Assembly: GCA_038206295.1 (NCBI GenBank)
Contig: JBBRAZ010000005.1
Span: 50,447 to 114,446 of the forward strand
DNA length: 64,000 bases
Direction of reading: 5' to 3'
From: Acidimicrobiales bacterium
Lineage (GTDB): Bacteria > Actinomycetota > Acidimicrobiia > Acidimicrobiales > JBBRAZ01
Position 1 is the first letter of the stretch, and the number at the start of each line of letters is the position of its first letter. Position numbers and translations under genes: made by a program. The notes under the pieces were generated by a model that saw only the letters and a list, made by a program, of their open reading frames with translations, was not told where the DNA came from and did no database searches. Shown piece by piece: positions 1 through 64,000 of this stretch.

Positions 1-2
1 AT

Positions 3-1316
3 CACCTCGACGAGCTGCGCCGCGACCCGATCGGCCTGCTGTGGCGGGTGCGCGAGGAGTGCGGCGACGTCGGCTCGTTCGGCCTCGGCGCCAACGACGT
101 CGTGCTGCTCACCGGACCGGAGGCCAACGAGGTGTTCTTCCGCGCCGAGGAGGAGGTCCTCGACCAAGCCGAGGCGTACCCGTTCATGAAGCCGGTGTTC
201 GGCGAGGGCGTGGTGTTCGACGCCTCGCCCGAGCGCCGACGCGAGATGCTCCACAACCAGGCGTTGCGCGACAAGTTCATGCGCGGCCACGCGGAGACCA
301 TCGCCGCGGAGGTGGAGCGCATGGTCGGCGCGTGGGACGACGAGGGCGAGATCGACCTCCTCGACTGGTTCGCCGAGCTGCTCATCTACACGTCGTCGGC
401 GTGCCTCATCGGCCAGCGGTTCCGCGAGGAGCTCGACGGCCGCTTCGCCCACCTCTTCCACGACCTGGAGCAGGGCACCGACGCCCTGGCCTTCGTCGAC
501 CCCTATGCCGACATCGCCTCGTTCCACCGCCGCGACGCGGCGCGCGTCGAGCTGGTCGAGCTCATCGAGGGGATCATGGCGCGCCGCCGCGACGAGCCGA
601 CACCGGCCGATGACGACCGCGACCTGCTCGACGTGCTGCTGTCGATCCCGAACGAGGACGGCACGCCGCGGTTCCTCGCCGATGAGGTGACCGGCATGTT
701 CATCTCGATGATGTTCGCCGGGCACCACACCACCTCGGGCACCGCGGCGTGGACCCTCATCGAGCTGCTGCGCCAACCCGACCAGATGGCGGCGGTGGTC
801 ACCGAGCTCGACGGCCTGCTCGCCGATGGCAGCGAGGTGAGCTACCAGGCGCTGCGGGCCATGCCGACGATGGAGTCCGCCATCAAGGAGGCGCTGCGGC
901 TGCACCCGCCGCTCATCCTGCTGCTGCGCCTCGCCAAGGCGGACCTGGAGGTCTGCGGCACGTACATCGCGGCGGGCAAGCTGGTGGGCGCCACCCCGGC
1001 GGTGTCCAACCGCCTGCCCGAGGTGTTCCCCGAGGCCGACGCCTTCGTTCCCGAGCGCTACCTCGACCCGCGCCAGGAGGACCTCGCCAACCCGTGGGCG
1101 TGGATCCCCTTCGGCGCCGGCCGCCACCGCTGCGTCGGCGCCGCCTTCGCCATGATGCAGCTCAAGGCCCTGTTCGGGATCTTGCTGCGGGAGTGGACCT
1201 TCGAGCTGGCGCAGGCGCCGGACACCTACCGCAACGACCACTCCAAGATGGTGGTGCAGCTCGCCCAGCCCTGCGTCGTGCGCTACCGACGCCGCACCGA
1301 CGTCGGAGCGTCGTGA
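3..1316 (+). CDS. cyp51: Cytochrome P450 CYP51 (sterol 14-alpha-demethylase family), 5' end cut by window edge
   Basis: The frame is open back to base 3 (HLDELRRDPIGLLWRVREECGDV...). It is nearly colinear with my memory of M. tuberculosis CYP51, including the heme-Cys loop FGAGRHRCVGAAFA and the C-terminus HSKMVVQLAQPCVVRYRRR. Confidence 0.93.
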   Translation, partial: HLDELRRDPIGLLWRVREECGDVGSFGLGANDVVLLTGPEANEVFFRAEEEVLDQAEAYPFMKPVFGEGVVFDASPERRREMLHNQALRDKFMRGHAETIAAEVERMVGAWDDEGEIDLLDWFAELLIYTSSACLIGQRFREELDGRFAHLFHDLEQGTDALAFVDPYADIASFHRRDAARVELVELIEGIMARRRDEPTPADDDRDLLDVLLSIPNEDGTPRFLADEVTGMFISMMFAGHHTTSGTAAWTLIELLRQPDQMAAVVTELDGLLADGSEVSYQALRAMPTMESAIKEALRLHPPLILLLRLAKADLEVCGTYIAAGKLVGATPAVSNRLPEVFPEADAFVPERYLDPRQEDLANPWAWIPFGAGRHRCVGAAFAMMQLKALFGILLREWTFELAQAPDTYRNDHSKMVVQLAQPCVVRYRRRTDVGAS

Positions 1317-1516
1317 TGGGATGGCGAATCGCGGTCGACGAGGTGCTGTGCCAGGGCCACGCGGTGTGCGAGTCCGAGGCGCCGGAGGTCTTCGAGGTGC
1401 CCAAGCACGGCAAGGTCGTCGTGCTCGACGCCACGCCTCCCGATGACCAGCGCGCCGCGGTGGCGCTCGCCGTGCAGTACTGCCCGACCCATGCCATCAC
1501 CATCCAGGAGGACTGA
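1316..1516 (+). CDS. Small ferredoxin (single-cluster, 3Fe-4S type), P450 redox partner
   Basis: 66 aa (MGWRIAVDEVLCQGHAVCESEAPEVF...QYCPTHAI) with the CxxHxxC...CP cluster motif. Its ATG overlaps the cyp51 stop (ATGA). The position matches fdx next to cyp51 in mycobacteria. Confidence 0.85.
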   Translation: MGWRIAVDEVLCQGHAVCESEAPEVFEVPKHGKVVVLDATPPDDQRAAVALAVQYCPTHAITIQED

Positions 1517-2076
1517 TGCCCAGCTACCCCCGCGCCGAGCTCGAGGAGATGGTGGAGCGCTGGCTGCAGGCCAACCGCGACGCCGAGGCCGCCGGCGACT
1601 GGAAGCCCATGGCCGAGCTGTACACGCCCGATGCCACCTACGGCTGGAGCTACGGCCCCGGAACCGACTTCATGGCCGTGGGCCGCGACCAGATCCGCGA
1701 CATCGCGCTCGGCACCGAGATGGAGGGCCTGGATGGGTGGCAGTACCCGTACGAGGAGATCCTCATCGACGAGGTCAAGGGGCAGGTCGTCGGCTTCTGG
1801 CGCCAGGTCGCCGATGCGACGCGAGCCGATGGCACCCACTACGAGATCGCCGGCATCGGCGGCTCGTGGTTCCGCTACGGCGGCGACGCCATGTGGTCGT
1901 GGCAGCGCGACTGGTTCGACTTCGGCAACGCGGCGGCGATCTTCATGGAGATGATGAGCGACGGTGCGCTGTCCGAACCGATGGTGGCGCGCATGCACCG
2001 CTCGATGGAGCCGAACCGCCCCGGCTACCACCCGGCGTTCCGAGCCCCGGTGCAGCTGTGGGAGGTGCCCGGGTGA
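1516..2076 (+). CDS. SnoaL/NTF2-like fold protein
   Basis: 186-aa ORF. Its ATG shares one nucleotide with the ferredoxin stop (TGATG). The N-terminus ELEEMVERWLQANRDAEAAGDWKPMAELYTPDATY is typical of NTF2-like proteins. Codon third positions are strongly GC. Confidence 0.7.
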   Translation: MPSYPRAELEEMVERWLQANRDAEAAGDWKPMAELYTPDATYGWSYGPGTDFMAVGRDQIRDIALGTEMEGLDGWQYPYEEILIDEVKGQVVGFWRQVADATRADGTHYEIAGIGGSWFRYGGDAMWSWQRDWFDFGNAAAIFMEMMSDGALSEPMVARMHRSMEPNRPGYHPAFRAPVQLWEVPG

Positions 2077-3563
2077 GCGCAGGCGACGGCGAGGCGCTCG
2101 CAGCGCTCGGCGACCTCGGCGTGCTGCTCGTCGACGGCGAGCTGCGCCCGGCTGGCGGCGGCGGCACGTTCACCACCGTGGACCCCACCACCGAGGAGGT
2201 GCTGGGCGCCGCGGCGGACGGCGTCGCAGCAGACCTCGACGCCGCGCTCGACGCGGCGCGCCGCGCCTTCGACGAGTCGTCGTGGAGCACCGACGTCGAG
2301 CTGCGGGCGCGGTGCCTGCGCCAGCTGCGCGACGCCATGGTCGGCCACGCCGAGGAGCTGCGCGACCTGGCGGTGTGCGAGGTCGGGGCGCCCGTCTTCC
2401 TCACCAGCGGCGCGCACCTCGAGGCCCCCGTGCAGGACCTGGGGTGGATGGCGGATCTGGCCGAGTCCTACGAGTGGCAGCGCGACCTCGGCGAGGCGGC
2501 CCCGATGGGCATGCCCACGCACCGCTACGTCGTGCGCGAGGCCGCCGGGGTGGTGGGCGCCATCACGCCGTGGAACTTCCCCAACCAGATCAACCTGGCC
2601 AAGGTCGGCCCGGCGCTCGCCGCGGGCTGCACCGTGGTGCTGAAGCCGGCGCCCGACACGCCGTGGTGCGCGTCCGCGCTCGCTCGCCTCGCGGCGACCG
2701 AGACCGACCTGCCGCCCGGCGTGCTCAACATCGTGACGTCCTCGGATCACGCGCTGGGCGCGCAGCTGGCAGCCGATCCTCGCGTGGACCTCGTCTCGTT
2801 CACCGGCTCGACGGCGACGGGCCGATCGGTGATGCGCAGCGCAGCCGAGCGCATCGGCCGGGTGTTCCTCGAGCTGGGCGGCAAGTCGGCGGTCCTCGTG
2901 CTCGACGACGCCGACCTGGCCGCTGCCTGCTCGCTCGCCGCGTTCACCGCCTCGACCCACGCCGGCCAGGGCTGCGCCATCACCACGCGCCTGGTGGTGC
3001 CTCGTGCTCGCTACGACGAGGCCGTCGAGGCCGCGGCGGCGACGATGGGCGCGCTCGGGGCGAAGGATCCGCGCGAGCCCGGCACCGTGTGCGGGCCGCT
3101 CATCTCCGCTCGCCAGCGCGAGCGCGTCGAGGGCTACCTGGCCCTGGCGTTGGCCGAGGGCGGCACGTTCGCCTGCGGTGGCGGGCGGCCCGAGGGAAGC
3201 GAGCGCGGCTTCTTCGTGGAGCCGACGGTGATCGCCGGGCTCGACAACGGCTCACGTGTCGCGCGCGAGGAGATCTTCGGCCCGGTGCTGACGGTCATCG
3301 CGCACGACGGTGACGACGACGCGGTGCGCATCGCCAACGACTCGCCGTACGGCCTGTCGGGCGCGATCAGCTCGGGCGACGAGGAGCGGGCGTGGTCCGT
3401 GGCGCGCCGGGTGCGAACCGGGACGATGAGCATCAACGGCGGCGTCTGGTACGCCGGCGACGTCCCCTTCGGTGGGTACAAGCAATCCGGCATCGGCCGG
3501 GAGATGGGCGTGGCCGGCTTCGAGGAGCACCTCGAGACCAAGGCCGTGGCCGTCGGGATCTGA
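2073..3563 (+). CDS. NAD(P)-dependent aldehyde dehydrogenase
   Basis: GTG start overlaps the upstream stop (GTGA). ALDH motifs present: ITPWNFP, FTGSTATG, ELGGKSA, catalytic-Cys region HAGQGCA, EEIFGPVL. The longer track ORF (1443..) overlaps upstream genes and was rejected. Confidence 0.9.
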   Translation: MSAGDGEALAALGDLGVLLVDGELRPAGGGGTFTTVDPTTEEVLGAAADGVAADLDAALDAARRAFDESSWSTDVELRARCLRQLRDAMVGHAEELRDLAVCEVGAPVFLTSGAHLEAPVQDLGWMADLAESYEWQRDLGEAAPMGMPTHRYVVREAAGVVGAITPWNFPNQINLAKVGPALAAGCTVVLKPAPDTPWCASALARLAATETDLPPGVLNIVTSSDHALGAQLAADPRVDLVSFTGSTATGRSVMRSAAERIGRVFLELGGKSAVLVLDDADLAAACSLAAFTASTHAGQGCAITTRLVVPRARYDEAVEAAAATMGALGAKDPREPGTVCGPLISARQRERVEGYLALALAEGGTFACGGGRPEGSERGFFVEPTVIAGLDNGSRVAREEIFGPVLTVIAHDGDDDAVRIANDSPYGLSGAISSGDEERAWSVARRVRTGTMSINGGVWYAGDVPFGGYKQSGIGREMGVAGFEEHLETKAVAVGI

Positions 3564-3580
3564 GCGAGGGAGCGCAGCAC

Positions 3581-4333
3581 ATGGGCAGGCACGACTTCTC
3601 GGGCAAGGTGAGCATCGTCACCGGCTCGGCGGGCGGCATCGGCGAGGCGTACGCGCGTGCGCTTGCCGATGCCGGGGCGTCGGTGGTGATCGCCGACATC
3701 GACGAGGCGAAGGCGGCCGCGGTGGCGGCGTCGATCGTCGACGGCGGCGGCTCGGCGATCGCCGTGCGCGTGGACGTCAGCGACGAGGCGTCGACGCAGG
3801 CCATGGCGGCCGCCACGGTCGACGCGTTCGGGGGCATCGACCACCTGGTGAACAACGCGGCGATCTACGGCGACATGAAGATCGACGGGCTGCTCAGCAT
3901 CGACTGGGACTACTACCGCCGGTTCATGGCGGTGAACATGGATGGCGCGCTGCTGTGCACGCGGGCGTGCCGCGATGAGCTGGTGAAGCGCAAGGGCTCG
4001 ATCGTCAACCAGTCGTCGACCGCGGCGTGGGTGTACGCCGGCTTCTACGGGCTGGCCAAGGTCGGCGTCAACGGCCTCACGCAGCAGCTGGCGCAGGAGC
4101 TCGGCTGGGCGAAGGTGCGGGTCAACGCCATCGCGCCGGGACCGATCGACACCGACGCCACGCGCAACGTGGTGCCCGCCGAGATGGTGGACGCCATCGT
4201 GGCCGGCCTCGCCATCAAGCGGCGCGGCACGCCCGATGACCTGGTGGGCACGTGCCTGTTCCTGCTGTCGGACGAGTCGCGGTGGATGACCGGCCAGATC
4301 ATCGCCGTCGACGGCGGACAGGTGATCCGATGA
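3581..4333 (+). CDS. Short-chain dehydrogenase/reductase (SDR)
   Basis: KVSIVTGSAGGIGEAYA Rossmann motif, NNAA motif, YGLAKVGV (YxxxK). The ATG at 3581 follows the ALDH stop by 17 nt. Confidence 0.88.
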   Translation: MGRHDFSGKVSIVTGSAGGIGEAYARALADAGASVVIADIDEAKAAAVAASIVDGGGSAIAVRVDVSDEASTQAMAAATVDAFGGIDHLVNNAAIYGDMKIDGLLSIDWDYYRRFMAVNMDGALLCTRACRDELVKRKGSIVNQSSTAAWVYAGFYGLAKVGVNGLTQQLAQELGWAKVRVNAIAPGPIDTDATRNVVPAEMVDAIVAGLAIKRRGTPDDLVGTCLFLLSDESRWMTGQIIAVDGGQVIR

Positions 4334-5250
4334 TGGCGCGGGGCGTCGAGCGCTCGCCGGCCGCGGTCGGCTTCATCGGCCTCGGGCAGATCGGCGCGCC
4401 GATGGCCACGCACCTGCTGGGGTGGCCCGGCGGGCTCGTGGTGCACGACCTCCGCCCCGAGGCGGTGGAGCCCCTGGTGCGCGGGGGAGCGACGGAGGCC
4501 GAGTCGATCGCCGCGCTGGCGTCGGTGTGCGGGGTCATCTCGGTCATGGTGCGCGACGACGACCAGGTGTGGGACGTCGTGGCCGGTCCCGAGCGCGACG
4601 GCACCGCCGGCATCCTCGCCAGCGCGGCGCCCGGCACGGTCGTCGCGGTGCACTCCACGATCGGGGCGGACACCGCCGAGGCGCTCGAGGAGCTGGCCCG
4701 TCGCTTCGACGTGCACGTGGTCGACGCGCCGGTGAGCGGCGGGTTCATGGGCGCGCACGCCGGGACCTTGGCGGTGCTCGTGGGCGGCGACTCGCTGGCG
4801 GTCGACCGCTGCCGGCCGACGTTCGACCTGTGGGCCGGCCTCGTGGTCCACCTCGGGCGGATCGGCAACGGCACCCGCGGGAAGCTGGCGCGTAACCTCC
4901 TGCACTTCGTGGCCTTCGGCGCCGCGTTCGAGGCGTCGCGGCTGGCAGAGGCGGCCGGGCTCGACCTCCAGCTCCTGGCGCAGGTGGTGAAGCACTCCGA
5001 CGCCATCACCGGCGGGCCGGGGGCGATCTTGGTGCGGCGCGCCACGGGGCCTCTGGCTGCCGATGATCCGCTGCGGCCGATCTTCGAGCACACGCGGGAC
5101 CTGGGGGAGAAGGACCTGCGCCTGGCGCTCGAGCTCGGTGCCGAGCTCGGGGTGGATCTGCCGCTGGGCACGCTGGCGCTCGAGGTGCTGGCGGACGGCC
5201 TCGGCGTGGGGCGCAGCGATGGCAGCGACGAGGAGGGGAGCAGCACGTGA
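4330..5250 (+). CDS. NAD(P)-binding 3-hydroxyisobutyrate/6-phosphogluconate dehydrogenase-family oxidoreductase
   Basis: VGFIGLGQIGAPMATHL dinucleotide-binding N-terminus and VDAPVSGG motif. The ATG overlaps the SDR stop (ATGATG). Confidence 0.85.
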   Translation: MMARGVERSPAAVGFIGLGQIGAPMATHLLGWPGGLVVHDLRPEAVEPLVRGGATEAESIAALASVCGVISVMVRDDDQVWDVVAGPERDGTAGILASAAPGTVVAVHSTIGADTAEALEELARRFDVHVVDAPVSGGFMGAHAGTLAVLVGGDSLAVDRCRPTFDLWAGLVVHLGRIGNGTRGKLARNLLHFVAFGAAFEASRLAEAAGLDLQLLAQVVKHSDAITGGPGAILVRRATGPLAADDPLRPIFEHTRDLGEKDLRLALELGAELGVDLPLGTLALEVLADGLGVGRSDGSDEEGSST

Positions 5251-5639
5251 GCGAGGATCCACGACGGGCCCGGGGGCTCGAGCAGATGAAGGCCGTCTAC
5301 GGCTGGGACATCGGCGAGGTGCACGGCGACTTCCTGGCCGCGACCGTCGACCACCTCTTCGGCGACGTGTGGGCGCGCGACGGCATGTCGCTGCGAGAGC
5401 GGCGGCTGCTGCTGCTCGGCGTGCTGGCCGGGCAGGGCAAGGGCGACGTGCTGGGCATCCAGGTGGACGCCGCGCTGCGCCAGGGCGACCTGACGCCCGA
5501 TGACCTCGAGGACGTGGTGCAGCTCGTGGCGCACTACGCCGGGTGGCCGATGGGGGCGACGCTGAACCAGATCGTGATGGAGGCGGTGGCGCGGAACCAG
5601 CCGCCGACCGACGCGGCGGCCGACGGCGACGAGGCCTGA
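5247..5639 (+). CDS. Carboxymuconolactone decarboxylase (CMD/AhpD-like) family protein
   Basis: 130 aa. GTG start overlaps the upstream stop (GTGA). The sequence DHLFGDVWARDGMSLRERRLLLLGVL...VAHYAGWP is typical of the CMD family. Confidence 0.8.
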   Translation: MSEDPRRARGLEQMKAVYGWDIGEVHGDFLAATVDHLFGDVWARDGMSLRERRLLLLGVLAGQGKGDVLGIQVDAALRQGDLTPDDLEDVVQLVAHYAGWPMGATLNQIVMEAVARNQPPTDAAADGDEA

Positions 5640-5655
5640 TGGGGGACCGGCGCTG

Positions 5656-6978
5656 ATGTCCGTCGAGGACCTGGGGCGCGCCGAGCTGGCGACCCTCGTG
5701 CGCGAGCACCTGCTCGCCGGGCACCTCATCGACCGCGCCGGCATGCCGCACGTGCTGGGGGCGCACGGCGCCGATGGCATGGGTGCGGTCGCCATCGACG
5801 AGTGGATGGGCGCCAGCCCCGTGTACTCGCGACGGATGCGCACGCTGCTGCGCATCGAGGGCGACGACGTCGAGGCGATCTTCAAGGGGATGCAGCTCGA
5901 CATCGGGGCGCCGCCGCAGTTCCTCGACTTCCGCTACGAGGTGATCGACGCCACCCGCGGCGAGTTCCGCTTGGCGAGCTGCGGCGCGCTGCTGGACGCG
6001 GAGCCGATGGGCGACGAGATCGTGCACCTCATGTGCCACACCATCGAGGACCCGACGATGGACGCCACCGCGTGGGCCACGAACCCGCGAGCGCGGATGC
6101 GCCCGGCGCACCGGCCGCCGCGGGTGCCCGGCGAGCACGAGGAGCACTGCCGGTGGGTGGTGACGATCGACCCGGAGGTGGAGCCGGTGCCCGAGCCGGC
6201 GCCGGTGGCGCGCGTGCTCGCCACGCAGGCCGCTCAGCTGCCGCTGGCGGACCCCGGCGCGGTGCGGTCGCTCGCAGGTGACGACGAGGGGGCGACCGCT
6301 TACGACGGTGCGCTGCAGGACGACATCGACCTGGCGGGGTTCGCTCGCCCGACGTTGGTGGCGGTCGACGACGAGGTGTGCCTGCAAGGGCACCTGCTGG
6401 TGCTGTCGGGGCTGATCGCGGTCGCGGAGCGCTGGGGGCACGAGCTGGCGACCGAGGTCGGGGTGCAGCAGCTGGTGGGATCTGCCGGGGTGGTGGCCGA
6501 GCGCCTGGTGAGCGCTCGGGGGCTCGCTATGCCGGGTGGCGGCGGCGTCGGGGGCGCCGAGGGGGGCGTGGGAGCCGCGGGCGCGATCGTCGAGCTGCTG
6601 GCGCTGCACCCGGCGCTCCTGCCGCAGCGGTACACCGGCGTGACGGTGGAGGCCGTGGACGCTGTCGGCGACGTGGCTGCGGGCGGGAGCGGCGCGACGG
6701 TGCGCCTGCGCCTCGCGGCCGACGCGCCAGCCCTCGCCGAAGCCGCGCCGGGCGGGTGGCTGATGCTGCTGGCGGACCCGGCCAGCGGAGCGGATGTGGC
6801 GCTCGATGCCATCGTGGCGGCGGTCGACCCGACGGCTCGGATGCGCCGCGTGGAGCCCGCCGTCGGCGACGCCGTCACGTGGGAGCTCGCCCACGACGTC
6901 GCACCGCTGCCCGAGCCGGGCGTCGTCTCGGTGGTGCGGTTCAGCACCGGCGCCGAGTTCCGCTTCGACGACCGCTGA
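5656..6978 (+). CDS. Hypothetical protein; Cys/His-containing N-terminal domain plus Ala/Gly-rich C-terminal half
   Basis: 440-aa ORF starting 16 nt after the CMD gene on the same strand. I recognise no family. The N-terminal ~190 aa look globular (…CGALLDAEPMGDEIVHLMCHTIEDP…EHCRWVV). Confidence 0.55.
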   Translation: MSVEDLGRAELATLVREHLLAGHLIDRAGMPHVLGAHGADGMGAVAIDEWMGASPVYSRRMRTLLRIEGDDVEAIFKGMQLDIGAPPQFLDFRYEVIDATRGEFRLASCGALLDAEPMGDEIVHLMCHTIEDPTMDATAWATNPRARMRPAHRPPRVPGEHEEHCRWVVTIDPEVEPVPEPAPVARVLATQAAQLPLADPGAVRSLAGDDEGATAYDGALQDDIDLAGFARPTLVAVDDEVCLQGHLLVLSGLIAVAERWGHELATEVGVQQLVGSAGVVAERLVSARGLAMPGGGGVGGAEGGVGAAGAIVELLALHPALLPQRYTGVTVEAVDAVGDVAAGGSGATVRLRLAADAPALAEAAPGGWLMLLADPASGADVALDAIVAAVDPTARMRRVEPAVGDAVTWELAHDVAPLPEPGVVSVVRFSTGAEFRFDDR

Positions 6979-7077
6979 GCCGGGCGGTCAACGAGTCGCT
7001 GCAGAGGCCTGGGGGCTACGGTCAGGCGCGGAGCCGCACACCGCGCTCGGGCAGCGACGTGCCGATAGGGTCCGCTC

Positions 7078-7533
7078 GTGGCCGACCGCGAACCCGATGC
7101 CGACACAGACGACGACACCGACGCCGACCAGCTGGACGATCCCGAGGCCCTCGCCGTCCTCGAGGTGCAGCGCCGGTTCTACGAGGCGTTCGAATCCCGC
7201 GATCTCGACGCCATGTCGGAGGTCTGGGAGCACAGCGATCGCGTCACCTGCGCCCACCCGGGATGGGCGCCGCTGCACGGCTGGGGCGCGGTCGTGGCGT
7301 CGTGGCTCGGCATCTTCTCGGGTCCGCAGCGCCTCCAGTTCATCGTCACCGACGAGCGCGCCGTCGTCGCCGGCGACATCGCGTGGGTGACCGCCGAGGA
7401 GAACCTCCTCGACGGCGCGGACGGGGCGGCGGTGGCCGCGATCAACCTCTACGCCCGCGACGACGAGGGGCGGTGGCGCATGGTCGCCCACCAGGGCGGT
7501 CCGGTCAGCCCCGAGGCGCCCCGCCAGCGCTGA
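7078..7533 (+). CDS. SnoaL-like/DUF4440 (NTF2 fold) protein with acidic N-terminal tail
   Basis: The sequence LEVQRRFYEAFESRDLDAMSEVWEHSDRVTCAHPGW...GRWRMVAHQ is typical of DUF4440/SnoaL_3. GTG start. Confidence 0.75.
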   Translation: MADREPDADTDDDTDADQLDDPEALAVLEVQRRFYEAFESRDLDAMSEVWEHSDRVTCAHPGWAPLHGWGAVVASWLGIFSGPQRLQFIVTDERAVVAGDIAWVTAEENLLDGADGAAVAAINLYARDDEGRWRMVAHQGGPVSPEAPRQR

Positions 7534-7649
7534 AGGTTTCCGGCGCCTGGCGTCTGCTGAGGAGGCCGGTGGGCGGTCGGCCCGACCACCCCGGTAGGCT
7601 CCGAATCGTCCGGCGGGCTGTCGCGGACGAGGGACCGAGGGGGTCGACC

Positions 7650-9056
7650 ATGACCGACACTGCTGATCGCACCGACCACGCGACCGCGTACGCCGAGGTG
7701 GTGCAGGGGGTCCGCGACGTCTACGCGTCCGGCCGCACCCGACCCATCTCGTGGCGCAAGGCGCAGCTCGACGGGATCCTTCGGATCCTCGTCGACCACG
7801 AGGACGAGCTCGTCGCGGCCCTTGCTGAGGACCTGGGCCGCCCCGGCGCCGAGGCCTTCCTCGCCGACATCGGCCACGCCCGCGTCGAGGTCAAGTACCT
7901 GCGCAAGCACGTCGCCGACTGGGCGAAGCCGCAGAAGGTGAACCCGGGCCTCACGTCGCAGCCGGGCAAGGGACGCATCATCGCCGAGCCCCTCGGCGTG
8001 GCGCTGATCATCGCCCCGTGGAACTACCCGGTGCAGCTCCTACTCGAGCCCCTCGCCGCCGCGGTCGCCGCCGGCAACTGCGTCGTGGCCAAGCCATCGG
8101 AGCTGGCGCCGGCGTGCTCGGCGGTGCTCGCCCGCCTCATCCCGCGCTACCTCGACGACGAGGCGGTCGTGGTGGTCGAGGGCGCGGTGCCCGAGACGAC
8201 AGCCCTGCTCGAGCAGCAGTTCGATCACATCTTCTTCACCGGGTCGACCGATGTCGGTCGCATCGTCATGCGCGCTGCGGCCGAGCACCTCACGCCGGTC
8301 ACCCTCGAGCTCGGTGGCAAGAGCCCGACCATCGTCGCCGCCGATGCCGACCTCGACGTCGCTGCCCGCCGCATCGCCTGGGGCAAGCTCCTGAACGCCG
8401 GCCAGACGTGCATCGCGCCTGACTACGTGCTGGCCGAGCGCTCCATCCGCGACGAGCTCGTCGACAAGATCGGCAAGGCCATCGACGGCTTCTACAAGGG
8501 CGACCCGAAGACGTCGGTCGACTACGGCCGCATCGTCAACGAGCGCCACCTCGGCCGCCTCCAGGGCCTGCTGGCGGACCACGGCGGCACCGTCGCCCTC
8601 GGCGGCGACGTCGACGAGAGCACGAAGTACCTGGCGCCGACGGTCGTGATCGACCCCGACGTCGACAGCAAGCTGATGAACGAGGAGATCTTCGGCCCGA
8701 TCCTGCCGGTGCTCGCCGTCGATTCGGTCGAGGAGGCCATCGGCTTCGTCACCGCCCGCCCCAAGCCGCTCGCGCTCTACGTCTACAGCCGCTCCGACGC
8801 GCTGGTCGACGACGTGCTGGCGCGGACCTCCTCGGGCGGCGCGTGCGTCAACCACTGCCTGATGCACATCGTGTCGGACAAGCTCCCGTTCGGCGGCGTG
8901 GGCCCGTCGGGCATGGGCGCCTACCACGGCAAGTCGGGCTTCGACGTCTTCAGCCACCACAAGTCGGTGCTGATCAAGTCCACGCGCCCGGACCCGCCGA
9001 TCATGTACCCGCCGTACACGGCGCTGGCCCAGAAGCTGATGCGCAAGCTCTTCTGA
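7650..9056 (+). CDS. Class-3-like (fatty/aromatic) aldehyde dehydrogenase
   Basis: Motifs IAPWNYP, FTGSTDVGR, ELGGKSP, NAGQTCIAPDY (catalytic Cys) and EEIFGPILP. ATG at 7650 lies within the longer track ORF. Confidence 0.9.
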   Translation: MTDTADRTDHATAYAEVVQGVRDVYASGRTRPISWRKAQLDGILRILVDHEDELVAALAEDLGRPGAEAFLADIGHARVEVKYLRKHVADWAKPQKVNPGLTSQPGKGRIIAEPLGVALIIAPWNYPVQLLLEPLAAAVAAGNCVVAKPSELAPACSAVLARLIPRYLDDEAVVVVEGAVPETTALLEQQFDHIFFTGSTDVGRIVMRAAAEHLTPVTLELGGKSPTIVAADADLDVAARRIAWGKLLNAGQTCIAPDYVLAERSIRDELVDKIGKAIDGFYKGDPKTSVDYGRIVNERHLGRLQGLLADHGGTVALGGDVDESTKYLAPTVVIDPDVDSKLMNEEIFGPILPVLAVDSVEEAIGFVTARPKPLALYVYSRSDALVDDVLARTSSGGACVNHCLMHIVSDKLPFGGVGPSGMGAYHGKSGFDVFSHHKSVLIKSTRPDPPIMYPPYTALAQKLMRKLF

Positions 9057-9078
9057 GCCCACCCCCTGCGCCCCCACC

Positions 9079-9194
9079 TCTGTGCGTACCTGAGTGAGCG
9101 TTTCGCGCACGCACCTACGCATGGACGCCCGGCTCGGCATCTGTGCGTACCTGAGTGCGCGTTTCGCGCACGCACCTACGCATAGACGCCCGGC
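9079..9194. repeat. Two tandem copies (61-bp period) of a hairpin-forming intergenic repeat
   Basis: tctgtgcgtacctgagtg(a/c)gcgtttcgcgcacgcacctacgcat(g/a)gacgcccggc occurs at 9079 and 9140 with only two differences. Each copy has imperfect inverted arms, tgcgtacctgagtg / cacgcacctacgca. Confidence 0.85.
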
Positions 9195-9225
9195 ATGGGG
9201 CGGAGTCGCTCGGTAGCCTCCGGCC

Positions 9226-10773
9226 ATGGCCGTGACCGAGACCTCCCGCCCCGACCCCGATGTCCACCGCGAGCACGTCGCCCAGGCGCGTGCCGCGCTG
9301 CTCGACCCCGCGGTCGAGAGGATCGTCGAGATGGTCATCGGCCACGACGCCGAGACCGACACCTTCGACGTGGCCGCACCCGACGGCAGCGTCCGCTTCG
9401 GTCGCACGCCCGATGGGGACCACTGGCGCTTCGAGGTGCTCGAGGTCGCTGGCCGCGACCCGCTCGGCAACCAGGACGCCGGCCACCTCGCCCCGATCGA
9501 AGCCGAGCTCGAGGTGCGCCACCCGCACCGCACCGCCAACGCCTACCCCTACGCCTTCGAGACGATCGCGCAGCTCTTCGACGCCGCGTCGCCGCCGGAT
9601 CTGATCTCGGTGCACACCGCGGCGCACAACTGGGAGGACCAGGGCGGGCATCGCGGCGAGCACGGCTCGCTGGATGTCATCCAGGCCCGCGCCCCGTTCA
9701 TCATCGCCGGCGCCGGCGTGCGCAGCGACGGCCTCGTCGACCGCTCGTGCCGCCTGGTCGACGTGGCGCCGACGGTCGCCGCGCTCATGGGCGTGGCCGA
9801 GCGCACCGGCACCGGCGAGAGCGGCCAGGTGCGCGAAGACGCGCTGCTGGCGCGCCAGGACGGCGACGTGCTGCGCGATGTGCTCGACGAGCGCGAGGCG
9901 GCGCCGCGCCACGTCGTGGGCTTCCTCCTCGATGGAGCGAACGCCAACGTGCTCTACGCGGCGGCGGCCTCGGGCCTGGCGCCGAACATCGCTCGGCTCA
10001 TGGCCATGGGCACCTCCTACCGGCACGGCGCGATGAGCTCGCTGCCCACCGTGACCTTGGCTAACCACACGTCGATCCTCACCGGCGCGCACCCCGGCCA
10101 CCACGGCATCCTCCACAACGCCTGGTGGGACCGCGGCACCCAGCAGCAGATCGTCACCAACTCGCCGGCGCACTGGATGACGGCGATGGCCGGGCTCGAC
10201 CCCGGCGTCGAGACGCTGTTCCAGGCCATCGAGCGCACCTGGCCCGGCGACGTCACCGCCTCGGTCAACGAGCCGTGCGACACCGGCGCGACGTACACGA
10301 CGATGGGCCGGCTGCGGGCGGGGGAGATGCCCGACCGCCCGCCGGCGGTCATCCCCCACACGACCGAGCGCTTCGTGCGCCCGGACAAGGAGTACACCTG
10401 GTCGACGAAGATCGACCACACCGCGGTCGAGCAGGTCGTCGGGTTGTGGAGCGGGCAGTACGGGGGGCGCGAGTGGCCGCTGCCGCGCTTCTCGTGGGTG
10501 AACTTCAGCCTCACCGATGCCGCGCTGCACGAGGGGGGACCGCACAGCGAGGTGGCCGAGGCCGCCATCCGCGACACCGACGGTCGCCTCGGCGAGGTGC
10601 TCGCCGCTGTCGAGCGCTCCGGGCGGTGGGATCAGACGGCGTTCTTCCTCGTGGCCGACCACGGGATGGAGGAGTCGAACCCCGAGGTCACCGGCAACTG
10701 GGCCGACGCCCTCGACGCCACCGGACTCGCGTACCGCGACGAGGGCTACGGCTTCATCTACGTCAACCCGTAG
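9226..10773 (+). CDS. Alkaline-phosphatase-superfamily enzyme (nucleotide pyrophosphatase/phosphodiesterase type)
   Basis: NPP-type motifs GFLLDGANANVL, SLPTVTLANHTSILTGAHPGHHGI and FFLVADHGME. The N-terminal 220 aa carry GEHGSL...APFIIAGAGV...VDVAPTVAALMGV, which normally lies C-terminal of the DHGM motif. Confidence 0.8.
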   Translation: MAVTETSRPDPDVHREHVAQARAALLDPAVERIVEMVIGHDAETDTFDVAAPDGSVRFGRTPDGDHWRFEVLEVAGRDPLGNQDAGHLAPIEAELEVRHPHRTANAYPYAFETIAQLFDAASPPDLISVHTAAHNWEDQGGHRGEHGSLDVIQARAPFIIAGAGVRSDGLVDRSCRLVDVAPTVAALMGVAERTGTGESGQVREDALLARQDGDVLRDVLDEREAAPRHVVGFLLDGANANVLYAAAASGLAPNIARLMAMGTSYRHGAMSSLPTVTLANHTSILTGAHPGHHGILHNAWWDRGTQQQIVTNSPAHWMTAMAGLDPGVETLFQAIERTWPGDVTASVNEPCDTGATYTTMGRLRAGEMPDRPPAVIPHTTERFVRPDKEYTWSTKIDHTAVEQVVGLWSGQYGGREWPLPRFSWVNFSLTDAALHEGGPHSEVAEAAIRDTDGRLGEVLAAVERSGRWDQTAFFLVADHGMEESNPEVTGNWADALDATGLAYRDEGYGFIYVNP

Positions 10774-10782
10774 GCTCCGCGC

Positions 10783-11244
10783 ATGATCGTCGACCCGTCA
10801 GCGTCCGCCTCCACCTCGCCGCTGGTGCCCGGTGCGATGGCGATGCCCGGTGCAGCGGCGCTGCTCAGCGGGGCGATCGAGTCGGCCGCCACCCGGCGCT
10901 CCCGCCTCGGGCTGGCCGCGCTCATGGTGGGCGCGGGCGTGCTGCACTTCGTGATCCCCAAGTTCTACGAGGAGCTCATCCCGGGCTGGTTGGGCAACCG
11001 GCGGGCGTGGGTCTACGGCAGCGGCGTGGCCGAGCTCATCTGCGGGGCGATGCTGGTGGTGCCGCGCACCCGCCGGCTCGGTGCGTGGGCGACGCTCGCG
11101 CTGCTGGTGCTCGTGTTCCCCGGCAACATCAAGATGGCGCTGGACGCCGGCGCCCCGCACGACGCCGAGTCGTGGGGCGCGTGGCTGCGCCTCCCGGTGC
11201 AGATCCCCCTCTGGCGCTGGGCGCACAAGCACACCCGTCCCTGA
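10783..11244 (+). CDS. DoxX-like family membrane protein
   Basis: LHFVIPKFYEELIPGWLG...GSGVAELICGAMLVVPRTRR...VFPGNIKMAL is the typical DoxX_2 pattern. Four hydrophobic segments. The start may be one of the downstream Met codons. Confidence 0.7.
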   Translation: MIVDPSASASTSPLVPGAMAMPGAAALLSGAIESAATRRSRLGLAALMVGAGVLHFVIPKFYEELIPGWLGNRRAWVYGSGVAELICGAMLVVPRTRRLGAWATLALLVLVFPGNIKMALDAGAPHDAESWGAWLRLPVQIPLWRWAHKHTRP

Positions 11245-11247
11245 AGG

Positions 11248-11296
11248 CTTCTGGGCGTCCCGGTGAGACTGGGAGTCCACGCAGCGCGCCAAGAAG
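11248..11296 (+). repeat. Solitary REP-like hairpin element, same family as 43862-43970 and 45021-45129
   Basis: cttctgggcg-tcccGGTGAGACTGGGAGTCCACgcag-cgcgccaagaag. The core is identical or near-identical to the other copies. It lies immediately after the DoxX-like stop. Confidence 0.8.
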
Positions 11297-11309
11297 GTCT
11301 GGGCGCGGC

Positions 11310-11340
11310 GGTGCCCCGGCCGGCGAGCGACCGGGGCACC
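11310..11340. terminator. Hairpin between convergent genes, a possible bidirectional terminator
   Basis: Perfect 10-bp inverted repeat ggtgccccgg / ccggggcacc around an 11-nt loop. No clear U-tract. Confidence 0.45.
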
Positions 11341-11365
11341 GTGCAGAGCATGCGAGCCGCGAGGC

Positions 11366-12259
11366 TCAGGACAGGTACTTGAAGAGCTTCATCAGCTCGT
11401 CCTGCGGCGAGGCGGGGACGATGTAGCCCTCCTCGTTGCGGATCTGATCGAAGTTGTCGCGCACGTCCTCGACGGTCAGCTCCGGGTTGTAGTAGCCCTC
11501 GGTGAGGCCGATGAAGAAGCGGCTCACGACGCCGCCGGCGGTGGAGTAGACCTCGCCGCTGACGGGGCAGTCCTCGTGCGCCAGCCAGCACACGATCGGG
11601 GTGACCAGCTCGGGGGCGAGCTTGTCGCCGGCCGCGCCGAGCAGGTCCTCGGTCATGCGGGTCTTGGCCACCGGAGCGATGGCGTTGACCTTGATGTTGT
11701 GCTTGGCGCCCTCGTTGGCGAGCACGCGGGTCAACCCGACGAGGCCCATCTTGGCGGCGCCGTAGTTGGCCTGGCCGAAGTTGCCGAGGATGCCGGAGTT
11801 CGACGAGGTGTTGATCACGCGGCCGTAGCCCTTCTCGCGCATGATCTTCCACGCCGGGATGGTGACGTAGAAGGCGCCGAGGAGGTGCACGGCGATGACC
11901 GGCTCCACCAGGTCCGTCGTCAGGTTGTGGAACGTCTTGTCGCGCAGGATGCCAGCGTTGTTGATGACGATGTCGACGGTGCCGAAGGCGTCGACTGCGG
12001 TCTGCACCACGCCCTCGCCGCCTTCCTTGGTGGCGATGCTGTTGGTGTCCGCCACGGCCTCGGCGCCGAGGTCGCGCAGCTCCTGCGCCACCTTCTCGGC
12101 CGGGCCTGCGTCGCCACCCTCGCCCGACACCGAGCCGCCGAGGTCGTTGATGACCAGACGAGCACCGCGCTTCGCGAACTCGAGGCCGTGCTGGCGCCCG
12201 AGGCCGCCGCCGGCGCCGGTGATGATGACGACCTTGCCGTCGTAGCCGAGATCAGCCAT
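11366..12259 (-). CDS. SDR, MFE-2-type 3-hydroxyacyl-CoA dehydrogenase-like
   Basis: MADLGYDGKVVIITGAGGGLGRQHGLEFAKRGARLVINDLGG, NNAGILRD, YGAAKMGL. ATG at 12259. The upstream part of the track ORF is Arg/Ser-rich and was rejected. Confidence 0.88.
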   Translation of the reverse strand: MADLGYDGKVVIITGAGGGLGRQHGLEFAKRGARLVINDLGGSVSGEGGDAGPAEKVAQELRDLGAEAVADTNSIATKEGGEGVVQTAVDAFGTVDIVINNAGILRDKTFHNLTTDLVEPVIAVHLLGAFYVTIPAWKIMREKGYGRVINTSSNSGILGNFGQANYGAAKMGLVGLTRVLANEGAKHNIKVNAIAPVAKTRMTEDLLGAAGDKLAPELVTPIVCWLAHEDCPVSGEVYSTAGGVVSRFFIGLTEGYYNPELTVEDVRDNFDQIRNEEGYIVPASPQDELMKLFKYLS

Positions 12260-12362
12260 GGAAATCCCCCTGGAAGGTGTGGTGCGATGGGTGGAGCGGT
12301 CGCTCAGACGGGCGCAGGTTAGCGAGGCCGCGCGTGCAGGTTCGATTCGAGCACGACGCCTC

Positions 12363-13982
12363 TCAGGCGGGGAGCTCGACGCCGAGCTCGTCGGCAACGA
12401 AGCCGGTCAGGCGCTTGTAGTCGACCTTGCCGTTGGCGGCGCGGCCGATGGTGTCGATCTGCACGATGCGCTTTGGCGCCTTGAACGCTGCCAGGCAGCT
12501 CTTCACGTGCGCCTGCAGCCCCGCCTCATCCAGCGACTCCTCGGGCCACAGCTGCACCACGGCGTTGACGGACTGGCCCCACTTGTCGTCCGGGATCCCG
12601 ACGACGACGGCATCGTGCACGGTCGGGTGCAGCTTGAGCGCCTCCTCGACCTCCTCGGGGAAGACCTTCTCCCCGCCGGTGTTGATGCACACCGAGCCGC
12701 GGCCGAGCAGCACGAGGGTGCCGTCCTCATCCACGGTGGCGTAGTCGCCGGGCATGGAGTAGGTGTCGTCGCCGATGCGGATGAACGTGGCGGCGGACTT
12801 CTCCTCGTCCTTGTAGTAGCCGACGGGGGTGAAGCCGCGCACCGCGACCTTGCCGCGGCGGCCGTCGCCGGGCAGCACCTCGGTGCCATCGTCGGCGATC
12901 ACCCGCGAGTTCTCGCCGAGCACGAACTTCGCCGTCTTGGCCGAGCCGCCCGCGGTCGACACCGACTGGCCGAGACCGATCGCCTCCGAGGAGGAGAACG
13001 CGTCCACCAGCATCATGCCGGGGTGGTGGCGCAGCAGGCCCTGCTTGGTCTCCTCGCTCCACATCACGCCCGACGAGGTGATCGTGAGCAGGCTGGAGAT
13101 GTCCCAGCGGTCCGGCTCGGCGTCGAGCGCCTTGAGCATCGGCTTGGCGAACGCGTCGCCGACGATCGCCAGCGCGTTGATCTTCTCGGACTGCACCTTG
13201 TCGAGCATCTCGGCGATGTCGAGCGTGCGCTCCTCGAGCAGCACGACCGAGCCGCCCATGGACAGGAAGATGAGCGAGGTGAACTGGCCGGTGCCGTGCA
13301 TGAGCGGGCAGGCGGGGGTCTGCACCATGCCGGGGGCGTTCACGGTGAGGTCGATGACGCCGAGGTCGGCGTCGCCGTCGCGGAACATCGGGTTGACGCC
13401 GCCGAGCGTGGCGCGGATGAGGTCGTCCTGGCGCCACATCACGCCCTTGGGCATGCCGGTGGTGCCGCCGGTGTACATGAAGTTGAGATCGTCGCCCGAG
13501 CGGGCCCACGGCGCTGCGGTGCGCTCGGTGGCCGACGTGGCGGCGTCCTCGAACGGGGTGGCCCAGGTCGGGCACGGCTCGGTGCCGTCGTCGACCCACA
13601 GCCAGATGCGCACGGCGACCTTGTCGCGGATCTTGTCGATGGTCGGGACGAAGGAGCCGTGGAACACGACCGCCACGCTGTCGGAGTTGTCCCACAGGTA
13701 GACGAGCTCGTCGAGGGTGTACCGGTAGTTGGTGTTGACCGGCACCATGCTGATCTTGAACGCCCCGTACATCGCCTCGAGGTACTCGGGGCAGTTGTAG
13801 AGGTAGATGGCGATCTTGTCCTGCTGCGCCACGCCGGCGTCGAGGAGGTGCTTGGCGATGCCATCGGCCCGGCGGTCGAACTCCGCCCACGTGCGGCGCG
13901 TCGATCCCTGCACGAGCGCCGGCGCATCACCGATGCGCTCCGCGACGCGCTCCCAGATGTCCGCGTAGTTCCAGCCCGGCAT
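12363..13982 (-). CDS. Acyl-CoA synthetase / AMP-dependent ligase (FadD family)
   Basis: AMP-binding motif YTGGTTGMPKGV plus the TGD...G.....GR C-terminal region. The ATG at 13982 is preceded by GAGGGGG. An alternative start lies at 14027. Confidence 0.88.
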   Translation of the reverse strand: MPGWNYADIWERVAERIGDAPALVQGSTRRTWAEFDRRADGIAKHLLDAGVAQQDKIAIYLYNCPEYLEAMYGAFKISMVPVNTNYRYTLDELVYLWDNSDSVAVVFHGSFVPTIDKIRDKVAVRIWLWVDDGTEPCPTWATPFEDAATSATERTAAPWARSGDDLNFMYTGGTTGMPKGVMWRQDDLIRATLGGVNPMFRDGDADLGVIDLTVNAPGMVQTPACPLMHGTGQFTSLIFLSMGGSVVLLEERTLDIAEMLDKVQSEKINALAIVGDAFAKPMLKALDAEPDRWDISSLLTITSSGVMWSEETKQGLLRHHPGMMLVDAFSSSEAIGLGQSVSTAGGSAKTAKFVLGENSRVIADDGTEVLPGDGRRGKVAVRGFTPVGYYKDEEKSAATFIRIGDDTYSMPGDYATVDEDGTLVLLGRGSVCINTGGEKVFPEEVEEALKLHPTVHDAVVVGIPDDKWGQSVNAVVQLWPEESLDEAGLQAHVKSCLAAFKAPKRIVQIDTIGRAANGKVDYKRLTGFVADELGVELPA

Positions 13983-14075
13983 CGTGACCCCCTCGTCGTG
14001 CGGCACCGCCCCTCGGTGCGCCGACATCGGGAGTCTAGGAACCTGGCGTCGGCGATCCGGAATCGACAGACGCGC

Positions 14076-14113
14076 CGAGGGCCCGACCCGCAGCAGCGCG
14101 GGTCGGGCCCTCG
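14076..14113 (-). terminator. Strong hairpin downstream of the lipase gene
   Basis: Perfect 16-bp stem cgagggcccgacccgc / gcgggtcgggccctcg with a 6-nt loop, 17 nt after the stop of the minus-strand lipase gene. No obvious U-tract. Confidence 0.55.
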
Positions 14114-14129
14114 ACGACGAGGGCGACGC

Positions 14130-15359
14130 TCAGCAGGTGGTGCCAGCGGGTTGGCCCGCGAGGCGGTCCTCCAGCCAGTCGATGCCGCCGGGGATGCCGG
14201 CAGCCATGCCCGACAGGTGCTCGGTGAGCGGCACCTGGCTCCAGGTGAGCTGCACGCCCGCTGCGCACCAGGTGTCGCGCAGCGCCTCAGCCGGCGCGAG
14301 CGGCACGACCTCGTCGAGCTGCGCGTGGTACTGGTACACCGGCATCGTCGGCACGGTGCCGCCGAGGCGCTGCTGGCCGAGGCGGGTCTGCCACGTGGGC
14401 GTGCCGATCGGGTTGGTCGTCACGTAGTCGTCGATCGACGAGAACGCCGTGTCGAGGAACGTGGCGAAGCCGTCGACGCTGACGATGCAGACGTCTGAGG
14501 CGTTGGCCTTCAGCTGCTCGCCGCGCTCGTTGAGGTAGGCGTCGAGGTCGAGGTCGGCATAGGCGCCATCGAGCCCGAGCGCCGCCATGAGGGCGAACGC
14601 GGTGAACGCGGTTCCGTCGAGGAACTCGGCGGTGGCTCCGAGGTCGGCGGGCACGCCGCCGGCGACCACGCCGCGCACATTCAGCTCGGGGGCGTAGGTC
14701 GCAGCGAGCTGCGCGGCCCACGCGGCGCTGCTGCCGCCCTGGCTGTAGCCGGCGATGCCGACCGGCGCGGACGTCGACAGGCCGGCGCCGGAGAGCTGCT
14801 GCGCGGCGCGCACCGCGTCGAGCGCGGCTCGGCCTTGGGACTGGCCGACCATGTAGGTGTGCGGACCGGGCGTGCCGAGGCCCTGGTAGTCGCTGACCAC
14901 GACGGCGAGGCCCCGGTCGAGCGCATCGGCGATGAAGATGCCCTCGTAGTCGGTGCCCTGCGTCATCGTCCACGACGGTGCGCAGTCGTCACCGAGGCCC
15001 CTGGTGCCGACGCCCCAGCTCACGACGGGCCGATCACCCCCGCCCGCCCAGGGCGCGTCCGGCACGAGGACCGTGCCGGAGACCGCCATCGGAGCGCCGG
15101 TGGCGCTGGTCGAGCGGTAGACGACCTGCCACGACCGCACGCCCGCCTTCGCCGAGCGGGTGAGCGGGTCGAGGGTGAAGGTGGCAGGGCGCGAGCGCAG
15201 CACCTGGCCCGGGGTCGTGCCGGCCAGCGATGTGGACTGCTGGTAGAACGCGTCCTTGCTCGGTGGTGGCGGTGGGGCGGGCTTGCACGCTGCCAGCACG
15301 AGAGCGATCGCTGCGAGCAGCGCGACCGCCATCCCGCCTCGAGTGGATCGGATTGCCAT
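14130..15359 (-). CDS. Secreted lipase (LIP family), probable lipoprotein
   Basis: Signal peptide with lipobox LVLAAC, nucleophile-elbow motif GYSQGG, and an overall LIP-family pattern (VVSDYQGLG...). GAGGAGG precedes the ATG. Confidence 0.85.
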   Translation of the reverse strand: MAIRSTRGGMAVALLAAIALVLAACKPAPPPPPSKDAFYQQSTSLAGTTPGQVLRSRPATFTLDPLTRSAKAGVRSWQVVYRSTSATGAPMAVSGTVLVPDAPWAGGGDRPVVSWGVGTRGLGDDCAPSWTMTQGTDYEGIFIADALDRGLAVVVSDYQGLGTPGPHTYMVGQSQGRAALDAVRAAQQLSGAGLSTSAPVGIAGYSQGGSSAAWAAQLAATYAPELNVRGVVAGGVPADLGATAEFLDGTAFTAFALMAALGLDGAYADLDLDAYLNERGEQLKANASDVCIVSVDGFATFLDTAFSSIDDYVTTNPIGTPTWQTRLGQQRLGGTVPTMPVYQYHAQLDEVVPLAPAEALRDTWCAAGVQLTWSQVPLTEHLSGMAAGIPGGIDWLEDRLAGQPAGTTC

Positions 15360-15374
15360 GGGACCTCCTCAGGA

Positions 15375-15402
15375 CCGTTATTCCCTTATGGGTGAATAAC
15401 GG
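15375..15402. promoter_or_regulatory. AT-rich perfect palindrome in the divergent lipase/fadE intergenic region (candidate operator)
   Basis: ccgttattc-ccttatgggt-gaataacgg is a 9-bp perfect inverted repeat. It is the most AT-rich spot in a GC-rich intergenic region and abuts the lipase Shine-Dalgarno sequence. Confidence 0.5.
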
Positions 15403-15522
15403 GAGGATCGACCATCTCGGTGATCCTGTCAACCACCTTCACCGTGCGCGTCAGGACGACCACGGGGACGGGTGGTGCCCGGCTGCTGCACCTGACCGAG
15501 GTGCGCCGTAGGCTGCGCCGCC

Positions 15523-16728
15523 ATGGACTTCGAGCTGCCGCCAGAGGACGACCCGCGCCGCGTCGAGGTGCGCGCCTGGCTGGAGGCCAACCCCGACCCG
15601 ACGGGCCGCCAGCTCGCCGAGGCCGGCTACGTGGCGCCGCACTGGCCCGCGCCGTGGGGCGTCGACGCCGATCCGATCCACCAGATCATCATCGATGACG
15701 AGCTCAAGCGAGCCGGCGTGAAGCGGCCGCAGAACATGATCGGCATCGGCTGGGCCGGCCCGACGATCCTGCACGCCGGCACCCAGGAGCAGAAGGACCG
15801 CTACCTCTTCCCGCTGCTCGCGGGTGAGGAGATCTGGTGCCAGCTCTTCAGCGAGCCCGGCGCCGGATCGGACCTCGCCAGCCTCGGCACCCGCGCCGAG
15901 CTCGACGGCGACGAGTGGATCGTCAACGGCCAGAAGATCTGGACGTCGCTGGCGCAGTTCTCGTCCTACGGCATCCTCATCGCCCGCACGGACCCGGACG
16001 CGCCGAAGCACGAGGGCATCTCGTACTTCATCTGCCCGATGGACGCGCCCGGCGTCGAGATCCGCCCCATCATCGAGATGACCGGTGGGCACACCTTCAA
16101 CGAGGTGTTCCTCACCGACGTGCGCATCCCGGCGGCCAACCTCGTCGGCGACGTGCACCGCGGCTGGGGGCTGGCCAAGGTCACCCTCGGCAACGAGCGC
16201 GTCAGCCTGTCGGGCGGCGGCGCGCTGTGGGGCAACGGCCCCACGTACGACGATCTGCTCGCGCTGATCCGCAACGGCGGCGGCATCGAGGACCCGGAGC
16301 TGCGCCAGCGCGCCGCGCAGCTCTACATCGAGTCCGAGGTGCTGCGCCTCATCCGGCTGCGCACGGTGAGCGCGGCCATCAAGGGCCAGCAGCCCGGCGC
16401 CGAGGCCTCGGTGCGCAAGGTGCTCGCGGACGAGCACGGGCAGCACATCATGGCGCTGGCGAAGGACCTCCAGGGCGCCGCGGCGATGCTGTCCGGTGGC
16501 ATCCCCGGCGAGGAGAGCATGCTCACCGCGTCCGAGCTGAGCTGGGGGGAGCCGTCGATGTGGCACTACGGCTACCTGTTCAGCCAGGCCCTCACCATCG
16601 GCGGCGGCACCGGCGACGTGCAGCGCAACATCCTCGCCGAGCGCGTGCTGGGCCTGCCGCACGACATCGACGTGGAGCAGGGCAAGACCTGGTCCGAAGC
16701 TCGCAAGGCCGCCACCGCCGCTGGGTGA
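15523..16728 (+). CDS. Acyl-CoA dehydrogenase (FadE family)
   Basis: LFSEPGAGSDLAS, WIVNGQKIWTS and the C-terminal IGGGTGDVQRNILAERVLGLP are typical ACAD motifs. Confidence 0.9.
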   Translation: MDFELPPEDDPRRVEVRAWLEANPDPTGRQLAEAGYVAPHWPAPWGVDADPIHQIIIDDELKRAGVKRPQNMIGIGWAGPTILHAGTQEQKDRYLFPLLAGEEIWCQLFSEPGAGSDLASLGTRAELDGDEWIVNGQKIWTSLAQFSSYGILIARTDPDAPKHEGISYFICPMDAPGVEIRPIIEMTGGHTFNEVFLTDVRIPAANLVGDVHRGWGLAKVTLGNERVSLSGGGALWGNGPTYDDLLALIRNGGGIEDPELRQRAAQLYIESEVLRLIRLRTVSAAIKGQQPGAEASVRKVLADEHGQHIMALAKDLQGAAAMLSGGIPGEESMLTASELSWGEPSMWHYGYLFSQALTIGGGTGDVQRNILAERVLGLPHDIDVEQGKTWSEARKAATAAG

Positions 16729-16784
16729 GCCGAGGTCGGCCACGGGTTCGCTCCGACGATCCCTGGCGGGCAGACTGGGCGGCC

Positions 16785-16979
16785 ATGGCCACGACGAGCG
16801 GTGACGGGTTCAAGCGGCACGCCAAGGTGATGGCTGCCGAGGACCTGCCGGCGATTCCCAAGGGGACCCACGGCAAGGTGCTGGTGGTGAGCGGCATCGA
16901 CTGGATCCGCTACCGCGTCCTGTTCGCCAACGGCGTCGAGCGCGGCATGCTCAACGCCGCGCAGCTCACCGCACGCTGA
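16785..16979 (+). CDS. Small hypothetical protein (64 aa)
   Basis: The ATG ORF shows very strong GC bias at codon third positions when read codon by codon. No family recognised. Confidence 0.55.
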   Translation: MATTSGDGFKRHAKVMAAEDLPAIPKGTHGKVLVVSGIDWIRYRVLFANGVERGMLNAAQLTAR

Positions 16980-17075
16980 GGGCGCCTGGGGCGTTCTGAC
17001 GCCGCGGGAACCGTCGCAACGGCCATGATCACGTCGGCCCCGAGAAGCGGGACCGGTCAACCGAGGGGAGCGGGC

Positions 17076-18107
17076 ATGCGCATCGGCTTGCCACTGCAGT
17101 ACGCCGGGGGCTTCAAGGAGTCCGCAGACCAGGTCGTCGCCTTCGAGAAGGCAGGCCTGGATGTCGTGTGGGTGGCGGAGGCGTACGGCTTCGACGCCCC
17201 CAGCTTCATGGGCTACCTCGCGGCGCGCACCGAGACCGTCGACATCGGCTCCGCCATCCTCCCGGTCTTCACCCGCACCCCGGCGCTGATCGCGCAGACC
17301 GCGGCCGGCATCGACGCCATGAGCGACGGACGCTGCATCCTCGGCCTCGGCGCCTCGGGCCCGCAGGTGATCGAGGGCTGGCACGGCATCCCGTACGACG
17401 CCCCCCTCGGCCACACCCGCGAGGTCATCGACATCTGCCGCATGGCGTGGCGCCGCGAGCGCCTCGAGTACCAGGGCAAGTACTACACCCTGCCCCTGCC
17501 CGCCGATCAGGGCACCGGGCTGGCCAAGCCCCTGAAGATGATCGCCAAGCCGGTGCGCGACGCCATCCCGATCTACATCGCCTCGCTGGGCTCGAAGAAC
17601 GTGGCGCTCACCGCGGAGGTGGCCAACGGCTGGCTGCCGATCTTCTACCTGCCCGAGAAGGCGGACGAGGTGTGGGGCCCGGATCTCGCCGCGGGCTACG
17701 CCAAGCGCGACGCGGCCCTCGGCCCGATGGAGACCGTCGCCGGCGGCATCGTCTGCATCACCGACGACCCCGACAGCGTGCTGGCCTTCGGCCGCCCGCT
17801 CGCCGCGCTGTACATCGGCGGCATGGGCGCCCGGGACCGCAACTTCTACAACCAGCTCGCCTGCCGCTACGGCTACGAGGCCGAGGCCAAGGAGATCCAG
17901 GACCTCTACCTCGACGGGCGCAAGGACGAGGCCGCGGCGAAGGTGCCCGAGGACTTCCTGCGCCTCACCAACCTGGTGGGCGACGAGGGCTTCGTGCGCG
18001 AGCGCATCGAGGCGTTCAAGGCGTCCGGTGTCACGACGCTCAACATCACCCCGATCGCGTCCGACCCCGTCGAGCTGGTCGAGAAGGTGAAGGCCTGGGC
18101 GGGGTGA
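17076..18107 (+). CDS. LLM-class F420-dependent (luciferase-like) oxidoreductase
   Basis: MRIGLPLQYAGG...AGLDVVWVAEAYGFDA...ILPVFTRTPALIAQTAAGID...GLGASGPQVIEGWHG is the classic LLM/F420 pattern. GAGGGGAG precedes the ATG at 17076. Confidence 0.88.
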   Translation: MRIGLPLQYAGGFKESADQVVAFEKAGLDVVWVAEAYGFDAPSFMGYLAARTETVDIGSAILPVFTRTPALIAQTAAGIDAMSDGRCILGLGASGPQVIEGWHGIPYDAPLGHTREVIDICRMAWRRERLEYQGKYYTLPLPADQGTGLAKPLKMIAKPVRDAIPIYIASLGSKNVALTAEVANGWLPIFYLPEKADEVWGPDLAAGYAKRDAALGPMETVAGGIVCITDDPDSVLAFGRPLAALYIGGMGARDRNFYNQLACRYGYEAEAKEIQDLYLDGRKDEAAAKVPEDFLRLTNLVGDEGFVRERIEAFKASGVTTLNITPIASDPVELVEKVKAWAG

Positions 18108-20185
18108 GCGACGCTCCGGCGTCGGCGCCGGCCGCCACGCCGCCGTCGGAGGCGGAGGAGCCAGCCGCTGCGCGGCGCGGCCCGAGCCGCAGCGCGCTGA
18201 TCGTCGCCGCGGTGGCGCTCGTGCTGGCCGTGCCGGTGATCACGAGCTCGATCGTCGCCTTCGGCGGCGGCTGGATGCCCACCGCGGACGTGGCCGTCAT
18301 GTCGCTGCGCGTCGAGGACGTGCTCAGCAGCGACCCGCCGCTGGTGGGGATGCACACCACCGCGACGGAGTACGGCAGCACCGAGTCCGTGTTCCACCCC
18401 GGCCCGATGACGCTGTGGCTGCTGGCGCCGTTCGTGGCGATCTTCGGTGGCGTGACCGGCATGCTGCTGGGCACCGTCGCGATCAACCTCGCGGTGCTCG
18501 GGGGCATCGGGTGGGTGGCGCACCGCCGCGGCGGGCTGCCGCTGCTGGCCCTCACCGGTGTGCTCACCGGCCTGCTGCTGTGGGCGCTGCGGGGCGAGAT
18601 CCTGCGCGATCCGTGGAACCCGCACATCGCCATCCTCGCCTTCGCGCTCCTGCTGCTGACCGCGTGGGCGGTGAGCGACGGCGACGTCGCGCTCGCGCCG
18701 CTGCTGGTGGTCGTCGGCAGCTTCCTCGTGCAGAACCACGTCACCTACGCGCTTCCTGTTGCGCTCCTCACCGCGTGGGGCGCGCTCGGCGCCACCTTCG
18801 TGGTCCGCTCGGCGCGCGCCACCGGCTCCCCAGCCGACGGCGTCACGCCGGCGCCGGGACGCTCGACGCTGGTGCGCGCCGCGCAGCTGTCGCTGGGCGC
18901 GGCGGTGCTGCTGTGGCTCGCGCCGCTCATCGACCAGGTCGCCGGCGAGGGCAACCTCGGCAACATCCTCGGCGTCGTGCTGGACGGCGAGGGCGGGCGC
19001 CTCGGACTCGCGGACGGCGTCGACCGCCTCCTCGCCTCGCTCGGCGCCGCGCCGCTGTGGCTGAGCCACACCACCGACATCTTCCGCGTGGCGCAGACGC
19101 CGTCGGTGCTCGACCGGATCGTTGCGGTGGCCATCCTGGCCGCGATGGTCGCCCTGCTCGTGCTGGCGCGCCGGCGAGGTGACCGCTCGACTGCTCGGCT
19201 GCTCGGGACCGCCTTCGTCGCAGTGGGTGCCGCGGCGATCGTGCTCGCCAGCGCGCCGACCGAGGACGCGCTGCGCATGTACTGGTACCGGTGGCTGTGG
19301 CCGCTCGGCATGTTCGTGTGGCTCTCGGTGCTGTGGGGCGCGCTGCAGGCGCTGACCGATGGCGTGCGCGCCCGGGCCGTCGATCTGCTCCCGGTGGTGA
19401 GCCTCGGGCCGCTGGCGGTGCTGCTCGTGCTCGGCTTCGGCCAGCCGTCGATCCTCGACGACGTCGACGGCGCCCGCTTCGACGAGCTCGGCGCGCTCAT
19501 CGACCAGACCGCAGCTGCCGCGCCCGATGACGGGCCGTACCTCATCTCGACCGAAGGCACCATGTTCTGGCACACGTCCACGCTGGTCGCCGGCCTCGAG
19601 CGCGCCGGGCTCGACATCCGCGTCGAGCGCGACAACATCCCCTACGGCGACAGCCGCACCGTCGAGCCGGGCACCACCGACCTGCGGCGCCTGCGCGTCC
19701 TGGGAGGTCCCGTCGCGGCGGTGGCCGAGGACGAGGATGCCCGGCTGGCGTTCGTCCCCATCACCGCGGTGCCGCGCGACGAGGTGGTGGCGCGCATCCG
19801 CGCGCAGGTCGACGGCGTGCCGGTCACGCTCAGCGACCCGGAGCCCCTCGAGCTGCTCATCTCCGGGATGGCACCCGGTGCCGTCGCCGCCGAGGTCGGG
19901 GTGGGGGAGTGGACCCCGGCGTTCCAGGCCTACTTCGAGCTCGTCGTCGCCGCGGCCGAGCGCGACCGCCCGACGGACGCGAGCGCGCCGATCCGCCTCG
20001 ATCTGGCGTCGCTGTCCGACGACGACCTGCTCGGGGTGTTCGGCGTCGGCTCGCTCATCTCGGCGGTCGATCCGTCCGTGCTCGCCGACGACGTGCGCAC
20101 GGTGCTCGCCGACCCGCTCTTCCAGGACGGCTACACGACAGACCCGACCTCGGGCATGGCGACGTTCCTCCTTCCCCCCGGCTGA
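18104..20185 (+). CDS. Polytopic integral membrane protein with large C-terminal soluble domain (function unknown; GT-C-like architecture is speculative)
   Basis: GTG overlaps the LLM stop (GTGA). About 12 hydrophobic helices are followed by a ~230-aa hydrophilic domain. The track ORF from 17168 overlaps the LLM gene out of frame and was trimmed. Confidence 0.7.
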   Translation: MSDAPASAPAATPPSEAEEPAAARRGPSRSALIVAAVALVLAVPVITSSIVAFGGGWMPTADVAVMSLRVEDVLSSDPPLVGMHTTATEYGSTESVFHPGPMTLWLLAPFVAIFGGVTGMLLGTVAINLAVLGGIGWVAHRRGGLPLLALTGVLTGLLLWALRGEILRDPWNPHIAILAFALLLLTAWAVSDGDVALAPLLVVVGSFLVQNHVTYALPVALLTAWGALGATFVVRSARATGSPADGVTPAPGRSTLVRAAQLSLGAAVLLWLAPLIDQVAGEGNLGNILGVVLDGEGGRLGLADGVDRLLASLGAAPLWLSHTTDIFRVAQTPSVLDRIVAVAILAAMVALLVLARRRGDRSTARLLGTAFVAVGAAAIVLASAPTEDALRMYWYRWLWPLGMFVWLSVLWGALQALTDGVRARAVDLLPVVSLGPLAVLLVLGFGQPSILDDVDGARFDELGALIDQTAAAAPDDGPYLISTEGTMFWHTSTLVAGLERAGLDIRVERDNIPYGDSRTVEPGTTDLRRLRVLGGPVAAVAEDEDARLAFVPITAVPRDEVVARIRAQVDGVPVTLSDPEPLELLISGMAPGAVAAEVGVGEWTPAFQAYFELVVAAAERDRPTDASAPIRLDLASLSDDDLLGVFGVGSLISAVDPSVLADDVRTVLADPLFQDGYTTDPTSGMATFLLPPG

Positions 20186-20210
20186 CCGCACCTTCCCCAC
20201 ACCAGCGAAA

Positions 20211-20252
20211 TCTCGGTGGTGGTGCCGGTTGGGACCGGTAGGTGCACCGAGA
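20211..20252. repeat. Diverged member of the REP-like hairpin family
   Basis: tctcggtg-gtggtgccggttgggaccggtaggtg-caccgaga has perfect 8-9-bp terminal inverted arms and the same architecture as the tctcggcg...cgccgaga elements. A partial second arm (tctcggcggtgg) follows. Confidence 0.6.
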
Positions 20253-20280
20253 TCTCGGCGGTGGGGCGCTGGGGCGGTGG

Positions 20281-20715
20281 TCAGACGATGCGGTAGGTCT
20301 GCACCGCGTGCGCCACGACTGCGCCGTCGGCATCGGTGGCGGTGATCTCGGTGAAGATGAGCTCCCGGCCCCGCTTCACCGTGCGCGCCTCGCAGCGCAG
20401 GTCGCTGCGCTTGCACGCCCCCACGAACTGCACCGTCATCGAGATCGTCGAGGCGCGGCTGCCCTTCGTGAAGTCGTGGTTCGACCACGCGGCCGCCGCA
20501 CCCGCGGTGTCGATCGCGGACGCCACGACCCCTCCGTGGTAGAAGGTGCCGTCGTTGGTGAGCTCCTCTCGGAACGGCACCCGCAGCACCACGTCATCGG
20601 GCTCGTAGCGGTCGAACGTGATGCCCAGCCACCCCATGAACGGTGCGTGCGGCATGAGGTCCTTCACCGCCGCGCGTCGGCGGTGCTGCTCCTCGTCGCT
20701 GAGCTCGCCGGTCAT
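20281..20715 (-). CDS. PaaI-family hotdog thioesterase
   Basis: APFMGWLGITF...GTFYHGGVVASAIDTAGAAA...TISMTVQF is the typical PaaI/4HBT pattern. ATG at 20715. Confidence 0.82.
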   Translation of the reverse strand: MTGELSDEEQHRRRAAVKDLMPHAPFMGWLGITFDRYEPDDVVLRVPFREELTNDGTFYHGGVVASAIDTAGAAAAWSNHDFTKGSRASTISMTVQFVGACKRSDLRCEARTVKRGRELIFTEITATDADGAVVAHAVQTYRIV

Positions 20716-20889
20716 CGATCGCGCTCCTCCCACGCTGCGCCGCCGCGGGGCGGATCGTGGCCGGCAACGTAGCGCGCCCGCCGCGGCGATCGGCGGGGGT
20801 CCGCCGTCGCGGGCGCCTCGCTCAAGGCTGCGTGGCAAGGTGTCGATGCAAGAGGCCGTCGGCAGCGCGCCGATGGGGTGGAGGGCGTG

Positions 20890-22032
20890 ATGGCTCAGGA
20901 CGCGGCGCTACCGAGGAGAGCGTTCCTCAGGATGAGCGGGACCGGCGCCGCTGCGATCCTCATCGCCCCAGGTGTCTTCGCCCGGTCGTGCAGGAAGAAG
21001 AAGCCGCCGTTCACCGGCTACGGGCCGCTGCAGGCAGCCAACGCGGACGGCCTCAAGCTCCCGACCGGGTTCACCTCGCGCATCGTCGCCACCACCGGTG
21101 TCGAAGTCGGCACCACCGGCTACCTGTGGCACCCCAACCCCGACGGCGGCGCGTGCTTCCCCACACCCTCGGGCGGTTGGATCTACGTCTCCAACAACGA
21201 GGCCGGCGCCCCGGGCGGCGGTGTGGGACGTGTCGAGTTCGACTCGACGGGCGCGATCGTCGCCGCCGGCAGCATCTGCTCGGGAACCGACCGCAACTGC
21301 GGCGGCGGGGCCACGCCGTGGGGCACGTGGCTGACCGGTGAGGAGGTGTCGCGCGGCATGATCTGGGAGTGCGACCCGACCGGTGTCGCGCCCGCAGTCG
21401 CCCGACCGGCGATGGGCAAGCTCACACACGAGGCCGCCGCGGTCGACCCCGCCACGGGGAAGGTGTACCTCTCCGAGGATCGCAGCGACGGCGGCCTCTA
21501 CCGGTTCACACCAGCTGTCGCCGAGGACCTGTCCGCCGGCGTGCTCGAGGTCATGACCGAGGTCGGTGGCGTGCTCGGGTGGGACGTGGTGCCCGATCCG
21601 AGCGCCACGACCACCTCGTGTCGCCACCAGGTCCCCGGCACGAAGGTGTTCAGCGGCGGCGAGGGCATCGAGCACGCCAACGGCTGGATCCACTTCACGA
21701 CCAAGGGCGACAACCGCGTGTGGCGCTACCGGCCCGCCGACGACACGCTCGAGATCGTCTACGACGACGACACGAACGTGAACCCCATCCTCACCGGCGT
21801 CGACAACATCACCATCGGGGCGATGGGCGACCTGTTCGTCGCCGAGGACGGCGGCGACATGCAGGTCGTGCTCATCACGCCCGCCGGCGTCACCAGCGCC
21901 GTCGCGCAGGTCGACGGCGTGAGCTTCTCGGAGGTCACCGGCCCGGCGTTCAGCCCGGACGGCTCTCGCTTGTACTTCAGCTCCCAGCGCAACCCGGGCA
22001 CCACCTTCGAGGTCACCGGCCCCTTCCGCTGA
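20890..22032 (+). CDS. Tat-exported PhoX/DUF839-family beta-propeller protein
   Basis: Twin-arginine signal PRRAFLRMSGTGAAA. DUF839 signature NCGGGATPWGTWLTGEE. C-terminal PAFSPDGSRLYFSSQ. Confidence 0.8.
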   Translation: MAQDAALPRRAFLRMSGTGAAAILIAPGVFARSCRKKKPPFTGYGPLQAANADGLKLPTGFTSRIVATTGVEVGTTGYLWHPNPDGGACFPTPSGGWIYVSNNEAGAPGGGVGRVEFDSTGAIVAAGSICSGTDRNCGGGATPWGTWLTGEEVSRGMIWECDPTGVAPAVARPAMGKLTHEAAAVDPATGKVYLSEDRSDGGLYRFTPAVAEDLSAGVLEVMTEVGGVLGWDVVPDPSATTTSCRHQVPGTKVFSGGEGIEHANGWIHFTTKGDNRVWRYRPADDTLEIVYDDDTNVNPILTGVDNITIGAMGDLFVAEDGGDMQVVLITPAGVTSAVAQVDGVSFSEVTGPAFSPDGSRLYFSSQRNPGTTFEVTGPFR

Positions 22033-22077
22033 ACCCGTGCGCACAGGGGTTCGGGGCGGGCGTTCAGCGAGCGGGTG

Positions 22078-23298
22078 TCAGGGGGTGCGGAAGCCGCCCG
22101 GGCGAGTGAACGTGTCGCACCGGATGCGCCCCGGTGTCAGCAGGATCCCGCGTGGGTAGTCCTCGAACAGCCACCGGGCGAAGTTCCGGCGCGTCCAGTC
22201 GCTCGTCCCGGCGAGCGCGATGGCGGTGCGCGCTCCCTTGCGGTGCGCGAGCGCTCGCTCCAGCAGCGCCGCCATGCGGTGATCGGGCACCAGGTCGTGC
22301 GCCAGCGTGCGCCGGTAGCGCTCGACCGCCACCTCGGGGTTGGTCGGCCCCGCGGCAGCGATGGCGTCAGCCGCCCACCGGCCCGTGAGCAGCGCCTGCC
22401 CGATGCCCTCGCCGGTCATCACATCCGCCGCGGCGATGGCATCGCCGACGAACAGCGCTCGGCGAGTGGTGGGGATCTGCTCGTCGACCGCGGCGGGGAT
22501 CGGCCAGGCTCGGTGCGTGCCCTCGATCGTCGCCGCGGGGCCCAGCACGCTGCGGATGTGCGGCCTCGCCAGGATCTCCGGCCACAGCCAGCGCATGTCG
22601 GCGACCGTCCAGCGCCCGCCGCGCTGGATGCCGAAGCCGACGTTCGCGCGCCGCCCCGGCAGCGGGAAGGACCACACGTAGCCGGGGAGCAGGTCGGGCT
22701 CGAACCAGATGAAGAAGTCGCGCCCCGCACGCGGGTGGACATCGGACACGTACGCCCGGAACGCGTGCCACTCGCCGAGGTAGCCGGGGCGGGCGACGCC
22801 GAGGTGCTTGCGCAGCGGCGACCACATCCCGTCGGCGCCGATGACGTAGCGGGCATGGACGTCCTCCGCCTCGCCGCCGTCGACCTCCAGCACGACGCGG
22901 TCGGGGTGCTCGGTGGCGCCGGTGACCGCACGACCCTCGAGCACCTCTGCACCGGCCGCCCGGGCGAGGTCCACGAGCGCGGCATCCAGCTCGAGGCGGG
23001 GAGCGACCGCGGCGTAGGTCCCGACGCCCTCGGGCAGGTCGAACGTCCAGGTGCGCCGCGACGGGCTGCTCAGCCACAGCCGGTGCACCTCGGTCCACGA
23101 TGGGACCGACGCAGGCGAGAACCCGAGCGACTCGAGCTCGCGGATCGCCAGGGTGGTGATGCCGTCACCGCACGTCTTGTCGCGTGGGAACGTCGCCTTG
23201 TCGAGCACGGTGGTCCGCAGCCCGTGGCGAGCCAGCGCGATGGCCGCCGCCGTGCCCGCAGGACCGGCGCCGACCACGGCGACGTCGGTGGTGAGCAC
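22078..23298 (-). CDS. Geranylgeranyl-reductase-family FAD-dependent oxidoreductase
   Basis: DVAVVGAGPAGTAAAIALARHG, the KTCGDGIT motif typical of the GGR family, and GDAIAAADVMTGEGIGQAL. Confidence 0.85.
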   Translation of the reverse strand: MLTTDVAVVGAGPAGTAAAIALARHGLRTTVLDKATFPRDKTCGDGITTLAIRELESLGFSPASVPSWTEVHRLWLSSPSRRTWTFDLPEGVGTYAAVAPRLELDAALVDLARAAGAEVLEGRAVTGATEHPDRVVLEVDGGEAEDVHARYVIGADGMWSPLRKHLGVARPGYLGEWHAFRAYVSDVHPRAGRDFFIWFEPDLLPGYVWSFPLPGRRANVGFGIQRGGRWTVADMRWLWPEILARPHIRSVLGPAATIEGTHRAWPIPAAVDEQIPTTRRALFVGDAIAAADVMTGEGIGQALLTGRWAADAIAAAGPTNPEVAVERYRRTLAHDLVPDHRMAALLERALAHRKGARTAIALAGTSDWTRRNFARWLFEDYPRGILLTPGRIRCDTFTRPGGFRTP

Positions 23299-23352
23299 GG
23301 TCCGGAGCCTACGGAGGAGGCCCGCCAGCCACCAACGTGGCGGCGCGGCGGC

Positions 23353-24762
23353 TCACGCCAAGGCGCGGAGCTCGGCGAACGCGTCGCGCAGGCAGTCCAT
23401 GAGGAGCTCGGGATCGTCGACGGCCGCCGGGTCGACGTTGACGCCGATGTGCACCTCGTCCTGGTAGCTGAGCAGCGTGATGTTCGCCCCCGCGCCGGCC
23501 ATGGGGCCGAACGCGAACTGCGCCTCCACCATCGCCCCGGCCAGGTACACCGGGAACGGCGCCCCCGGCACGTTGCTGGTGGTGAAGTCGATGCCGCGCA
23601 GCATGGCGCCGAAGACGCTGGTGGTGATCGACGTCGGCAGCCGGCTGAGGAGGCCCGCGAGCGGCTCGGTGAGCGCGAGCGCCGGCTCGTGGCGCAGGCT
23701 CTCGACGAGCTCGCGCACCGCGGTCATGCGGGCGATCGGATCGGGCAGGTCGGCAGGGACCTCCGAGCGCGACGGCGAGAACTGGTTGCCGGCCTTGTTC
23801 GCCGTCTCGTCGGTGCGCACGTTGATGGGCATCGCCATGCGCAGCCGCTCGATCGGTGTGCCGCGCTTCTCGTGGTAGGCCTGGAAGCCGCCGATGACCC
23901 CGGCGACGAAGGCGTCGTTGAGCTTGCCGCCCGAGACGCGCGCCGCTGCCTTGAGCTCGCCCAGCGGCAGGGTGATGGTGTCGAAGTGCACCGACAGCGA
24001 CCGCTTGCCCATCAGCGGGCTGAGGGGCCGCGTCGTCGGCAGCAGCCACCTCGCCACCGACGTCGCGGTGCCAGCCACGGCGAGCATGGCGCCCACCGGA
24101 TCACGCGCCGCGTCGCCGAGCCCTGCACCGATCTGGCGCGTGGTGTCGAGCACCGCACCGGCTTGGCGGCGGGCCTCGAAGGCGAGCGCGTCGAACGCCC
24201 GCTCCACCTCACCGGCCACGTGCGGCGCCGGTGCGTCGGGCATCGGGCGCTCCTCGGTGGGGTGGCGCTCGAGGTCGAGCAGCTCGAGCTGGAGCTTCAC
24301 GCCGCCCACGCCGTCGGTGATGGCGTGGTGCACCTTCTGGATGATCGCGGCGCGCCCGTCAGCCAATCCGCTGACGATGTGGAACTCCCACAGCGGCCGA
24401 GCGCGGTCGAACCCCTGCATGGCCAGCGGCTGCGCCATGGCGAGCACGTCGGCCTCGGTGGCATCGCCGCTGAGCGACATGAACCGGAGGTGGTAGTCGA
24501 GGTCGAAGTGGGGGTCGATCTCCCAGCGCGGCGGCGCGACGGAGTACGGGTGGCCGCGCACCCGCTGGCGAAGCCGAGGCACGACGCGAGAGGCGCGCTC
24601 GACCAGGCGCACCAGGCGGTCGCGGTCCGGTGCCTGGTCGAGGAGCACGACGCTGGTGATGGTGCTGCGCAGCATCGGGTCCTTCTCGATGCTCCACATC
24701 AGCGCGTCGCTGTCGCTCATGCGCGGCGCGAACTCGATGTCGAGGTCAAGCTCGTCGGCCAT
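23353..24762 (-). CDS. Wax ester synthase / diacylglycerol acyltransferase (WS/DGAT)
   Basis: Active-site HHAITDG (HHxxxDG), the N-terminal SDALMWSIEKDPMLRST region and a SNVPGP-type motif (TSNVPGAP). Confidence 0.9.
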   Translation of the reverse strand: MADELDLDIEFAPRMSDSDALMWSIEKDPMLRSTITSVVLLDQAPDRDRLVRLVERASRVVPRLRQRVRGHPYSVAPPRWEIDPHFDLDYHLRFMSLSGDATEADVLAMAQPLAMQGFDRARPLWEFHIVSGLADGRAAIIQKVHHAITDGVGGVKLQLELLDLERHPTEERPMPDAPAPHVAGEVERAFDALAFEARRQAGAVLDTTRQIGAGLGDAARDPVGAMLAVAGTATSVARWLLPTTRPLSPLMGKRSLSVHFDTITLPLGELKAAARVSGGKLNDAFVAGVIGGFQAYHEKRGTPIERLRMAMPINVRTDETANKAGNQFSPSRSEVPADLPDPIARMTAVRELVESLRHEPALALTEPLAGLLSRLPTSITTSVFGAMLRGIDFTTSNVPGAPFPVYLAGAMVEAQFAFGPMAGAGANITLLSYQDEVHIGVNVDPAAVDDPELLMDCLRDAFAELRALA

Positions 24763-24842
24763 CGTCTCCCCCGGGAGGTCCTCTGCGGTGCGCTCCAGTG
24801 TGGGCGGCCGCGTCGCTGCTGTCGAGTCGCCGCCGGAGCGGT

Positions 24843-26492
24843 TCAGCAGTTGACGCCCTCAGCTGGGCGGTAGACGGCGTGCACGGTGTCCACCTCGGTG
24901 CGCCCGTCGGCCACCCAGGTGCGCGTGCGCTCGGTGGTGACCCGGGTGCAGCGCCCCGATGGTGCCTCGCTCTGGCCCGTCTGCTCTCCCACGACCGTCT
25001 TGGTGGAGTACAGCTCGATGGTGATCGACGTGTCGGTGTAGGTGGGCCACAGCAGCACGGCGTGCTCGGTGCTGTTGCGGACCTGCAGATCAGGTGCGGG
25101 GAACGAGAGGGTGGCCTCGCGCCCGTAGGGGTAGCGCGAGATGTAGATCGAGTGGCTCTGGTAGGCGTCGAAGTCGAGACCGGCGAAGAACGCGGCGTTG
25201 AACAGCGTGGTCGCGTACTGGGAGATGCCGCCGCCGACGTCCTCGTCGAAGACGCCGTTCTTGATCACGCCGGCGGAGACGAACCCGTTGGCGGTGGTGC
25301 GCCGGCCGACGAAGTCGTTCACGGAGAACACCTCGCCAGGCGGGATGATGACGCCGCGGGTGAGATCCGCGATCCGGTGGATGTTCTGCACCCTTCCCTC
25401 GCAGCAGCCGTGGTTGGTGGTGAACGAGCCGACCAGCTCCTTGATGCCGAGGCCCTCGGCCCACGCTCGGTCGTTCTCGTGCTGCACCTCGCCGAGGCCC
25501 ACGGCGACCTCGTGCTCATCGGCGATGAGCGCGTCGAACACGATGCTGGCGGCGTCCTCCGCGCAGCACCGCTGGCCGGCGGTGCCGTCGAGCACGACCG
25601 GCACCGGCGCCTCGCCGCTGCGGTCGATGTCGAACGTGGCGGGCGTCGGCATCGCCTCGAGGTCGCCGAACAGCTCCTCGAGGTCGGTCTCGATCGCGTC
25701 GTCGATCGGCGAGAGGACGAGCCGCTCGCCGGTGAGCTCGCTGGCGAGCCAGGTGCGCTGCTGCCCGGTGGTGACCTCGCGGGTCTCGTCACCGATGCGC
25801 ACCACCAGCGGTTCCGCGGTGAGGGCGTTCGCCTCCGACGCGAGCTGCACCGCCACCTCGTCGTCGAGGTCGGGCAGGACCTCGACGAGGCCGACCTCGA
25901 CGGTGACCGGCAGCCCACCTGTCTCCGCTGCCGCCTCGAGGCGCCGCGCGAGCTCGGCGAGGTCGAGGGTGGCCCCGGCCACGCCCGGCACCGCTGCCAG
26001 CTCGCCGTCGACCAGCTCGATGCTCGGCTCGACCGGCTCCTGCTTGTTCTCCGCCACGATCTGCTCCATCGCTGCGGCGAGCGTTCCGGAGCTGATCGTG
26101 AAGTCGGCGTGGCCCTCGAGCGGGTCCAGCATCGAGCCGAGCCACCGCGCCGGTCGTGAAGCCATCGCGCCGTCGCGCCCGACGTTGCGCAGGGTCAGCC
26201 GCGTGGCCGTCTGGTCCAGCACGAGGCCGACCTCGCCCGCGGTGGACTCGAGGTCGCCGGCGGGCGTCTTGACGGTCACCACCGCGTCGGCGAGGTCCTC
26301 GTCGACCTGCGCGAGCGCATCGAAGAGCTCGGCATCGGCCAGGCCTCCCACGGCGTGGCCCTCGAGCTCGACGTTGCGCATCGTCTGGCCGGCGTGGACG
26401 GTGGTGTCGAGCGCCCACCCGCCGATGACCAGCGCGAGCAGCACGGCGGGGACGATCGCGGCGACGAGACCGAGGGTGCGGGCTCTGGGCAT
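24843..26492 (-). CDS. VanW-family protein with N-terminal membrane anchor
   Basis: TM segment LGLVAAIVPAVLLALVIGGW. VanW core ...PPGEVFSVNDFVGRRTTANGFV...GGGISQYATTLFNAAFFAGL...RYPYGREATL. ATG at 26492; the upstream part of the track ORF is antisense to the SDR gene. Confidence 0.85.
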   Translation of the reverse strand: MPRARTLGLVAAIVPAVLLALVIGGWALDTTVHAGQTMRNVELEGHAVGGLADAELFDALAQVDEDLADAVVTVKTPAGDLESTAGEVGLVLDQTATRLTLRNVGRDGAMASRPARWLGSMLDPLEGHADFTISSGTLAAAMEQIVAENKQEPVEPSIELVDGELAAVPGVAGATLDLAELARRLEAAAETGGLPVTVEVGLVEVLPDLDDEVAVQLASEANALTAEPLVVRIGDETREVTTGQQRTWLASELTGERLVLSPIDDAIETDLEELFGDLEAMPTPATFDIDRSGEAPVPVVLDGTAGQRCCAEDAASIVFDALIADEHEVAVGLGEVQHENDRAWAEGLGIKELVGSFTTNHGCCEGRVQNIHRIADLTRGVIIPPGEVFSVNDFVGRRTTANGFVSAGVIKNGVFDEDVGGGISQYATTLFNAAFFAGLDFDAYQSHSIYISRYPYGREATLSFPAPDLQVRNSTEHAVLLWPTYTDTSITIELYSTKTVVGEQTGQSEAPSGRCTRVTTERTRTWVADGRTEVDTVHAVYRPAEGVNC

Positions 26493-26574
26493 GGCCCACC
26501 ACCTTGGCACGACCGGCGGAGCCGCGGTAGTCGCCACCGGCGACTCGACGGGCGATGCGCCGTGTCCGCGCGCC

Positions 26575-27516
26575 ATGATGGGCCAGCTGGCCGAGGCCCG
26601 AGGGGGGACCGTGGTACCGATCAACGAAGGCCGTGTGTGCATCGTGACGGGCGCAGGGCGCGGCATCGGGCGGGAGCACGCCCTTCTGCTGGCGCGCACC
26701 GGTGCGAAGGTCGTGGTCAACGACCTCGGCGGGTCGATGGACGGCGACGGCCGTGCGCAGGGGCCGGCGCAGGAGGTGGTCGACGAGATCGTCGCCCTCG
26801 GCGGCGAGGCGGCGGCGAGCTTCGACGACATCTCCACGTGGGACGGCGCGCAGCGGCTCGTGGCGCAGGCCGTCGACACCTTCGGGCGCCTCGACGTGCT
26901 CGTGAACAACGCCGGCATCCTGCGCGACCGGATGCTGGTCAACATGACCGAGGCCGAGTGGGACGCGGTCATCACCGTGCACCTCAAGGGCACGTTCGCC
27001 CCCACCCACCACGCCGCCAACCACTGGCGTGAGCGCTCGAAGGCGGGCGATGACGTCGTCGCTCGCGTCATCAACACGTCGAGCCCGTCGGGCATCTACG
27101 GCAACATCGGCCAGACCAACTACGGCGCGGCCAAGGCCGGCATCGCGTCGTTCACGATCATCGCAGCGATGGAGCTGGCACGCTACGGCGTGACGGTCAA
27201 CGCCATCGCCCCCGCGGCGCTCACGCGGATGACCGAGAACCTCGGCATGGGACAGGCGCCAGACGATGTCAAGGAGCAGATGGCGCCGCGCTGGATCGCA
27301 CCCATCGTCACCTGGCTGGCCAGCCCCGAGTCCAGCGCCGTGACCGGACGGGTCTTCGACGTCTCCGGACGCGCCATCTCGGTGTCGGAGGGATGGCATC
27401 GCGGCCCGACCGCGACCCCGGTCGAGGACCCGCTCGAGCTGGGTGCGATCGTCAGCGAGCTGGTCGCGCACGCCCGACCGAACGCCGACATGTCCGGCCG
27501 CGACCGAACCGACTGA
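26575..27516 (+). CDS. SDR, MFE-2-type 3-hydroxyacyl-CoA dehydrogenase-like
   Basis: RVCIVTGAGRGIGREHALLLARTGAKVVVNDLGG, NNAGILRD, YGAAKAGI. The start is uncertain: ATG at 26575 or 26578, or GTG at 26611 preceded by GAGGGGGG. Confidence 0.85.
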   Translation: MMGQLAEARGGTVVPINEGRVCIVTGAGRGIGREHALLLARTGAKVVVNDLGGSMDGDGRAQGPAQEVVDEIVALGGEAAASFDDISTWDGAQRLVAQAVDTFGRLDVLVNNAGILRDRMLVNMTEAEWDAVITVHLKGTFAPTHHAANHWRERSKAGDDVVARVINTSSPSGIYGNIGQTNYGAAKAGIASFTIIAAMELARYGVTVNAIAPAALTRMTENLGMGQAPDDVKEQMAPRWIAPIVTWLASPESSAVTGRVFDVSGRAISVSEGWHRGPTATPVEDPLELGAIVSELVAHARPNADMSGRDRTD

Positions 27517-27572
27517 CCACCCGCCACCCACCACCCGACCCAGAACGCGGGTGTGAGCAGTGAGGAGATGAC

Positions 27573-28415
27573 ATGCCCATCAACCCCGATGCCGTCGGCA
27601 CCAAGGGTGAGCCCGCCACCACCACCTGGACGTCGAAGGACTGCCTGCTCTACGCGCTCGGCGTCGGGGCCGGCACCGAGGAGCTGGCGTTCACCACCGA
27701 GAACTCCAACGGCATCGAGCAGCGTGCGCTGCCCACGCAGGCGGTCGTGCTCGCTGGGGGGATCATGAGCGCGATGCGCACCATCGGCTCGTTCAACCCG
27801 GCGATGCTCGTGCACGGCGAGCAGGGGATCGTGCTGCACCGCGAGATCCCCGTCGAGGGCACGGCGGTGTCGGTCGCCCAGATCACCGGCATCTTCGACA
27901 AGGGCAAGGGTGCGGTGGTCGAGCTCGAGATCGAGACGACGCTGGAGGGCACGGGCGAGCCGCTGTTCCAGAACCGCTTCGCCGCGTTCCTGCGCGGCGA
28001 GGGCGGCTGGGGCGGCGACCGGGGGCCATCGGGCGCACGCAACGAGGCGCCGGAGCGCGCCCCGGACCACCAGGTCACCTACCAGACGCGCATCGACCAG
28101 GCGCTGCTCTACCGCCTGTCGGGCGACCGCAACCCGCTGCACTCCGACCCGGAGTTCGCCAAGATGGCCGGCTTCGACCGGCCCATCCTCCACGGCCTGT
28201 GCACCTACGGCTTCACCGGCCGCGCACTGCTGCACGCCCTGTGCGACAGCGACCCGGCGCGCTTCGGCGGCATGGAGGGGCGCTTCAGCTCCCCGGTGAT
28301 GCCGGGCGAGTCGCTCACCGTGTCGATGTGGGACGACGGCGACGGCGCCATCTTCCAGACCACCGGCGAGGACGGGCGCGTGGTGCTCGACAACGGTCGG
28401 TGCACGGTCCGCTGA
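27573..28415 (+). CDS. MaoC-like (R)-specific enoyl-CoA hydratase/dehydratase (double hotdog)
   Basis: YALGVGAG...LYRLSGDRNPLHSDPEFAKMAGFDRPILHGLCTYG is the MaoC dehydratase signature. It follows the MFE-2-type SDR. Confidence 0.88.
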   Translation: MPINPDAVGTKGEPATTTWTSKDCLLYALGVGAGTEELAFTTENSNGIEQRALPTQAVVLAGGIMSAMRTIGSFNPAMLVHGEQGIVLHREIPVEGTAVSVAQITGIFDKGKGAVVELEIETTLEGTGEPLFQNRFAAFLRGEGGWGGDRGPSGARNEAPERAPDHQVTYQTRIDQALLYRLSGDRNPLHSDPEFAKMAGFDRPILHGLCTYGFTGRALLHALCDSDPARFGGMEGRFSSPVMPGESLTVSMWDDGDGAIFQTTGEDGRVVLDNGRCTVR

Positions 28416-28439
28416 CCTGCGAGCGCCCCGCTGCGCTCC

Positions 28440-30476
28440 TCAGCTGATGGGCCCACCCACCAGCACCCGTCGGCCCCCGTCGCCACGCTCGACGGCGTAG
28501 ATCGCCAGCTCGTTGCGACCATCCACCAGCAGCGAGGGCGGCAGCACCGCGACCGCGCGCCGTCCGTCGCCCCCGGAGCGTGCCAGCGGCGTGGCGGCGA
28601 CCGTGCCGTTGAGCGCGATCGCGAGCTCGGTCGGCTCGCCCGGGGGCAGCGTGATCTCCATCCACGTCGGCGGCGAGGGCCCCGTCGCGTCGACGGCGTC
28701 GAAGCGCTCGATGCCGTCGACGGTCGGGTCGAGCTCGCTGGGACGGATGCGAAGCTCGGCGACGGCGCTCCCGATCAGGTCGCCGTTCGGGCCCTGCCGG
28801 TAGACGTCGAGCGGAAGGGGCCCGGGGTTGCGTGCCGCGCTGTCCAGCAGCGCAGCGAACCAGCGATCGCCGTCGATGGTGGTGAACCGGGCATCGGCTG
28901 CGAGCTCGGTGTTCGAGCCCACCCACACCCGGCGGTCGCCGTCGCGCTCAGGGGGACGGCTCGGGTCGAGCGCGACGCCGAGGACTCCGGGGCGAGGTGG
29001 CATGTTCGCCTCGGCCAGAACGGTCGGCAGCACGTCGAGCGACGTCACCGGCGCGTCCACGATGCTTCCAGCGCGCTGCCCGGGGAGCTTCACCAGCAGC
29101 GGTGCCCAGTAGATCTCGTGGAGGGTGTCGGGGCCGCTCGCGCGCAGCGACGCGCCTCCTCGGAAGGCGACGCCGTGATCAGCGGTCACGACCACGAGCG
29201 ACTCGTCGAGCACGCCGAGGTCCTCGAGGCGCTCCAGGATCCGGCCGAGCTGCGCGTCGGCCCACTGCAGCTGGAGCAGGTGGCGGACGCGGTTCGCCTC
29301 CGCTGCTCGATCGTCGGACCACCCGCCGAGGAACGAGGCCTCGAGCTCCCTGCCGCCGTGCTCGCGGCCGTCGGGCAGGAACCGCCACGGTTGGTGCGGG
29401 GCGAGCGCGTGGATGTAGTCGAGACGCGGCCGTTCGCTGCGGCCGAGACCGTCGATGAACGAGTCCAGCGCCTGCGGCGCGGCGAGCACCAGCTCCTCGT
29501 CGCCGACGAACACCGCGCCGGGATCGTTGCCCGCAACGGTCGACGTCGCGGACTCCGCGCCGGGGACGACGCGCTCGGCGAGCAGGCGCCAGGCATCGTG
29601 CACGAGGCCGGCGAGGCCCGAGCCGCCGGCGTTCGGCGCGTTGCACCCCAGCTCCGGTGCGCAGAGCCACTCCGGCTCGATCACGTGGAGCTCGTAGGTC
29701 GGCGCGAGCAGCGAGAAGAGGTTCACCGGATGGTGGGCTGCTGCGGGCAGCTTGCGGAACTCGGGCTCCGTCGACGTCACGATCGCCGGGAGCGAGTAGG
29801 CGGTGCCGGGCGCGATGACGGTGTGGTTGCGGTACCAGGTGGCGGTGCCCGCGAGGCTGGCGAAGGCCGGGTAGCGCGCGCCGCTGATCGTCCCCGAGCG
29901 ATCCATCAGCGACAGCGTCGGCAGCTCGTCCAAGACGATGAACACGATCGGCGGGTGCTCGCCGGGCACCGACTGCGCGCTCGGGGCCGCGCCGCCACCC
30001 CCGAACGGGACGTCCGCGACGGGTGACACCAGGAGGAACCAGGCAGCGAGCCCCGGTACGAGGACGCTGAGCGAGCTGAGGATGGAGCGCGTGGCAGGTC
30101 GATGCGCGCTGAGGCCCACCGCCGCGGCGGCACCGACGGCGAGCGCGACTGCGAGGAGCCTCGTGAGATCTGCCTCGGCTGCGAGCTGCATGGCCCAGAG
30201 GAGCGCTGCGGCAGCGAGGAGGATCCCGTGCAGCGGCACGACAGCGCGACGTTGCAGCCTTCGCGCCAGCTCCTCGATGCCCCACGCGATCAGCGGCGGG
30301 GCGAGGAGGAGGATCGCGGTGAACGCGGCGATCTCCACCGGCGTGGTGCGGCGCAGCACGAACGTGCCCGGATCGTCGGCGAGGTCTGCGAGCACCGGCT
30401 GAGCGATCGCCAGCGCGCTCACGCCGGCGAGCTCGAGGAGTCGTCGGGTCGGGTCGGGGATCGTGATGCGGCGCAC
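28440..30476 (-). CDS. Membrane-anchored sulfatase-like hydrolase/transferase (alkaline-phosphatase superfamily, LtaS/EptA-like architecture)
   Basis: About 5 N-terminal TM helices, then IVFIVLDELPTLSL and VVVTADHGVAF metal-site motifs. The start is set at the GVG-type GTG 30476, just after the nucS stop, and is uncertain. The longer track ORF overlaps nucS. Confidence 0.72.
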   Translation of the reverse strand: MRRITIPDPTRRLLELAGVSALAIAQPVLADLADDPGTFVLRRTTPVEIAAFTAILLLAPPLIAWGIEELARRLQRRAVVPLHGILLAAAALLWAMQLAAEADLTRLLAVALAVGAAAAVGLSAHRPATRSILSSLSVLVPGLAAWFLLVSPVADVPFGGGGAAPSAQSVPGEHPPIVFIVLDELPTLSLMDRSGTISGARYPAFASLAGTATWYRNHTVIAPGTAYSLPAIVTSTEPEFRKLPAAAHHPVNLFSLLAPTYELHVIEPEWLCAPELGCNAPNAGGSGLAGLVHDAWRLLAERVVPGAESATSTVAGNDPGAVFVGDEELVLAAPQALDSFIDGLGRSERPRLDYIHALAPHQPWRFLPDGREHGGRELEASFLGGWSDDRAAEANRVRHLLQLQWADAQLGRILERLEDLGVLDESLVVVTADHGVAFRGGASLRASGPDTLHEIYWAPLLVKLPGQRAGSIVDAPVTSLDVLPTVLAEANMPPRPGVLGVALDPSRPPERDGDRRVWVGSNTELAADARFTTIDGDRWFAALLDSAARNPGPLPLDVYRQGPNGDLIGSAVAELRIRPSELDPTVDGIERFDAVDATGPSPPTWMEITLPPGEPTELAIALNGTVAATPLARSGGDGRRAVAVLPPSLLVDGRNELAIYAVERGDGGRRVLVGGPIS

Positions 30477-30487
30477 GTCGATGGTCG

Positions 30488-31162
30488 TCAGAAGAGCCGG
30501 AGCTCGTCGGACTCGATGCCGCGCAGCTCGTCGTAGTCGACCTCGAGCCACGCGATGCCGCGATCGGTCGCCAGCACGCGGGCCTGCGGCTTGATCACCT
30601 GCGCCACGAAGACGCCGCGCACCGGGCGCAGCATCGGGTCGCGGTTGAGGAACTCGAGGTAGCGCGTGAGCTGCTCGACGCCGTCGATCTCGCCGCGCCG
30701 CTTGATCTCGATCGCCACCGCCGCGCCGCTGGCGTCGCGACACAGGAGATCGACGGGCCCGACGTCGGTGGGGTACTCCCGACGCACGAGGCGCAGCCCG
30801 TCGTCGATCGCGGCGGGGTTGGCGGCGAGCAGCTCCTGGAGGTGGGCCTCGACGCCGTCCTTGCGCAGCCCCGGGTCGGCGCCGAGCTCGTGGTCGACCT
30901 CGGCGAGGACCTCGGTGACCGTGATGGTGAGCTGCTCGCCCTTGGGGTTGCGCACCACGATCTGGCGGTGGCCGTCGTCGTTCGTCCCCTCGACCACGAC
31001 GTTGGGGGCGTTCATCCAGTTGAGCGGCTTGTACGCCCCGCCATCTGCGTGGATCGCCACGCAGCCGTCGGCCTTGAACATGATGAGCCGCGGCGCCAAC
31101 GGGAGGTGGGCGGTGAGCCTCCCGGCGTAGTCGACCTGGCAGCGCGCGACGAGCAACCGCAT
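30488..31162 (-). CDS. nucS: Endonuclease NucS (EndoMS), non-canonical mismatch repair
   Basis: [21 protein letters not shown]...[22 protein letters not shown]...VDLLCRD...[23 protein letters not shown] is the canonical NucS sequence. 224 aa. Confidence 0.93.
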
Positions 31163-31191
31163 GACGCCGCGACGGTACTCGTTCGTCGCGC

Positions 31192-32847
31192 TCAGCCCTT
31201 GCGGCGTCGCCGACCCTTGGGCTGGTGCGACAGGCGCTCGCGGATCAGCGCGCGGCGCTCCTGGAGTTCCTTGTAGGTCAGCGACTCGACGCCCGCGTCC
31301 ACGCCGAAGCTCCCCTTGATGCCGGTCATGTCGACCTCGTAGGCCGACGGGTCGACCCCGATCTGCGCCGCGATGCGCTCGCCGTGTGCTTCGGCGAAGT
31401 ACATCGACAGGTGCTCGATCTCCTTGAAGAGGTCGAGCTCTGGGGCGAGCGTGGCGATGGCGCCGTCGAGGAACACCATGTTCTTCACGAAGAGCATGAG
31501 CTCCTTCGGGAAGCGCGCGCCGTAGCCCAGCAGGGCCTTCACGATGCGCTGGATCTCCGCGACGAGCACGTCGGGGTCCATCGTGGTCGGGTCGACCGGT
31601 GGCTGGTCGAGGCCGAGGTCCACGGTGATGGCGTCGAGGTCGGCGTCCGCCGGCAGCGCGCCGAGGTCGCGCAGCGCCTCGAGCTGGATGCGCACATCGT
31701 TCATCGTCCCGCCGATGAGCAGCCGCAGGAAGGCGAGGCGCTTCACCTCGTCCATCCGGCCGGTGATGCCGAAGTCGAGCAGGCCCGTGCGTCCGTCGGG
31801 CAGGACCATGAGGTTCCCGCCGTGCAGGTCGCCGTGGAAGATGCCCTGGAGCATCGCGCCCTCGAGGAAGCCGATCATGCCGGCACGCACCACCGCGGTG
31901 GTGTCGACGCCCGCGGCCTGCATGCCGACGACGTCGTCGAACGCGAACCCGTCGAGGCGCTCCATCACCAGCACCCGGCGAGTCACGAGCGAGGGGTGCG
32001 GACGGGGGATGACGTACGAGCGCTGGCCGAGATCCGCGAAGGAGCGCGCCACGTCGAGCATGTTCTCGGCCTCCATCCGGAAGTCGAGCTCCTCCACGAT
32101 CGTCTCCGCGAACAGCTCCACGAGCGCCGGCGGGTTGGCGAGCGCGCTGATCGGGATGCGGCCGACGAGGAACGGCGCCAACCACGCCATGACCTCGAGG
32201 TCGGCGGTGACGTGGCGCTCGACCGATGGGCGCTGCACCTTGACCACGACCCGCTCGCCGGTGCGCAGCGTCGCACCGTGCACCTGGGCGATCGATGCTG
32301 CTGCGATCGGCGACGGATCGAACGAGGAGAACAGCACCTCCAGCGGCGCGCCGAGGTCCTCCTCCACGACGCGCCGCACCACCGCGAACGGCTCGGGCGG
32401 CACGCGGTCGCGGCACATCTTGAACTCGCTGACGAGCTCCTCGGGGAAGATCCCCTCACCCGAGGAGATGATCTGGGCGAGCTTGATGTAGGTCGGCCCG
32501 AGGTGCTCGGCCGCGATGCGCAGGCGGCGCGACACGCCGGCCTTCGACGTCGAGCCGCCCTTGGGTCGCTCGACTGCGGCCCAGAGCGCCAGCGCGGTGC
32601 CGAAGCGGCTCGTCACGTGGACCATGCGGCGGAGGTGCGGGACCCGGTGGGGGCGGATCAGCTCCGGCACCAGACGACGCGAGCGCCACCGCAGCGCCTC
32701 GACGTGCTGGCCCCACGGCTGCTGCCCTGGTGCGATCAGCCACGGCGGCTCGTCGCTGAAGGAGCCGAGCACCAGGTCGGCGGGCGCACCAACGGTGACC
32801 TCTGTCGTCGCATCCCCCACCCGAAGATCCTCCCACGCCCCACCCAC
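31192..32847 (-). CDS. ABC1/UbiB (AarF) atypical kinase family protein
   Basis: [40 protein letters not shown] and [12 protein letters not shown]...LLDFGITG are ABC1 kinase motifs. Confidence 0.88.
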
Positions 32848-32938
32848 GTCGCTGAAATTGCGGCGCTGGGTGCTGCGAAGCAGCCATTCAGGGGGTCAGA
32901 TCGAGAGGGCTCGCGCGGAGGGTGAGACGGTGTCGCGC

Positions 32939-33760
32939 TCAGTAGCGCGGCGGACGCTTCTCGCGCAGCGCGCGCACGCCCTCGGCGAACGGGGGCTCGG
33001 CCATCATCGACTCGAGCCGGTCGGTGGCATCGGTGATCGATCCTCCGAGGCTGCCGGGGCCGCCGAGGAGGTCGCCGTACACCTGGCGCTTGGTGGCAGC
33101 GAGCGAGCCGGGAGAGATCTCGTGGGCGAGGACCCGCGCGTACTCGTAGGTGGTGGGGAGCAGGTCGTCGGCGGCCACGACGCGGTTGACGAGTCCGAGC
33201 GAGAGCGCCTCCTCGGCGAGCACCACGCGGCTCGACAGCAGCAGGTCCATCGCCGGACCCAGGCCGATCAGGCGCGGCAGCAGCCACGAGAGCCCGTACT
33301 CCGCTGGAAGGTGCAGGCGCCCGTGCGCGGTCGTCAGCTTCACCCCGGCAGCAGCGAACCGGAGGTCGCAGTAGCAGGCGAGCACCAGGCCGACGCCCGC
33401 GGCGGGCCCGTTGAGCGCCGCGAGCACCGGTGTCTCGAGGCCGAGGTGGAACGCGAAGTCGTGGTCGAAGTCCCCACGCACCCCGTAGCCGGGCATCGGG
33501 GGCTCGCTCGGCAGCCCAGCGTCGTAGCCGCCGCGCGCCACGTGGCCTTCGAGCGCAGCGGCATCGGCGCCAGCGCAGAAGCCGCGGCCGGCGCCGGTCA
33601 CCACGATGACGCGGACCTCCTGGTCGCCCTCGGCCTGCTCGATCGCCCACCGGTACTCGTGGTGCATCCGTCCGGTCCAGGCGTTGAGCCGATCGGGCCG
33701 GTCGAGCGTGATGGTCGCGACCCGCTCCGCGACCTCGTACCGGATCGCCTTGAGCTCCAC
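32939..33760 (-). CDS. Enoyl-CoA hydratase/isomerase (crotonase) family protein
   Basis: ATITLDRPDRLNAW...VIVVTGAGRGFCAGADAAAL oxyanion-hole motif. GTG start 3 nt after the cysQ stop. Confidence 0.88.
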   Translation of the reverse strand: MELKAIRYEVAERVATITLDRPDRLNAWTGRMHHEYRWAIEQAEGDQEVRVIVVTGAGRGFCAGADAAALEGHVARGGYDAGLPSEPPMPGYGVRGDFDHDFAFHLGLETPVLAALNGPAAGVGLVLACYCDLRFAAAGVKLTTAHGRLHLPAEYGLSWLLPRLIGLGPAMDLLLSSRVVLAEEALSLGLVNRVVAADDLLPTTYEYARVLAHEISPGSLAATKRQVYGDLLGGPGSLGGSITDATDRLESMMAEPPFAEGVRALREKRPPRY

Positions 33761-33763
33761 AGC

Positions 33764-34534
33764 TCAGCCCTCGAACGCGGCGAGCGCCTCGAGCGCGGCC
33801 GAAGCCAGCTCCGGCCGGCAGATGAGCAGGTCCGGCAGGTAGGGGTCGGTGTGGTTGTAGGTGAGCGGCGAGCCGTCGATCCTGCTGGCGTGCAGCCCGG
33901 CGGCGAGCGCGACGGCCACCGGCGCGCACGAGTCCCACTCGTACTGGCCCCCGCTGTGCGCATAGACATCCGCCTCACCTCGCAGGACCGCCATCGCCTT
34001 GGCGCCGGCGGAGCCCATCTCGACCAGCTCGCCGCCCAGGCGCTCGGCGAGGAACGTGGCCGCCGCCGGCGGCCGGGACCTGCTCACGATCACGCGGGGC
34101 GGGCCGTCGACCGGGGCAGCGAGCGTCGCCGGCGGGTCGGTGCCCAGCACGAGGTCGAGCGCCGGCAGGGCCACGGCGCCGGCGACGGGGACGCCGTCGA
34201 GGCACAGCGCCACGTGCACCGCCCAGTCGCTGCGGGGCGCCTCGGAGAACTCGCGGGTGCCGTCGAGGGGATCGACGATCCACACCCGGCGGGCATCGAG
34301 GCGAGCCAGGTCGTCGCTGCCCTCCTCGGAGAGGACGGCGTCGCCCGGTACGGCATCCGCCAGCGCCGCCATGAGGAGCTCGTGGGCCCGGGCGTCGCCC
34401 TGCGCCTTGAGCTCGGCGCCCTCCGCGCCTTCGCCGGCCAGGCGGGCCCGCAGCTCGATCAGCAGGGCGCCGGCGCGCCCGGCGAGCTCGGCGGCCAGGC
34501 GGTGGTCCTCGGGTCGGGTGGCGTCGTCGGTCAT
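33764..34534 (-). CDS. cysQ: 3'(2'),5'-bisphosphate nucleotidase CysQ (inositol monophosphatase fold)
   Basis: LSEEG...WIVDPLDGTREF...WDSCAPVAVALAAG IMPase/CysQ motifs. Divergent from cysD. ATG at 34534. Confidence 0.85.
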   Translation of the reverse strand: MTDDATRPEDHRLAAELAGRAGALLIELRARLAGEGAEGAELKAQGDARAHELLMAALADAVPGDAVLSEEGSDDLARLDARRVWIVDPLDGTREFSEAPRSDWAVHVALCLDGVPVAGAVALPALDLVLGTDPPATLAAPVDGPPRVIVSRSRPPAAATFLAERLGGELVEMGSAGAKAMAVLRGEADVYAHSGGQYEWDSCAPVAVALAAGLHASRIDGSPLTYNHTDPYLPDLLICRPELASAALEALAAFEG

Positions 34535-34591
34535 GGGCGGGCACCGTAGCGCCCGGGTATGCGAGAATCGCCGTTCGCCCAAGGAGGCACC

Positions 34592-35518
34592 ATGGCGGAT
34601 CAGGCGCTGCTGGACGAGCTCCACCTCACGCACCTCAAGCAGCTCGAGGCGGAGAGCATCCACATCATCCGGGAGGTGGTCGCTCAGTTCGAGCGGCCCG
34701 TGATGATGTACAGCATCGGCAAGGACAGCTCGGTCATGCTGCACCTGGCGCGCAAGGCCTTCCACCCCGGCAAGATCCCGTTCCCGCTGCTGCACATCGA
34801 CACGACGTGGAAGTTCCGCGACATGATCGCCTTCCGGGACCAGACGGCGAAGGATCTCGGCATCGAGCTGTTGGTGCACTCCAACCCCGAGGGCCTCTCG
34901 CAGGGCATCAACCCGTTCGACCACGGGTCGAAGAACTACACCGACATCATGAAGACGCAGGCGCTCAAGCAGGCGCTGTCTGATCACGGCTTCGACGCCG
35001 CGTTCGGCGGGGCGCGGCGCGACGAGGAGAAGAGCCGGGCCAAGGAGCGCGTGTTCTCGTTCCGCGACCGCAACCACCGGTGGGATCCGAAGAACCAGCG
35101 CCCCGAGCTGTGGAGCATCTACAACGGCCGCGTGAGCCCTGGGGAGAGCATCCGGGTGTTCCCGATCAGCAACTGGACCGAGCTCGACGTCTGGCAGTAC
35201 ATCTACCTCGAGGACATCCCGATCGTGCCGCTGTACTACGCGGCGCCCCGCCCGGTGGTCGATCGCGACGGCGTGCTGATCATGGTCGACGACGACCGCT
35301 TCCGCTTCGAGCAGGACGAGGTCGCCCAGCAGCGGTGGATCCGGTTCCGCACCCTGGGCTGCTACCCGCTGTCGGGTGCGGTCGAGTCCGAGGCTGCGAC
35401 GCTTCCCGACATCATCCAGGAGATGCTGCTCGCCACCCGATCGGAGCGAGAGGGTCGTGTCATCGACTACGACCAGTCCGGGTCGATGGAGGAGAAGAAG
35501 CGAGAGGGCTACTTCTGA
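34592..35518 (+). CDS. cysD: Sulfate adenylyltransferase subunit 2
   Basis: [15 protein letters not shown]...[20 protein letters not shown]...[10 protein letters not shown]...[15 protein letters not shown] is canonical CysD. AAGGAGG precedes the ATG. Confidence 0.95.
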
Positions 35519-37461
35519 TGTCGCACAAGTCCGACCTCATCGCCACCGACATCCTCGCCTACCTGCAGGAGCACGAGAACAAGGACCTGCTGCGGTTCCT
35601 CACGTGCGGCAGCGTCGATGACGGCAAGTCCACGCTCATCGGTCGCCTGCTGCACGACTCGCACATGATCTACGAGGACCAGCTCGCCGCGCTCGAGTCA
35701 GACTCGGCCAGCATCGGCTCCGCGGGCGAGGAGCTCGACCTGGCGCTGCTCATGGACGGCCTCAAGGCCGAGCGCGAGCAGGGCATCACGATCGACGTCG
35801 CGTACCGCTACTTCTCCACCGCTCGGCGGAAGTTCATCATCGCCGACACGCCGGGCCACGAGCAGTACACGCGCAACATGGTCACCGGCGCATCCACGTG
35901 CCAGCTGGCGATCATCCTCGTGGATGCACGCCACGGCATCCTCGAGCAGACCAAGCGGCACAGCTACCTCGCCGCGCTGCTCGGCATCCGCCACATCGTC
36001 GTGGCCATGAACAAGATGGACCTCGTCGACTGGTCGCAGGCGCGCTACGACGAGCTCTGCGCGCAGTACCGCACGACGGTCGCCGAGCGCGTCGGCATCA
36101 AGGACCCGGTCTTCATCCCGATGTCCGCGCTCAAGGGCGACTGGGTCGTTGAGCCGAGCGAGAACCTGGACTGGTACGACGGCCCGGCGCTGCTCGAGCA
36201 CCTCGAGACGGTCAACGTGGATGAGGACGCCGACCTGGAGCACCTGCGCATGCCGGTGCAGCTCGTCGTGCGTCCCGACCTCGACTTCCGGGGGTTCGCC
36301 GGCACCATCTCCGGCGGCGTGCTGCGACCCGGCGACGAGATCGAGGTGCTGCCCAGCGGTGTGCGCTCTCGCGTCGAGCGCATCGTGACCTACGACGGCG
36401 ACCTCCCCGTCGCCGGGCCCGGTCGGGCCGTCACCGTCACCCTCGCCGATGAGGTCGACATCAGCCGCGGCGATCTCCTCGTGCACCCCGGCCGACCGGC
36501 ACAGCGCGCGTACGAGGTCGACGCCACGGTGGTGTGGATGGCCGAGGAGCCGATGGTGCCCGGCAAGCAGTACCTGCTGCAGCAGGCCAACCGCCGCAGC
36601 AACGCCCACGTGCAGACGGTCCACCACCGCATCGACATCAACTCCCTCGACAACGTCGTCGCGCCGACCCTCGAGCTCAACGAGATCGGCCGCTGCACGG
36701 TCGTGGCCGACGAGCCGCTGCTGTTCGACCCCTACGCCGAGAACCGCGTGACCGGCGCGTTCATCCTCGTCGACCGCCTGTCGAACGCGACCGTCGGCGC
36801 TGGGATGATCGATGCCGAGGCCAGCGGCTGGGACGCTCGGCCAGACGCGCACCTCACGGGGCACAGCAGCTCCATCACCGCCGACGAGCGCGAAGCTCGC
36901 TACGGGCAGAAGCCGTGCACGGTGCTGCTCACCGGCCTCACCGGTGCAGGGAAGTCGACCATCGCGGTCGCCCTCGAGCGACGGCTCTTCGAGCGCGGCC
37001 GAGCGACGGTGCGACTCGACGGCGAGAACCTCCGCCTCGGCATCAGCCGCGATCTCGGCTTCGGCCACGCCGATCGCTCCGAGAACCTGCGGCGCAGCAC
37101 CGAGGTGGCGCGCCTGCTCAACGACCAGGGGCTCATCTGCCTCGCGGCGCTGGTGGCACCCGAGGCGCCGGTGCGCCAGCGTGCCCGCGAGCTCGTCGGC
37201 CCCGATCGCTTCGTCGAGGTGTTCCTCGACGCGCCGCTCGAGGTGTGCCGCGAGCGTGACACCAGCGGGCTGTACGAGGCCGCGGACCGCGGCGAGATCG
37301 AAGAGCTGCCCGGCGTCAGCGCACCGTACGACCCACCGAGCGGCGCGGACCTCGTGCTCGACACCGTCGCCAACGACGTGCCCGCGTGCGTCGAGGCGAT
37401 CGTGACGCTGCTCGTCGAGCGCGGCTTCCTGCTCGGGCGTCGAGCTGGCGGAGACGGGTGA
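35518..37461 (+). CDS. cysN: Sulfate adenylyltransferase subunit 1 (GTPase) fused to a divergent APS-kinase-like domain
   Basis: The ATG overlaps the cysD stop. GTPase motifs [14 protein letters not shown] and NKMD are present. The C-terminal ~190 aa are APS-kinase-like ([18 protein letters not shown]), with substitutions at several conserved positions. Confidence 0.92.
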
Positions 37462-38078
37462 GCGAGCCCCGATCCGAGAACATCACCTGGAGCCACAGCC
37501 AGGTGACCGCCCGCCGACGGGCCGAGATCCTCGGACACGCGCCGGCGACGCTCTGGTTCACCGGGCTGTCGGGATCGGGCAAGAGCACCATCGCCATCGC
37601 GGTGGAGGCGGCGCTGGCCGACCGCGGCGTCGCTGCCTACGTGCTCGACGGCGACAACGTCCGCTTCGGCCTCAACCGCGACCTCGGGTTCTCGCCCGAG
37701 GACCGGGTCGAGAACATCCGCCGCATCGGTGAGGTGTGCCGCCTGTTCCACGACGCCGGCCTCGTCGTGCTCACCGCCTTCATCTCGCCGTACCACGCGG
37801 ATCGCGACCTCGTCCGCGCGCTGCACCCCGAGGGCGGGTTCCACGAGGTGTTCGTCGACACGCCGCTGGCGGTGTGCGAGGCGCGTGACGTGAAGGGCCT
37901 CTACGCCAAGGCCCGCGCCGGCGAGATCCCCGAGTTCTCCGGCGTCAGCGCACCGTACGAGCCGCCACCGAGCCCCGAGCTGCGCATCGACACCAGCGAC
38001 CGCAGCATCGAGGGGTGCGTGGACGAGGTCCTGGCGCACCTGCGGGCCGTCGGCGTGCTCGCAGCGCACACGTCGTAG
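37458..38078 (+). CDS. cysC: Adenylylsulfate (APS) kinase, canonical stand-alone copy
   Basis: GTG overlaps the cysNC stop (GTGA). Canonical motifs: [63 protein letters not shown]. Confidence 0.92.
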
Positions 38079-38390
38079 CTAGACCGAGTCGCGCCCGAGG
38101 CGGATCGCCGCCTGCACCACGGCGCGCACCTGGTCCTCAGGCGCGCCGGCGTCGAGCAGCGCCCGGACCCTGCCCTCCAGGTCCACCGCCTGGGCCTCGT
38201 CCACCCGCGGCGGGCCGTCGCGCCGCGCGCTGACAGCGGTGACCGCGAGCAGCACCAGCACCGCGGTGCTGGTCACCAGCCCGATGGCGACGGTGGCGTC
38301 GTTCGCCTCCGCGATCTGGGTGGCGATCATCCCCGCGACGCCCAGCGCGCAGGTGGCGAGGACCAGGCGCCGCACGGCGCGGGCGCTCAC
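38079..38390 (-). CDS. Small two-TM membrane protein, hypothetical
   Basis: 103 aa with two hydrophobic helices and a soluble C-terminus. It starts 3 nt after the ettA stop, so it is probably co-transcribed. Its stop abuts the cysC stop. Confidence 0.55.
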   Translation of the reverse strand: MSARAVRRLVLATCALGVAGMIATQIAEANDATVAIGLVTSTAVLVLLAVTAVSARRDGPPRVDEAQAVDLEGRVRALLDAGAPEDQVRAVVQAAIRLGRDSV

Positions 38391-38393
38391 GGG

Positions 38394-40097
<1,704 letters not shown>

Positions 40098-40143
40098 GGC
40101 GCCAGAGGGTAGCGGTCGCTGCGCGCGCCTCGGCCCGGACGCG

Positions 40144-40182
40144 CACGACCCCCCGCACCGGCATCCGGTGCGGGGGGTCGTG
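40144..40182 (-). terminator. Perfect 18-bp-stem hairpin downstream of the NYN-domain gene
   Basis: cacgaccccccgcaccgg-cat-ccggtgcggggggtcgtg lies 16 nt after the stop at 40198 and upstream of ettA. No U-tract. Confidence 0.6.
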
Positions 40183-40197
40183 TCGAAGCCAGATGGG

Positions 40198-41544
40198 TCA
40201 GCGCCGCTTGGCTGCTGCCTTCTTCTTGGCTGGTGCCTTCTTCTTGGCCGGAGCCTTCTTCTTGGCTGGGGCCTTCTTGGCAGGTGCCTTCTTCTTGGCT
40301 GGTGCCTTCTTCTTCGCGGGCGCCTTCTTCGCAGGTGCCTTCTTCTTGGCCGGAGCCTTCTTCTTCGCGGGCGCCTTCTTCGCAGGTGCCTTCTTCTTGG
40401 CCGGAGCCTTCTTCTTCGCTGCCTTCTTCTTCGCTGGTGTCACCGGCGCCTCCTCGGCGTTGAGTGGATCCGCAGATTTTCTACCATCCTCATCGCCATC
40501 GGTGCGGGAACGAACATCGGTTGTGGCCGGTTCGAGCTCTTCGATGACGCCGAGAGCGGGTGCGACATCGATGCCGTGACGGTCGCCGTCGACCGATGTG
40601 ATCGTGAACCGGTACCTCCCACCGAGTCGCAGCACCGACCGCGCGCTCGGCGGCGCAGGGTCGCCGAGCGCGACGACGGGCACGTAGCAGCTGATGCCAT
40701 CGACATCGATGTAGGCACCGTGCGAGGAGAACCGGTCGACCGTTCCGACGACGTCGGCCCCCGGGGGGTTGGCGCCGATGAACTCGAGGAACGGGAGGAG
40801 GTCGTTGATCGCCTCCAGCGGGCGCTGCGTGCCACGGGACCGGTTGCGCCCGCTGCCGCGCTGGCCATCCTTCGACGTCGCAGCGTCCTTGGGTGTGCTG
40901 GCGGCAGCGGCGCGCCCGCCGCCGCGGCCACGTCCGCCGGCGGGCGCCTTGGCCGCTTTCTTCGCCACCTTGCCGGTGTCGCCGACCTTCGGGGGGGCGC
41001 CGCTGGCGCTGACGATGACCTCATCGGGCTTCAGCCCCGTGACCTCGCTGGCCTTGCCGCGTCCGCCGCGTCCGCGTCCGCGGCCACCACCGCCACCACC
41101 TCGGGTGGCCTGGCGGCTGACGGCGCCGCGCACCGGCCTGCGGTACTCGAACACCCAGCCGATGCCGGTGATGGGCACGCCGCCCACGAGGCGACCGTCG
41201 TCGAACAGCCAGGTGTACTCGCCGTGGAACTCCTGGAAGGAGTCGTTGGAGAGGACCGTGGCGCCGACCTTGTCGGCGATCTTCAGGATGAAGGCGTCGC
41301 CGCGGCCGATGACGCCGGCTGGGGGGCGCACGAGCTCGCCGGCGAGCAGCGCCTCCTCGTAGAGGTCGCGCTCGGACGGATCGATGCGGTTCGGGAAGGT
41401 GGCGTCGACGACGACGGTCACCTGATCGAAGCTGTGGTCCTTCAGGAATGAGCGGACGGCCTCGTCGAGCTGCGCCAAGCTGGGCTTGGTGCGCCCCTCG
41501 GTCGCCAGGTTCGATCCATCGACGACCAGCTGGGTCTGTTTCAT
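40198..41544 (-). CDS. Zc3h12a/Regnase-like NYN ribonuclease domain - RGG-rich linker - S1-like domain - Lys/Ala/Pro-rich histone-H1-like tail
   Basis: The N-terminus QLVVDGSNLATEG...GDAFILKIADKVGATVLSNDSFQEFH...GRLVGG parallels the Regnase-1 NYN motifs ([26 protein letters not shown]). RGGGGGGRGRGRGGRG box. VGTVDRFSSHGAYIDVDGISCYVPV is S1-like. The tail is (APAKKK)n. AGGAG lies 12 nt before the ATG at 41544. Confidence 0.82.
   Translation of the reverse strand: MKQTQLVVDGSNLATEGRTKPSLAQLDEAVRSFLKDHSFDQVTVVVDATFPNRIDPSERDLYEEALLAGELVRPPAGVIGRGDAFILKIADKVGATVLSNDSFQEFHGEYTWLFDDGRLVGGVPITGIGWVFEYRRPVRGAVSRQATRGGGGGGRGRGRGGRGKASEVTGLKPDEVIVSASGAPPKVGDTGKVAKKAAKAPAGGRGRGGGRAAAASTPKDAATSKDGQRGSGRNRSRGTQRPLEAINDLLPFLEFIGANPPGADVVGTVDRFSSHGAYIDVDGISCYVPVVALGDPAPPSARSVLRLGGRYRFTITSVDGDRHGIDVAPALGVIEELEPATTDVRSRTDGDEDGRKSADPLNAEEAPVTPAKKKAAKKKAPAKKKAPAKKAPAKKKAPAKKKAPAKKAPAKKKAPAKKKAPAKKAPAKKKAPAKKKAPAKKKAAAKRR
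40201..40436 (-). repeat. In-frame tandem DNA repeat (51-nt period) encoding the PAKKKAPAKKKAPAKKA tail
   Basis: caggtgccttcttcttggc... recurs at 40281, 40332 and 40383 with near-identical units. More diverged copies flank them. Confidence 0.85.
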
Positions 41545-41886
41545 GTGGTGTGTGCGGCTCCTGCGATGTGCACGAGTCGGACGATCCGCACTCGTGGTGC
41601 GCCGGGTCCGGTCGCTGCAGCCACGGCGGCGGGCGGGGACTCCAGGCCTGGTGCGATGGCGGGCGGGTGGATCCTGCCCAGCCGCTGCACCCGCAGCACC
41701 CGGATCGAGCCCGTCGACCGCTGCGCGCAGGCGCACCGTCACGACGTCTTCTCCACTATGCCACCTCAATCGGACGAAGGAGCACATCAGCGTCCGGTGC
41801 GTCGCGTCCCCGCTGGGTGATCGTGGCGCATAGCCTGCGCCTGCGCTGCCCGGTGGGGTGGCGCGGCGAGCACCGGGAGCCGCAGC

Positions 41887-43218
41887 GTGGACGACGTCAC
41901 CGACGAGGTCACCGACCTCCTCCAGCACCTGATCCGCAACGCCTGCGTGAACGACGGCGACATCGCGTCGGGCAACGAGGACCGGAGCACCGATGTGCTC
42001 GGGCAGTACCTCGATGGGGTCGGCCTCGACGTCGAGCGCTACGAGCCTGCTCCGGGCCGCGCCAGCCTCGTGGCCCGCCTCGAGGGCACCGATCCGGCGG
42101 CGCCGACCCTGCTGCTCATGGGGCACACCGACGTCGTGCCCGTCACCGAGGACCGGTGGCGTCACGACCCGTTCGGCGGCGAGCTGATCGACGGCGTCGT
42201 GTGGGGACGTGGCGCCGTCGACATGCTGAACCTCACGGCATCGATGGCGGTGGCCACTCGGCACCTCGCCGACGGAGGGTTCCGACCGAAGGGGACGTTG
42301 ATCTACCTCGCCGTCGCCGACGAGGAGGCGCTCGGGACGTGGGGGGCGATGCACCTCGCCGAGCACGAGCGCGACGCGGTGGTGGCGGACTACGTGATCA
42401 CGGAGTCCGGCGGCATCCCGCTGCCGAGCCCGACGGGCATCAAGCTGCCGGTCATCGTCGGGGAGAAGGGCGTGCACTGGTGCCGTATGCACGTCACCGG
42501 CAGCCCCGGCCACGGCTCGCAGCCGTACCGCACCGACAACGCGCTGGTGACGGCTGCCGCCATCGTGACGCGACTCGCCGAGCACCGTCCGGAGACGCAG
42601 ATCCACGACGTGTGGCGTCGGTTCCTCGAGGGCATGGACTACCCGCCGGAGCTGATCGAGCCGCTGCTCGACCCGGCCACCCTGCCCGGGGTGCTCGACG
42701 GGCTGCCGCTGGCGATGGCGCGCCAGTTCCACGCGTGCACCCACACCACCATCGCCCCGACGGTCGTGCACGGCGGCGTGAAGACGAACGTGATCCCCGA
42801 CGCGGTGGCGCTCGATGTCGACATCCGCACGCTGCCGGGCCAGACCGGCGAGGAGATCCGCGCCATGCTCGACGACGTGCTCGGCGACCTCGCCGACCAT
42901 GTGACCCTCGAGATCATCGAGGACGACCCCTCGTCGGCATCGCCGATCGACACCCCGCTGTGGGACAGCCTCACCCGCACGAGCCAGCGCTTCTACCAGG
43001 GGGCGACGACCGTGCCGTACCTCTCGGTCGGCGGCACCGACGCGCGGTTCTTCCGCCGGCTCGGGATCACCTCCTACGGCTACGGCCTGTTCAGCGAGCA
43101 GATGTCGATGGAGGACTACGGCGGCATGTTCCACGGCGACGACGAGCGCATCGACCAGGAGTCGCTGCGGCTGTCGACCGAGCTGTGGGACGCGGTGGCG
43201 CGCGACCTGCTCGGATGA
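41887..43218 (+). CDS. M20/M25/M40-family metallopeptidase (dipeptidase/desuccinylase-like)
   Basis: LLLMGHTDVVPV, WGRGAVDMLN, VADEEALG and ESGG motifs. GTG start. Confidence 0.85.
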   Translation: MDDVTDEVTDLLQHLIRNACVNDGDIASGNEDRSTDVLGQYLDGVGLDVERYEPAPGRASLVARLEGTDPAAPTLLLMGHTDVVPVTEDRWRHDPFGGELIDGVVWGRGAVDMLNLTASMAVATRHLADGGFRPKGTLIYLAVADEEALGTWGAMHLAEHERDAVVADYVITESGGIPLPSPTGIKLPVIVGEKGVHWCRMHVTGSPGHGSQPYRTDNALVTAAAIVTRLAEHRPETQIHDVWRRFLEGMDYPPELIEPLLDPATLPGVLDGLPLAMARQFHACTHTTIAPTVVHGGVKTNVIPDAVALDVDIRTLPGQTGEEIRAMLDDVLGDLADHVTLEIIEDDPSSASPIDTPLWDSLTRTSQRFYQGATTVPYLSVGGTDARFFRRLGITSYGYGLFSEQMSMEDYGGMFHGDDERIDQESLRLSTELWDAVARDLLG

Positions 43219-43847
43219 CGGCGATCCGCGCCGCGCTCTTCGACTTCGGGGGCGTGATCCTCTCGAGCCCGTTCGAGGCGTTCGCCCGCTTCGAGCGCGA
43301 GCGCGGGCTGCCAGAGGGCTTCCTGCGGACCGTCAACGCGACCGACCCCGACGCCAACGCGTGGGCCCGCCTCGAGCGCAACGAGCTGACGGTCGGCGGG
43401 TTCGACGAGGCGTTCGCTGCGGAGTCCGCCGCGCTCGGCCACGCCGTGCGCGGCAGCGAGGTGCTCGGGCTGCTGGCCGGCGACGTGCGACCGGCGATGG
43501 TCGAGGCGGTGCGCCGCTGCCGCGAGCGCCTCGCGACCGCGCTGCTCACCAACAACGTGGTGGCCGTCGATGCCGAGGCGATGGCGGGGACCGCGCACGG
43601 CGAGGTCCTCGGGCACTTCGATGTGATCATCGAGTCGTCGAAGGTCGGCGTCCGCAAGCCGGAGCCTCGGTTCTACGAGCTGGCGCTCGAGGCGCTGGGC
43701 ATCGAGGCCCACGAAGCCGTGTTCCTCGACGACCTGGGCGTGAACCTGAAGCCGGCGCGTGCCATGGGCATGGCGACGATCAAGGTCGGCGACCCAGCCG
43801 TCGCCCTCGCCGAGCTCGAGACCATCGTCGGCTTCCCCCTCGCCTGA
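43215..43847 (+). CDS. HAD-superfamily hydrolase (subfamily IA, epoxide-hydrolase-N-terminal-like phosphatase)
   Basis: ALFDFGGVI (DxDx-type motif I variant), LLTNN, SSKVGVRKPEP, FLDDLGVNLKPA. The ATG overlaps the M20 stop (ATGA). Confidence 0.82.
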   Translation: MTAIRAALFDFGGVILSSPFEAFARFERERGLPEGFLRTVNATDPDANAWARLERNELTVGGFDEAFAAESAALGHAVRGSEVLGLLAGDVRPAMVEAVRRCRERLATALLTNNVVAVDAEAMAGTAHGEVLGHFDVIIESSKVGVRKPEPRFYELALEALGIEAHEAVFLDDLGVNLKPARAMGMATIKVGDPAVALAELETIVGFPLA

Positions 43848-43861
43848 CCCCATCCCCCAAG

Positions 43862-43970
43862 CTTCTCGGCGCGCTGCGTGGACTCCCAGTCTCACCACGC
43901 CGCCGAGAATGTCCACGTGGGAATCTCGGCGCGCTGCGTGGACTCCCAGTCTCACCGCGCCGCGGAGAAG
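43862..43970 (-). repeat. Tandem pair (60-bp period) of REP-like hairpin elements, upstream flank of the DUF559 gene
   Basis: (c/a)(t/a)tctcggcg-cgctgcGTGGACTCCCAGTCTCACC(a/g)cg-ccgc(c/g)gagaa occurs twice, with terminal inverted arms ttctcggcg / cgccgagaa. The core is the reverse complement of the core at 45021-45129 and 11248-11296. Confidence 0.9.
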
Positions 43971-44005
43971 CGGGAGTGTCATACCCCCGGTCTTGAATCT
44001 CGTGC

Positions 44006-44995
44006 ATGACCACCTCACCTGCCCCACCCGCCACAGATCGAGCCGACAGGTGGCCGAGCCCGTTCCCTGGGGTCGATGCCCACCCGGTCGAGCGGCTCAT
44101 GCACCTCGCGGCGATGCAGCACGGCCTCGTCTCGACCTACCAGGCAGAGGTGATCGGTGTCGGGCGGTCGCGCCTCCAATCGATGCAGCGGCGCGGCGTG
44201 CTCATCCACGCGGGGCGAGGGGTCTGGGCCCTACCGGGATCGCCGGAGACCGAGCGCCAGGTGCTGCTGCGACCGTGCCTCTCCTACGGCGGCGTCGCCT
44301 CTCATCGAGCTGCGGGCTCGCTGCACCGCATCGAGGCGTGGACGGAGCGTCCCATCGAGCTGACTGTCGAGCGCTCGCGCTCGGTGGACGTCCCCGGTGG
44401 GATCGTGCATCGGACGCAGGACCTCATCGCCGACGACATCGTGATCATCGACTCGATCCCGGTGACGTCGCCAGCGCGAACGCTCGTCGATCTCGGCTCG
44501 GTCGTCCCGGCGGTCCTGGTGAGCAGGTCCGTCAACCACGCGCTCCGCCTCATGCTCACCACGATCGTCGAGCTGCAGCTGGTCGCGGACCGCGTTGGGC
44601 GGCACGGCCGGTCGGGAGCCGGCGTGCTGCGCCGCGTCCTCGATGGGAAGGTGGCTGAGCACCAGCTCATGGAGAGCCCGCTGGAGTCGGATTTCCTCGA
44701 CCTGTGCATCGTGCACGGCCTCCCGGCACCGTCGGTGCAGCACCCTGTGCGGGTGAACGGCAGGGATCGCAGGCTGGACGTCGCGTGGCCGAGCGTGAAG
44801 CTCTGCGTCGAGCTCCTCGGGTACGAGCATCACGGCCAGCGCGAGCGCTTCGAGGAGGACAGGAGGCGGACGAACGACCTGCAGCTCGCTGGGTGGACCG
44901 TGCTCGAGTTCACCGCCGATGACGTGCGCCGGCGTGGGTCCAGGACGATCTCCCTTGTGCTGCGGATGCTCGACCGACTGGGCTACCCGGGTTGA
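44006..44995 (+). CDS. AbiEi-like N-terminal (wHTH) domain plus C-terminal DUF559 (Vsr-like endonuclease fold) protein
   Basis: QHGLVSTYQAEVIGVGRSRLQSMQRRGVLIHAGRGVW...VTSPARTLVDL at the N-terminus. ESPLESDFLDLC...RLDVAWPSVKLCVELLGYEHHG...DRRRTNDLQLAGWTVLEF is the DUF559 pattern. Confidence 0.82.
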   Translation: MTTSPAPPATDRADRWPSPFPGVDAHPVERLMHLAAMQHGLVSTYQAEVIGVGRSRLQSMQRRGVLIHAGRGVWALPGSPETERQVLLRPCLSYGGVASHRAAGSLHRIEAWTERPIELTVERSRSVDVPGGIVHRTQDLIADDIVIIDSIPVTSPARTLVDLGSVVPAVLVSRSVNHALRLMLTTIVELQLVADRVGRHGRSGAGVLRRVLDGKVAEHQLMESPLESDFLDLCIVHGLPAPSVQHPVRVNGRDRRLDVAWPSVKLCVELLGYEHHGQRERFEEDRRRTNDLQLAGWTVLEFTADDVRRRGSRTISLVLRMLDRLGYPG

Positions 44996-45020
44996 GCGTT
45001 CACGTCAGCGCCACGCCGAT

Positions 45021-45129
45021 CATCTCGGCGTGCTGGTGAGCCTGGGAGTCCACGTACGCCGCCGAGAAGGTGCTGGTGGGCTTCTCGGCGTGCTGGTGAG
45101 ACTTGGAGTCCACGTACGCCGCCGAGAAG
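45021..45129 (+). repeat. Tandem pair (60-bp period) of the same REP-like hairpin elements, opposite orientation, downstream flank of the DUF559 gene
   Basis: c(a/t)tctcggcg-tgctGGTGAG(c/a)C(t)TGGGAGTCCACgta-cgccgccgagaag occurs twice, with perfect 10-bp arms cttctcggcg / cgccgagaag in copy 2. The second copy ends 2 nt before the kgd stop codon. Confidence 0.9.
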
Positions 45130-45130
45130 A

Positions 45131-48100
45131 TCAAGCGGGGAGGTCGAAGACTGCGGCGGTGAGCTCGTCTTGCTCCTGGACGTGGATGGCGTGCGTCCCG
45201 GTCGCAGGGCTGCCGGACGCTTGTCGGCTGATGCGGGCGATGTCGTAGCGGTCGCCCAGGTTCTCGTAGAGCTTGCCCTTGACGTAGCTCCAGGCGCCCA
45301 TGTTCTCGGGCTCCTCCTGGACCCAGCGGACCTCGGTGGCGTTCGGGTAGCGCCCGAGGACCTCCTCGACCTGCGCGTACGGGTACGGCGCCAGCTGCTC
45401 GAGGCGCACGATCGCCACCGGCGCGTCGAGCTCGTCTCGACGAGCGAGCAGCTCCTGGGTGACCTTGCCCGAGCCGATGACGATGCGGCGCACCCCGGCG
45501 CGGTCGGTCACGCCGGGATCGTCGAGCACCTCCTCGAAGGTGCCGTCCACCAGCAGGTCGACCGAGGAGCGGGCCTGCTTCGAGCGCAGCAGCGACTTCG
45601 GGGAGAACACGATGAGGGGCTTGCGCACGTCGCGCACCATCTGGCGGCGAAGGACGTGGAAGTACTGCGCTGCGGTGGTGGCGTTGACGATCTGCATGTT
45701 GTCCTCTGCCGCCAACAGGAGGAACCGCTCGATGCGCGCCGAGGAGTGCTCGGGGCCCTGGCCTTCGAAGCCGTGCGGGAGCAGCAGCACGAGACCCGAG
45801 GTCTGGCCCCACTTGTCCTCGGCGGAGACGAGGAACTGGTCGATGATGATCTGCGCGCCGTTCATGAAGTCGCCGAACTGCGCCTCCCAGATGACCAGGG
45901 CGTCCTTGTTGGCCACCGAGTACCCGTACTCGAAGCCGAGTGCCGCGTACTCCGACAGCAGTGAGTCGTAGAGCCACAGGCGGGACCCGTCTCGTGTCAG
46001 GCCCGCCAGGGGCTCGTGCTCCGCACCAGTGGCGTAGTCGACGAGCACCGCGTGGCGCTGGGAGAACGTGCCGCGGCGCGTATCCTGCCCTGCGAGGCGC
46101 ACGGAGATGCCGTCAGCGAGCAAGGTGCCGAATGCGAGCGCCTCGCCGAGCGCCCAGTCCACCTCGCCGCCGGCGAACATCGACGCCCGCGCCTCGAGCT
46201 GCTTGGCCAGCTTCGGGTGCACGGTGAAGCCATCGGGCACCGATGCCAGCGCGCGCTCGACCTCGTCGATCCGCGTGCGGGGCACGCCTGTCACCGCGTG
46301 CGGCAGCACGCCGGTCGGTGGCGGTGCCGGCTCGGCTCGAACGCCGGCGGGCGGGGCGCTGGCGCGGGTGTCCTCGAGGGCAGCTTGCAGCTTGGCCTGG
46401 AAGTCGTCGAGGGCGGCCTCAGCCTCCTCGACGGTGATGTCGCCACGCTTGACCAGCGACTCGGTGTAGATCTTGCGCACCGAGCGCCGAGCGTCGATGC
46501 GCTGGTACATGAGCGGCTGCGTGTAGCTCGGGTCGTCGGCCTCGTTGTGGCCGTGGCGGCGGTAGCAGATCATGTCGATCACGACGTCCTTGTTGAACGC
46601 CTGGCGGTAGGCGTACGCCAGGCGAGCGACGCGCACGCACGCCTCTGGGTCGTCGCCGTTCACGTGGAAGATCGGCGCCTGCACCATCTTCGCCACGTCG
46701 GTGCAGTACTCCGACGAGCGTGCCGAGTCCGGTGGGGTGGTGAACCCGAGCTGGTTGTTGATGATGACGTGGATCGTCCCGCCGACGCGGTAGCCCCGGA
46801 TGTTGGACAGGTTCAACGTCTCGGCCACCACGCCCTGGCCGGCGAACGCGGCGTCGCCGTGGATGAGCAGCGGCAGCACCGGGTACTTGCCGGGCGGCTC
46901 GATGCCGTCCATCCTCGCCCGCACCATGCCGACGACGACCGGGTCCACCGCCTCGAGGTGCGACGGGTTGGCCGCCAGCTCGACGGGCAGCGTGCTGCCG
47001 TTGCGCGACGTGAACGTGCCCGACATCCCGAGGTGGTACTTCACGTCGCCGGACCCCTGGGTGGACCCGGGCTCGACGTAGCCCTCGAACTCCTTGAAGA
47101 GCTCGCCGTAGCCCTTGCCGATGATGTTCACCAGCACGTTGAGCCGCCCGCGGTGCGCCATGCCGAGGACCGCGGAGTCGAGGCCCTCGTCGGCCGCCGC
47201 GCCGAGGATGGCATCGAGCAGGGGGATCGCCGATTCGGCGCCGTCGATGCCGAAGCGCTTCTGCCCGACGTACTTGCGCTGGAGGAACGTCTCGAGCGCC
47301 TCTGCCGCGTTGAGGCGGTCGAGCACGTGGCGCTGCTCGCCGGCGTCGAGCGCGGTGTCGGCACCCTCCACGTGCTCCTGGATCCAGCGCTTCTCCTCCG
47401 GATCCTGGATGTGCATGTACTCGATGCCGACCGAGCGGCAGTAGGCGTCGCGCAGCACCTTGAGGATGTCGCGCAGCGCCATCACCGACCGGCCGGCGAG
47501 GGGGCCGTAGGTGGTGCGGGTGAGGAACTCGCGGTCGAGGTCCCAGATGGTGAGGCCGTACGTCGCCGGGTCGAGCTCGGCGTGCATCGACGGCTCCTTC
47601 GCCGCCAGCGGGTCGAGATCCGCGATGAGGTGGCCGCGCACCCGGTGCATGTTCATGACCGCGTGCACCGAGACGTGCTTCTCGAGCTGCGCCTCCTGCT
47701 GGTCGAGCGGTCGCACGTCGCGGCGCCACTGGACCGCCTCGTAGGGCACGCCGACCGAGCGGAACACGAGGTCGTAGAAGCCGTCCTCGCCGAGCAGCAG
47801 CTCGTGCACCCGCTTGAGGAGCATCCCGGACTCCGCGCCCTGGATGATGCGGTGGTCGTACGTCGAGCTGATCATCATCGACTTCGACACGCCGAGGTCG
47901 GCCAGGGTGCGCGGGTCGGCACCCTGGTAGGCGGTGGGGAACGCCATCGCACCGACGCCGATGATGACGCCCTGGCCCGGCATGAGCCTCGGCACCGACT
48001 GGATGGTGCCGATCGTCCCCGGATTGGTGATCGTCACCGTCACGCCGGCGAAGTCATCAGGGCTCAGCTTGTTGGAGCGCACCTTGCGGATGAGGTCCTC

Positions 48101-48721
48101 GTACGCGTTGACGAAGTCGATGAACTCCATCGCATCGGCGTCGCGCACGCACGGCACGAGCAGCGTGCGCGAGCCGTCCTTCTTCTCCAGGTCGACGGCG
48201 ATGCCGAGCCCGACGCGCTCGTGGTGCACCACCCGCGGCTCGCCGTCGGGGCCGGCGACGAAGCTGGCGTTCATCGCCGGCACGTCATCTGCGATGGCAC
48301 GGACGACGGCGTAGCCGATGAGGTGCGTGAAGGAGACCTTGCCGCCACGGGTGCGCCCGAGGTAGCCGTTGATCACGTTGCGGTTGACCTCGAGCAGCTT
48401 GGCGGGCACCTCGCGGAAGCTCGTCGCGGTGGGAACCGCCAGGCTCGCCTCCATGTTCTCGACGATTCGTGCTGCCACGCCGCGGATCGGATCGCCTGCG
48501 ACCTCGACATCGCTCGGTTCGGCCTCGGGCGCGGGTGCAGTCGGTGGCGGCGGCGCAGCGGCCTGCGTCACCGCAGGCGAGGCGAGCTGGCCCGGGCGGT
48601 AGTCGGCGAAGAACTCGTGCCAGCTCTCGCTGACCGAAGACGGGTCGGCGAGGTACTGCTCGTACATCTCGTCGACCAGCCAGGCGTTGGGACCGAGGGG
48701 GGAGGGGGTCGCGTCGGGCAT
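45131..48721 (-). CDS. kgd: Multifunctional 2-oxoglutarate dehydrogenase/decarboxylase E1 with fused succinyltransferase-like domain (actinobacterial Kgd/OdhA type)
   Basis: MPDATPSPLGPNAWLVDEMYEQYLADPSSVSESWHEFFADY. An E2-like catalytic domain (STYDHRIIQGAESG) is followed by the E1o region (HRGRLNVL, GDVKYHLG, HGDAAFAGQGVV, YRRHGHNE). ATG at 48721; the remainder of the track ORF overlaps xthA. Confidence 0.93.
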   Translation of the reverse strand: MPDATPSPLGPNAWLVDEMYEQYLADPSSVSESWHEFFADYRPGQLASPAVTQAAAPPPPTAPAPEAEPSDVEVAGDPIRGVAARIVENMEASLAVPTATSFREVPAKLLEVNRNVINGYLGRTRGGKVSFTHLIGYAVVRAIADDVPAMNASFVAGPDGEPRVVHHERVGLGIAVDLEKKDGSRTLLVPCVRDADAMEFIDFVNAYEDLIRKVRSNKLSPDDFAGVTVTITNPGTIGTIQSVPRLMPGQGVIIGVGAMAFPTAYQGADPRTLADLGVSKSMMISSTYDHRIIQGAESGMLLKRVHELLLGEDGFYDLVFRSVGVPYEAVQWRRDVRPLDQQEAQLEKHVSVHAVMNMHRVRGHLIADLDPLAAKEPSMHAELDPATYGLTIWDLDREFLTRTTYGPLAGRSVMALRDILKVLRDAYCRSVGIEYMHIQDPEEKRWIQEHVEGADTALDAGEQRHVLDRLNAAEALETFLQRKYVGQKRFGIDGAESAIPLLDAILGAAADEGLDSAVLGMAHRGRLNVLVNIIGKGYGELFKEFEGYVEPGSTQGSGDVKYHLGMSGTFTSRNGSTLPVELAANPSHLEAVDPVVVGMVRARMDGIEPPGKYPVLPLLIHGDAAFAGQGVVAETLNLSNIRGYRVGGTIHVIINNQLGFTTPPDSARSSEYCTDVAKMVQAPIFHVNGDDPEACVRVARLAYAYRQAFNKDVVIDMICYRRHGHNEADDPSYTQPLMYQRIDARRSVRKIYTESLVKRGDITVEEAEAALDDFQAKLQAALEDTRASAPPAGVRAEPAPPPTGVLPHAVTGVPRTRIDEVERALASVPDGFTVHPKLAKQLEARASMFAGGEVDWALGEALAFGTLLADGISVRLAGQDTRRGTFSQRHAVLVDYATGAEHEPLAGLTRDGSRLWLYDSLLSEYAALGFEYGYSVANKDALVIWEAQFGDFMNGAQIIIDQFLVSAEDKWGQTSGLVLLLPHGFEGQGPEHSSARIERFLLLAAEDNMQIVNATTAAQYFHVLRRQMVRDVRKPLIVFSPKSLLRSKQARSSVDLLVDGTFEEVLDDPGVTDRAGVRRIVIGSGKVTQELLARRDELDAPVAIVRLEQLAPYPYAQVEEVLGRYPNATEVRWVQEEPENMGAWSYVKGKLYENLGDRYDIARISRQASGSPATGTHAIHVQEQDELTAAVFDLPA

Positions 48722-48800
48722 CGGGGCGAAGGATACCGGTGGGCCCGGCCCGGCCCGACGGGCCGCACCTGCGGCGATCACCGGCGCGTACTGTGCGCGG

Positions 48801-49577
48801 ATGCGCATCGTGACCTGGAACGTGAACTCGCTCAACGCCCGCTGGGAGCGCGTCGAGCAGTGGATCGAGGCGAACGAGCCCGACGTGCTGTGCCTCCAGG
48901 AGACCAAGATGGCCGACGTCAAGTTCCCAGCGGCGGCCTTCGCCACGTTGGGGTACGAGGCTGCGCACCACGGCGACGGGCGCTGGAACGGCGTCGCCAT
49001 CATCAGCCGCGTCGGGCTCGACGACGTGCGGGCTGGCTTCACCCCGGAGGTCGAGCCCGACAGCGACACGAGGCTGCTGTGGGCGACGTGCGCCGGCGTG
49101 CGCATCGGCTGCGCCTACGTGCCCAACGGGCGCGAGGTCGGCCACGACCACTTCCACTACAAGCTGAGCTGGCTCGGGCGACTCCGAGACGACCTGGCAG
49201 CGAACGCGTCACCCGACGCCGACGTGGTGGTGGTGGGCGACTTCAACGTCGCACCCGACGACCGCGACGTCTGGGACCCGGCGCACTTCGTGGGCAGCAC
49301 CCACGTCACGCCCGAGGAGCGTGCCGCGCTGGCCGCGGTGCAGGACTGGGGGCTCGTCGACGTGTTCCGCCAGGAGCACGAGGAGCCTGGGCTGTACTCG
49401 TGGTGGGACTACCGCGACGGGTCGTTCCACAAGAAGCACGGCATGCGCATCGACCTCGTGCTCGCCACCGCGCCGCTCGCGGCGCGCACCGAGGCGATCG
49501 TCATCGACCGCGAGGCGCGCAAGGGGACGAAGCCGAGCGACCACGCACCGGTGGTGTGGGACGTGGCCTCCGGCTGA
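48801..49577 (+). CDS. xthA: Exodeoxyribonuclease III (AP endonuclease)
   Basis: MRIVTWNVNSLNAR...VLCLQETK...VVVGDFNVAPDDRDVWDP...WWDYR......G.RIDLVL...SDHAPVV are canonical ExoIII motifs. Confidence 0.92.
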   Translation: MRIVTWNVNSLNARWERVEQWIEANEPDVLCLQETKMADVKFPAAAFATLGYEAAHHGDGRWNGVAIISRVGLDDVRAGFTPEVEPDSDTRLLWATCAGVRIGCAYVPNGREVGHDHFHYKLSWLGRLRDDLAANASPDADVVVVGDFNVAPDDRDVWDPAHFVGSTHVTPEERAALAAVQDWGLVDVFRQEHEEPGLYSWWDYRDGSFHKKHGMRIDLVLATAPLAARTEAIVIDREARKGTKPSDHAPVVWDVASG

Positions 49578-49586
49578 GAGGAGCGC

Positions 49587-50264
49587 TCAGGCGTCGTCCC
49601 CGCGGCTGCCGGTGTAGGCGACGATCATCGTCGTGGCCAGCGCGATCGCCAGCAGGGCGACGATGCCGCGCACCAGCACGACCTGATCCTCGAGGTCGTC
49701 GAGCTCCCGGTCGTCGTGCGAGGAGGCGACGACCGGTCCGCCGCCGTCATCTGCGCCGACCACGACCGTGGGACCTTCGGGCACCCCTGACGGCTCGTGC
49801 GACACGATGCCGAGCTCGGCCGCTGCGGCGCGCAGCGCCGCACCATCGCTGGTCGAGCACGAGATCGCGGCGAGGTAGCCCTCCTCCGGGTCGCGGTTCG
49901 CGACGATGCCGACTGGTTCCCCGATCGCCTCGAAGGTTCGCCCGCATTCGTCCGGGCCGCCACGTCCTGTCCGGATCTCGGTGATGATCTCGACGTCGCC
50001 GACGAGCACCTCGCGCACCGCCATGGTCCACTCGATCGGCGCCGTGGTGGCGTCGTCGAGCGAGCGCGACGAGACGGGTTCAGCGATGAAGACCGCATCC
50101 GCCGACTGCATCTGGCGCAGGGGGTCGGGCTGCACGCAGGAGCAGGCAGATGCCGCAGGTGCGAGCAGCAGCCCGGCGCCGAGCGAGAGCACGACCGCGG
50201 CGAGTCCGGCGGGGAGGGCGGCGCGGCGACGGGGACGACGGGTCGACGGCGTGGTCTCGGGCAT
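49587..50264 (-). CDS. Exported, C-terminally membrane-anchored protein consisting essentially of one TIMP/NTR-like CxC module (short paralogue)
   Basis: Signal peptide RRPRRRAALPAGLAAVVLSLGAGLLLAPAASA|CSCVQPDPLRQMQSADAVFIAEPV. Cys only at mature positions 1, 3, 67 and 96. Acidic linker. C-terminal TM helix IVALLAIALATTMIVAY. ATG at 50264. Confidence 0.75.
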   Translation of the reverse strand: MPETTPSTRRPRRRAALPAGLAAVVLSLGAGLLLAPAASACSCVQPDPLRQMQSADAVFIAEPVSSRSLDDATTAPIEWTMAVREVLVGDVEIITEIRTGRGGPDECGRTFEAIGEPVGIVANRDPEEGYLAAISCSTSDGAALRAAAAELGIVSHEPSGVPEGPTVVVGADDGGGPVVASSHDDRELDDLEDQVVLVRGIVALLAIALATTMIVAYTGSRGDDA

Positions 50265-50400
50265 GGCGCACAGTCTGGCATCGGCACCGGAGGTGCGCGG
50301 GACGCCGCCGGTGGGCAACGATGCGTGCGTGGGGGACGAGCCGGAGGCGACGATCGGTGACGAGTGGGGGCTCGACGTCGAGCCCGAGCTGCGCGCTCGC

Positions 50401-51087
50401 ATGATGCAGCGGTTCCTCGCCCCGCCCGACGAGGGGCTGACCGATCACCGCCGCGAGCTCCGCCGCCTCGCGGACGCGGTGCGACGCACCATCGCCAGCA
50501 TGGTGCGCACCACCGCCCCGGTCGACGAGCTCGCCGCGCTGGCCGACGAGGCGACGCTGGTGGCCGAGCACATCGAGCGCTACCCCCACGGCACGATGTA
50601 CGAGGGCATCGCCGAGGCGGCCAACGCGGGCCCGGACCCGCACGCCGGGTTCGACCACAGCCCGTTCATTGGGCGGTCCAACCCGCTGGCGCCGCCGATG
50701 CAGCTGCGCGTCGACGACGACGGCACCGTCCGCGGCACCGTGCGGTTCGACGGTCCGTACGAGGGGCCGCCCGGCTGCGTGCACGGCGGGTTCGTCGCCG
50801 CGGTCTTCGATGAGCTGCTGGGCGCGGCCCAGTCCTCCAGCGGTCCGCCGGGGATGACGGGCACGTTGACGATCGTCTACCGGTCGCCGACGCCGCTGCA
50901 CACCGACCTGACGCTCGAGGGCGTGACGATTCGGCGCGACGGCCGCAAGATCTTCACCCGCGGCACGCTGCACGCTGGCGAGGTGCTGTGCGCGGAGGCC
51001 GAGGGCATCTTCATCTCGATCGACCTCTCGCGCTGGAAGGAGCTCAAGGAGGCCCGAGAGGCCGACCAGCGCGGCGACGCCGGCTGA
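50401..51087 (+). CDS. PaaI-family hotdog thioesterase
   Basis: PGCVHGGFVAAVFDELLGAA...GTLTIVYRSP...EAEGIFI is the typical PaaI pattern. The start is uncertain; in-frame candidates extend up to 50263. Confidence 0.78.
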   Translation: MMQRFLAPPDEGLTDHRRELRRLADAVRRTIASMVRTTAPVDELAALADEATLVAEHIERYPHGTMYEGIAEAANAGPDPHAGFDHSPFIGRSNPLAPPMQLRVDDDGTVRGTVRFDGPYEGPPGCVHGGFVAAVFDELLGAAQSSSGPPGMTGTLTIVYRSPTPLHTDLTLEGVTIRRDGRKIFTRGTLHAGEVLCAEAEGIFISIDLSRWKELKEAREADQRGDAG

Positions 51088-51099
51088 CCAAGGCCCTGC

Positions 51100-52773
51100 T
51101 CAGCGCCTGCGGCCGGTGCGGAGGACGACCACGACGGCAATGAGCGAGGTCGCGACGGCAGACGCGAGCGCGACCGCCGGCCAGCGACTTCCGGATCCAT
51201 CCGCGGGGGCGCTGGCACCGATGGCCTCCTCGTCGCCCAGGTCCCCATCGCCTGCGTCCACGCTGCCGTTCGAATCCGTGTCGGTCGGCGCTGGTGCATC
51301 GTCGGCGGGTGGCTGGCCGTCGGCGAGCGAGCGCAGCTCGTCTCGCTCGTGCACCGCTGCCATGGTCTCGGTCACCTCGAGCGGCGCGTCGAGGCGCGCG
51401 ACGAGCGTCGGCCGCCACGCTGGAGCGAGGAGCACCTGCTCGACGACCTCGGGGGCGTCGACGTCCCACGTCGGGGTGCCGTCGCCGGCGAGCCCGATCC
51501 ACGTCGCGCCGTAGGACGACGATCGCTCCGGGTCGGGTGCACCCGCCACGGTGCGGGTGTGCACGCCTGATGGGTCGTGCACGCGACGCGCGCCCTCGCG
51601 CATCTCCAGCACCCGGGTGCCGTCGGCGGCGATGGCGACGCGAGTCACCTCGCCCGCGGGCTCGACCGGCCACGAGGCGGTCGAGGACAGGTCCGCGTCG
51701 ATCGTCAGCAGCTCGCGCACCGGGGAGAGCTGGTTGTCGCCGCTCACAAGCGCCGAGAGGCCGCCGTCGGGGTGGGGTACGAGGGCGCGCACCATCGTTC
51801 CAGTCTCGAGCGTCGCCACGGGCTCGAGCGCACCGGTGTCGAGATCCAGTCGGGAGAGGGCACCGCCTGAGGCCACGACTACCTGGCCGCCCGCCGTGAC
51901 TGCGACCTCGGCTGGCCCGCCGACGTCGACGCGGTGCACCTCGTCGCCGGTGTCGGTTCGCAGCACGGCGATGCTCCAGCCGTCAGCCTCGACCGACTGG
52001 TACGTCCCGACGGCGAGGCTCCCGTCGGGTGTGGCGCAGAGCAGTTCCGCCGGGCGAGCCTCACCGAGGCGAGCGAGCTCGGTGGAGGTGGAGGTGGCGG
52101 TGTCGCTCACCACGAGCGGCAAGGTGCGGTCGCCGTTGGGCTCCCATCGGTGGGCGAGCACCGTGCGACCGCCGGGGCAGATGGTCGCCTCCTCCGATTC
52201 GCTGGGCAGGGCGCGCCACGCGACGACGTCACCCCGTGCGTCGCGCAGCTGCACGCTGCTCGGCCCCACCTGCCACAGCGAGACCGACGTGGCGGGCCCA
52301 CGTGCCGTAGGCGCCGGCAGGTCGATCGCGATGCCGCGCAAGCCTTCGGGGGTGATGCTGCCGACGCAGGCACCGATCATCAGCAACCCGTCGCGGCTGC
52401 GAGTGGTCACGACCGCGGCCACGCCACCTGGTTGCGCCACGCTGCCGCACGAGGTCGAGTCGGTGAACACGGAGAGGTGCTCGACGGCGGCGCCGGTCGG
52501 GGTGGTCTCGTCGCCTGCCACCACCTCGTCCACCGCGAGGACCATCTCGATGAGCCTCGGGCGCATCGCGCTGTCGAGGTCGTCTCGCTCGTGCACCGCC
52601 TCGACCGTGCCGATCACCGCGACGTCACTCCTTCCGACGACCTCGGTGAGCGGCGGGGGCGGCGAGCAGCTGCATGCCTGCGCCCGCGGCGCGTGCACCA
52701 GCAGGGTTGTCACCGCGAGCACGGTGAGCACCGCGATGCCGGCAACTCGGCTGGTGCCGGTAGACGACGTCAC
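51100..52773 (-). CDS. Exported surface-anchored protein: N-terminal TIMP/NTR-like CxC module, ~350-aa repeat-rich (beta-propeller-like?) region, acidic linker, C-terminal TM anchor
   Basis: GTG start overlaps the upstream stop (GTGA). Signal peptide ...TLLVHAPRAQA|CSCSPPPPLTEVVGRSDVAVIGTVEAV. Module Cys at positions 1, 3, 76 and 103. C-terminus WPAVALASAVATSLIAVVVVLRTGRRR. Full-length paralogue of 52770..54413. Confidence 0.8.
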   Translation of the reverse strand: MTSSTGTSRVAGIAVLTVLAVTTLLVHAPRAQACSCSPPPPLTEVVGRSDVAVIGTVEAVHERDDLDSAMRPRLIEMVLAVDEVVAGDETTPTGAAVEHLSVFTDSTSCGSVAQPGGVAAVVTTRSRDGLLMIGACVGSITPEGLRGIAIDLPAPTARGPATSVSLWQVGPSSVQLRDARGDVVAWRALPSESEEATICPGGRTVLAHRWEPNGDRTLPLVVSDTATSTSTELARLGEARPAELLCATPDGSLAVGTYQSVEADGWSIAVLRTDTGDEVHRVDVGGPAEVAVTAGGQVVVASGGALSRLDLDTGALEPVATLETGTMVRALVPHPDGGLSALVSGDNQLSPVRELLTIDADLSSTASWPVEPAGEVTRVAIAADGTRVLEMREGARRVHDPSGVHTRTVAGAPDPERSSSYGATWIGLAGDGTPTWDVDAPEVVEQVLLAPAWRPTLVARLDAPLEVTETMAAVHERDELRSLADGQPPADDAPAPTDTDSNGSVDAGDGDLGDEEAIGASAPADGSGSRWPAVALASAVATSLIAVVVVLRTGRRR

Positions 52774-54413
52774 CGCTCACCCCTTCGGTCGAGCTCCATC
52801 GCTCCGGCACGGCGCCGCACCCCGAGCGCGATGCCGAGGCCGCCCATCGCCGCGGCGATCGCCGCCAGTGCGGCGAGCCCGTCGGCGGCTGCGACGCTCG
52901 CTGCAGGAGCCGTCGTCGCCTGCGCCGCGGGCCAGCCGTCGGGCAGCACGCGGGCGCGGAGCGCGTCGCGGGTGCGCACGCCTTGCAGCGCTGGGTCCAC
53001 CGGACGTTCGGGCACGAACCGGGCTGCGGTGCCCACCGGCACCACCAGATCCACCGACGTGTCGCCGGGCTCGGACCACGTGATCTCGCCGCCCGAGAGG
53101 CCGAGCCACACGGGCTGGTTCGCAGCCCTCGCCGACGAGGCTGCAGAGCGCTGCTGGTCGTCGGGCACGAAGCGACCGCGCACGGTGCCGTCGGGTGCGA
53201 GCAGCGTGGCGTGCAGATCGTGGTCGACGACGAGCAGCGAGCCGTCGGGAAGCGCCGTCACGTCGCCGTGCAGGTTGGGCTCGACGATGTCGATGGCGCT
53301 CGCTGTCGTCAGGCCGGGGTCGGTGCGAAGCATGGCGGCGTACGGCGGCGCGCCGGCAGTGACCGCCTCGGGGCTGGCGAGGAGCACCGCGACACCGCCG
53401 TCGACCAGGGCGACCGTCTCGATCGGGACCGCGTCTTCGGGGACCACCGCGATGGGTGACAGCCGGCCGGTCTTCGCGTCGAGCAGCTCGAGCGCCGCAT
53501 CGGAGGTGACCACGAGTTCGCCGTCCGCGGTGACGGAGACACCGCCTCCGTTCGGCGACGTGGTCTCGGAGATCGTGGCTCCCGTCGCGGCGTCGATGAC
53601 CGCGAAGCGCCGCGGCTCGTCGTCGGTGGCGTGGTGCGTCCGCACAAGGCGGCTGGCATCGCTCGCCGCGCACACGACGTCGCCCCCGCCTTCAGGAAGC
53701 GCGCCCGTGCGCAGCGTGCGGCGCTCCATCGTGGTGACATCGACGGTGACGAGCTGGTCTGGCTCGCCCGCACCCCACAGGTCGGCGATCACGACCTCGC
53801 CGCCGGGGCAGATCGACGCCTCGTGCGCGCCGCGCGGCAGCGCGCCCCAGGCGACGACCGCCCCGTGGATGTCTCGCAGCTGGAGGTCGCTCGGGCCCTC
53901 GCTCGATCCAGCGGTGACGAGCGCGACCGGACCCGCGCTGGGTGGTGGGGGCAGATCGAGCGCGATCCCATCCACGTCGTCGACGGCGATGGCTGGGACG
54001 CACCCCTCGACGAAGAGGCGTCCCCCGTCGCGGCTGAGGAGCACCACCTGCGGCCCCCCTCCCAGCTCGAGCTGCCCCTCGCTGCACCCCATGAGGGGGT
54101 CCTGGACGGTGATGACCGTGCCGGGGGCGATGCTCGAGCCCGGGTCATCCACCACGACGGCGTCGACGCGGAGCCGGCCCTGCCTGCGCATCCCCGAGCC
54201 CGGGAAGTCGTCGTCGACGCCGTGGTAGGGCGTGACGCTCTGTAGCTCGGCGACCAGGACCACGTCCGCGCTGCCCACGGCCTCGAGCGGCTCCTCGACG
54301 TAGCCGCACGAGCAGGCACCGGCGCGGTCGGGCAGCAGCACCACGACGATGGCGACGAGCACCGCGACGAGCACCGCGGCCTGGGCTCGCCGCGCCAGCG
54401 CACCCAGCGACAT
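52770..54413 (-). CDS. Exported surface-anchored protein, paralogue of 51100..52773 (TIMP/NTR-like CxC module, repeat-rich region, C-terminal TM anchor)
   Basis: The ATG shares one nucleotide with the upstream stop (TGATG). Signal peptide AAVLVAVLVAIVVVLLPDRAGA|CSCGYVEEPLEAVGSADVVLVAELQSV. Module Cys at positions 1, 3, 77 and 105. It shares LQLRDxxGxVVAWxALP......A.ICPGG with the paralogue. C-terminal TM LAALAAIAAAMGGLGIALGVRRR. Confidence 0.8.
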   Translation of the reverse strand: MSLGALARRAQAAVLVAVLVAIVVVLLPDRAGACSCGYVEEPLEAVGSADVVLVAELQSVTPYHGVDDDFPGSGMRRQGRLRVDAVVVDDPGSSIAPGTVITVQDPLMGCSEGQLELGGGPQVVLLSRDGGRLFVEGCVPAIAVDDVDGIALDLPPPPSAGPVALVTAGSSEGPSDLQLRDIHGAVVAWGALPRGAHEASICPGGEVVIADLWGAGEPDQLVTVDVTTMERRTLRTGALPEGGGDVVCAASDASRLVRTHHATDDEPRRFAVIDAATGATISETTSPNGGGVSVTADGELVVTSDAALELLDAKTGRLSPIAVVPEDAVPIETVALVDGGVAVLLASPEAVTAGAPPYAAMLRTDPGLTTASAIDIVEPNLHGDVTALPDGSLLVVDHDLHATLLAPDGTVRGRFVPDDQQRSAASSARAANQPVWLGLSGGEITWSEPGDTSVDLVVPVGTAARFVPERPVDPALQGVRTRDALRARVLPDGWPAAQATTAPAASVAAADGLAALAAIAAAMGGLGIALGVRRRAGAMELDRRGER

Positions 54414-54898
54414 CAACCGCACCACTCGTCGACCAGCGTGGCGAGCGCGGCGAGGTTGTCGCGCAGGCCGCTGACGATGGGGCGCTCGGCCTGGCGCCCG
54501 ACGATGGGCACGCGCACCGCCACGTCGCCGCTGCCGACGCGCACGCAGCCGTCGCGATCGGCCAGGAGCCGGCTGACCGCGGTGGCGTGCAGCTTGTCGG
54601 GGTAGTGGTCGGGGAGGATCGTGGTGTGGCCCTCGAATGCGTCTCGGTCCCACAGCGTGTCCTCGACCCAGCTGAGCCGCTGCGGATCGACCACCGCGGT
54701 GACCGCTCGGGGGAGGTCGCCGCGGAACCGGTAGCGCAGCCGGGTGCGCACCTCGCCGCCGCGCTCCTCGATGCCGACCACCTCGGGTGCGTGGGTGGCC
54801 GGCAGCTGCCCTACCGATGCCCAGAACCCGGCGTCGCACAGCGCGGCGAGCACCGCATCGGGCGTGGCGCTCAGGACGTCGCGGGTCTCGAAGCGCAT
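54413..54898 (-). CDS. SRPBCC-fold (DUF2505-like) protein
   Basis: 161 aa (MRFETRDVLSATPDAVLAALCDAGFW...). Size and pattern resemble actinobacterial DUF2505/polyketide-cyclase-like proteins. It starts 7 nt after the helicase stop. Confidence 0.6.
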   Translation of the reverse strand: MRFETRDVLSATPDAVLAALCDAGFWASVGQLPATHAPEVVGIEERGGEVRTRLRYRFRGDLPRAVTAVVDPQRLSWVEDTLWDRDAFEGHTTILPDHYPDKLHATAVSRLLADRDGCVRVGSGDVAVRVPIVGRQAERPIVSGLRDNLAALATLVDEWCG

Positions 54899-54905
54899 GG
54901 GGACA

Positions 54906-56945
54906 TCATCGTCCGTGCTCGGCCACGATGCGCAGCACCTCGGCGCCGTAGCGCTCGACCTTCACCGGGCCGATGCCCTTCACCGCCAGCAGCTCGCGGT
55001 TGCCACGGGGCCGCCGCTCGGCCACGGCGATGAGCGACTCGTTGCCGAGCACGGTGAACGCGGGGTTGCCGGCGGCCTTGGCGATGCCCGAGCGCCACAC
55101 GCGCAGCGCTTCGAACAGGGCCCGGTCGGCCTCGCTCAGCGCGTCGAGCTCGGTGGCCTTCGAGGTGCGGGGCGTCGCGCGGCTCTTCGCCCGCTTGAGC
55201 ACGGCGCGCTGCTGCGCCAGGTGGCGGCGCGGGTCCGATGGGGCGCGCCCGGCGGCGAGATCTGCCAGCACGACGCCGATCTCCTCGAGGTAGGGCGACA
55301 CGGAGCGCTCCGCGGTGCGGGTGCCGAAGGTGCGTGTTGCGGACCACGTGCAGTGCAGCGCGCGCTCAGCGCGCGTGACGCCGACGTAGAGGAGGCGTCG
55401 CTCCTCGGCCTGGGCGGCGCGGGTGCGGGCGTGGCCGATGGGCACGAGCCCCTGCTCGAGCCCGACGAGGTGGACCACCGGCCACTCGAGCCCCTTGGCG
55501 GCGTGGAAGGTGGAGACGTCGACCGCGTCGGCATCAGCCGTCGGCGACTCGCCCATCCGGCGCAGCCACGTGAGGAACGCCGAGATGTCGCCGGCCGCGT
55601 CGAGGCTGAGGAACTCGCGTCCGAGCCGCACGAGCGACAGGAGGGCGTCGCCGCGCTCGGACTCTCCCTCGGCTGCGTCATCGTCGTCGTCGTCGCCGCC
55701 TGTTCCCGCCTGGTGCGCCTGCGCCTCGAGGTCCGCCAGCGCGGTGCCCAGCTCGCCGCCGGTGGCCTGCAGCGAGCGCAGCACGGCGGCGATGTCAGGA
55801 CGGTCGAGCAGCGAGGTGCCGCCGCGCAGCGCGACGGGGATGCCACGGCGACGCAACGCCTCGGCCATCTCGGTGGCCAGCGCGTTGGTGCGCGCCAGGA
55901 TGGCCTGGTCGCGCCAGCGGCCGCCGCTGCGGTGGATCGTGGTGACGGTGTGCGCCACGTGCTCGGCCTCGGCCGCGTCGTCGGGCAGCTCGGTGACCGT
56001 CGGCAGCGGACCCTCGCGCTCGGGAGGGCGGAGGCTGGCGGTGAGCCCGCCGCCTTGGAGCACCGCGTTGCCGGCGCTGACGATGGCGCCGGTGGATCGG
56101 AAGTTCTCGTCGAGCGCCACGCTCGTGCCGCCGAAGTGCCCAGCGAAGTCGGTGAGCGCGGAGGCATCGGCGCCGTTCCACGCGTAGATCGCCTGGTTTG
56201 GGTCGCCGACCACGCACAGGTCGGTCGACGGGCCGAGCCACGCCCGCAGCAGGTGCAGCTGGAGGGGGTTGACGTCCTGGAACTCGTCGACGAACAGGTG
56301 ACGGTGCAGCCAGCGCTGCGACGCCGCCCACTCCTCGTCGTTGCGCATCGCCCCGGCGGCGAGGCGCAGGAGGTCGTCGAAGTCGACGAGGCGCTGGGCG
56401 GACTTGTGATCGAGGTAGCGCTGGTAGGTGGCGGCCACCGTGGCGGCGTCGATGCCCTGCACGCGGCGGTCGGCGTCGGCGGCCGCCTCGGGGTAGAGCT
56501 CGGGCGACACCATGCGTGCCGATGCCCACTCGATCTCGCCGGTGATGTCGAGCGCGGCCGTCGGGCCCGAGCGCCCGGGCAGCAGCCGCGCCACGGTGCC
56601 GACCTTGCGCTCGAGCAGCGCCGGCTCGGCCACGCCGCGGGCCTCCCACCGGCGGCGTAGCTGGGCCCAGGCGATGGCGTGGAACGTGCCGGCGGTGACC
56701 GAGTCGCGCAGGCCGAGGGACCACAGGCGCGAACGAAGCTCGCCAGCGGCCTTGCGGGTGAAGGTGATGGCCAGCACCCGGCGGGGGTCGACGTCGCCGA
56801 CCGCTGCGCGGTGGGCGATGCGCCGCGTCAGCACGCGCGTCTTGCCGCTGCCGGCCCCGGCCAGGATGCACAGGGGCGCGGCCTCGACCGTCACCGCGTG
56901 ACGCTGCGCGTCGGTCAGGCCACCCAGCAGCTCGTCGGCATCCAT
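54906..56945 (-). CDS. UvrD/PcrA/Rep-family SF1 DNA helicase with C-terminal HRDC domain (UvrD2-like)
   Basis: Walker A AGAGSGKTRVLT, FTRKAAGEL, VDEFQDVNPLQ, the later SF1 motifs, and a C-terminal HRDC-like region ALFEALRVWRSGIAKAAGNPAFTVLGNESLIAVAERRP. Confidence 0.88.
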   Translation of the reverse strand: MDADELLGGLTDAQRHAVTVEAAPLCILAGAGSGKTRVLTRRIAHRAAVGDVDPRRVLAITFTRKAAGELRSRLWSLGLRDSVTAGTFHAIAWAQLRRRWEARGVAEPALLERKVGTVARLLPGRSGPTAALDITGEIEWASARMVSPELYPEAAADADRRVQGIDAATVAATYQRYLDHKSAQRLVDFDDLLRLAAGAMRNDEEWAASQRWLHRHLFVDEFQDVNPLQLHLLRAWLGPSTDLCVVGDPNQAIYAWNGADASALTDFAGHFGGTSVALDENFRSTGAIVSAGNAVLQGGGLTASLRPPEREGPLPTVTELPDDAAEAEHVAHTVTTIHRSGGRWRDQAILARTNALATEMAEALRRRGIPVALRGGTSLLDRPDIAAVLRSLQATGGELGTALADLEAQAHQAGTGGDDDDDDAAEGESERGDALLSLVRLGREFLSLDAAGDISAFLTWLRRMGESPTADADAVDVSTFHAAKGLEWPVVHLVGLEQGLVPIGHARTRAAQAEERRLLYVGVTRAERALHCTWSATRTFGTRTAERSVSPYLEEIGVVLADLAAGRAPSDPRRHLAQQRAVLKRAKSRATPRTSKATELDALSEADRALFEALRVWRSGIAKAAGNPAFTVLGNESLIAVAERRPRGNRELLAVKGIGPVKVERYGAEVLRIVAEHGR

Positions 56946-56986
56946 CGTGGGTCGAACCTAGCGCCGGGGTGTGACAGCGTGGCGCG

Positions 56987-57331
56987 GTGCTCGACGTCCC
57001 CCTGGAGCGGTTCGAGGTGCTGGTCGGCGAGGCGCTCGACCTCCTTCCCGTCGACCTCGCGGCGCGCATCGACAACGTGGTGGTGCGGATCTGGGACGAC
57101 GCGCCGTGGGACGGCGTGCTCGGGCTCTACGAGGGCGTGCCGCTCACCGAGCGCGAGGCGGCGTACACCATGGTGCTGCCCGACCGGATCACGCTCTACC
57201 GCCTGCCGATACTCGAGCGGTGCACCACCGAGGACGACGTCATCGACGAGGTGCGCACCACGGTCGTCCACGAGGTCGCGCACCACTTCGGCATCGACGA
57301 CGACCGCCTCGAGGAGCTGGGCTGGGGCTGA
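56987..57331 (+). CDS. Minimal zinc metallopeptidase family protein (zinicin-like, DUF1025)
   Basis: 114 aa with HEVAHHFG (HExxH) near the C-terminus and ...ITLYRLPI... typical of this family. No signal peptide. GTG start. Confidence 0.75.
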   Translation: MLDVPLERFEVLVGEALDLLPVDLAARIDNVVVRIWDDAPWDGVLGLYEGVPLTEREAAYTMVLPDRITLYRLPILERCTTEDDVIDEVRTTVVHEVAHHFGIDDDRLEELGWG

Positions 57332-57375
57332 GGCCGCACCCGGCCCGAGGCACCTCTCGGAAGTAGGCTGCGGAG

Positions 57376-57999
57376 ATGCCCTACCCCTCGAAGCTCCTCA
57401 ACGACGGCGAGGAGATCGTCCTCGACCTCCGCCCCCACTGGTGGGCGGTCACGCCTCGCACGATCCTGCTCGTGGCTGCGCTGGTCGTTGGTGCCGGGAT
57501 CCTCACGAACGACCTCCACGAGCTCGTCGACCTCCTCGTCGCCCTCGTGATCCTCGCCGCCCTCGGCTGGGCGGCGATGGCGTGGGCCGGCTGGCTGAGC
57601 ACGAGCTTCACGCTCACCACCGATCGCCTCATCTACCGCTCCGGCATCCTGCACAAGAGCGGCATCGAGATCCCGATCACGCGGGTCAACACCGTCATGT
57701 TCGGCCAGGGCCTCTTCGAGAGGATCCTCGGTGCGGGCGACCTCGTCATCGAGTCTGCCAGCGAGCAGGGTCAGCAGCGGTTCTCCAACGTCCGCAAGCC
57801 CGAGCTCGTGCAGAACACGATCCATCGCCAGATGGAGGCGAGCGAGCAGCGCGACGCCGATCGCATCGGCGGCGCGGTGCGCGGCGCCGGCAGGATCTCG
57901 GTCGCCGAGCAGCTCGAGAAGCTGAGCGACCTGCACGACCGAGGCGTGCTCAGCGACGACGAGTTCGAGCAGCAGAAGCGCGCCCTGCTCGGCGGCTGA
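57376..57999 (+). CDS. Membrane protein with bacterial PH domain (bPH_2/YdbS-like) and C-terminal SHOCT domain
   Basis: LNDGEEIVLDLRPHWW, then two TM helices, then TLTTDRLIYRSGILHKSGIEIPITRVNTV. The C-terminal LEKLSDLHDRGVLSDDEFEQQKRALLG is the SHOCT motif. Confidence 0.8.
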   Translation: MPYPSKLLNDGEEIVLDLRPHWWAVTPRTILLVAALVVGAGILTNDLHELVDLLVALVILAALGWAAMAWAGWLSTSFTLTTDRLIYRSGILHKSGIEIPITRVNTVMFGQGLFERILGAGDLVIESASEQGQQRFSNVRKPELVQNTIHRQMEASEQRDADRIGGAVRGAGRISVAEQLEKLSDLHDRGVLSDDEFEQQKRALLGG

Positions 58000-58009
58000 T
58001 CGCCACCGG

Positions 58010-58690
58010 GTGCGCATCGTCAGCCTCGTCCCGTCGGTCACCGAGACCCTCGTCGCCTGGGGCATCGAGCCGACCGCCGTCACCCGGTTCTGCGAGCGCC
58101 CCGATCTCCGCTCCGTCGGCGGGACGAAGGATCCCGACGTCGCGTCCATCGTGGCGCTGGCACCGGACCTCGTCGTGCTGTGCGAGGAGGAGAACCGCCT
58201 CGAGGACGCCGATGCCATCGCTGGTTGCGGGATCGCGGTGCACGTCGTGCGGATCGACGAGGTCGACGACGTCGAGCCGGCGATGGCGGACCTCGCCGCA
58301 GCCGTCGGCCACGCCGGGGCGCTGCTCGACGGTGCGCTGCGCCCTGCGGCTGCACCTCGCGGCGTGCGCGCGCTGGTGCCGATCTGGCGGCGACCGTGGA
58401 CGATCCTCGGCGAGCGCTGCTACGGCAGCTCGGTGCTCCGCCACCTCGGCATCGACCCTGTGGCGGTGGGCGTGGGCCGCTATCCGCAGCCGACCCTCGA
58501 CGAGCTGCGCTCGGTTCGGCCAGATGTGGTCCTGGCGCCGAGCGAGCCGTACCCGTTCGGCGAGCGCCACCGCGCCGAGCTGGAGGCGATCGCGCCCGTT
58601 CGATTCGTGGACGGCGCCGACCTGTTCTGGTGGGGGTGGCGCACGCCGGCGGCGATCGACCGCTTGGCAGCGGTGCTCGCCGCTACGTGA
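58010..58690 (+). CDS. Helical-backbone metal-receptor / cobalamin-binding (BtuF/TroA-like) domain protein without signal peptide
   Basis: RIVSLVPSVTETLVAWG...DPDVASIVALAPDLVV...RPDVVLAPSEPYPF is the pattern of the periplasmic-binding-protein type 2 fold. GTG start. Confidence 0.65.
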   Translation: MRIVSLVPSVTETLVAWGIEPTAVTRFCERPDLRSVGGTKDPDVASIVALAPDLVVLCEEENRLEDADAIAGCGIAVHVVRIDEVDDVEPAMADLAAAVGHAGALLDGALRPAAAPRGVRALVPIWRRPWTILGERCYGSSVLRHLGIDPVAVGVGRYPQPTLDELRSVRPDVVLAPSEPYPFGERHRAELEAIAPVRFVDGADLFWWGWRTPAAIDRLAAVLAAT

Positions 58691-59036
58691 GTGAGGTCGA
58701 CTCGTCGTGGGTGTCGGCCCAGTGCTTGATCGCGGTGAGCAGCATCTCGGTGGTGTGGAGCGTCTCGCGCTCCGGCAGCGTGTCGGGCAGGCGCTCCATG
58801 ATCAGCGGGGTCACATCGCTGAGCTCGCCCCAGCCGCCGAACATCGGGTCGAGGTCGCCGGCCTCGAGCGCCTGGAGCGTCGCGCTGATGACTCGGGAGG
58901 AGAGGTCTACGGCGCCTTCGGCGTTCGGCAGCCCAGCGCGCTGGCGCAGCCGGTGCGCGGTGGCGAGCGACCGGTTGCGCTCCTGGATGATCGACGGGAC
59001 GGCGAGGGCACGTCGTACGATGTCGCGGTACTCCAT
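58683..59036 (-). CDS. Hypothetical protein (117 aa)
   Basis: The ATG ORF shows strong GC bias at third positions when read codon by codon. No family recognised. Its 3' end overlaps the convergent gene by 8 nt. Confidence 0.6.
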   Translation of the reverse strand: MEYRDIVRRALAVPSIIQERNRSLATAHRLRQRAGLPNAEGAVDLSSRVISATLQALEAGDLDPMFGGWGELSDVTPLIMERLPDTLPERETLHTTEMLLTAIKHWADTHDESTSLT

Positions 59037-59124
59037 GGGGTGCCTCCTCGGTGCGTCGATCGGTCTGGAACCTACACCTGGCGCTTCGCTAGCGCTGCCG
59101 ATCGCTCCTGGCGTGGCGGGGCGG

Positions 59125-60126
59125 TCACCGACCGGTCACCGCTGCCCCGCCTGCAGCGCTGACGTGCCAGCCGTCGGGGAGCGACGCTGGGCTCGTGACG
59201 GCGACGACGCAGCCGCCGAACCCGGCACCGGTGAGGCGCGCGCCGAAGACGCCGGGTGTCGAGATGAGGCGTGCCACGAGGGCGTCGAGCACCGGCGTCG
59301 AGACCTCGAAGTCGTCGCGCAGGCTGGCGTGGCTGGCCACCATCAGACGTCCGAGCTCGGACAGGTCGCCGGCGCGCAGCGCGTCGGCCGCGGCGCGCAC
59401 GCGGACGTTCTCCGTCACGACGTGGCGTGCCCTGCGGCGGATCTCCTCGTCGTCGATCGCATCGAGCGCGCCGATGTCGTGGATCTGGCGGAGGGGACCG
59501 ACTGTGGCCTCGGCGGCCTCGCAGCTGGCGCGGCGCTCGGCGTACGCCGAGCCGGCGAGCTCGCGCTGCTGGCCCGAGTGGATGACCACGACCTCGACGT
59601 CGTGGGGGATCGGCACCGGCTCGATGGCCAGGGTCGCGCAGTCGATGAGCAGCGCGTGCCCCTCGACGCCGGCCGCCGAGGCGAGCTGGTCCATGATCCC
59701 GCACGGCACGCCCGACGAGCGCTGCTCGGCGCGCTGGCAGAGCTGCGCGAGCGCGAGCGGGTCGTCGCCTGGTGCGCCGAGGGCGAGCGCGACGGCGACC
59801 TCGAGCGACGCGCTCGACGAGAGGCCGCCGCCGAGCGGCAGCGTGGAGGTCACCTCGCCGACGAACCCGGCGACAGGCTGCATCTCGGCCACGACGCCTG
59901 CGACGTAGCGCGCCCACGGCGGCGAGGCCGCCGACGGGTCGTCCACCTCCAGGCCCACGACGGCGGCGCCCGCCTGGTCTACCGAGGTGAGCTGCACGAC
60001 GTCACCACCTCGCTCGCCGCGCACCGCGGTGCCGAGGTCGATGGCCATCGGCAGCACGAGGCCGCCGGTGTAGTCGGTGTGGTCGCCGATCAGGTTGACG
60101 CGCCCCGGTGCCCACGCCTCGATCAC
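59125..60126 (-). CDS. galK: Galactokinase
   Basis: APGRVNLIGDHTDYTGG (GHMP/galactokinase signature), PLGGGLSSSASL, TGAGFGGC. GTG start overlaps the galT stop (GTGA). Confidence 0.92.
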   Translation of the reverse strand: MIEAWAPGRVNLIGDHTDYTGGLVLPMAIDLGTAVRGERGGDVVQLTSVDQAGAAVVGLEVDDPSAASPPWARYVAGVVAEMQPVAGFVGEVTSTLPLGGGLSSSASLEVAVALALGAPGDDPLALAQLCQRAEQRSSGVPCGIMDQLASAAGVEGHALLIDCATLAIEPVPIPHDVEVVVIHSGQQRELAGSAYAERRASCEAAEATVGPLRQIHDIGALDAIDDEEIRRRARHVVTENVRVRAAADALRAGDLSELGRLMVASHASLRDDFEVSTPVLDALVARLISTPGVFGARLTGAGFGGCVVAVTSPASLPDGWHVSAAGGAAVTGR

Positions 60127-61010
60127 GTGGGCGCCTCGGTCGTGCCAGCGGCGCGCAGGTCAGCGGCGGCTGCTGCGGGGTCGACGGGGTTGAAGAAGAC
60201 GCCGCCGCCGAGCTCGCCGGCAGCCACGAAGCGCTGGGTGCCCGGGCTTCGGTAGAGGGGGGCGATGTGGACGTGCAGGTGGGCGGTCGGCCAGTCGCCG
60301 CCGTCGGTCGGCCGCTGGTGGATCCACAGCATGTACGGCATGGGTGCATCGAAGAGCGCGTCGAGCCGAGCCAGGGCATCGACGAGCACGGCGGCCATGG
60401 CGTCGCGGCCGGCGTCGTCGAGGGCGGGGAGGTCGGCGACGTGCTCGGTCGGGGCGACCTGCAGCGCGTAGGGCCAGGTGGCGGCGTCGGGCACCCACGC
60501 CCGCCAGCCGCCCGCCTCGCTGACCACGCGGTCGCCGGGGTCGGCGGCGCACAGGACGCACGGGCCGTCGCGCAGCTCCTCGTGCGCGGCGGGCGGCACC
60601 TCCTCGAGGGCGTAGATCTGACCGTGGGGGTGCGCGATGGTCGCACCGACCTCCGGGCCGCGGTTCTCGAACACCAGCACGTAGGCGACGTCGTCGTGGG
60701 CGCCCAGCGCGGCGGTGCGCTCGGCCCACAGGTCGACGACCTTGCGCGCGCCGCCCGTGCCCAGCGACCAGAACGAGGCGTCGTGCTCGGGGGTGTAGAG
60801 GACGACCTCGCAGTGCCCGTGGGGGAGCGCGGGCCACCGGTTCGTGAACCACCGCACGTCGTAGGGCTCGGGGGCCTCGATGCCGCCGGGGCAGAACGGG
60901 CACCCGGCGGCGGGCAGGTTCGGGCGGCCCTGGCGCTTCGCCACGATCACGACCTGCTCCCCAGTCAGCGGATCGGTGCGCAGGTCGGTCAGCGGCGTCG
61001 TGTCACCCAT
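60123..61010 (-). CDS. galT: Galactose-1-phosphate uridylyltransferase (HIT superfamily, type 2/actinobacterial)
   Basis: CPFCPGG zinc motif, FENRG.EVGATIAHPHGQIYA (HxHxQ active site). ATG at 61010. Confidence 0.9.
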   Translation of the reverse strand: MGDTTPLTDLRTDPLTGEQVVIVAKRQGRPNLPAAGCPFCPGGIEAPEPYDVRWFTNRWPALPHGHCEVVLYTPEHDASFWSLGTGGARKVVDLWAERTAALGAHDDVAYVLVFENRGPEVGATIAHPHGQIYALEEVPPAAHEELRDGPCVLCAADPGDRVVSEAGGWRAWVPDAATWPYALQVAPTEHVADLPALDDAGRDAMAAVLVDALARLDALFDAPMPYMLWIHQRPTDGGDWPTAHLHVHIAPLYRSPGTQRFVAAGELGGGVFFNPVDPAAAAADLRAAGTTEAPT

Positions 61011-61084
61011 CGCCGCCCATCGTGGCAGAGCCGACCAGGCCGAACCTCTTGACCGGGTGGTCAAGTGGCGGGGAGGATGGCGGC

Positions 61085-61975
61085 ATGGCACATGCACCCG
61101 TCAACGGCGTCGAGCTCTGGTACGAGACGTTCGGGGATCCCGACGACGAGACCTTGCTGCTGGTGATGGGGCTCGGTGCGCAGTCGATCGTGTGGGACGA
61201 GTCGTTCGTGCACGGCCTCGTCGAGCGCGGCTTCCACGTCGTGCGCTTCGACAACCGCGACGTGGGCCTCTCCACCAAGATCGTGCACGAGGAGGACGCG
61301 ACCACCCTCGTCATGCGGCGCTTCGCCGGCGAGGAGGTGCAGGCGCCGTACCTGATCGCCGACATGGCCGCCGACGCGGTGGGTCTGCTCGATCACCTCG
61401 GCATCGACCGAGCGCACGTCGTCGGCGCGTCGATGGGTGGGATGATCGCGCAGCAGATCGCCATCGACCACCCCCACAAGGTGCGCACGCTCACCTCGAT
61501 CATGTCCACCACCGGCGACCCCGACGTGGGCCTGCCGACCGCCGAGGCGATGTCGGTGCTGCTCACCCCCTCGCCGGTGGATCGCGACGGCGCCATCGAG
61601 CGCGGCGTCGAGGTGAGCCGGATCATCAGCGGCCCGCACCACTTCGACGAGGAGCGCGCTCGCAGCCGAGCGGAGCGCACGTACGACCGCGGCTTCCACC
61701 CCGATGGCGTCGTGCGCCAGCTGCTCGCCATCCTCTCGTCGCCCAGCCGCACCGACGCGCTGCGCTCCGTCGATGCTCCCTCGCTCGTCATCCACGGCGA
61801 GGCGGACCCGCTGGTGACGATCTCCGGTGGGCACCGCACCGCCGAGGCGCTCCCCGACGTCGAGCTGGTCGTGCTCGAGGAGATGGGTCACGACATGGCG
61901 CCCGAGGTGTGGCCCCACGCGTACGACGCGCTGGTTCGGCTGCGTGAGCGTGCCGCTGCACGAGCGGACGCCTGA
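61085..61975 (+). CDS. Alpha/beta-fold hydrolase
   Basis: LLLVMGLG, nucleophile elbow GASMGG, and C-terminal IHGEADPLV...GHD. GGGGAGGATGG lies upstream of the ATG at 61085. Confidence 0.85.
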   Translation: MAHAPVNGVELWYETFGDPDDETLLLVMGLGAQSIVWDESFVHGLVERGFHVVRFDNRDVGLSTKIVHEEDATTLVMRRFAGEEVQAPYLIADMAADAVGLLDHLGIDRAHVVGASMGGMIAQQIAIDHPHKVRTLTSIMSTTGDPDVGLPTAEAMSVLLTPSPVDRDGAIERGVEVSRIISGPHHFDEERARSRAERTYDRGFHPDGVVRQLLAILSSPSRTDALRSVDAPSLVIHGEADPLVTISGGHRTAEALPDVELVVLEEMGHDMAPEVWPHAYDALVRLRERAAARADA

Positions 61976-62029
61976 CCGCACCCACCGAGCGATCGATCGC
62001 CGATCGCACGTGACCGAGGAGGACCACGC

Positions 62030-63175
62030 ATGGCCGGACCGCTCAGCGGCGTTCGCATCATCGAGATCGCAGGCCTCGGGCCTGCGCCGTTCGCATCGAT
62101 GGTGCTGGCGGACATGGGCGCGGACGTCGTGCGCGTCGACCGCTCCTCGTCGGTGCGCGGGGGTGATCCGTCCACGCCGCCGGTCGACCTGCTCAACCGA
62201 GGTCGACGGTCCATAGGCCTCGATCTCAAGTCGTCCGATGGCGTCGAGGTGCTGCTGTCGCTCGTCGAGGGCGCCGACGCGCTGGTGGAGGGGTTCCGCC
62301 CCGGCGTGGCCGAACGACTCGGATTCGGACCTGACGTGTGCTTGGCGCGCAACCCGAAGCTCGTCTTCGGACGCATGACTGGGTGGGGTCAGGACGGCCC
62401 CTACGCACCGACGGCGGGCCACGACATCAACTACATCGCGCTGTCGGGCACCTTGCACGCCATCGGTCGCGCTGGCGAGGCACCGCTGCCGCCGCTCAAC
62501 CTGGTCGGCGACTTCGGCGGCGGCGGCATGCTGCTCGCCTTCGGCGTGGTGTGCGGCATCCTCGAAGCGCGCAGCTCCGGCTCGGGGCAGGTCATCGACG
62601 CGGCGATGGTCGACGGCGCGGCGCTGCTGTCCACGATGATCCACGGTTTCCGGGCGATGGGGATCTGGGAGGACGATCGCGGCACGAACCTCCTCGACAC
62701 CGGCGCCCACTTCTACGAGGTGTACGAGACGAAGGACGGCGGCTACGTGTCGATCGGCTCCATCGAGCCGCAGTTCTACGCCGAGCTGCTGGAGAAGACG
62801 GGCCTCGACGGCGAGGACCTGCCGTGGCAGCACGACAAGGCGCACTGGCCGGAGCTCAAGGTGCGCTTGGCCGAGGTGTTCCGCTCCAAGACGCGCGACG
62901 AGTGGGACGCCATCATGGAGGGAAGCGACGTCTGCTACGCGCCGGTGCTGTCGATGGCCGAGGCGCCGACGCACCCGCACAACGCGCAGCGCGGCACCTT
63001 CGTGGAGATCGCCGGGGTGACGCAGCCCGGTCCGGCGCCGCGCTTCAGCCGCACCGCTCCAGCGGTGCCCGAGCCACCGGCGCACGCCGGCCAGCACACC
63101 GATGAGGTGCTCGCCGAGCTGGGCTTCGATGAGAGCCGCATCGCCGAGCTCCGAGCCGCCAGCACCGTCGCCTGA
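62030..63175 (+). CDS. mcr: Family III CoA-transferase fold, alpha-methylacyl-CoA racemase-like
   Basis: [36 protein letters not shown]...[12 protein letters not shown]...[24 protein letters not shown]...GDFGGGG is very close to my memory of Mcr/AMACR sequences. Confidence 0.88.
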
Positions 63176-63226
63176 GCTGAGGATCGCCGGTACGCGGAGC
63201 GCGAGGTCGGCCGTAGGATGCCGGCC

Positions 63227-64000
63227 ATGGCGACGCTCGTGTGCTTCCACGCCCATCCCGACGACGAGGCGATCGCCACCGGCGGGACCATGGCCAAGGC
63301 TGCCGCTGCCGGCCACCGCGTCGTGCTGGTTGTGGCGACGCGAGGTGAGCACGGCGAGGTCGTGCCTGACGTGCTCGTCGAGGGCGAGCAGCTGGGCCTG
63401 CGCCGCGTGCAGGAGACCTACGAGTCCGCCGCTGCGCTCGACATCCACCGCGTCGAGTTCCTCGGCTACGTCGACTCCGGGATGATGGGCGAGCCCGAGA
63501 ACGACGGGCCGTACTCCTTCTGGGGCGCTGATGTGGAGCACGCAGCCGAGCGCCTCGCTGGCATCCTGCGCCAGGAGCAGGTGCACGGCCCCGTGGTGCT
63601 CACCATCTACGACGACCACGGCGGCTACGGGCACCCCGACCACATCCAGGTGCATCGCGTCGGCGCCCGGGCCGCCGAGCTCGCTGGGGTCGATCGCTGC
63701 TTCCAGGCGACGATGAACCGCACGCACATCCAGGCCCTGATGGAGGCCAGCGCCGACGCCCTGGCCGAAGCCGGCGTCGATCGACCGGAGGCGCCCGGCG
63801 AGGACACGTTCGGATCCCCCGAGGGGATCATCACCCACGCCATCGACGTGCAGGACTTCGTCACCCGCAAGCGCTCGGCGATGATCGCGCACGCCAGCCA
63901 GATCGGCGCCGACTCGTTCTTCCTGGTCATGCCGATGGAGGCGTTCGAGATGGGCTTCGGCACCGAGTGGTTCATCGAGCACGGCGGCCCCGCTCGTGCC
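63227..64000 (+). CDS. PIG-L/LmbE-family deacetylase (MshB/Mca-like), 3' end beyond window
   Basis: This frame is absent from the ORF track because no stop is reached. Translated by hand: MATLVCFHAHPDDEAIATGGTMAKAAAAGHRVVLVVATRGEHGE...YDDHGGYGHPDHIQVH (AHPDDE and HPDH motifs). An alternative ATG lies at 63218. Confidence 0.82.
   Translation, partial: MATLVCFHAHPDDEAIATGGTMAKAAAAGHRVVLVVATRGEHGEVVPDVLVEGEQLGLRRVQETYESAAALDIHRVEFLGYVDSGMMGEPENDGPYSFWGADVEHAAERLAGILRQEQVHGPVVLTIYDDHGGYGHPDHIQVHRVGARAAELAGVDRCFQATMNRTHIQALMEASADALAEAGVDRPEAPGEDTFGSPEGIITHAIDVQDFVTRKRSAMIAHASQIGADSFFLVMPMEAFEMGFGTEWFIEHGGPARA

Follow-up and report, generated by a model that had tools for sequence, protein, structure and literature searches.

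Gene organization and architecture of the encoded proteins

The analysed window, a stretch of 64,000 nucleotides from an Acidimicrobiales bacterium (contig JBBRAZ010000005.1), contains three paralogous genes, referred to here as A, B and C, whose predicted products are identical to the NCBI gene calls (Table 1). The long-form proteins A and B consist of a signal peptide, an NTR/TIMP-like module, a predicted beta-propeller and a transmembrane (TM) anchor, and the short-form protein C consists of a signal peptide, the module, a linker and a TM helix. The initial annotation of this DNA had described two tandem, translationally coupled proteins. The overlap of A and B stands, as the GTG start of A and the TGA stop of B share a GTGA sequence with GAAGGGG 7 nt upstream, but the third paralogue had been overlooked: C is located 0.8 kb downstream of A, with a convergent thioesterase gene between them. 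The stop codon of a DUF2505 gene overlaps the ATG of B by 1 nt; these two genes are probably on the same transcript, and the same arrangement recurs in L026. The upstream extension of the B open reading frame has a GC3 of 0.51 and is non-coding in that frame.

Table 1. Features of the TIMP-like locus, with positions in the window (a slash marks the predicted cleavage site)
Feature	Position	Strand	Basis
DUF2505 gene upstream of B	54413..54898	-	Pfam PF10698, E=8e-15
Gene B, long-form TIMP-like protein, 547 aa, ATG start	52770..54413	-	ORF and NCBI gene call, GC3 0.89
B signal peptide, residues 1-33, ends PDRAGA before Cys34	54315..54413	-	sequence; family-wide xA/CxC junction
B NTR/TIMP-like module, mature residues 1-119	53958..54314	-	sequence, family profile
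B predicted beta-propeller (approximate bounds), two further conserved Cys	53214..53930	-	alignment with A propeller; weak Pfam propeller hits
B C-terminal TM helix, then RRR... tail	52818..52874	-	hydropathy 2.07 over 19 residues
Gene A, long-form TIMP-like protein, 557 aa, GTG start	51100..52773	-	ORF and NCBI gene call, GC3 0.88
A signal peptide, residues 1-33, ends APRAQA before Cys34	52675..52773	-	sequence, family-wide junction
A NTR/TIMP-like module, mature residues 1-117, N-terminus CSCSPPPPLTEVVGRSDVAVIG	52324..52674	-	Pfam, AF2, Foldseek, family profile
A predicted beta-propeller, residues ~160-400, about 24 short strands	51574..52296	-	AF2, Foldseek
A C-terminal TM helix; acidic linker before, RTGRRR tail after	51121..51183	-	hydropathy 2.61; AF2 helix residues 531-556
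Gene C, short-form TIMP-like paralogue, 225 aa	49587..50264	-	ORF and NCBI gene call, GC3 0.87
C TM helix	49623-49679	-	

Alignment of A with B and hydropathy analysis confirmed the initial description of a shared downstream region, C-terminal TM helices and basic tails. For example, the block VQLRDARGDVVAWRALP...ATICPGG of A corresponds to LQLRDIHGAVVAWGALP...ASICPGG of B, and each protein has two extra cysteines in this region. What had been called a repeat-rich region of ~350 aa is indeed common to both proteins, but it is better described as a predicted beta-propeller. In the AlphaFold2 (AF2) model of A, which was run on 5 sequences, the block pLDDT over residues 160-400 was mostly 70-90, with the lowest blocks at 59-68. 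For A, Foldseek matched propeller structures in the hundreds at E<1e-3, although the TM scores were low (~0.3 over the whole query); these matches were generic (MADH heavy chain, TolB, Kelch and WD40), and the Pfam propeller matches were weak (PQQ_2, SGL and NHL). Fusion of a TIMP-like module to a propeller was found on two other contigs only. There was no sign of LPXTG-type sortase anchoring: A, B and C lack an LPXTG or LAXTG motif ahead of their TM helices, and relatives remained below threshold on sorting-signal models (Gram_pos_anchor, E=0.8; LAVTG, 19.4 bits with a cut-off of 27; GVDTG, 15.7 bits with a cut-off of 29).

Homology of the N-terminal module to TIMPs

Cleavage positions were predicted by the AxA rule, which places the junctions at ...APRAQA/CSCSPPPP in A, ...PDRAGA/CSCGYVEE in B and ...APAASA/CSCVQPDP in C. 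The AxA/CSC junctions initially claimed for the two long forms (AQA/CSC in A, AGA/CSC in B) were thus found as described, and so were the four module cysteines, at mature positions 1, 3, 76 and 103 in A and 1, 3, 77 and 105 in B, and the contexts of the third cysteine, STSCGS in A and LMGCSEG in B, the latter being shifted (GCSEG rather than SCG). The module cysteines of C are at mature positions 1, 3, 67 and 96. The mature N-terminus of TIMP-2, as given in the initial annotation, agrees with PDB entry 1br9, and Pro8 and the ADVVF strand are common to TIMP-2 and the bacterial family.

When the Pfam TIMP model (PF00965, cut-off 23.1 bits) was applied to A, residues 32-136 aligned with profile positions 1-107 at a sub-threshold score (E=0.025, 14.8 bits), and neither B nor C gave a direct match. 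Relatives scored near or over the cut-off (31.6 bits for P0015 and 22.7 bits for P0005), 27 of 64 members tested singly matched PF00965 at E<=0.01 with no competing family, and P0044, P0080 and P0085 have a precomputed PF00965 assignment. A family profile built from 16 sequences (A, B and C among them) was searched against 177,635 PDB sequences and gave 15 significant matches, all of which were TIMPs (TIMP-1, -2 and -3), with E values from 1e-10 to 8e-5; the best values were 1e-10 for TIMP-2, 1e-6 for TIMP-3 and 3e-6 for TIMP-1. The alignment covered residues 1-103 of TIMP-2, and Cys1, Cys3, Cys72 and Cys101 were all aligned. Because A was below threshold and B and C had no direct match, the TIMP membership of the proteins in the window rests on transitive, profile-level evidence. 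At that level, there is a solid case that the module of A, B and C shares a common origin with the inhibitory N-domain of animal TIMPs. The relation is one of homology, and the initial wording that these proteins mimic TIMPs was not upheld. The term "new class" was also too strong: these proteins fall within the known TIMP/NTR family as a bacterial branch, some members of which are already flagged by Pfam.

The predicted fold, for which the initial annotation had expected an OB barrel, is in agreement with this relation. The AF2 model of the A module (pLDDT 79.5, pTM 0.73) has five main strands and helices, and the module is predicted to be an OB-fold, five-stranded beta-barrel with flanking helices, of the NTR type. 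The top Foldseek match of the model was agrin NtA (TM 0.69), TIMP-1 and TIMP-2 were matched at TM 0.55-0.62, and further matches included meteorin NTR, PCOLCE NTR and the C345C domains of C3 and C4. Agrin NtA, PCOLCE NTR, meteorin NTR and C345C thus have the same fold as the A module, but none of them was matched by the family profile in the PDB search, in which E values up to 10 were considered.

As in animal TIMPs (TIMP-1 to -4; PF00965; MEROPS I35), the signal peptide of the bacterial proteins is directly followed by Cys-Ser/Thr-Cys, Pro8 and an ADVV(I/F) first strand are present, one cysteine in a ...(S/A)CG... context and one in a ...LC... context occupy the partner positions of C1-C70/C3-C100, and an OB-fold barrel with flanking helices is predicted. 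In contrast to animal TIMPs, the bacterial module lacks the third N-domain disulfide (TIMP C13-C124, or Cys13-Cys124/126): it holds four cysteines, and none is found at the TIMP Cys13 position in A, B, C or the family. The six-cysteine C-terminal domain of TIMPs is also absent; the Pfam and PDB alignments end near profile position 107 of 183, and a stalk or a beta-propeller followed by the TM anchor stands in its place. Further differences are the fusion of A and B to a predicted beta-propeller and the bacterial host. An NTR module without the TIMP C-domain is also found in the single-domain TIMPs described in cnidarians (PMC4860685) and in the netrin-domain proteins of hookworms (PMC9524151). 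However, these invertebrate and helminth proteins are secreted and eukaryotic and some of them lack CxC, whereas in the bacterial family CxC is near-invariant and the proteins are membrane-tethered.

A bacterial family with a conserved N-terminus

Family members were gathered by an exhaustive HMMER search, and N-terminal features were counted over the 77 members with an N-terminal CxC. The AxA/CxC junction and the four cysteines, on which the initial annotation had staked its proposal, are kept in these relatives. Alanine is found at position -1 in all 77, a small residue at -3 in 76 (Ala in 63, Ser in 10), and Cys1 directly follows the predicted cleavage site in every member. The motif is CSC, the same as in TIMP-2, in 71 of the 77, exactly four cysteines are present in 75, and at least 62 carry a basic tail after a C-terminal TM helix. 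Membership was scored with an HMM built solely from short-form relatives, with A, B and C left out, which gave 54.3 bits for A, 38.8 for B and 81.9 for C; the nearest relative of C (P0009) is 51% identical to it. On this sequence evidence, A, B and C are members of a so far unstudied bacterial family in which the N-terminal feature that TIMPs use to block zinc proteases is preserved, and our literature search found no paper on bacterial TIMPs. Identity between paralogues is 25-33%, both within and between genomes, compared with 64% for the neighboring thioesterase, suggesting fast divergence, which fits an interaction surface under pressure. The short-form members show housekeeping synteny, which by itself gives no functional hint.

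Possible functions of the module

We read A, B and C as membrane proteins of type I with a TIMP-homologous tip, and tentatively propose, at a probability only slightly short of even, that they inhibit or trap metalloproteases at the cell surface; by analogy, a TIMP-like zinc-chelating mechanism is plausible. The Sec-type signal peptide would be cut after AxA by signal peptidase I, leaving Cys1 of CSC as the free mature N-terminus at which the OB-fold module of ~105-115 aa would begin. In TIMPs, the disulfides C1-C70 and C3-C100 hold the N-terminal ridge against the barrel, and the aligned Cys1 and Cys3 of the bacterial module may form equivalent bonds. The module would be kept at a distance from the membrane, in C by a low-complexity stalk and in A and B by the predicted beta-propeller and the acidic stalk, and would be anchored by the C-terminal TM helix with its Arg-rich cytoplasmic tail. 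In the manner of TIMPs, the alpha-amino and carbonyl groups of Cys1 could then chelate the zinc in the catalytic site of a metalloprotease outside the cytoplasm, with Ser2 at the S1' entrance of the target protease, and the propeller of A and B might serve as an exosite or partner-binding domain. The tandem array would result from local duplication, with fast divergence.

Inhibition is suggested by the constraint on the N-terminus (Ala at -1 in 77/77, no extension before Cys1 and CSC in 71/77), by a family profile that matches TIMPs only, and by the structural matches, which include NtA, TIMP-1, TIMP-2 and NTR domains. To our knowledge, inhibitory TIMPs are the only NTR modules that need CxC at a free N-terminus. 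Several observations argue against inhibition: no protease gene was linked to family members in ~25 loci examined, no secreted HExxH protein was found within the window, the third N-domain disulfide and the whole C-domain are absent, the context of the third cysteine is shifted in B, and the Pfam TIMP model recognized A only below threshold and B and C not at all. Many NTR modules are non-inhibitors.

Alternatively, the proteins could be true TIMP/NTR homologs without inhibitory activity, which serve in surface binding or adhesion to a protein, a cell-wall polymer or a glycan and keep CxC only for two structural disulfides; we consider this a real possibility, clearly below an even chance. The lack of a protease partner in the gene neighborhoods examined would be expected of such a module, the best structural match is the laminin-binding domain of agrin, the beta-propeller is a typical interaction scaffold whose fusion fits binding, and the housekeeping synteny of the short forms could suggest a role in envelope maintenance. 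The module would then behave as the agrin NtA, PCOLCE-NTR, netrin, sFRP and C345C modules do. However, the family profile matches TIMPs and no other NTR family, and purely structural disulfides do not require that cleavage abut Cys1 in 77/77 members or that Ser2 be kept in 71/77; in the non-inhibitory NTR modules known to us, CxC is not at the mature N-terminus.

It is improbable that CSC, with or without the distal cysteines, forms a metal-binding module (Cu, Zn or other) or a cell-surface thiol-disulfide relay on a CusF-like OB-fold scaffold. CxC motifs are able to bind metals, and the Cu/Ag protein CusF is among the lower Foldseek matches of the A module (TMt about 0.6), but at ranks 39, 49 and 50 it is well below the TIMP and NTR matches, the four cysteines align with disulfide-bonded cysteines of TIMPs, and no metal-homeostasis genes were found among the neighbors at the loci examined. 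Furthermore, extracytoplasmic cysteines in Actinobacteria are generally oxidised.

Lipidation of Cys1 through Lgt and signal peptidase II, which would block the alpha-amine, make the TIMP analogy functionally irrelevant and had been named initially as evidence against it, is very unlikely: although a cysteine directly follows the signal peptide and a few members, such as C (...AASA/C), fit a very relaxed lipobox, the residues at -3 (Ala or Ser, not Leu, Val or Ile) and -2 (F 20, S 12, H 10, A 8, Y 8 and W 4, and also P or Q) across the 77 members do not match the lipobox [LVI][ASTVI][GAS]C, position -4 is Arg in A and B, and a C-terminal TM anchor is already present.

If the module is an inhibitor, its functional analogs in bacteria would be potempin A and the serralysin inhibitors AprI/Inh (MEROPS I38), which are likewise small inhibitors with a beta-barrel, either tethered to the cell envelope or kept within it. 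The N-terminus of AprI/Inh is inserted into the active site and contacts the zinc. In sequence, these inhibitors are unrelated to the TIMP-like proteins; neither A, B and C nor the relatives tested had a Pfam match to the potempin or AprI/Inh families. In Tannerella forsythia, potempin A is built on an OB-fold scaffold and is attached to the membrane; potempins are lipoproteins with a different, bilobal mechanism, and their genes are located next to those of their target peptidases (PMC9890683), whereas no target gene is linked to the bacterial TIMP-like genes in the loci examined.

The broader claim, that bacteria possess genuine TIMPs, membrane-tethered OB-fold inhibitors which block extracytoplasmic zinc metalloproteases by the free alpha-amine of Cys1 in the same way as animal TIMPs and which in this lineage are propeller-fused and tandem-amplified, is possible, though we would sooner doubt than accept it. 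If it is true, the TIMP mechanism would not be a metazoan invention but would be either ancient or horizontally transferred, and a propeller-fused, fast-diverging array such as that of A and B would fit an arms race with specific proteases of competitors, of predators or of the cell itself.

Genes A, B and C in the window

The initial annotation described two tandem surface proteins resembling a TIMP/NTR inhibitor. These correspond to genes A and B, and NCBI lists gene calls whose products are identical to both; the window also has a third, short paralogue, C, so that the count of two did not hold. The stop codon of B overlaps the start codon of A in the sequence GTGA, with GAAGGGG located 7 nt upstream, and the ATG of B shares 1 base with the stop codon of a DUF2505 gene. 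B is contained within a 689-aa ORF, the part of which upstream of 54413 is non-coding, with a GC3 of 0.51 versus 0.89 inside B. A convergent 4HBT thioesterase gene is located between C and A, and the G+C content is ~72% across the whole window.

As originally described, a hydrophobic signal peptide, ending in AQA in A and in AGA in B, is followed by CSC, and the four Cys are found at mature positions 1, 3, 76, and 103 in A and 1, 3, 77, and 105 in B. The two proteins also share a paralogous region past the module (VQLRDARGDVVAW...ICPGG...). The linker, the C-terminal hydrophobic helix and the Arg-rich tail were found in both; the acidity of the linker, which had been claimed for both, is reported here for A. 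In C, the predicted junction is ...APAASA/CSCVQPDPLRQMQSADAVFIAEP (the slash marks the predicted signal peptidase cut), with Cys at positions 1, 3, 67, and 96, a stalk, and a C-terminal TM helix, and its nearest relative (P0009) is 51% identical. Arg-Arg motifs occur in the signal peptide of B (LARRAQAAVL) and in that of C (TRRPRRRAALPAG) and might be taken for weak Tat signals; most signal peptides of the family have a Sec-type look.

Features in the window and at loci carrying relatives
Feature	Location	Strand	Description
Gene C	window 49587-50264	-	225 aa
Signal peptide of C	window 50145-50264	-	Arg-Arg
Gene A	window 51100-52773	-	GTG start, 557 aa
Gene B	window 52770-54413	-	ATG start, 547 aa
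Signal peptide of B	window 54315-54413	-	Arg-Arg
DUF2505 gene	window 54413-54898		
Zincin_1 gene	window 56987-57331	+	PF06262, HEVAHHFGIDDD; only HExxH protein near A/B; small, cytoplasmic
Zincin_1 gene	L008 8107-8481		Nocardioides-type locus
Zincin_1 gene	L013 ~7284-7775		Nocardioides-type locus
ABC-F-type ORF	window 38394-40439	-	
Tandem repeat	window 40207-40439		period 51 or 18 bases, 4.3-13.6 copies, 78-91% matches
AbiEi_4-like ORF	window 43997-44995	+	antitoxin-like N-terminus, DUF559/REase-like C-terminus
Tandem short forms	L021 4635-5399 and 5446-6051	+	Nocardioides MAG
Contig with three tandem long forms	L026 1-7135		Logan SRR28170463, syntenic with window
Propeller-like gene	L027 9049-10821	+	590 aa

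The bacterial family and its relation to TIMPs

An exhaustive HMMER search with a profile of the A, B, and C modules against 1.84 billion representatives returned 13 real relatives besides A, B, and C, and one false positive (P0004), a 2154-aa coiled-coil repeat protein in which nine stretches matched only profile positions 61-99. All 13 relatives have a signal peptide, xA/CSC, a Cys near 70 (usually within ...ASCG...), a Cys near 97 (within ...LC...), a stalk, and a TM helix; most are ~200 aa, similar to C, and three are ~550 aa, similar to A and B. Iteration with the resulting 16-sequence alignment yielded 66 proteins, which are 'hypothetical' wherever a name exists, and scanning species-representative genomes with a short-form alignment yielded 18 loci. 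The hosts with names at these loci are Nocardioides spp., Phycicoccus sp. Soil802, Propioniciclava tarda DSM 22130, Arachnia, and Marmoricola, and the scan also found loci in several MAGs of Nocardioidaceae and unclassified Actinomycetota and in one Chloroflexota MAG. A low-GC member (P0015/P0085), present on 43 contigs, came from the HMMER search and a cluster look-up, outside the 18-locus scan. The family is spread over Actinomycetota, including Acidimicrobiia, with further members in a Chloroflexota MAG and a low-GC organism, and cultured strains such as P. tarda DSM 22130 and Nocardioides limicola carry short forms.

The CSC junction and the four Cys are conserved in the relatives. Among the 77 members beginning with CxC, over which the conservation was counted, all (77/77) have Ala at position -1. 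At -3, 63 members have Ala, 10 have Ser, and 2 have Val; the residues seen at -2 are F, S, H, A, Y, L, and W, and 43 members carry Pro at -4. The middle residue of CxC is Ser in 71 of the 77, the module contains exactly four Cys in 75, and a C-terminal hydrophobic 19-mer is followed by a basic tail in at least 62. An HMM built from short forms only, without the window proteins, gave 81.9 bits for C, 54.3 bits for A, and 38.8 bits for B, with the signal-peptide and TM regions counted in these scores. No model for the family was found in NCBIfam, where a weak match to the LIC_20196 exoprotein, at 16.8 bits with the cut-off at 230, proved uninformative.

The direct sequence evidence for a relationship with TIMPs is weak: A matched the Pfam TIMP model (PF00965) below threshold (E=0.025, 14.8 bits versus a gathering score of 23.1; residues 32-136 aligned with profile positions 1-107), B and C did not match it, and TIMP-2 was the top PDB match of the three-paralogue profile, but with E=0.41. 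The sequence evidence at the family level is strong. The 16-sequence profile matched TIMP-2 (1br9) with E=1e-10 over residues 1-103, as well as TIMP-3 and TIMP-1, and every significant PDB match (15/15) was a TIMP. In this alignment the bacterial Cys correspond to Cys1, Cys3, Cys72 (AVCGV), and Cys101 (TLC) of TIMP-2, and Pro8 and the ADVV strand are likewise aligned. PF00965 was matched at E<=0.01 by 27 of 64 members, without competition from any other family, P0015 (31.6 bits) lying above the threshold and P0005, another relative, reaching 22.7 bits. Three members (P0044, P0080, and P0085) carry a precomputed Pfam TIMP annotation; since the Pfam model already catches some bacterial members, the databases are not blind to them.

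The AlphaFold2 model of the mature module of A, obtained with a 64-sequence alignment, has five main strands with flanking helices (pLDDT 79.5, pTM 0.73), and bears out, as a prediction, the NTR-type fold expected in the initial annotation. Foldseek against PDB placed agrin NtA first (TM 0.69, E=2e-4), followed by TIMP-1, TIMP-2, meteorin NTR, PCOLCE NTR, and C3/C4 C345C, and generic OB folds ranked below these NTR-type domains. Because of the family-level profile matches and the predicted fold, there is a solid case for true homology between the module and the N-domain of TIMPs (the NTR module), in sequence at the profile level and in fold as a prediction. The bacterial module has the N-terminal CxC and the cysteines for two of the three N-domain disulfides, whereas the third N-domain disulfide and the TIMP C-domain are absent, and therefore A, B, and C appear closer to N-TIMP-only proteins than to full TIMPs.

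Long forms and tandem arrays

The region that had been described as repeat-rich is most likely a beta-propeller, judging from predicted strands, structural matches and weak Pfam matches. In an AlphaFold2 model of full-length A of moderate quality (pLDDT 60.9), built from five sequences only, about 24 short strands span residues ~160-400, in blocks with pLDDT mostly between 70 and 90. The Foldseek matches of this model run to hundreds of propellers, among them MADH heavy chain, TolB, Kelch, and WD40, and B gave weak Pfam matches to PQQ_2, SGL, and NHL. The long forms contain an extra conserved Cys pair in the predicted propeller region.

The long form is rare. Word-index searches with full-length A and a propeller alignment, in which the index was swamped by low-complexity words, returned essentially A and one relative (P0012) alone, the search with full-length A recovering only A itself. 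A long-form scan of genome contigs gave no match, and the source genome seems to be absent from the GTDB representatives. Outside the window, the module-propeller fusion was found only in P0012 and in three tandem genes on a contig syntenic with the window (L026). The order on this contig is DUF2505, the three long forms, a thioesterase gene on the opposite strand (64% identical to that in the window), a 66-aa ORF, and Xth; the 66-aa ORF, at the place of C in the window, is a remnant with a signal peptide and a TM helix only. Whether compared within or between genomes, the long-form paralogues are 25-33% identical and show no clear one-to-one orthology, and they are a locally amplified, fast-diverging array. 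Tandem duplication is not unique to the window, as a Nocardioides MAG contains two tandem short forms, the first with A/CTC and the second with A/CSC. At a low-GC, Firmicute-type locus (L027), a gene for a propeller-like protein lies 450 bp downstream of a short-form gene with a clear Pfam TIMP match; it was rejected as a split fusion because the protein has no signal peptide and its hhalign probability against the A and B propeller was only 35%.

Proposed mechanism, gene neighbourhoods and meaning

By analogy with established TIMP biochemistry (see also PMC9409782, PMC9890683), the module may act as a metalloprotease inhibitor, a plausible mechanism for which our confidence is tentative but close to even. 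Signal peptidase I would leave Cys1 with a free alpha-amine, and disulfides Cys1-Cys~70 and Cys3-Cys~100 would fix an N-terminal ridge that could enter the active-site cleft of a zinc metalloprotease, where the N and O of Cys1 would chelate the zinc. Together with the TM helix, the stalk (or the propeller and stalk) would display the module outside the membrane.

A role of the NTR module in binding without inhibition is possible, though we consider it somewhat doubtful. The strongest point against it, and in favour of inhibition, is that in all members the predicted cut falls directly before Cys1 and that residue 2 is Ser. Among NTR modules, none but the inhibitory TIMPs are known to need this arrangement, and inhibition is favoured over binding for this reason. 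A metal or redox role seems improbable. Lipoprotein processing, by which Cys1 would be lipidated, is the least credible reading, because positions -3, -2, and -4 of the 77 members do not fit a lipobox and a separate TM anchor is present; sortase anchoring was rejected, as there is no LPXTG-type signal.

The main weakness of the inhibitor reading is that the neighbourhoods nominate no target. No secreted or envelope metalloprotease was found near family members at the ~25 loci examined, nor any secreted HExxH protein in the window, and the HExxH ORFs near two relatives (L021 and L023) were identified as MobA-like NTP transferase. Zincin_1 is encoded 2-2.6 kb from the TIMP-like gene in the window, L008, and L013. 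It was rejected as the target, being without a signal peptide and topologically separated from the module, and for lack of that signal peptide its proximity probably reflects conserved synteny instead of an inhibitor-target pair. The short forms occur in housekeeping synteny: in four Nocardioidaceae-type genomes (L001, L002, L007, and L021, ~5000-8600) the order is SerS, two HAD hydrolases, (Pterin_4a), TIMP-like, and, on the opposite strand, BPA (bacterial proteasome activator), and in the L004 and L006 clade the TIMP-like gene lies between cystathionine gamma-synthase-like and CBS/PALP genes. An AbiEi_4-like gene is close to the TIMP-like gene in L006, and another is found among housekeeping genes of the window. 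Elsewhere in the window, a tandem repeat lies at the 5' end of the ABC-F-type ORF, and its unit, on the minus strand, would encode a Lys/Ala/Pro-rich repeat.

TIMPs are presented in reviews and evolutionary papers as an animal (metazoan) family (PMC9409782, PMC4860685, PMC10755359), and no publication on bacterial TIMP homologues was found in the literature searched. The nearest functional analogues in bacteria are the serralysin inhibitors and potempin A, an envelope-tethered OB-fold lipoprotein inhibitor encoded beside its target (PMC9890683); these have no sequence relation to A, B, and C. What appears new here is a bacterial, membrane-anchored TIMP/NTR branch, propeller-fused and tandemly amplified at this locus. 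Overall, the observation in the initial annotation is confirmed, and its interpretation is supported as a hypothesis in which inhibition is proposed by analogy. The family keeps the defining feature of the TIMP inhibitory mechanism, CxC exactly at the predicted signal-peptidase cut. If metalloproteases are inhibited, these proteins would represent a new class of protease defence or regulation at the bacterial cell surface, would provide small disulfide-stabilised inhibitor scaffolds for engineering, and would be relevant to how the NTR/TIMP fold arose.
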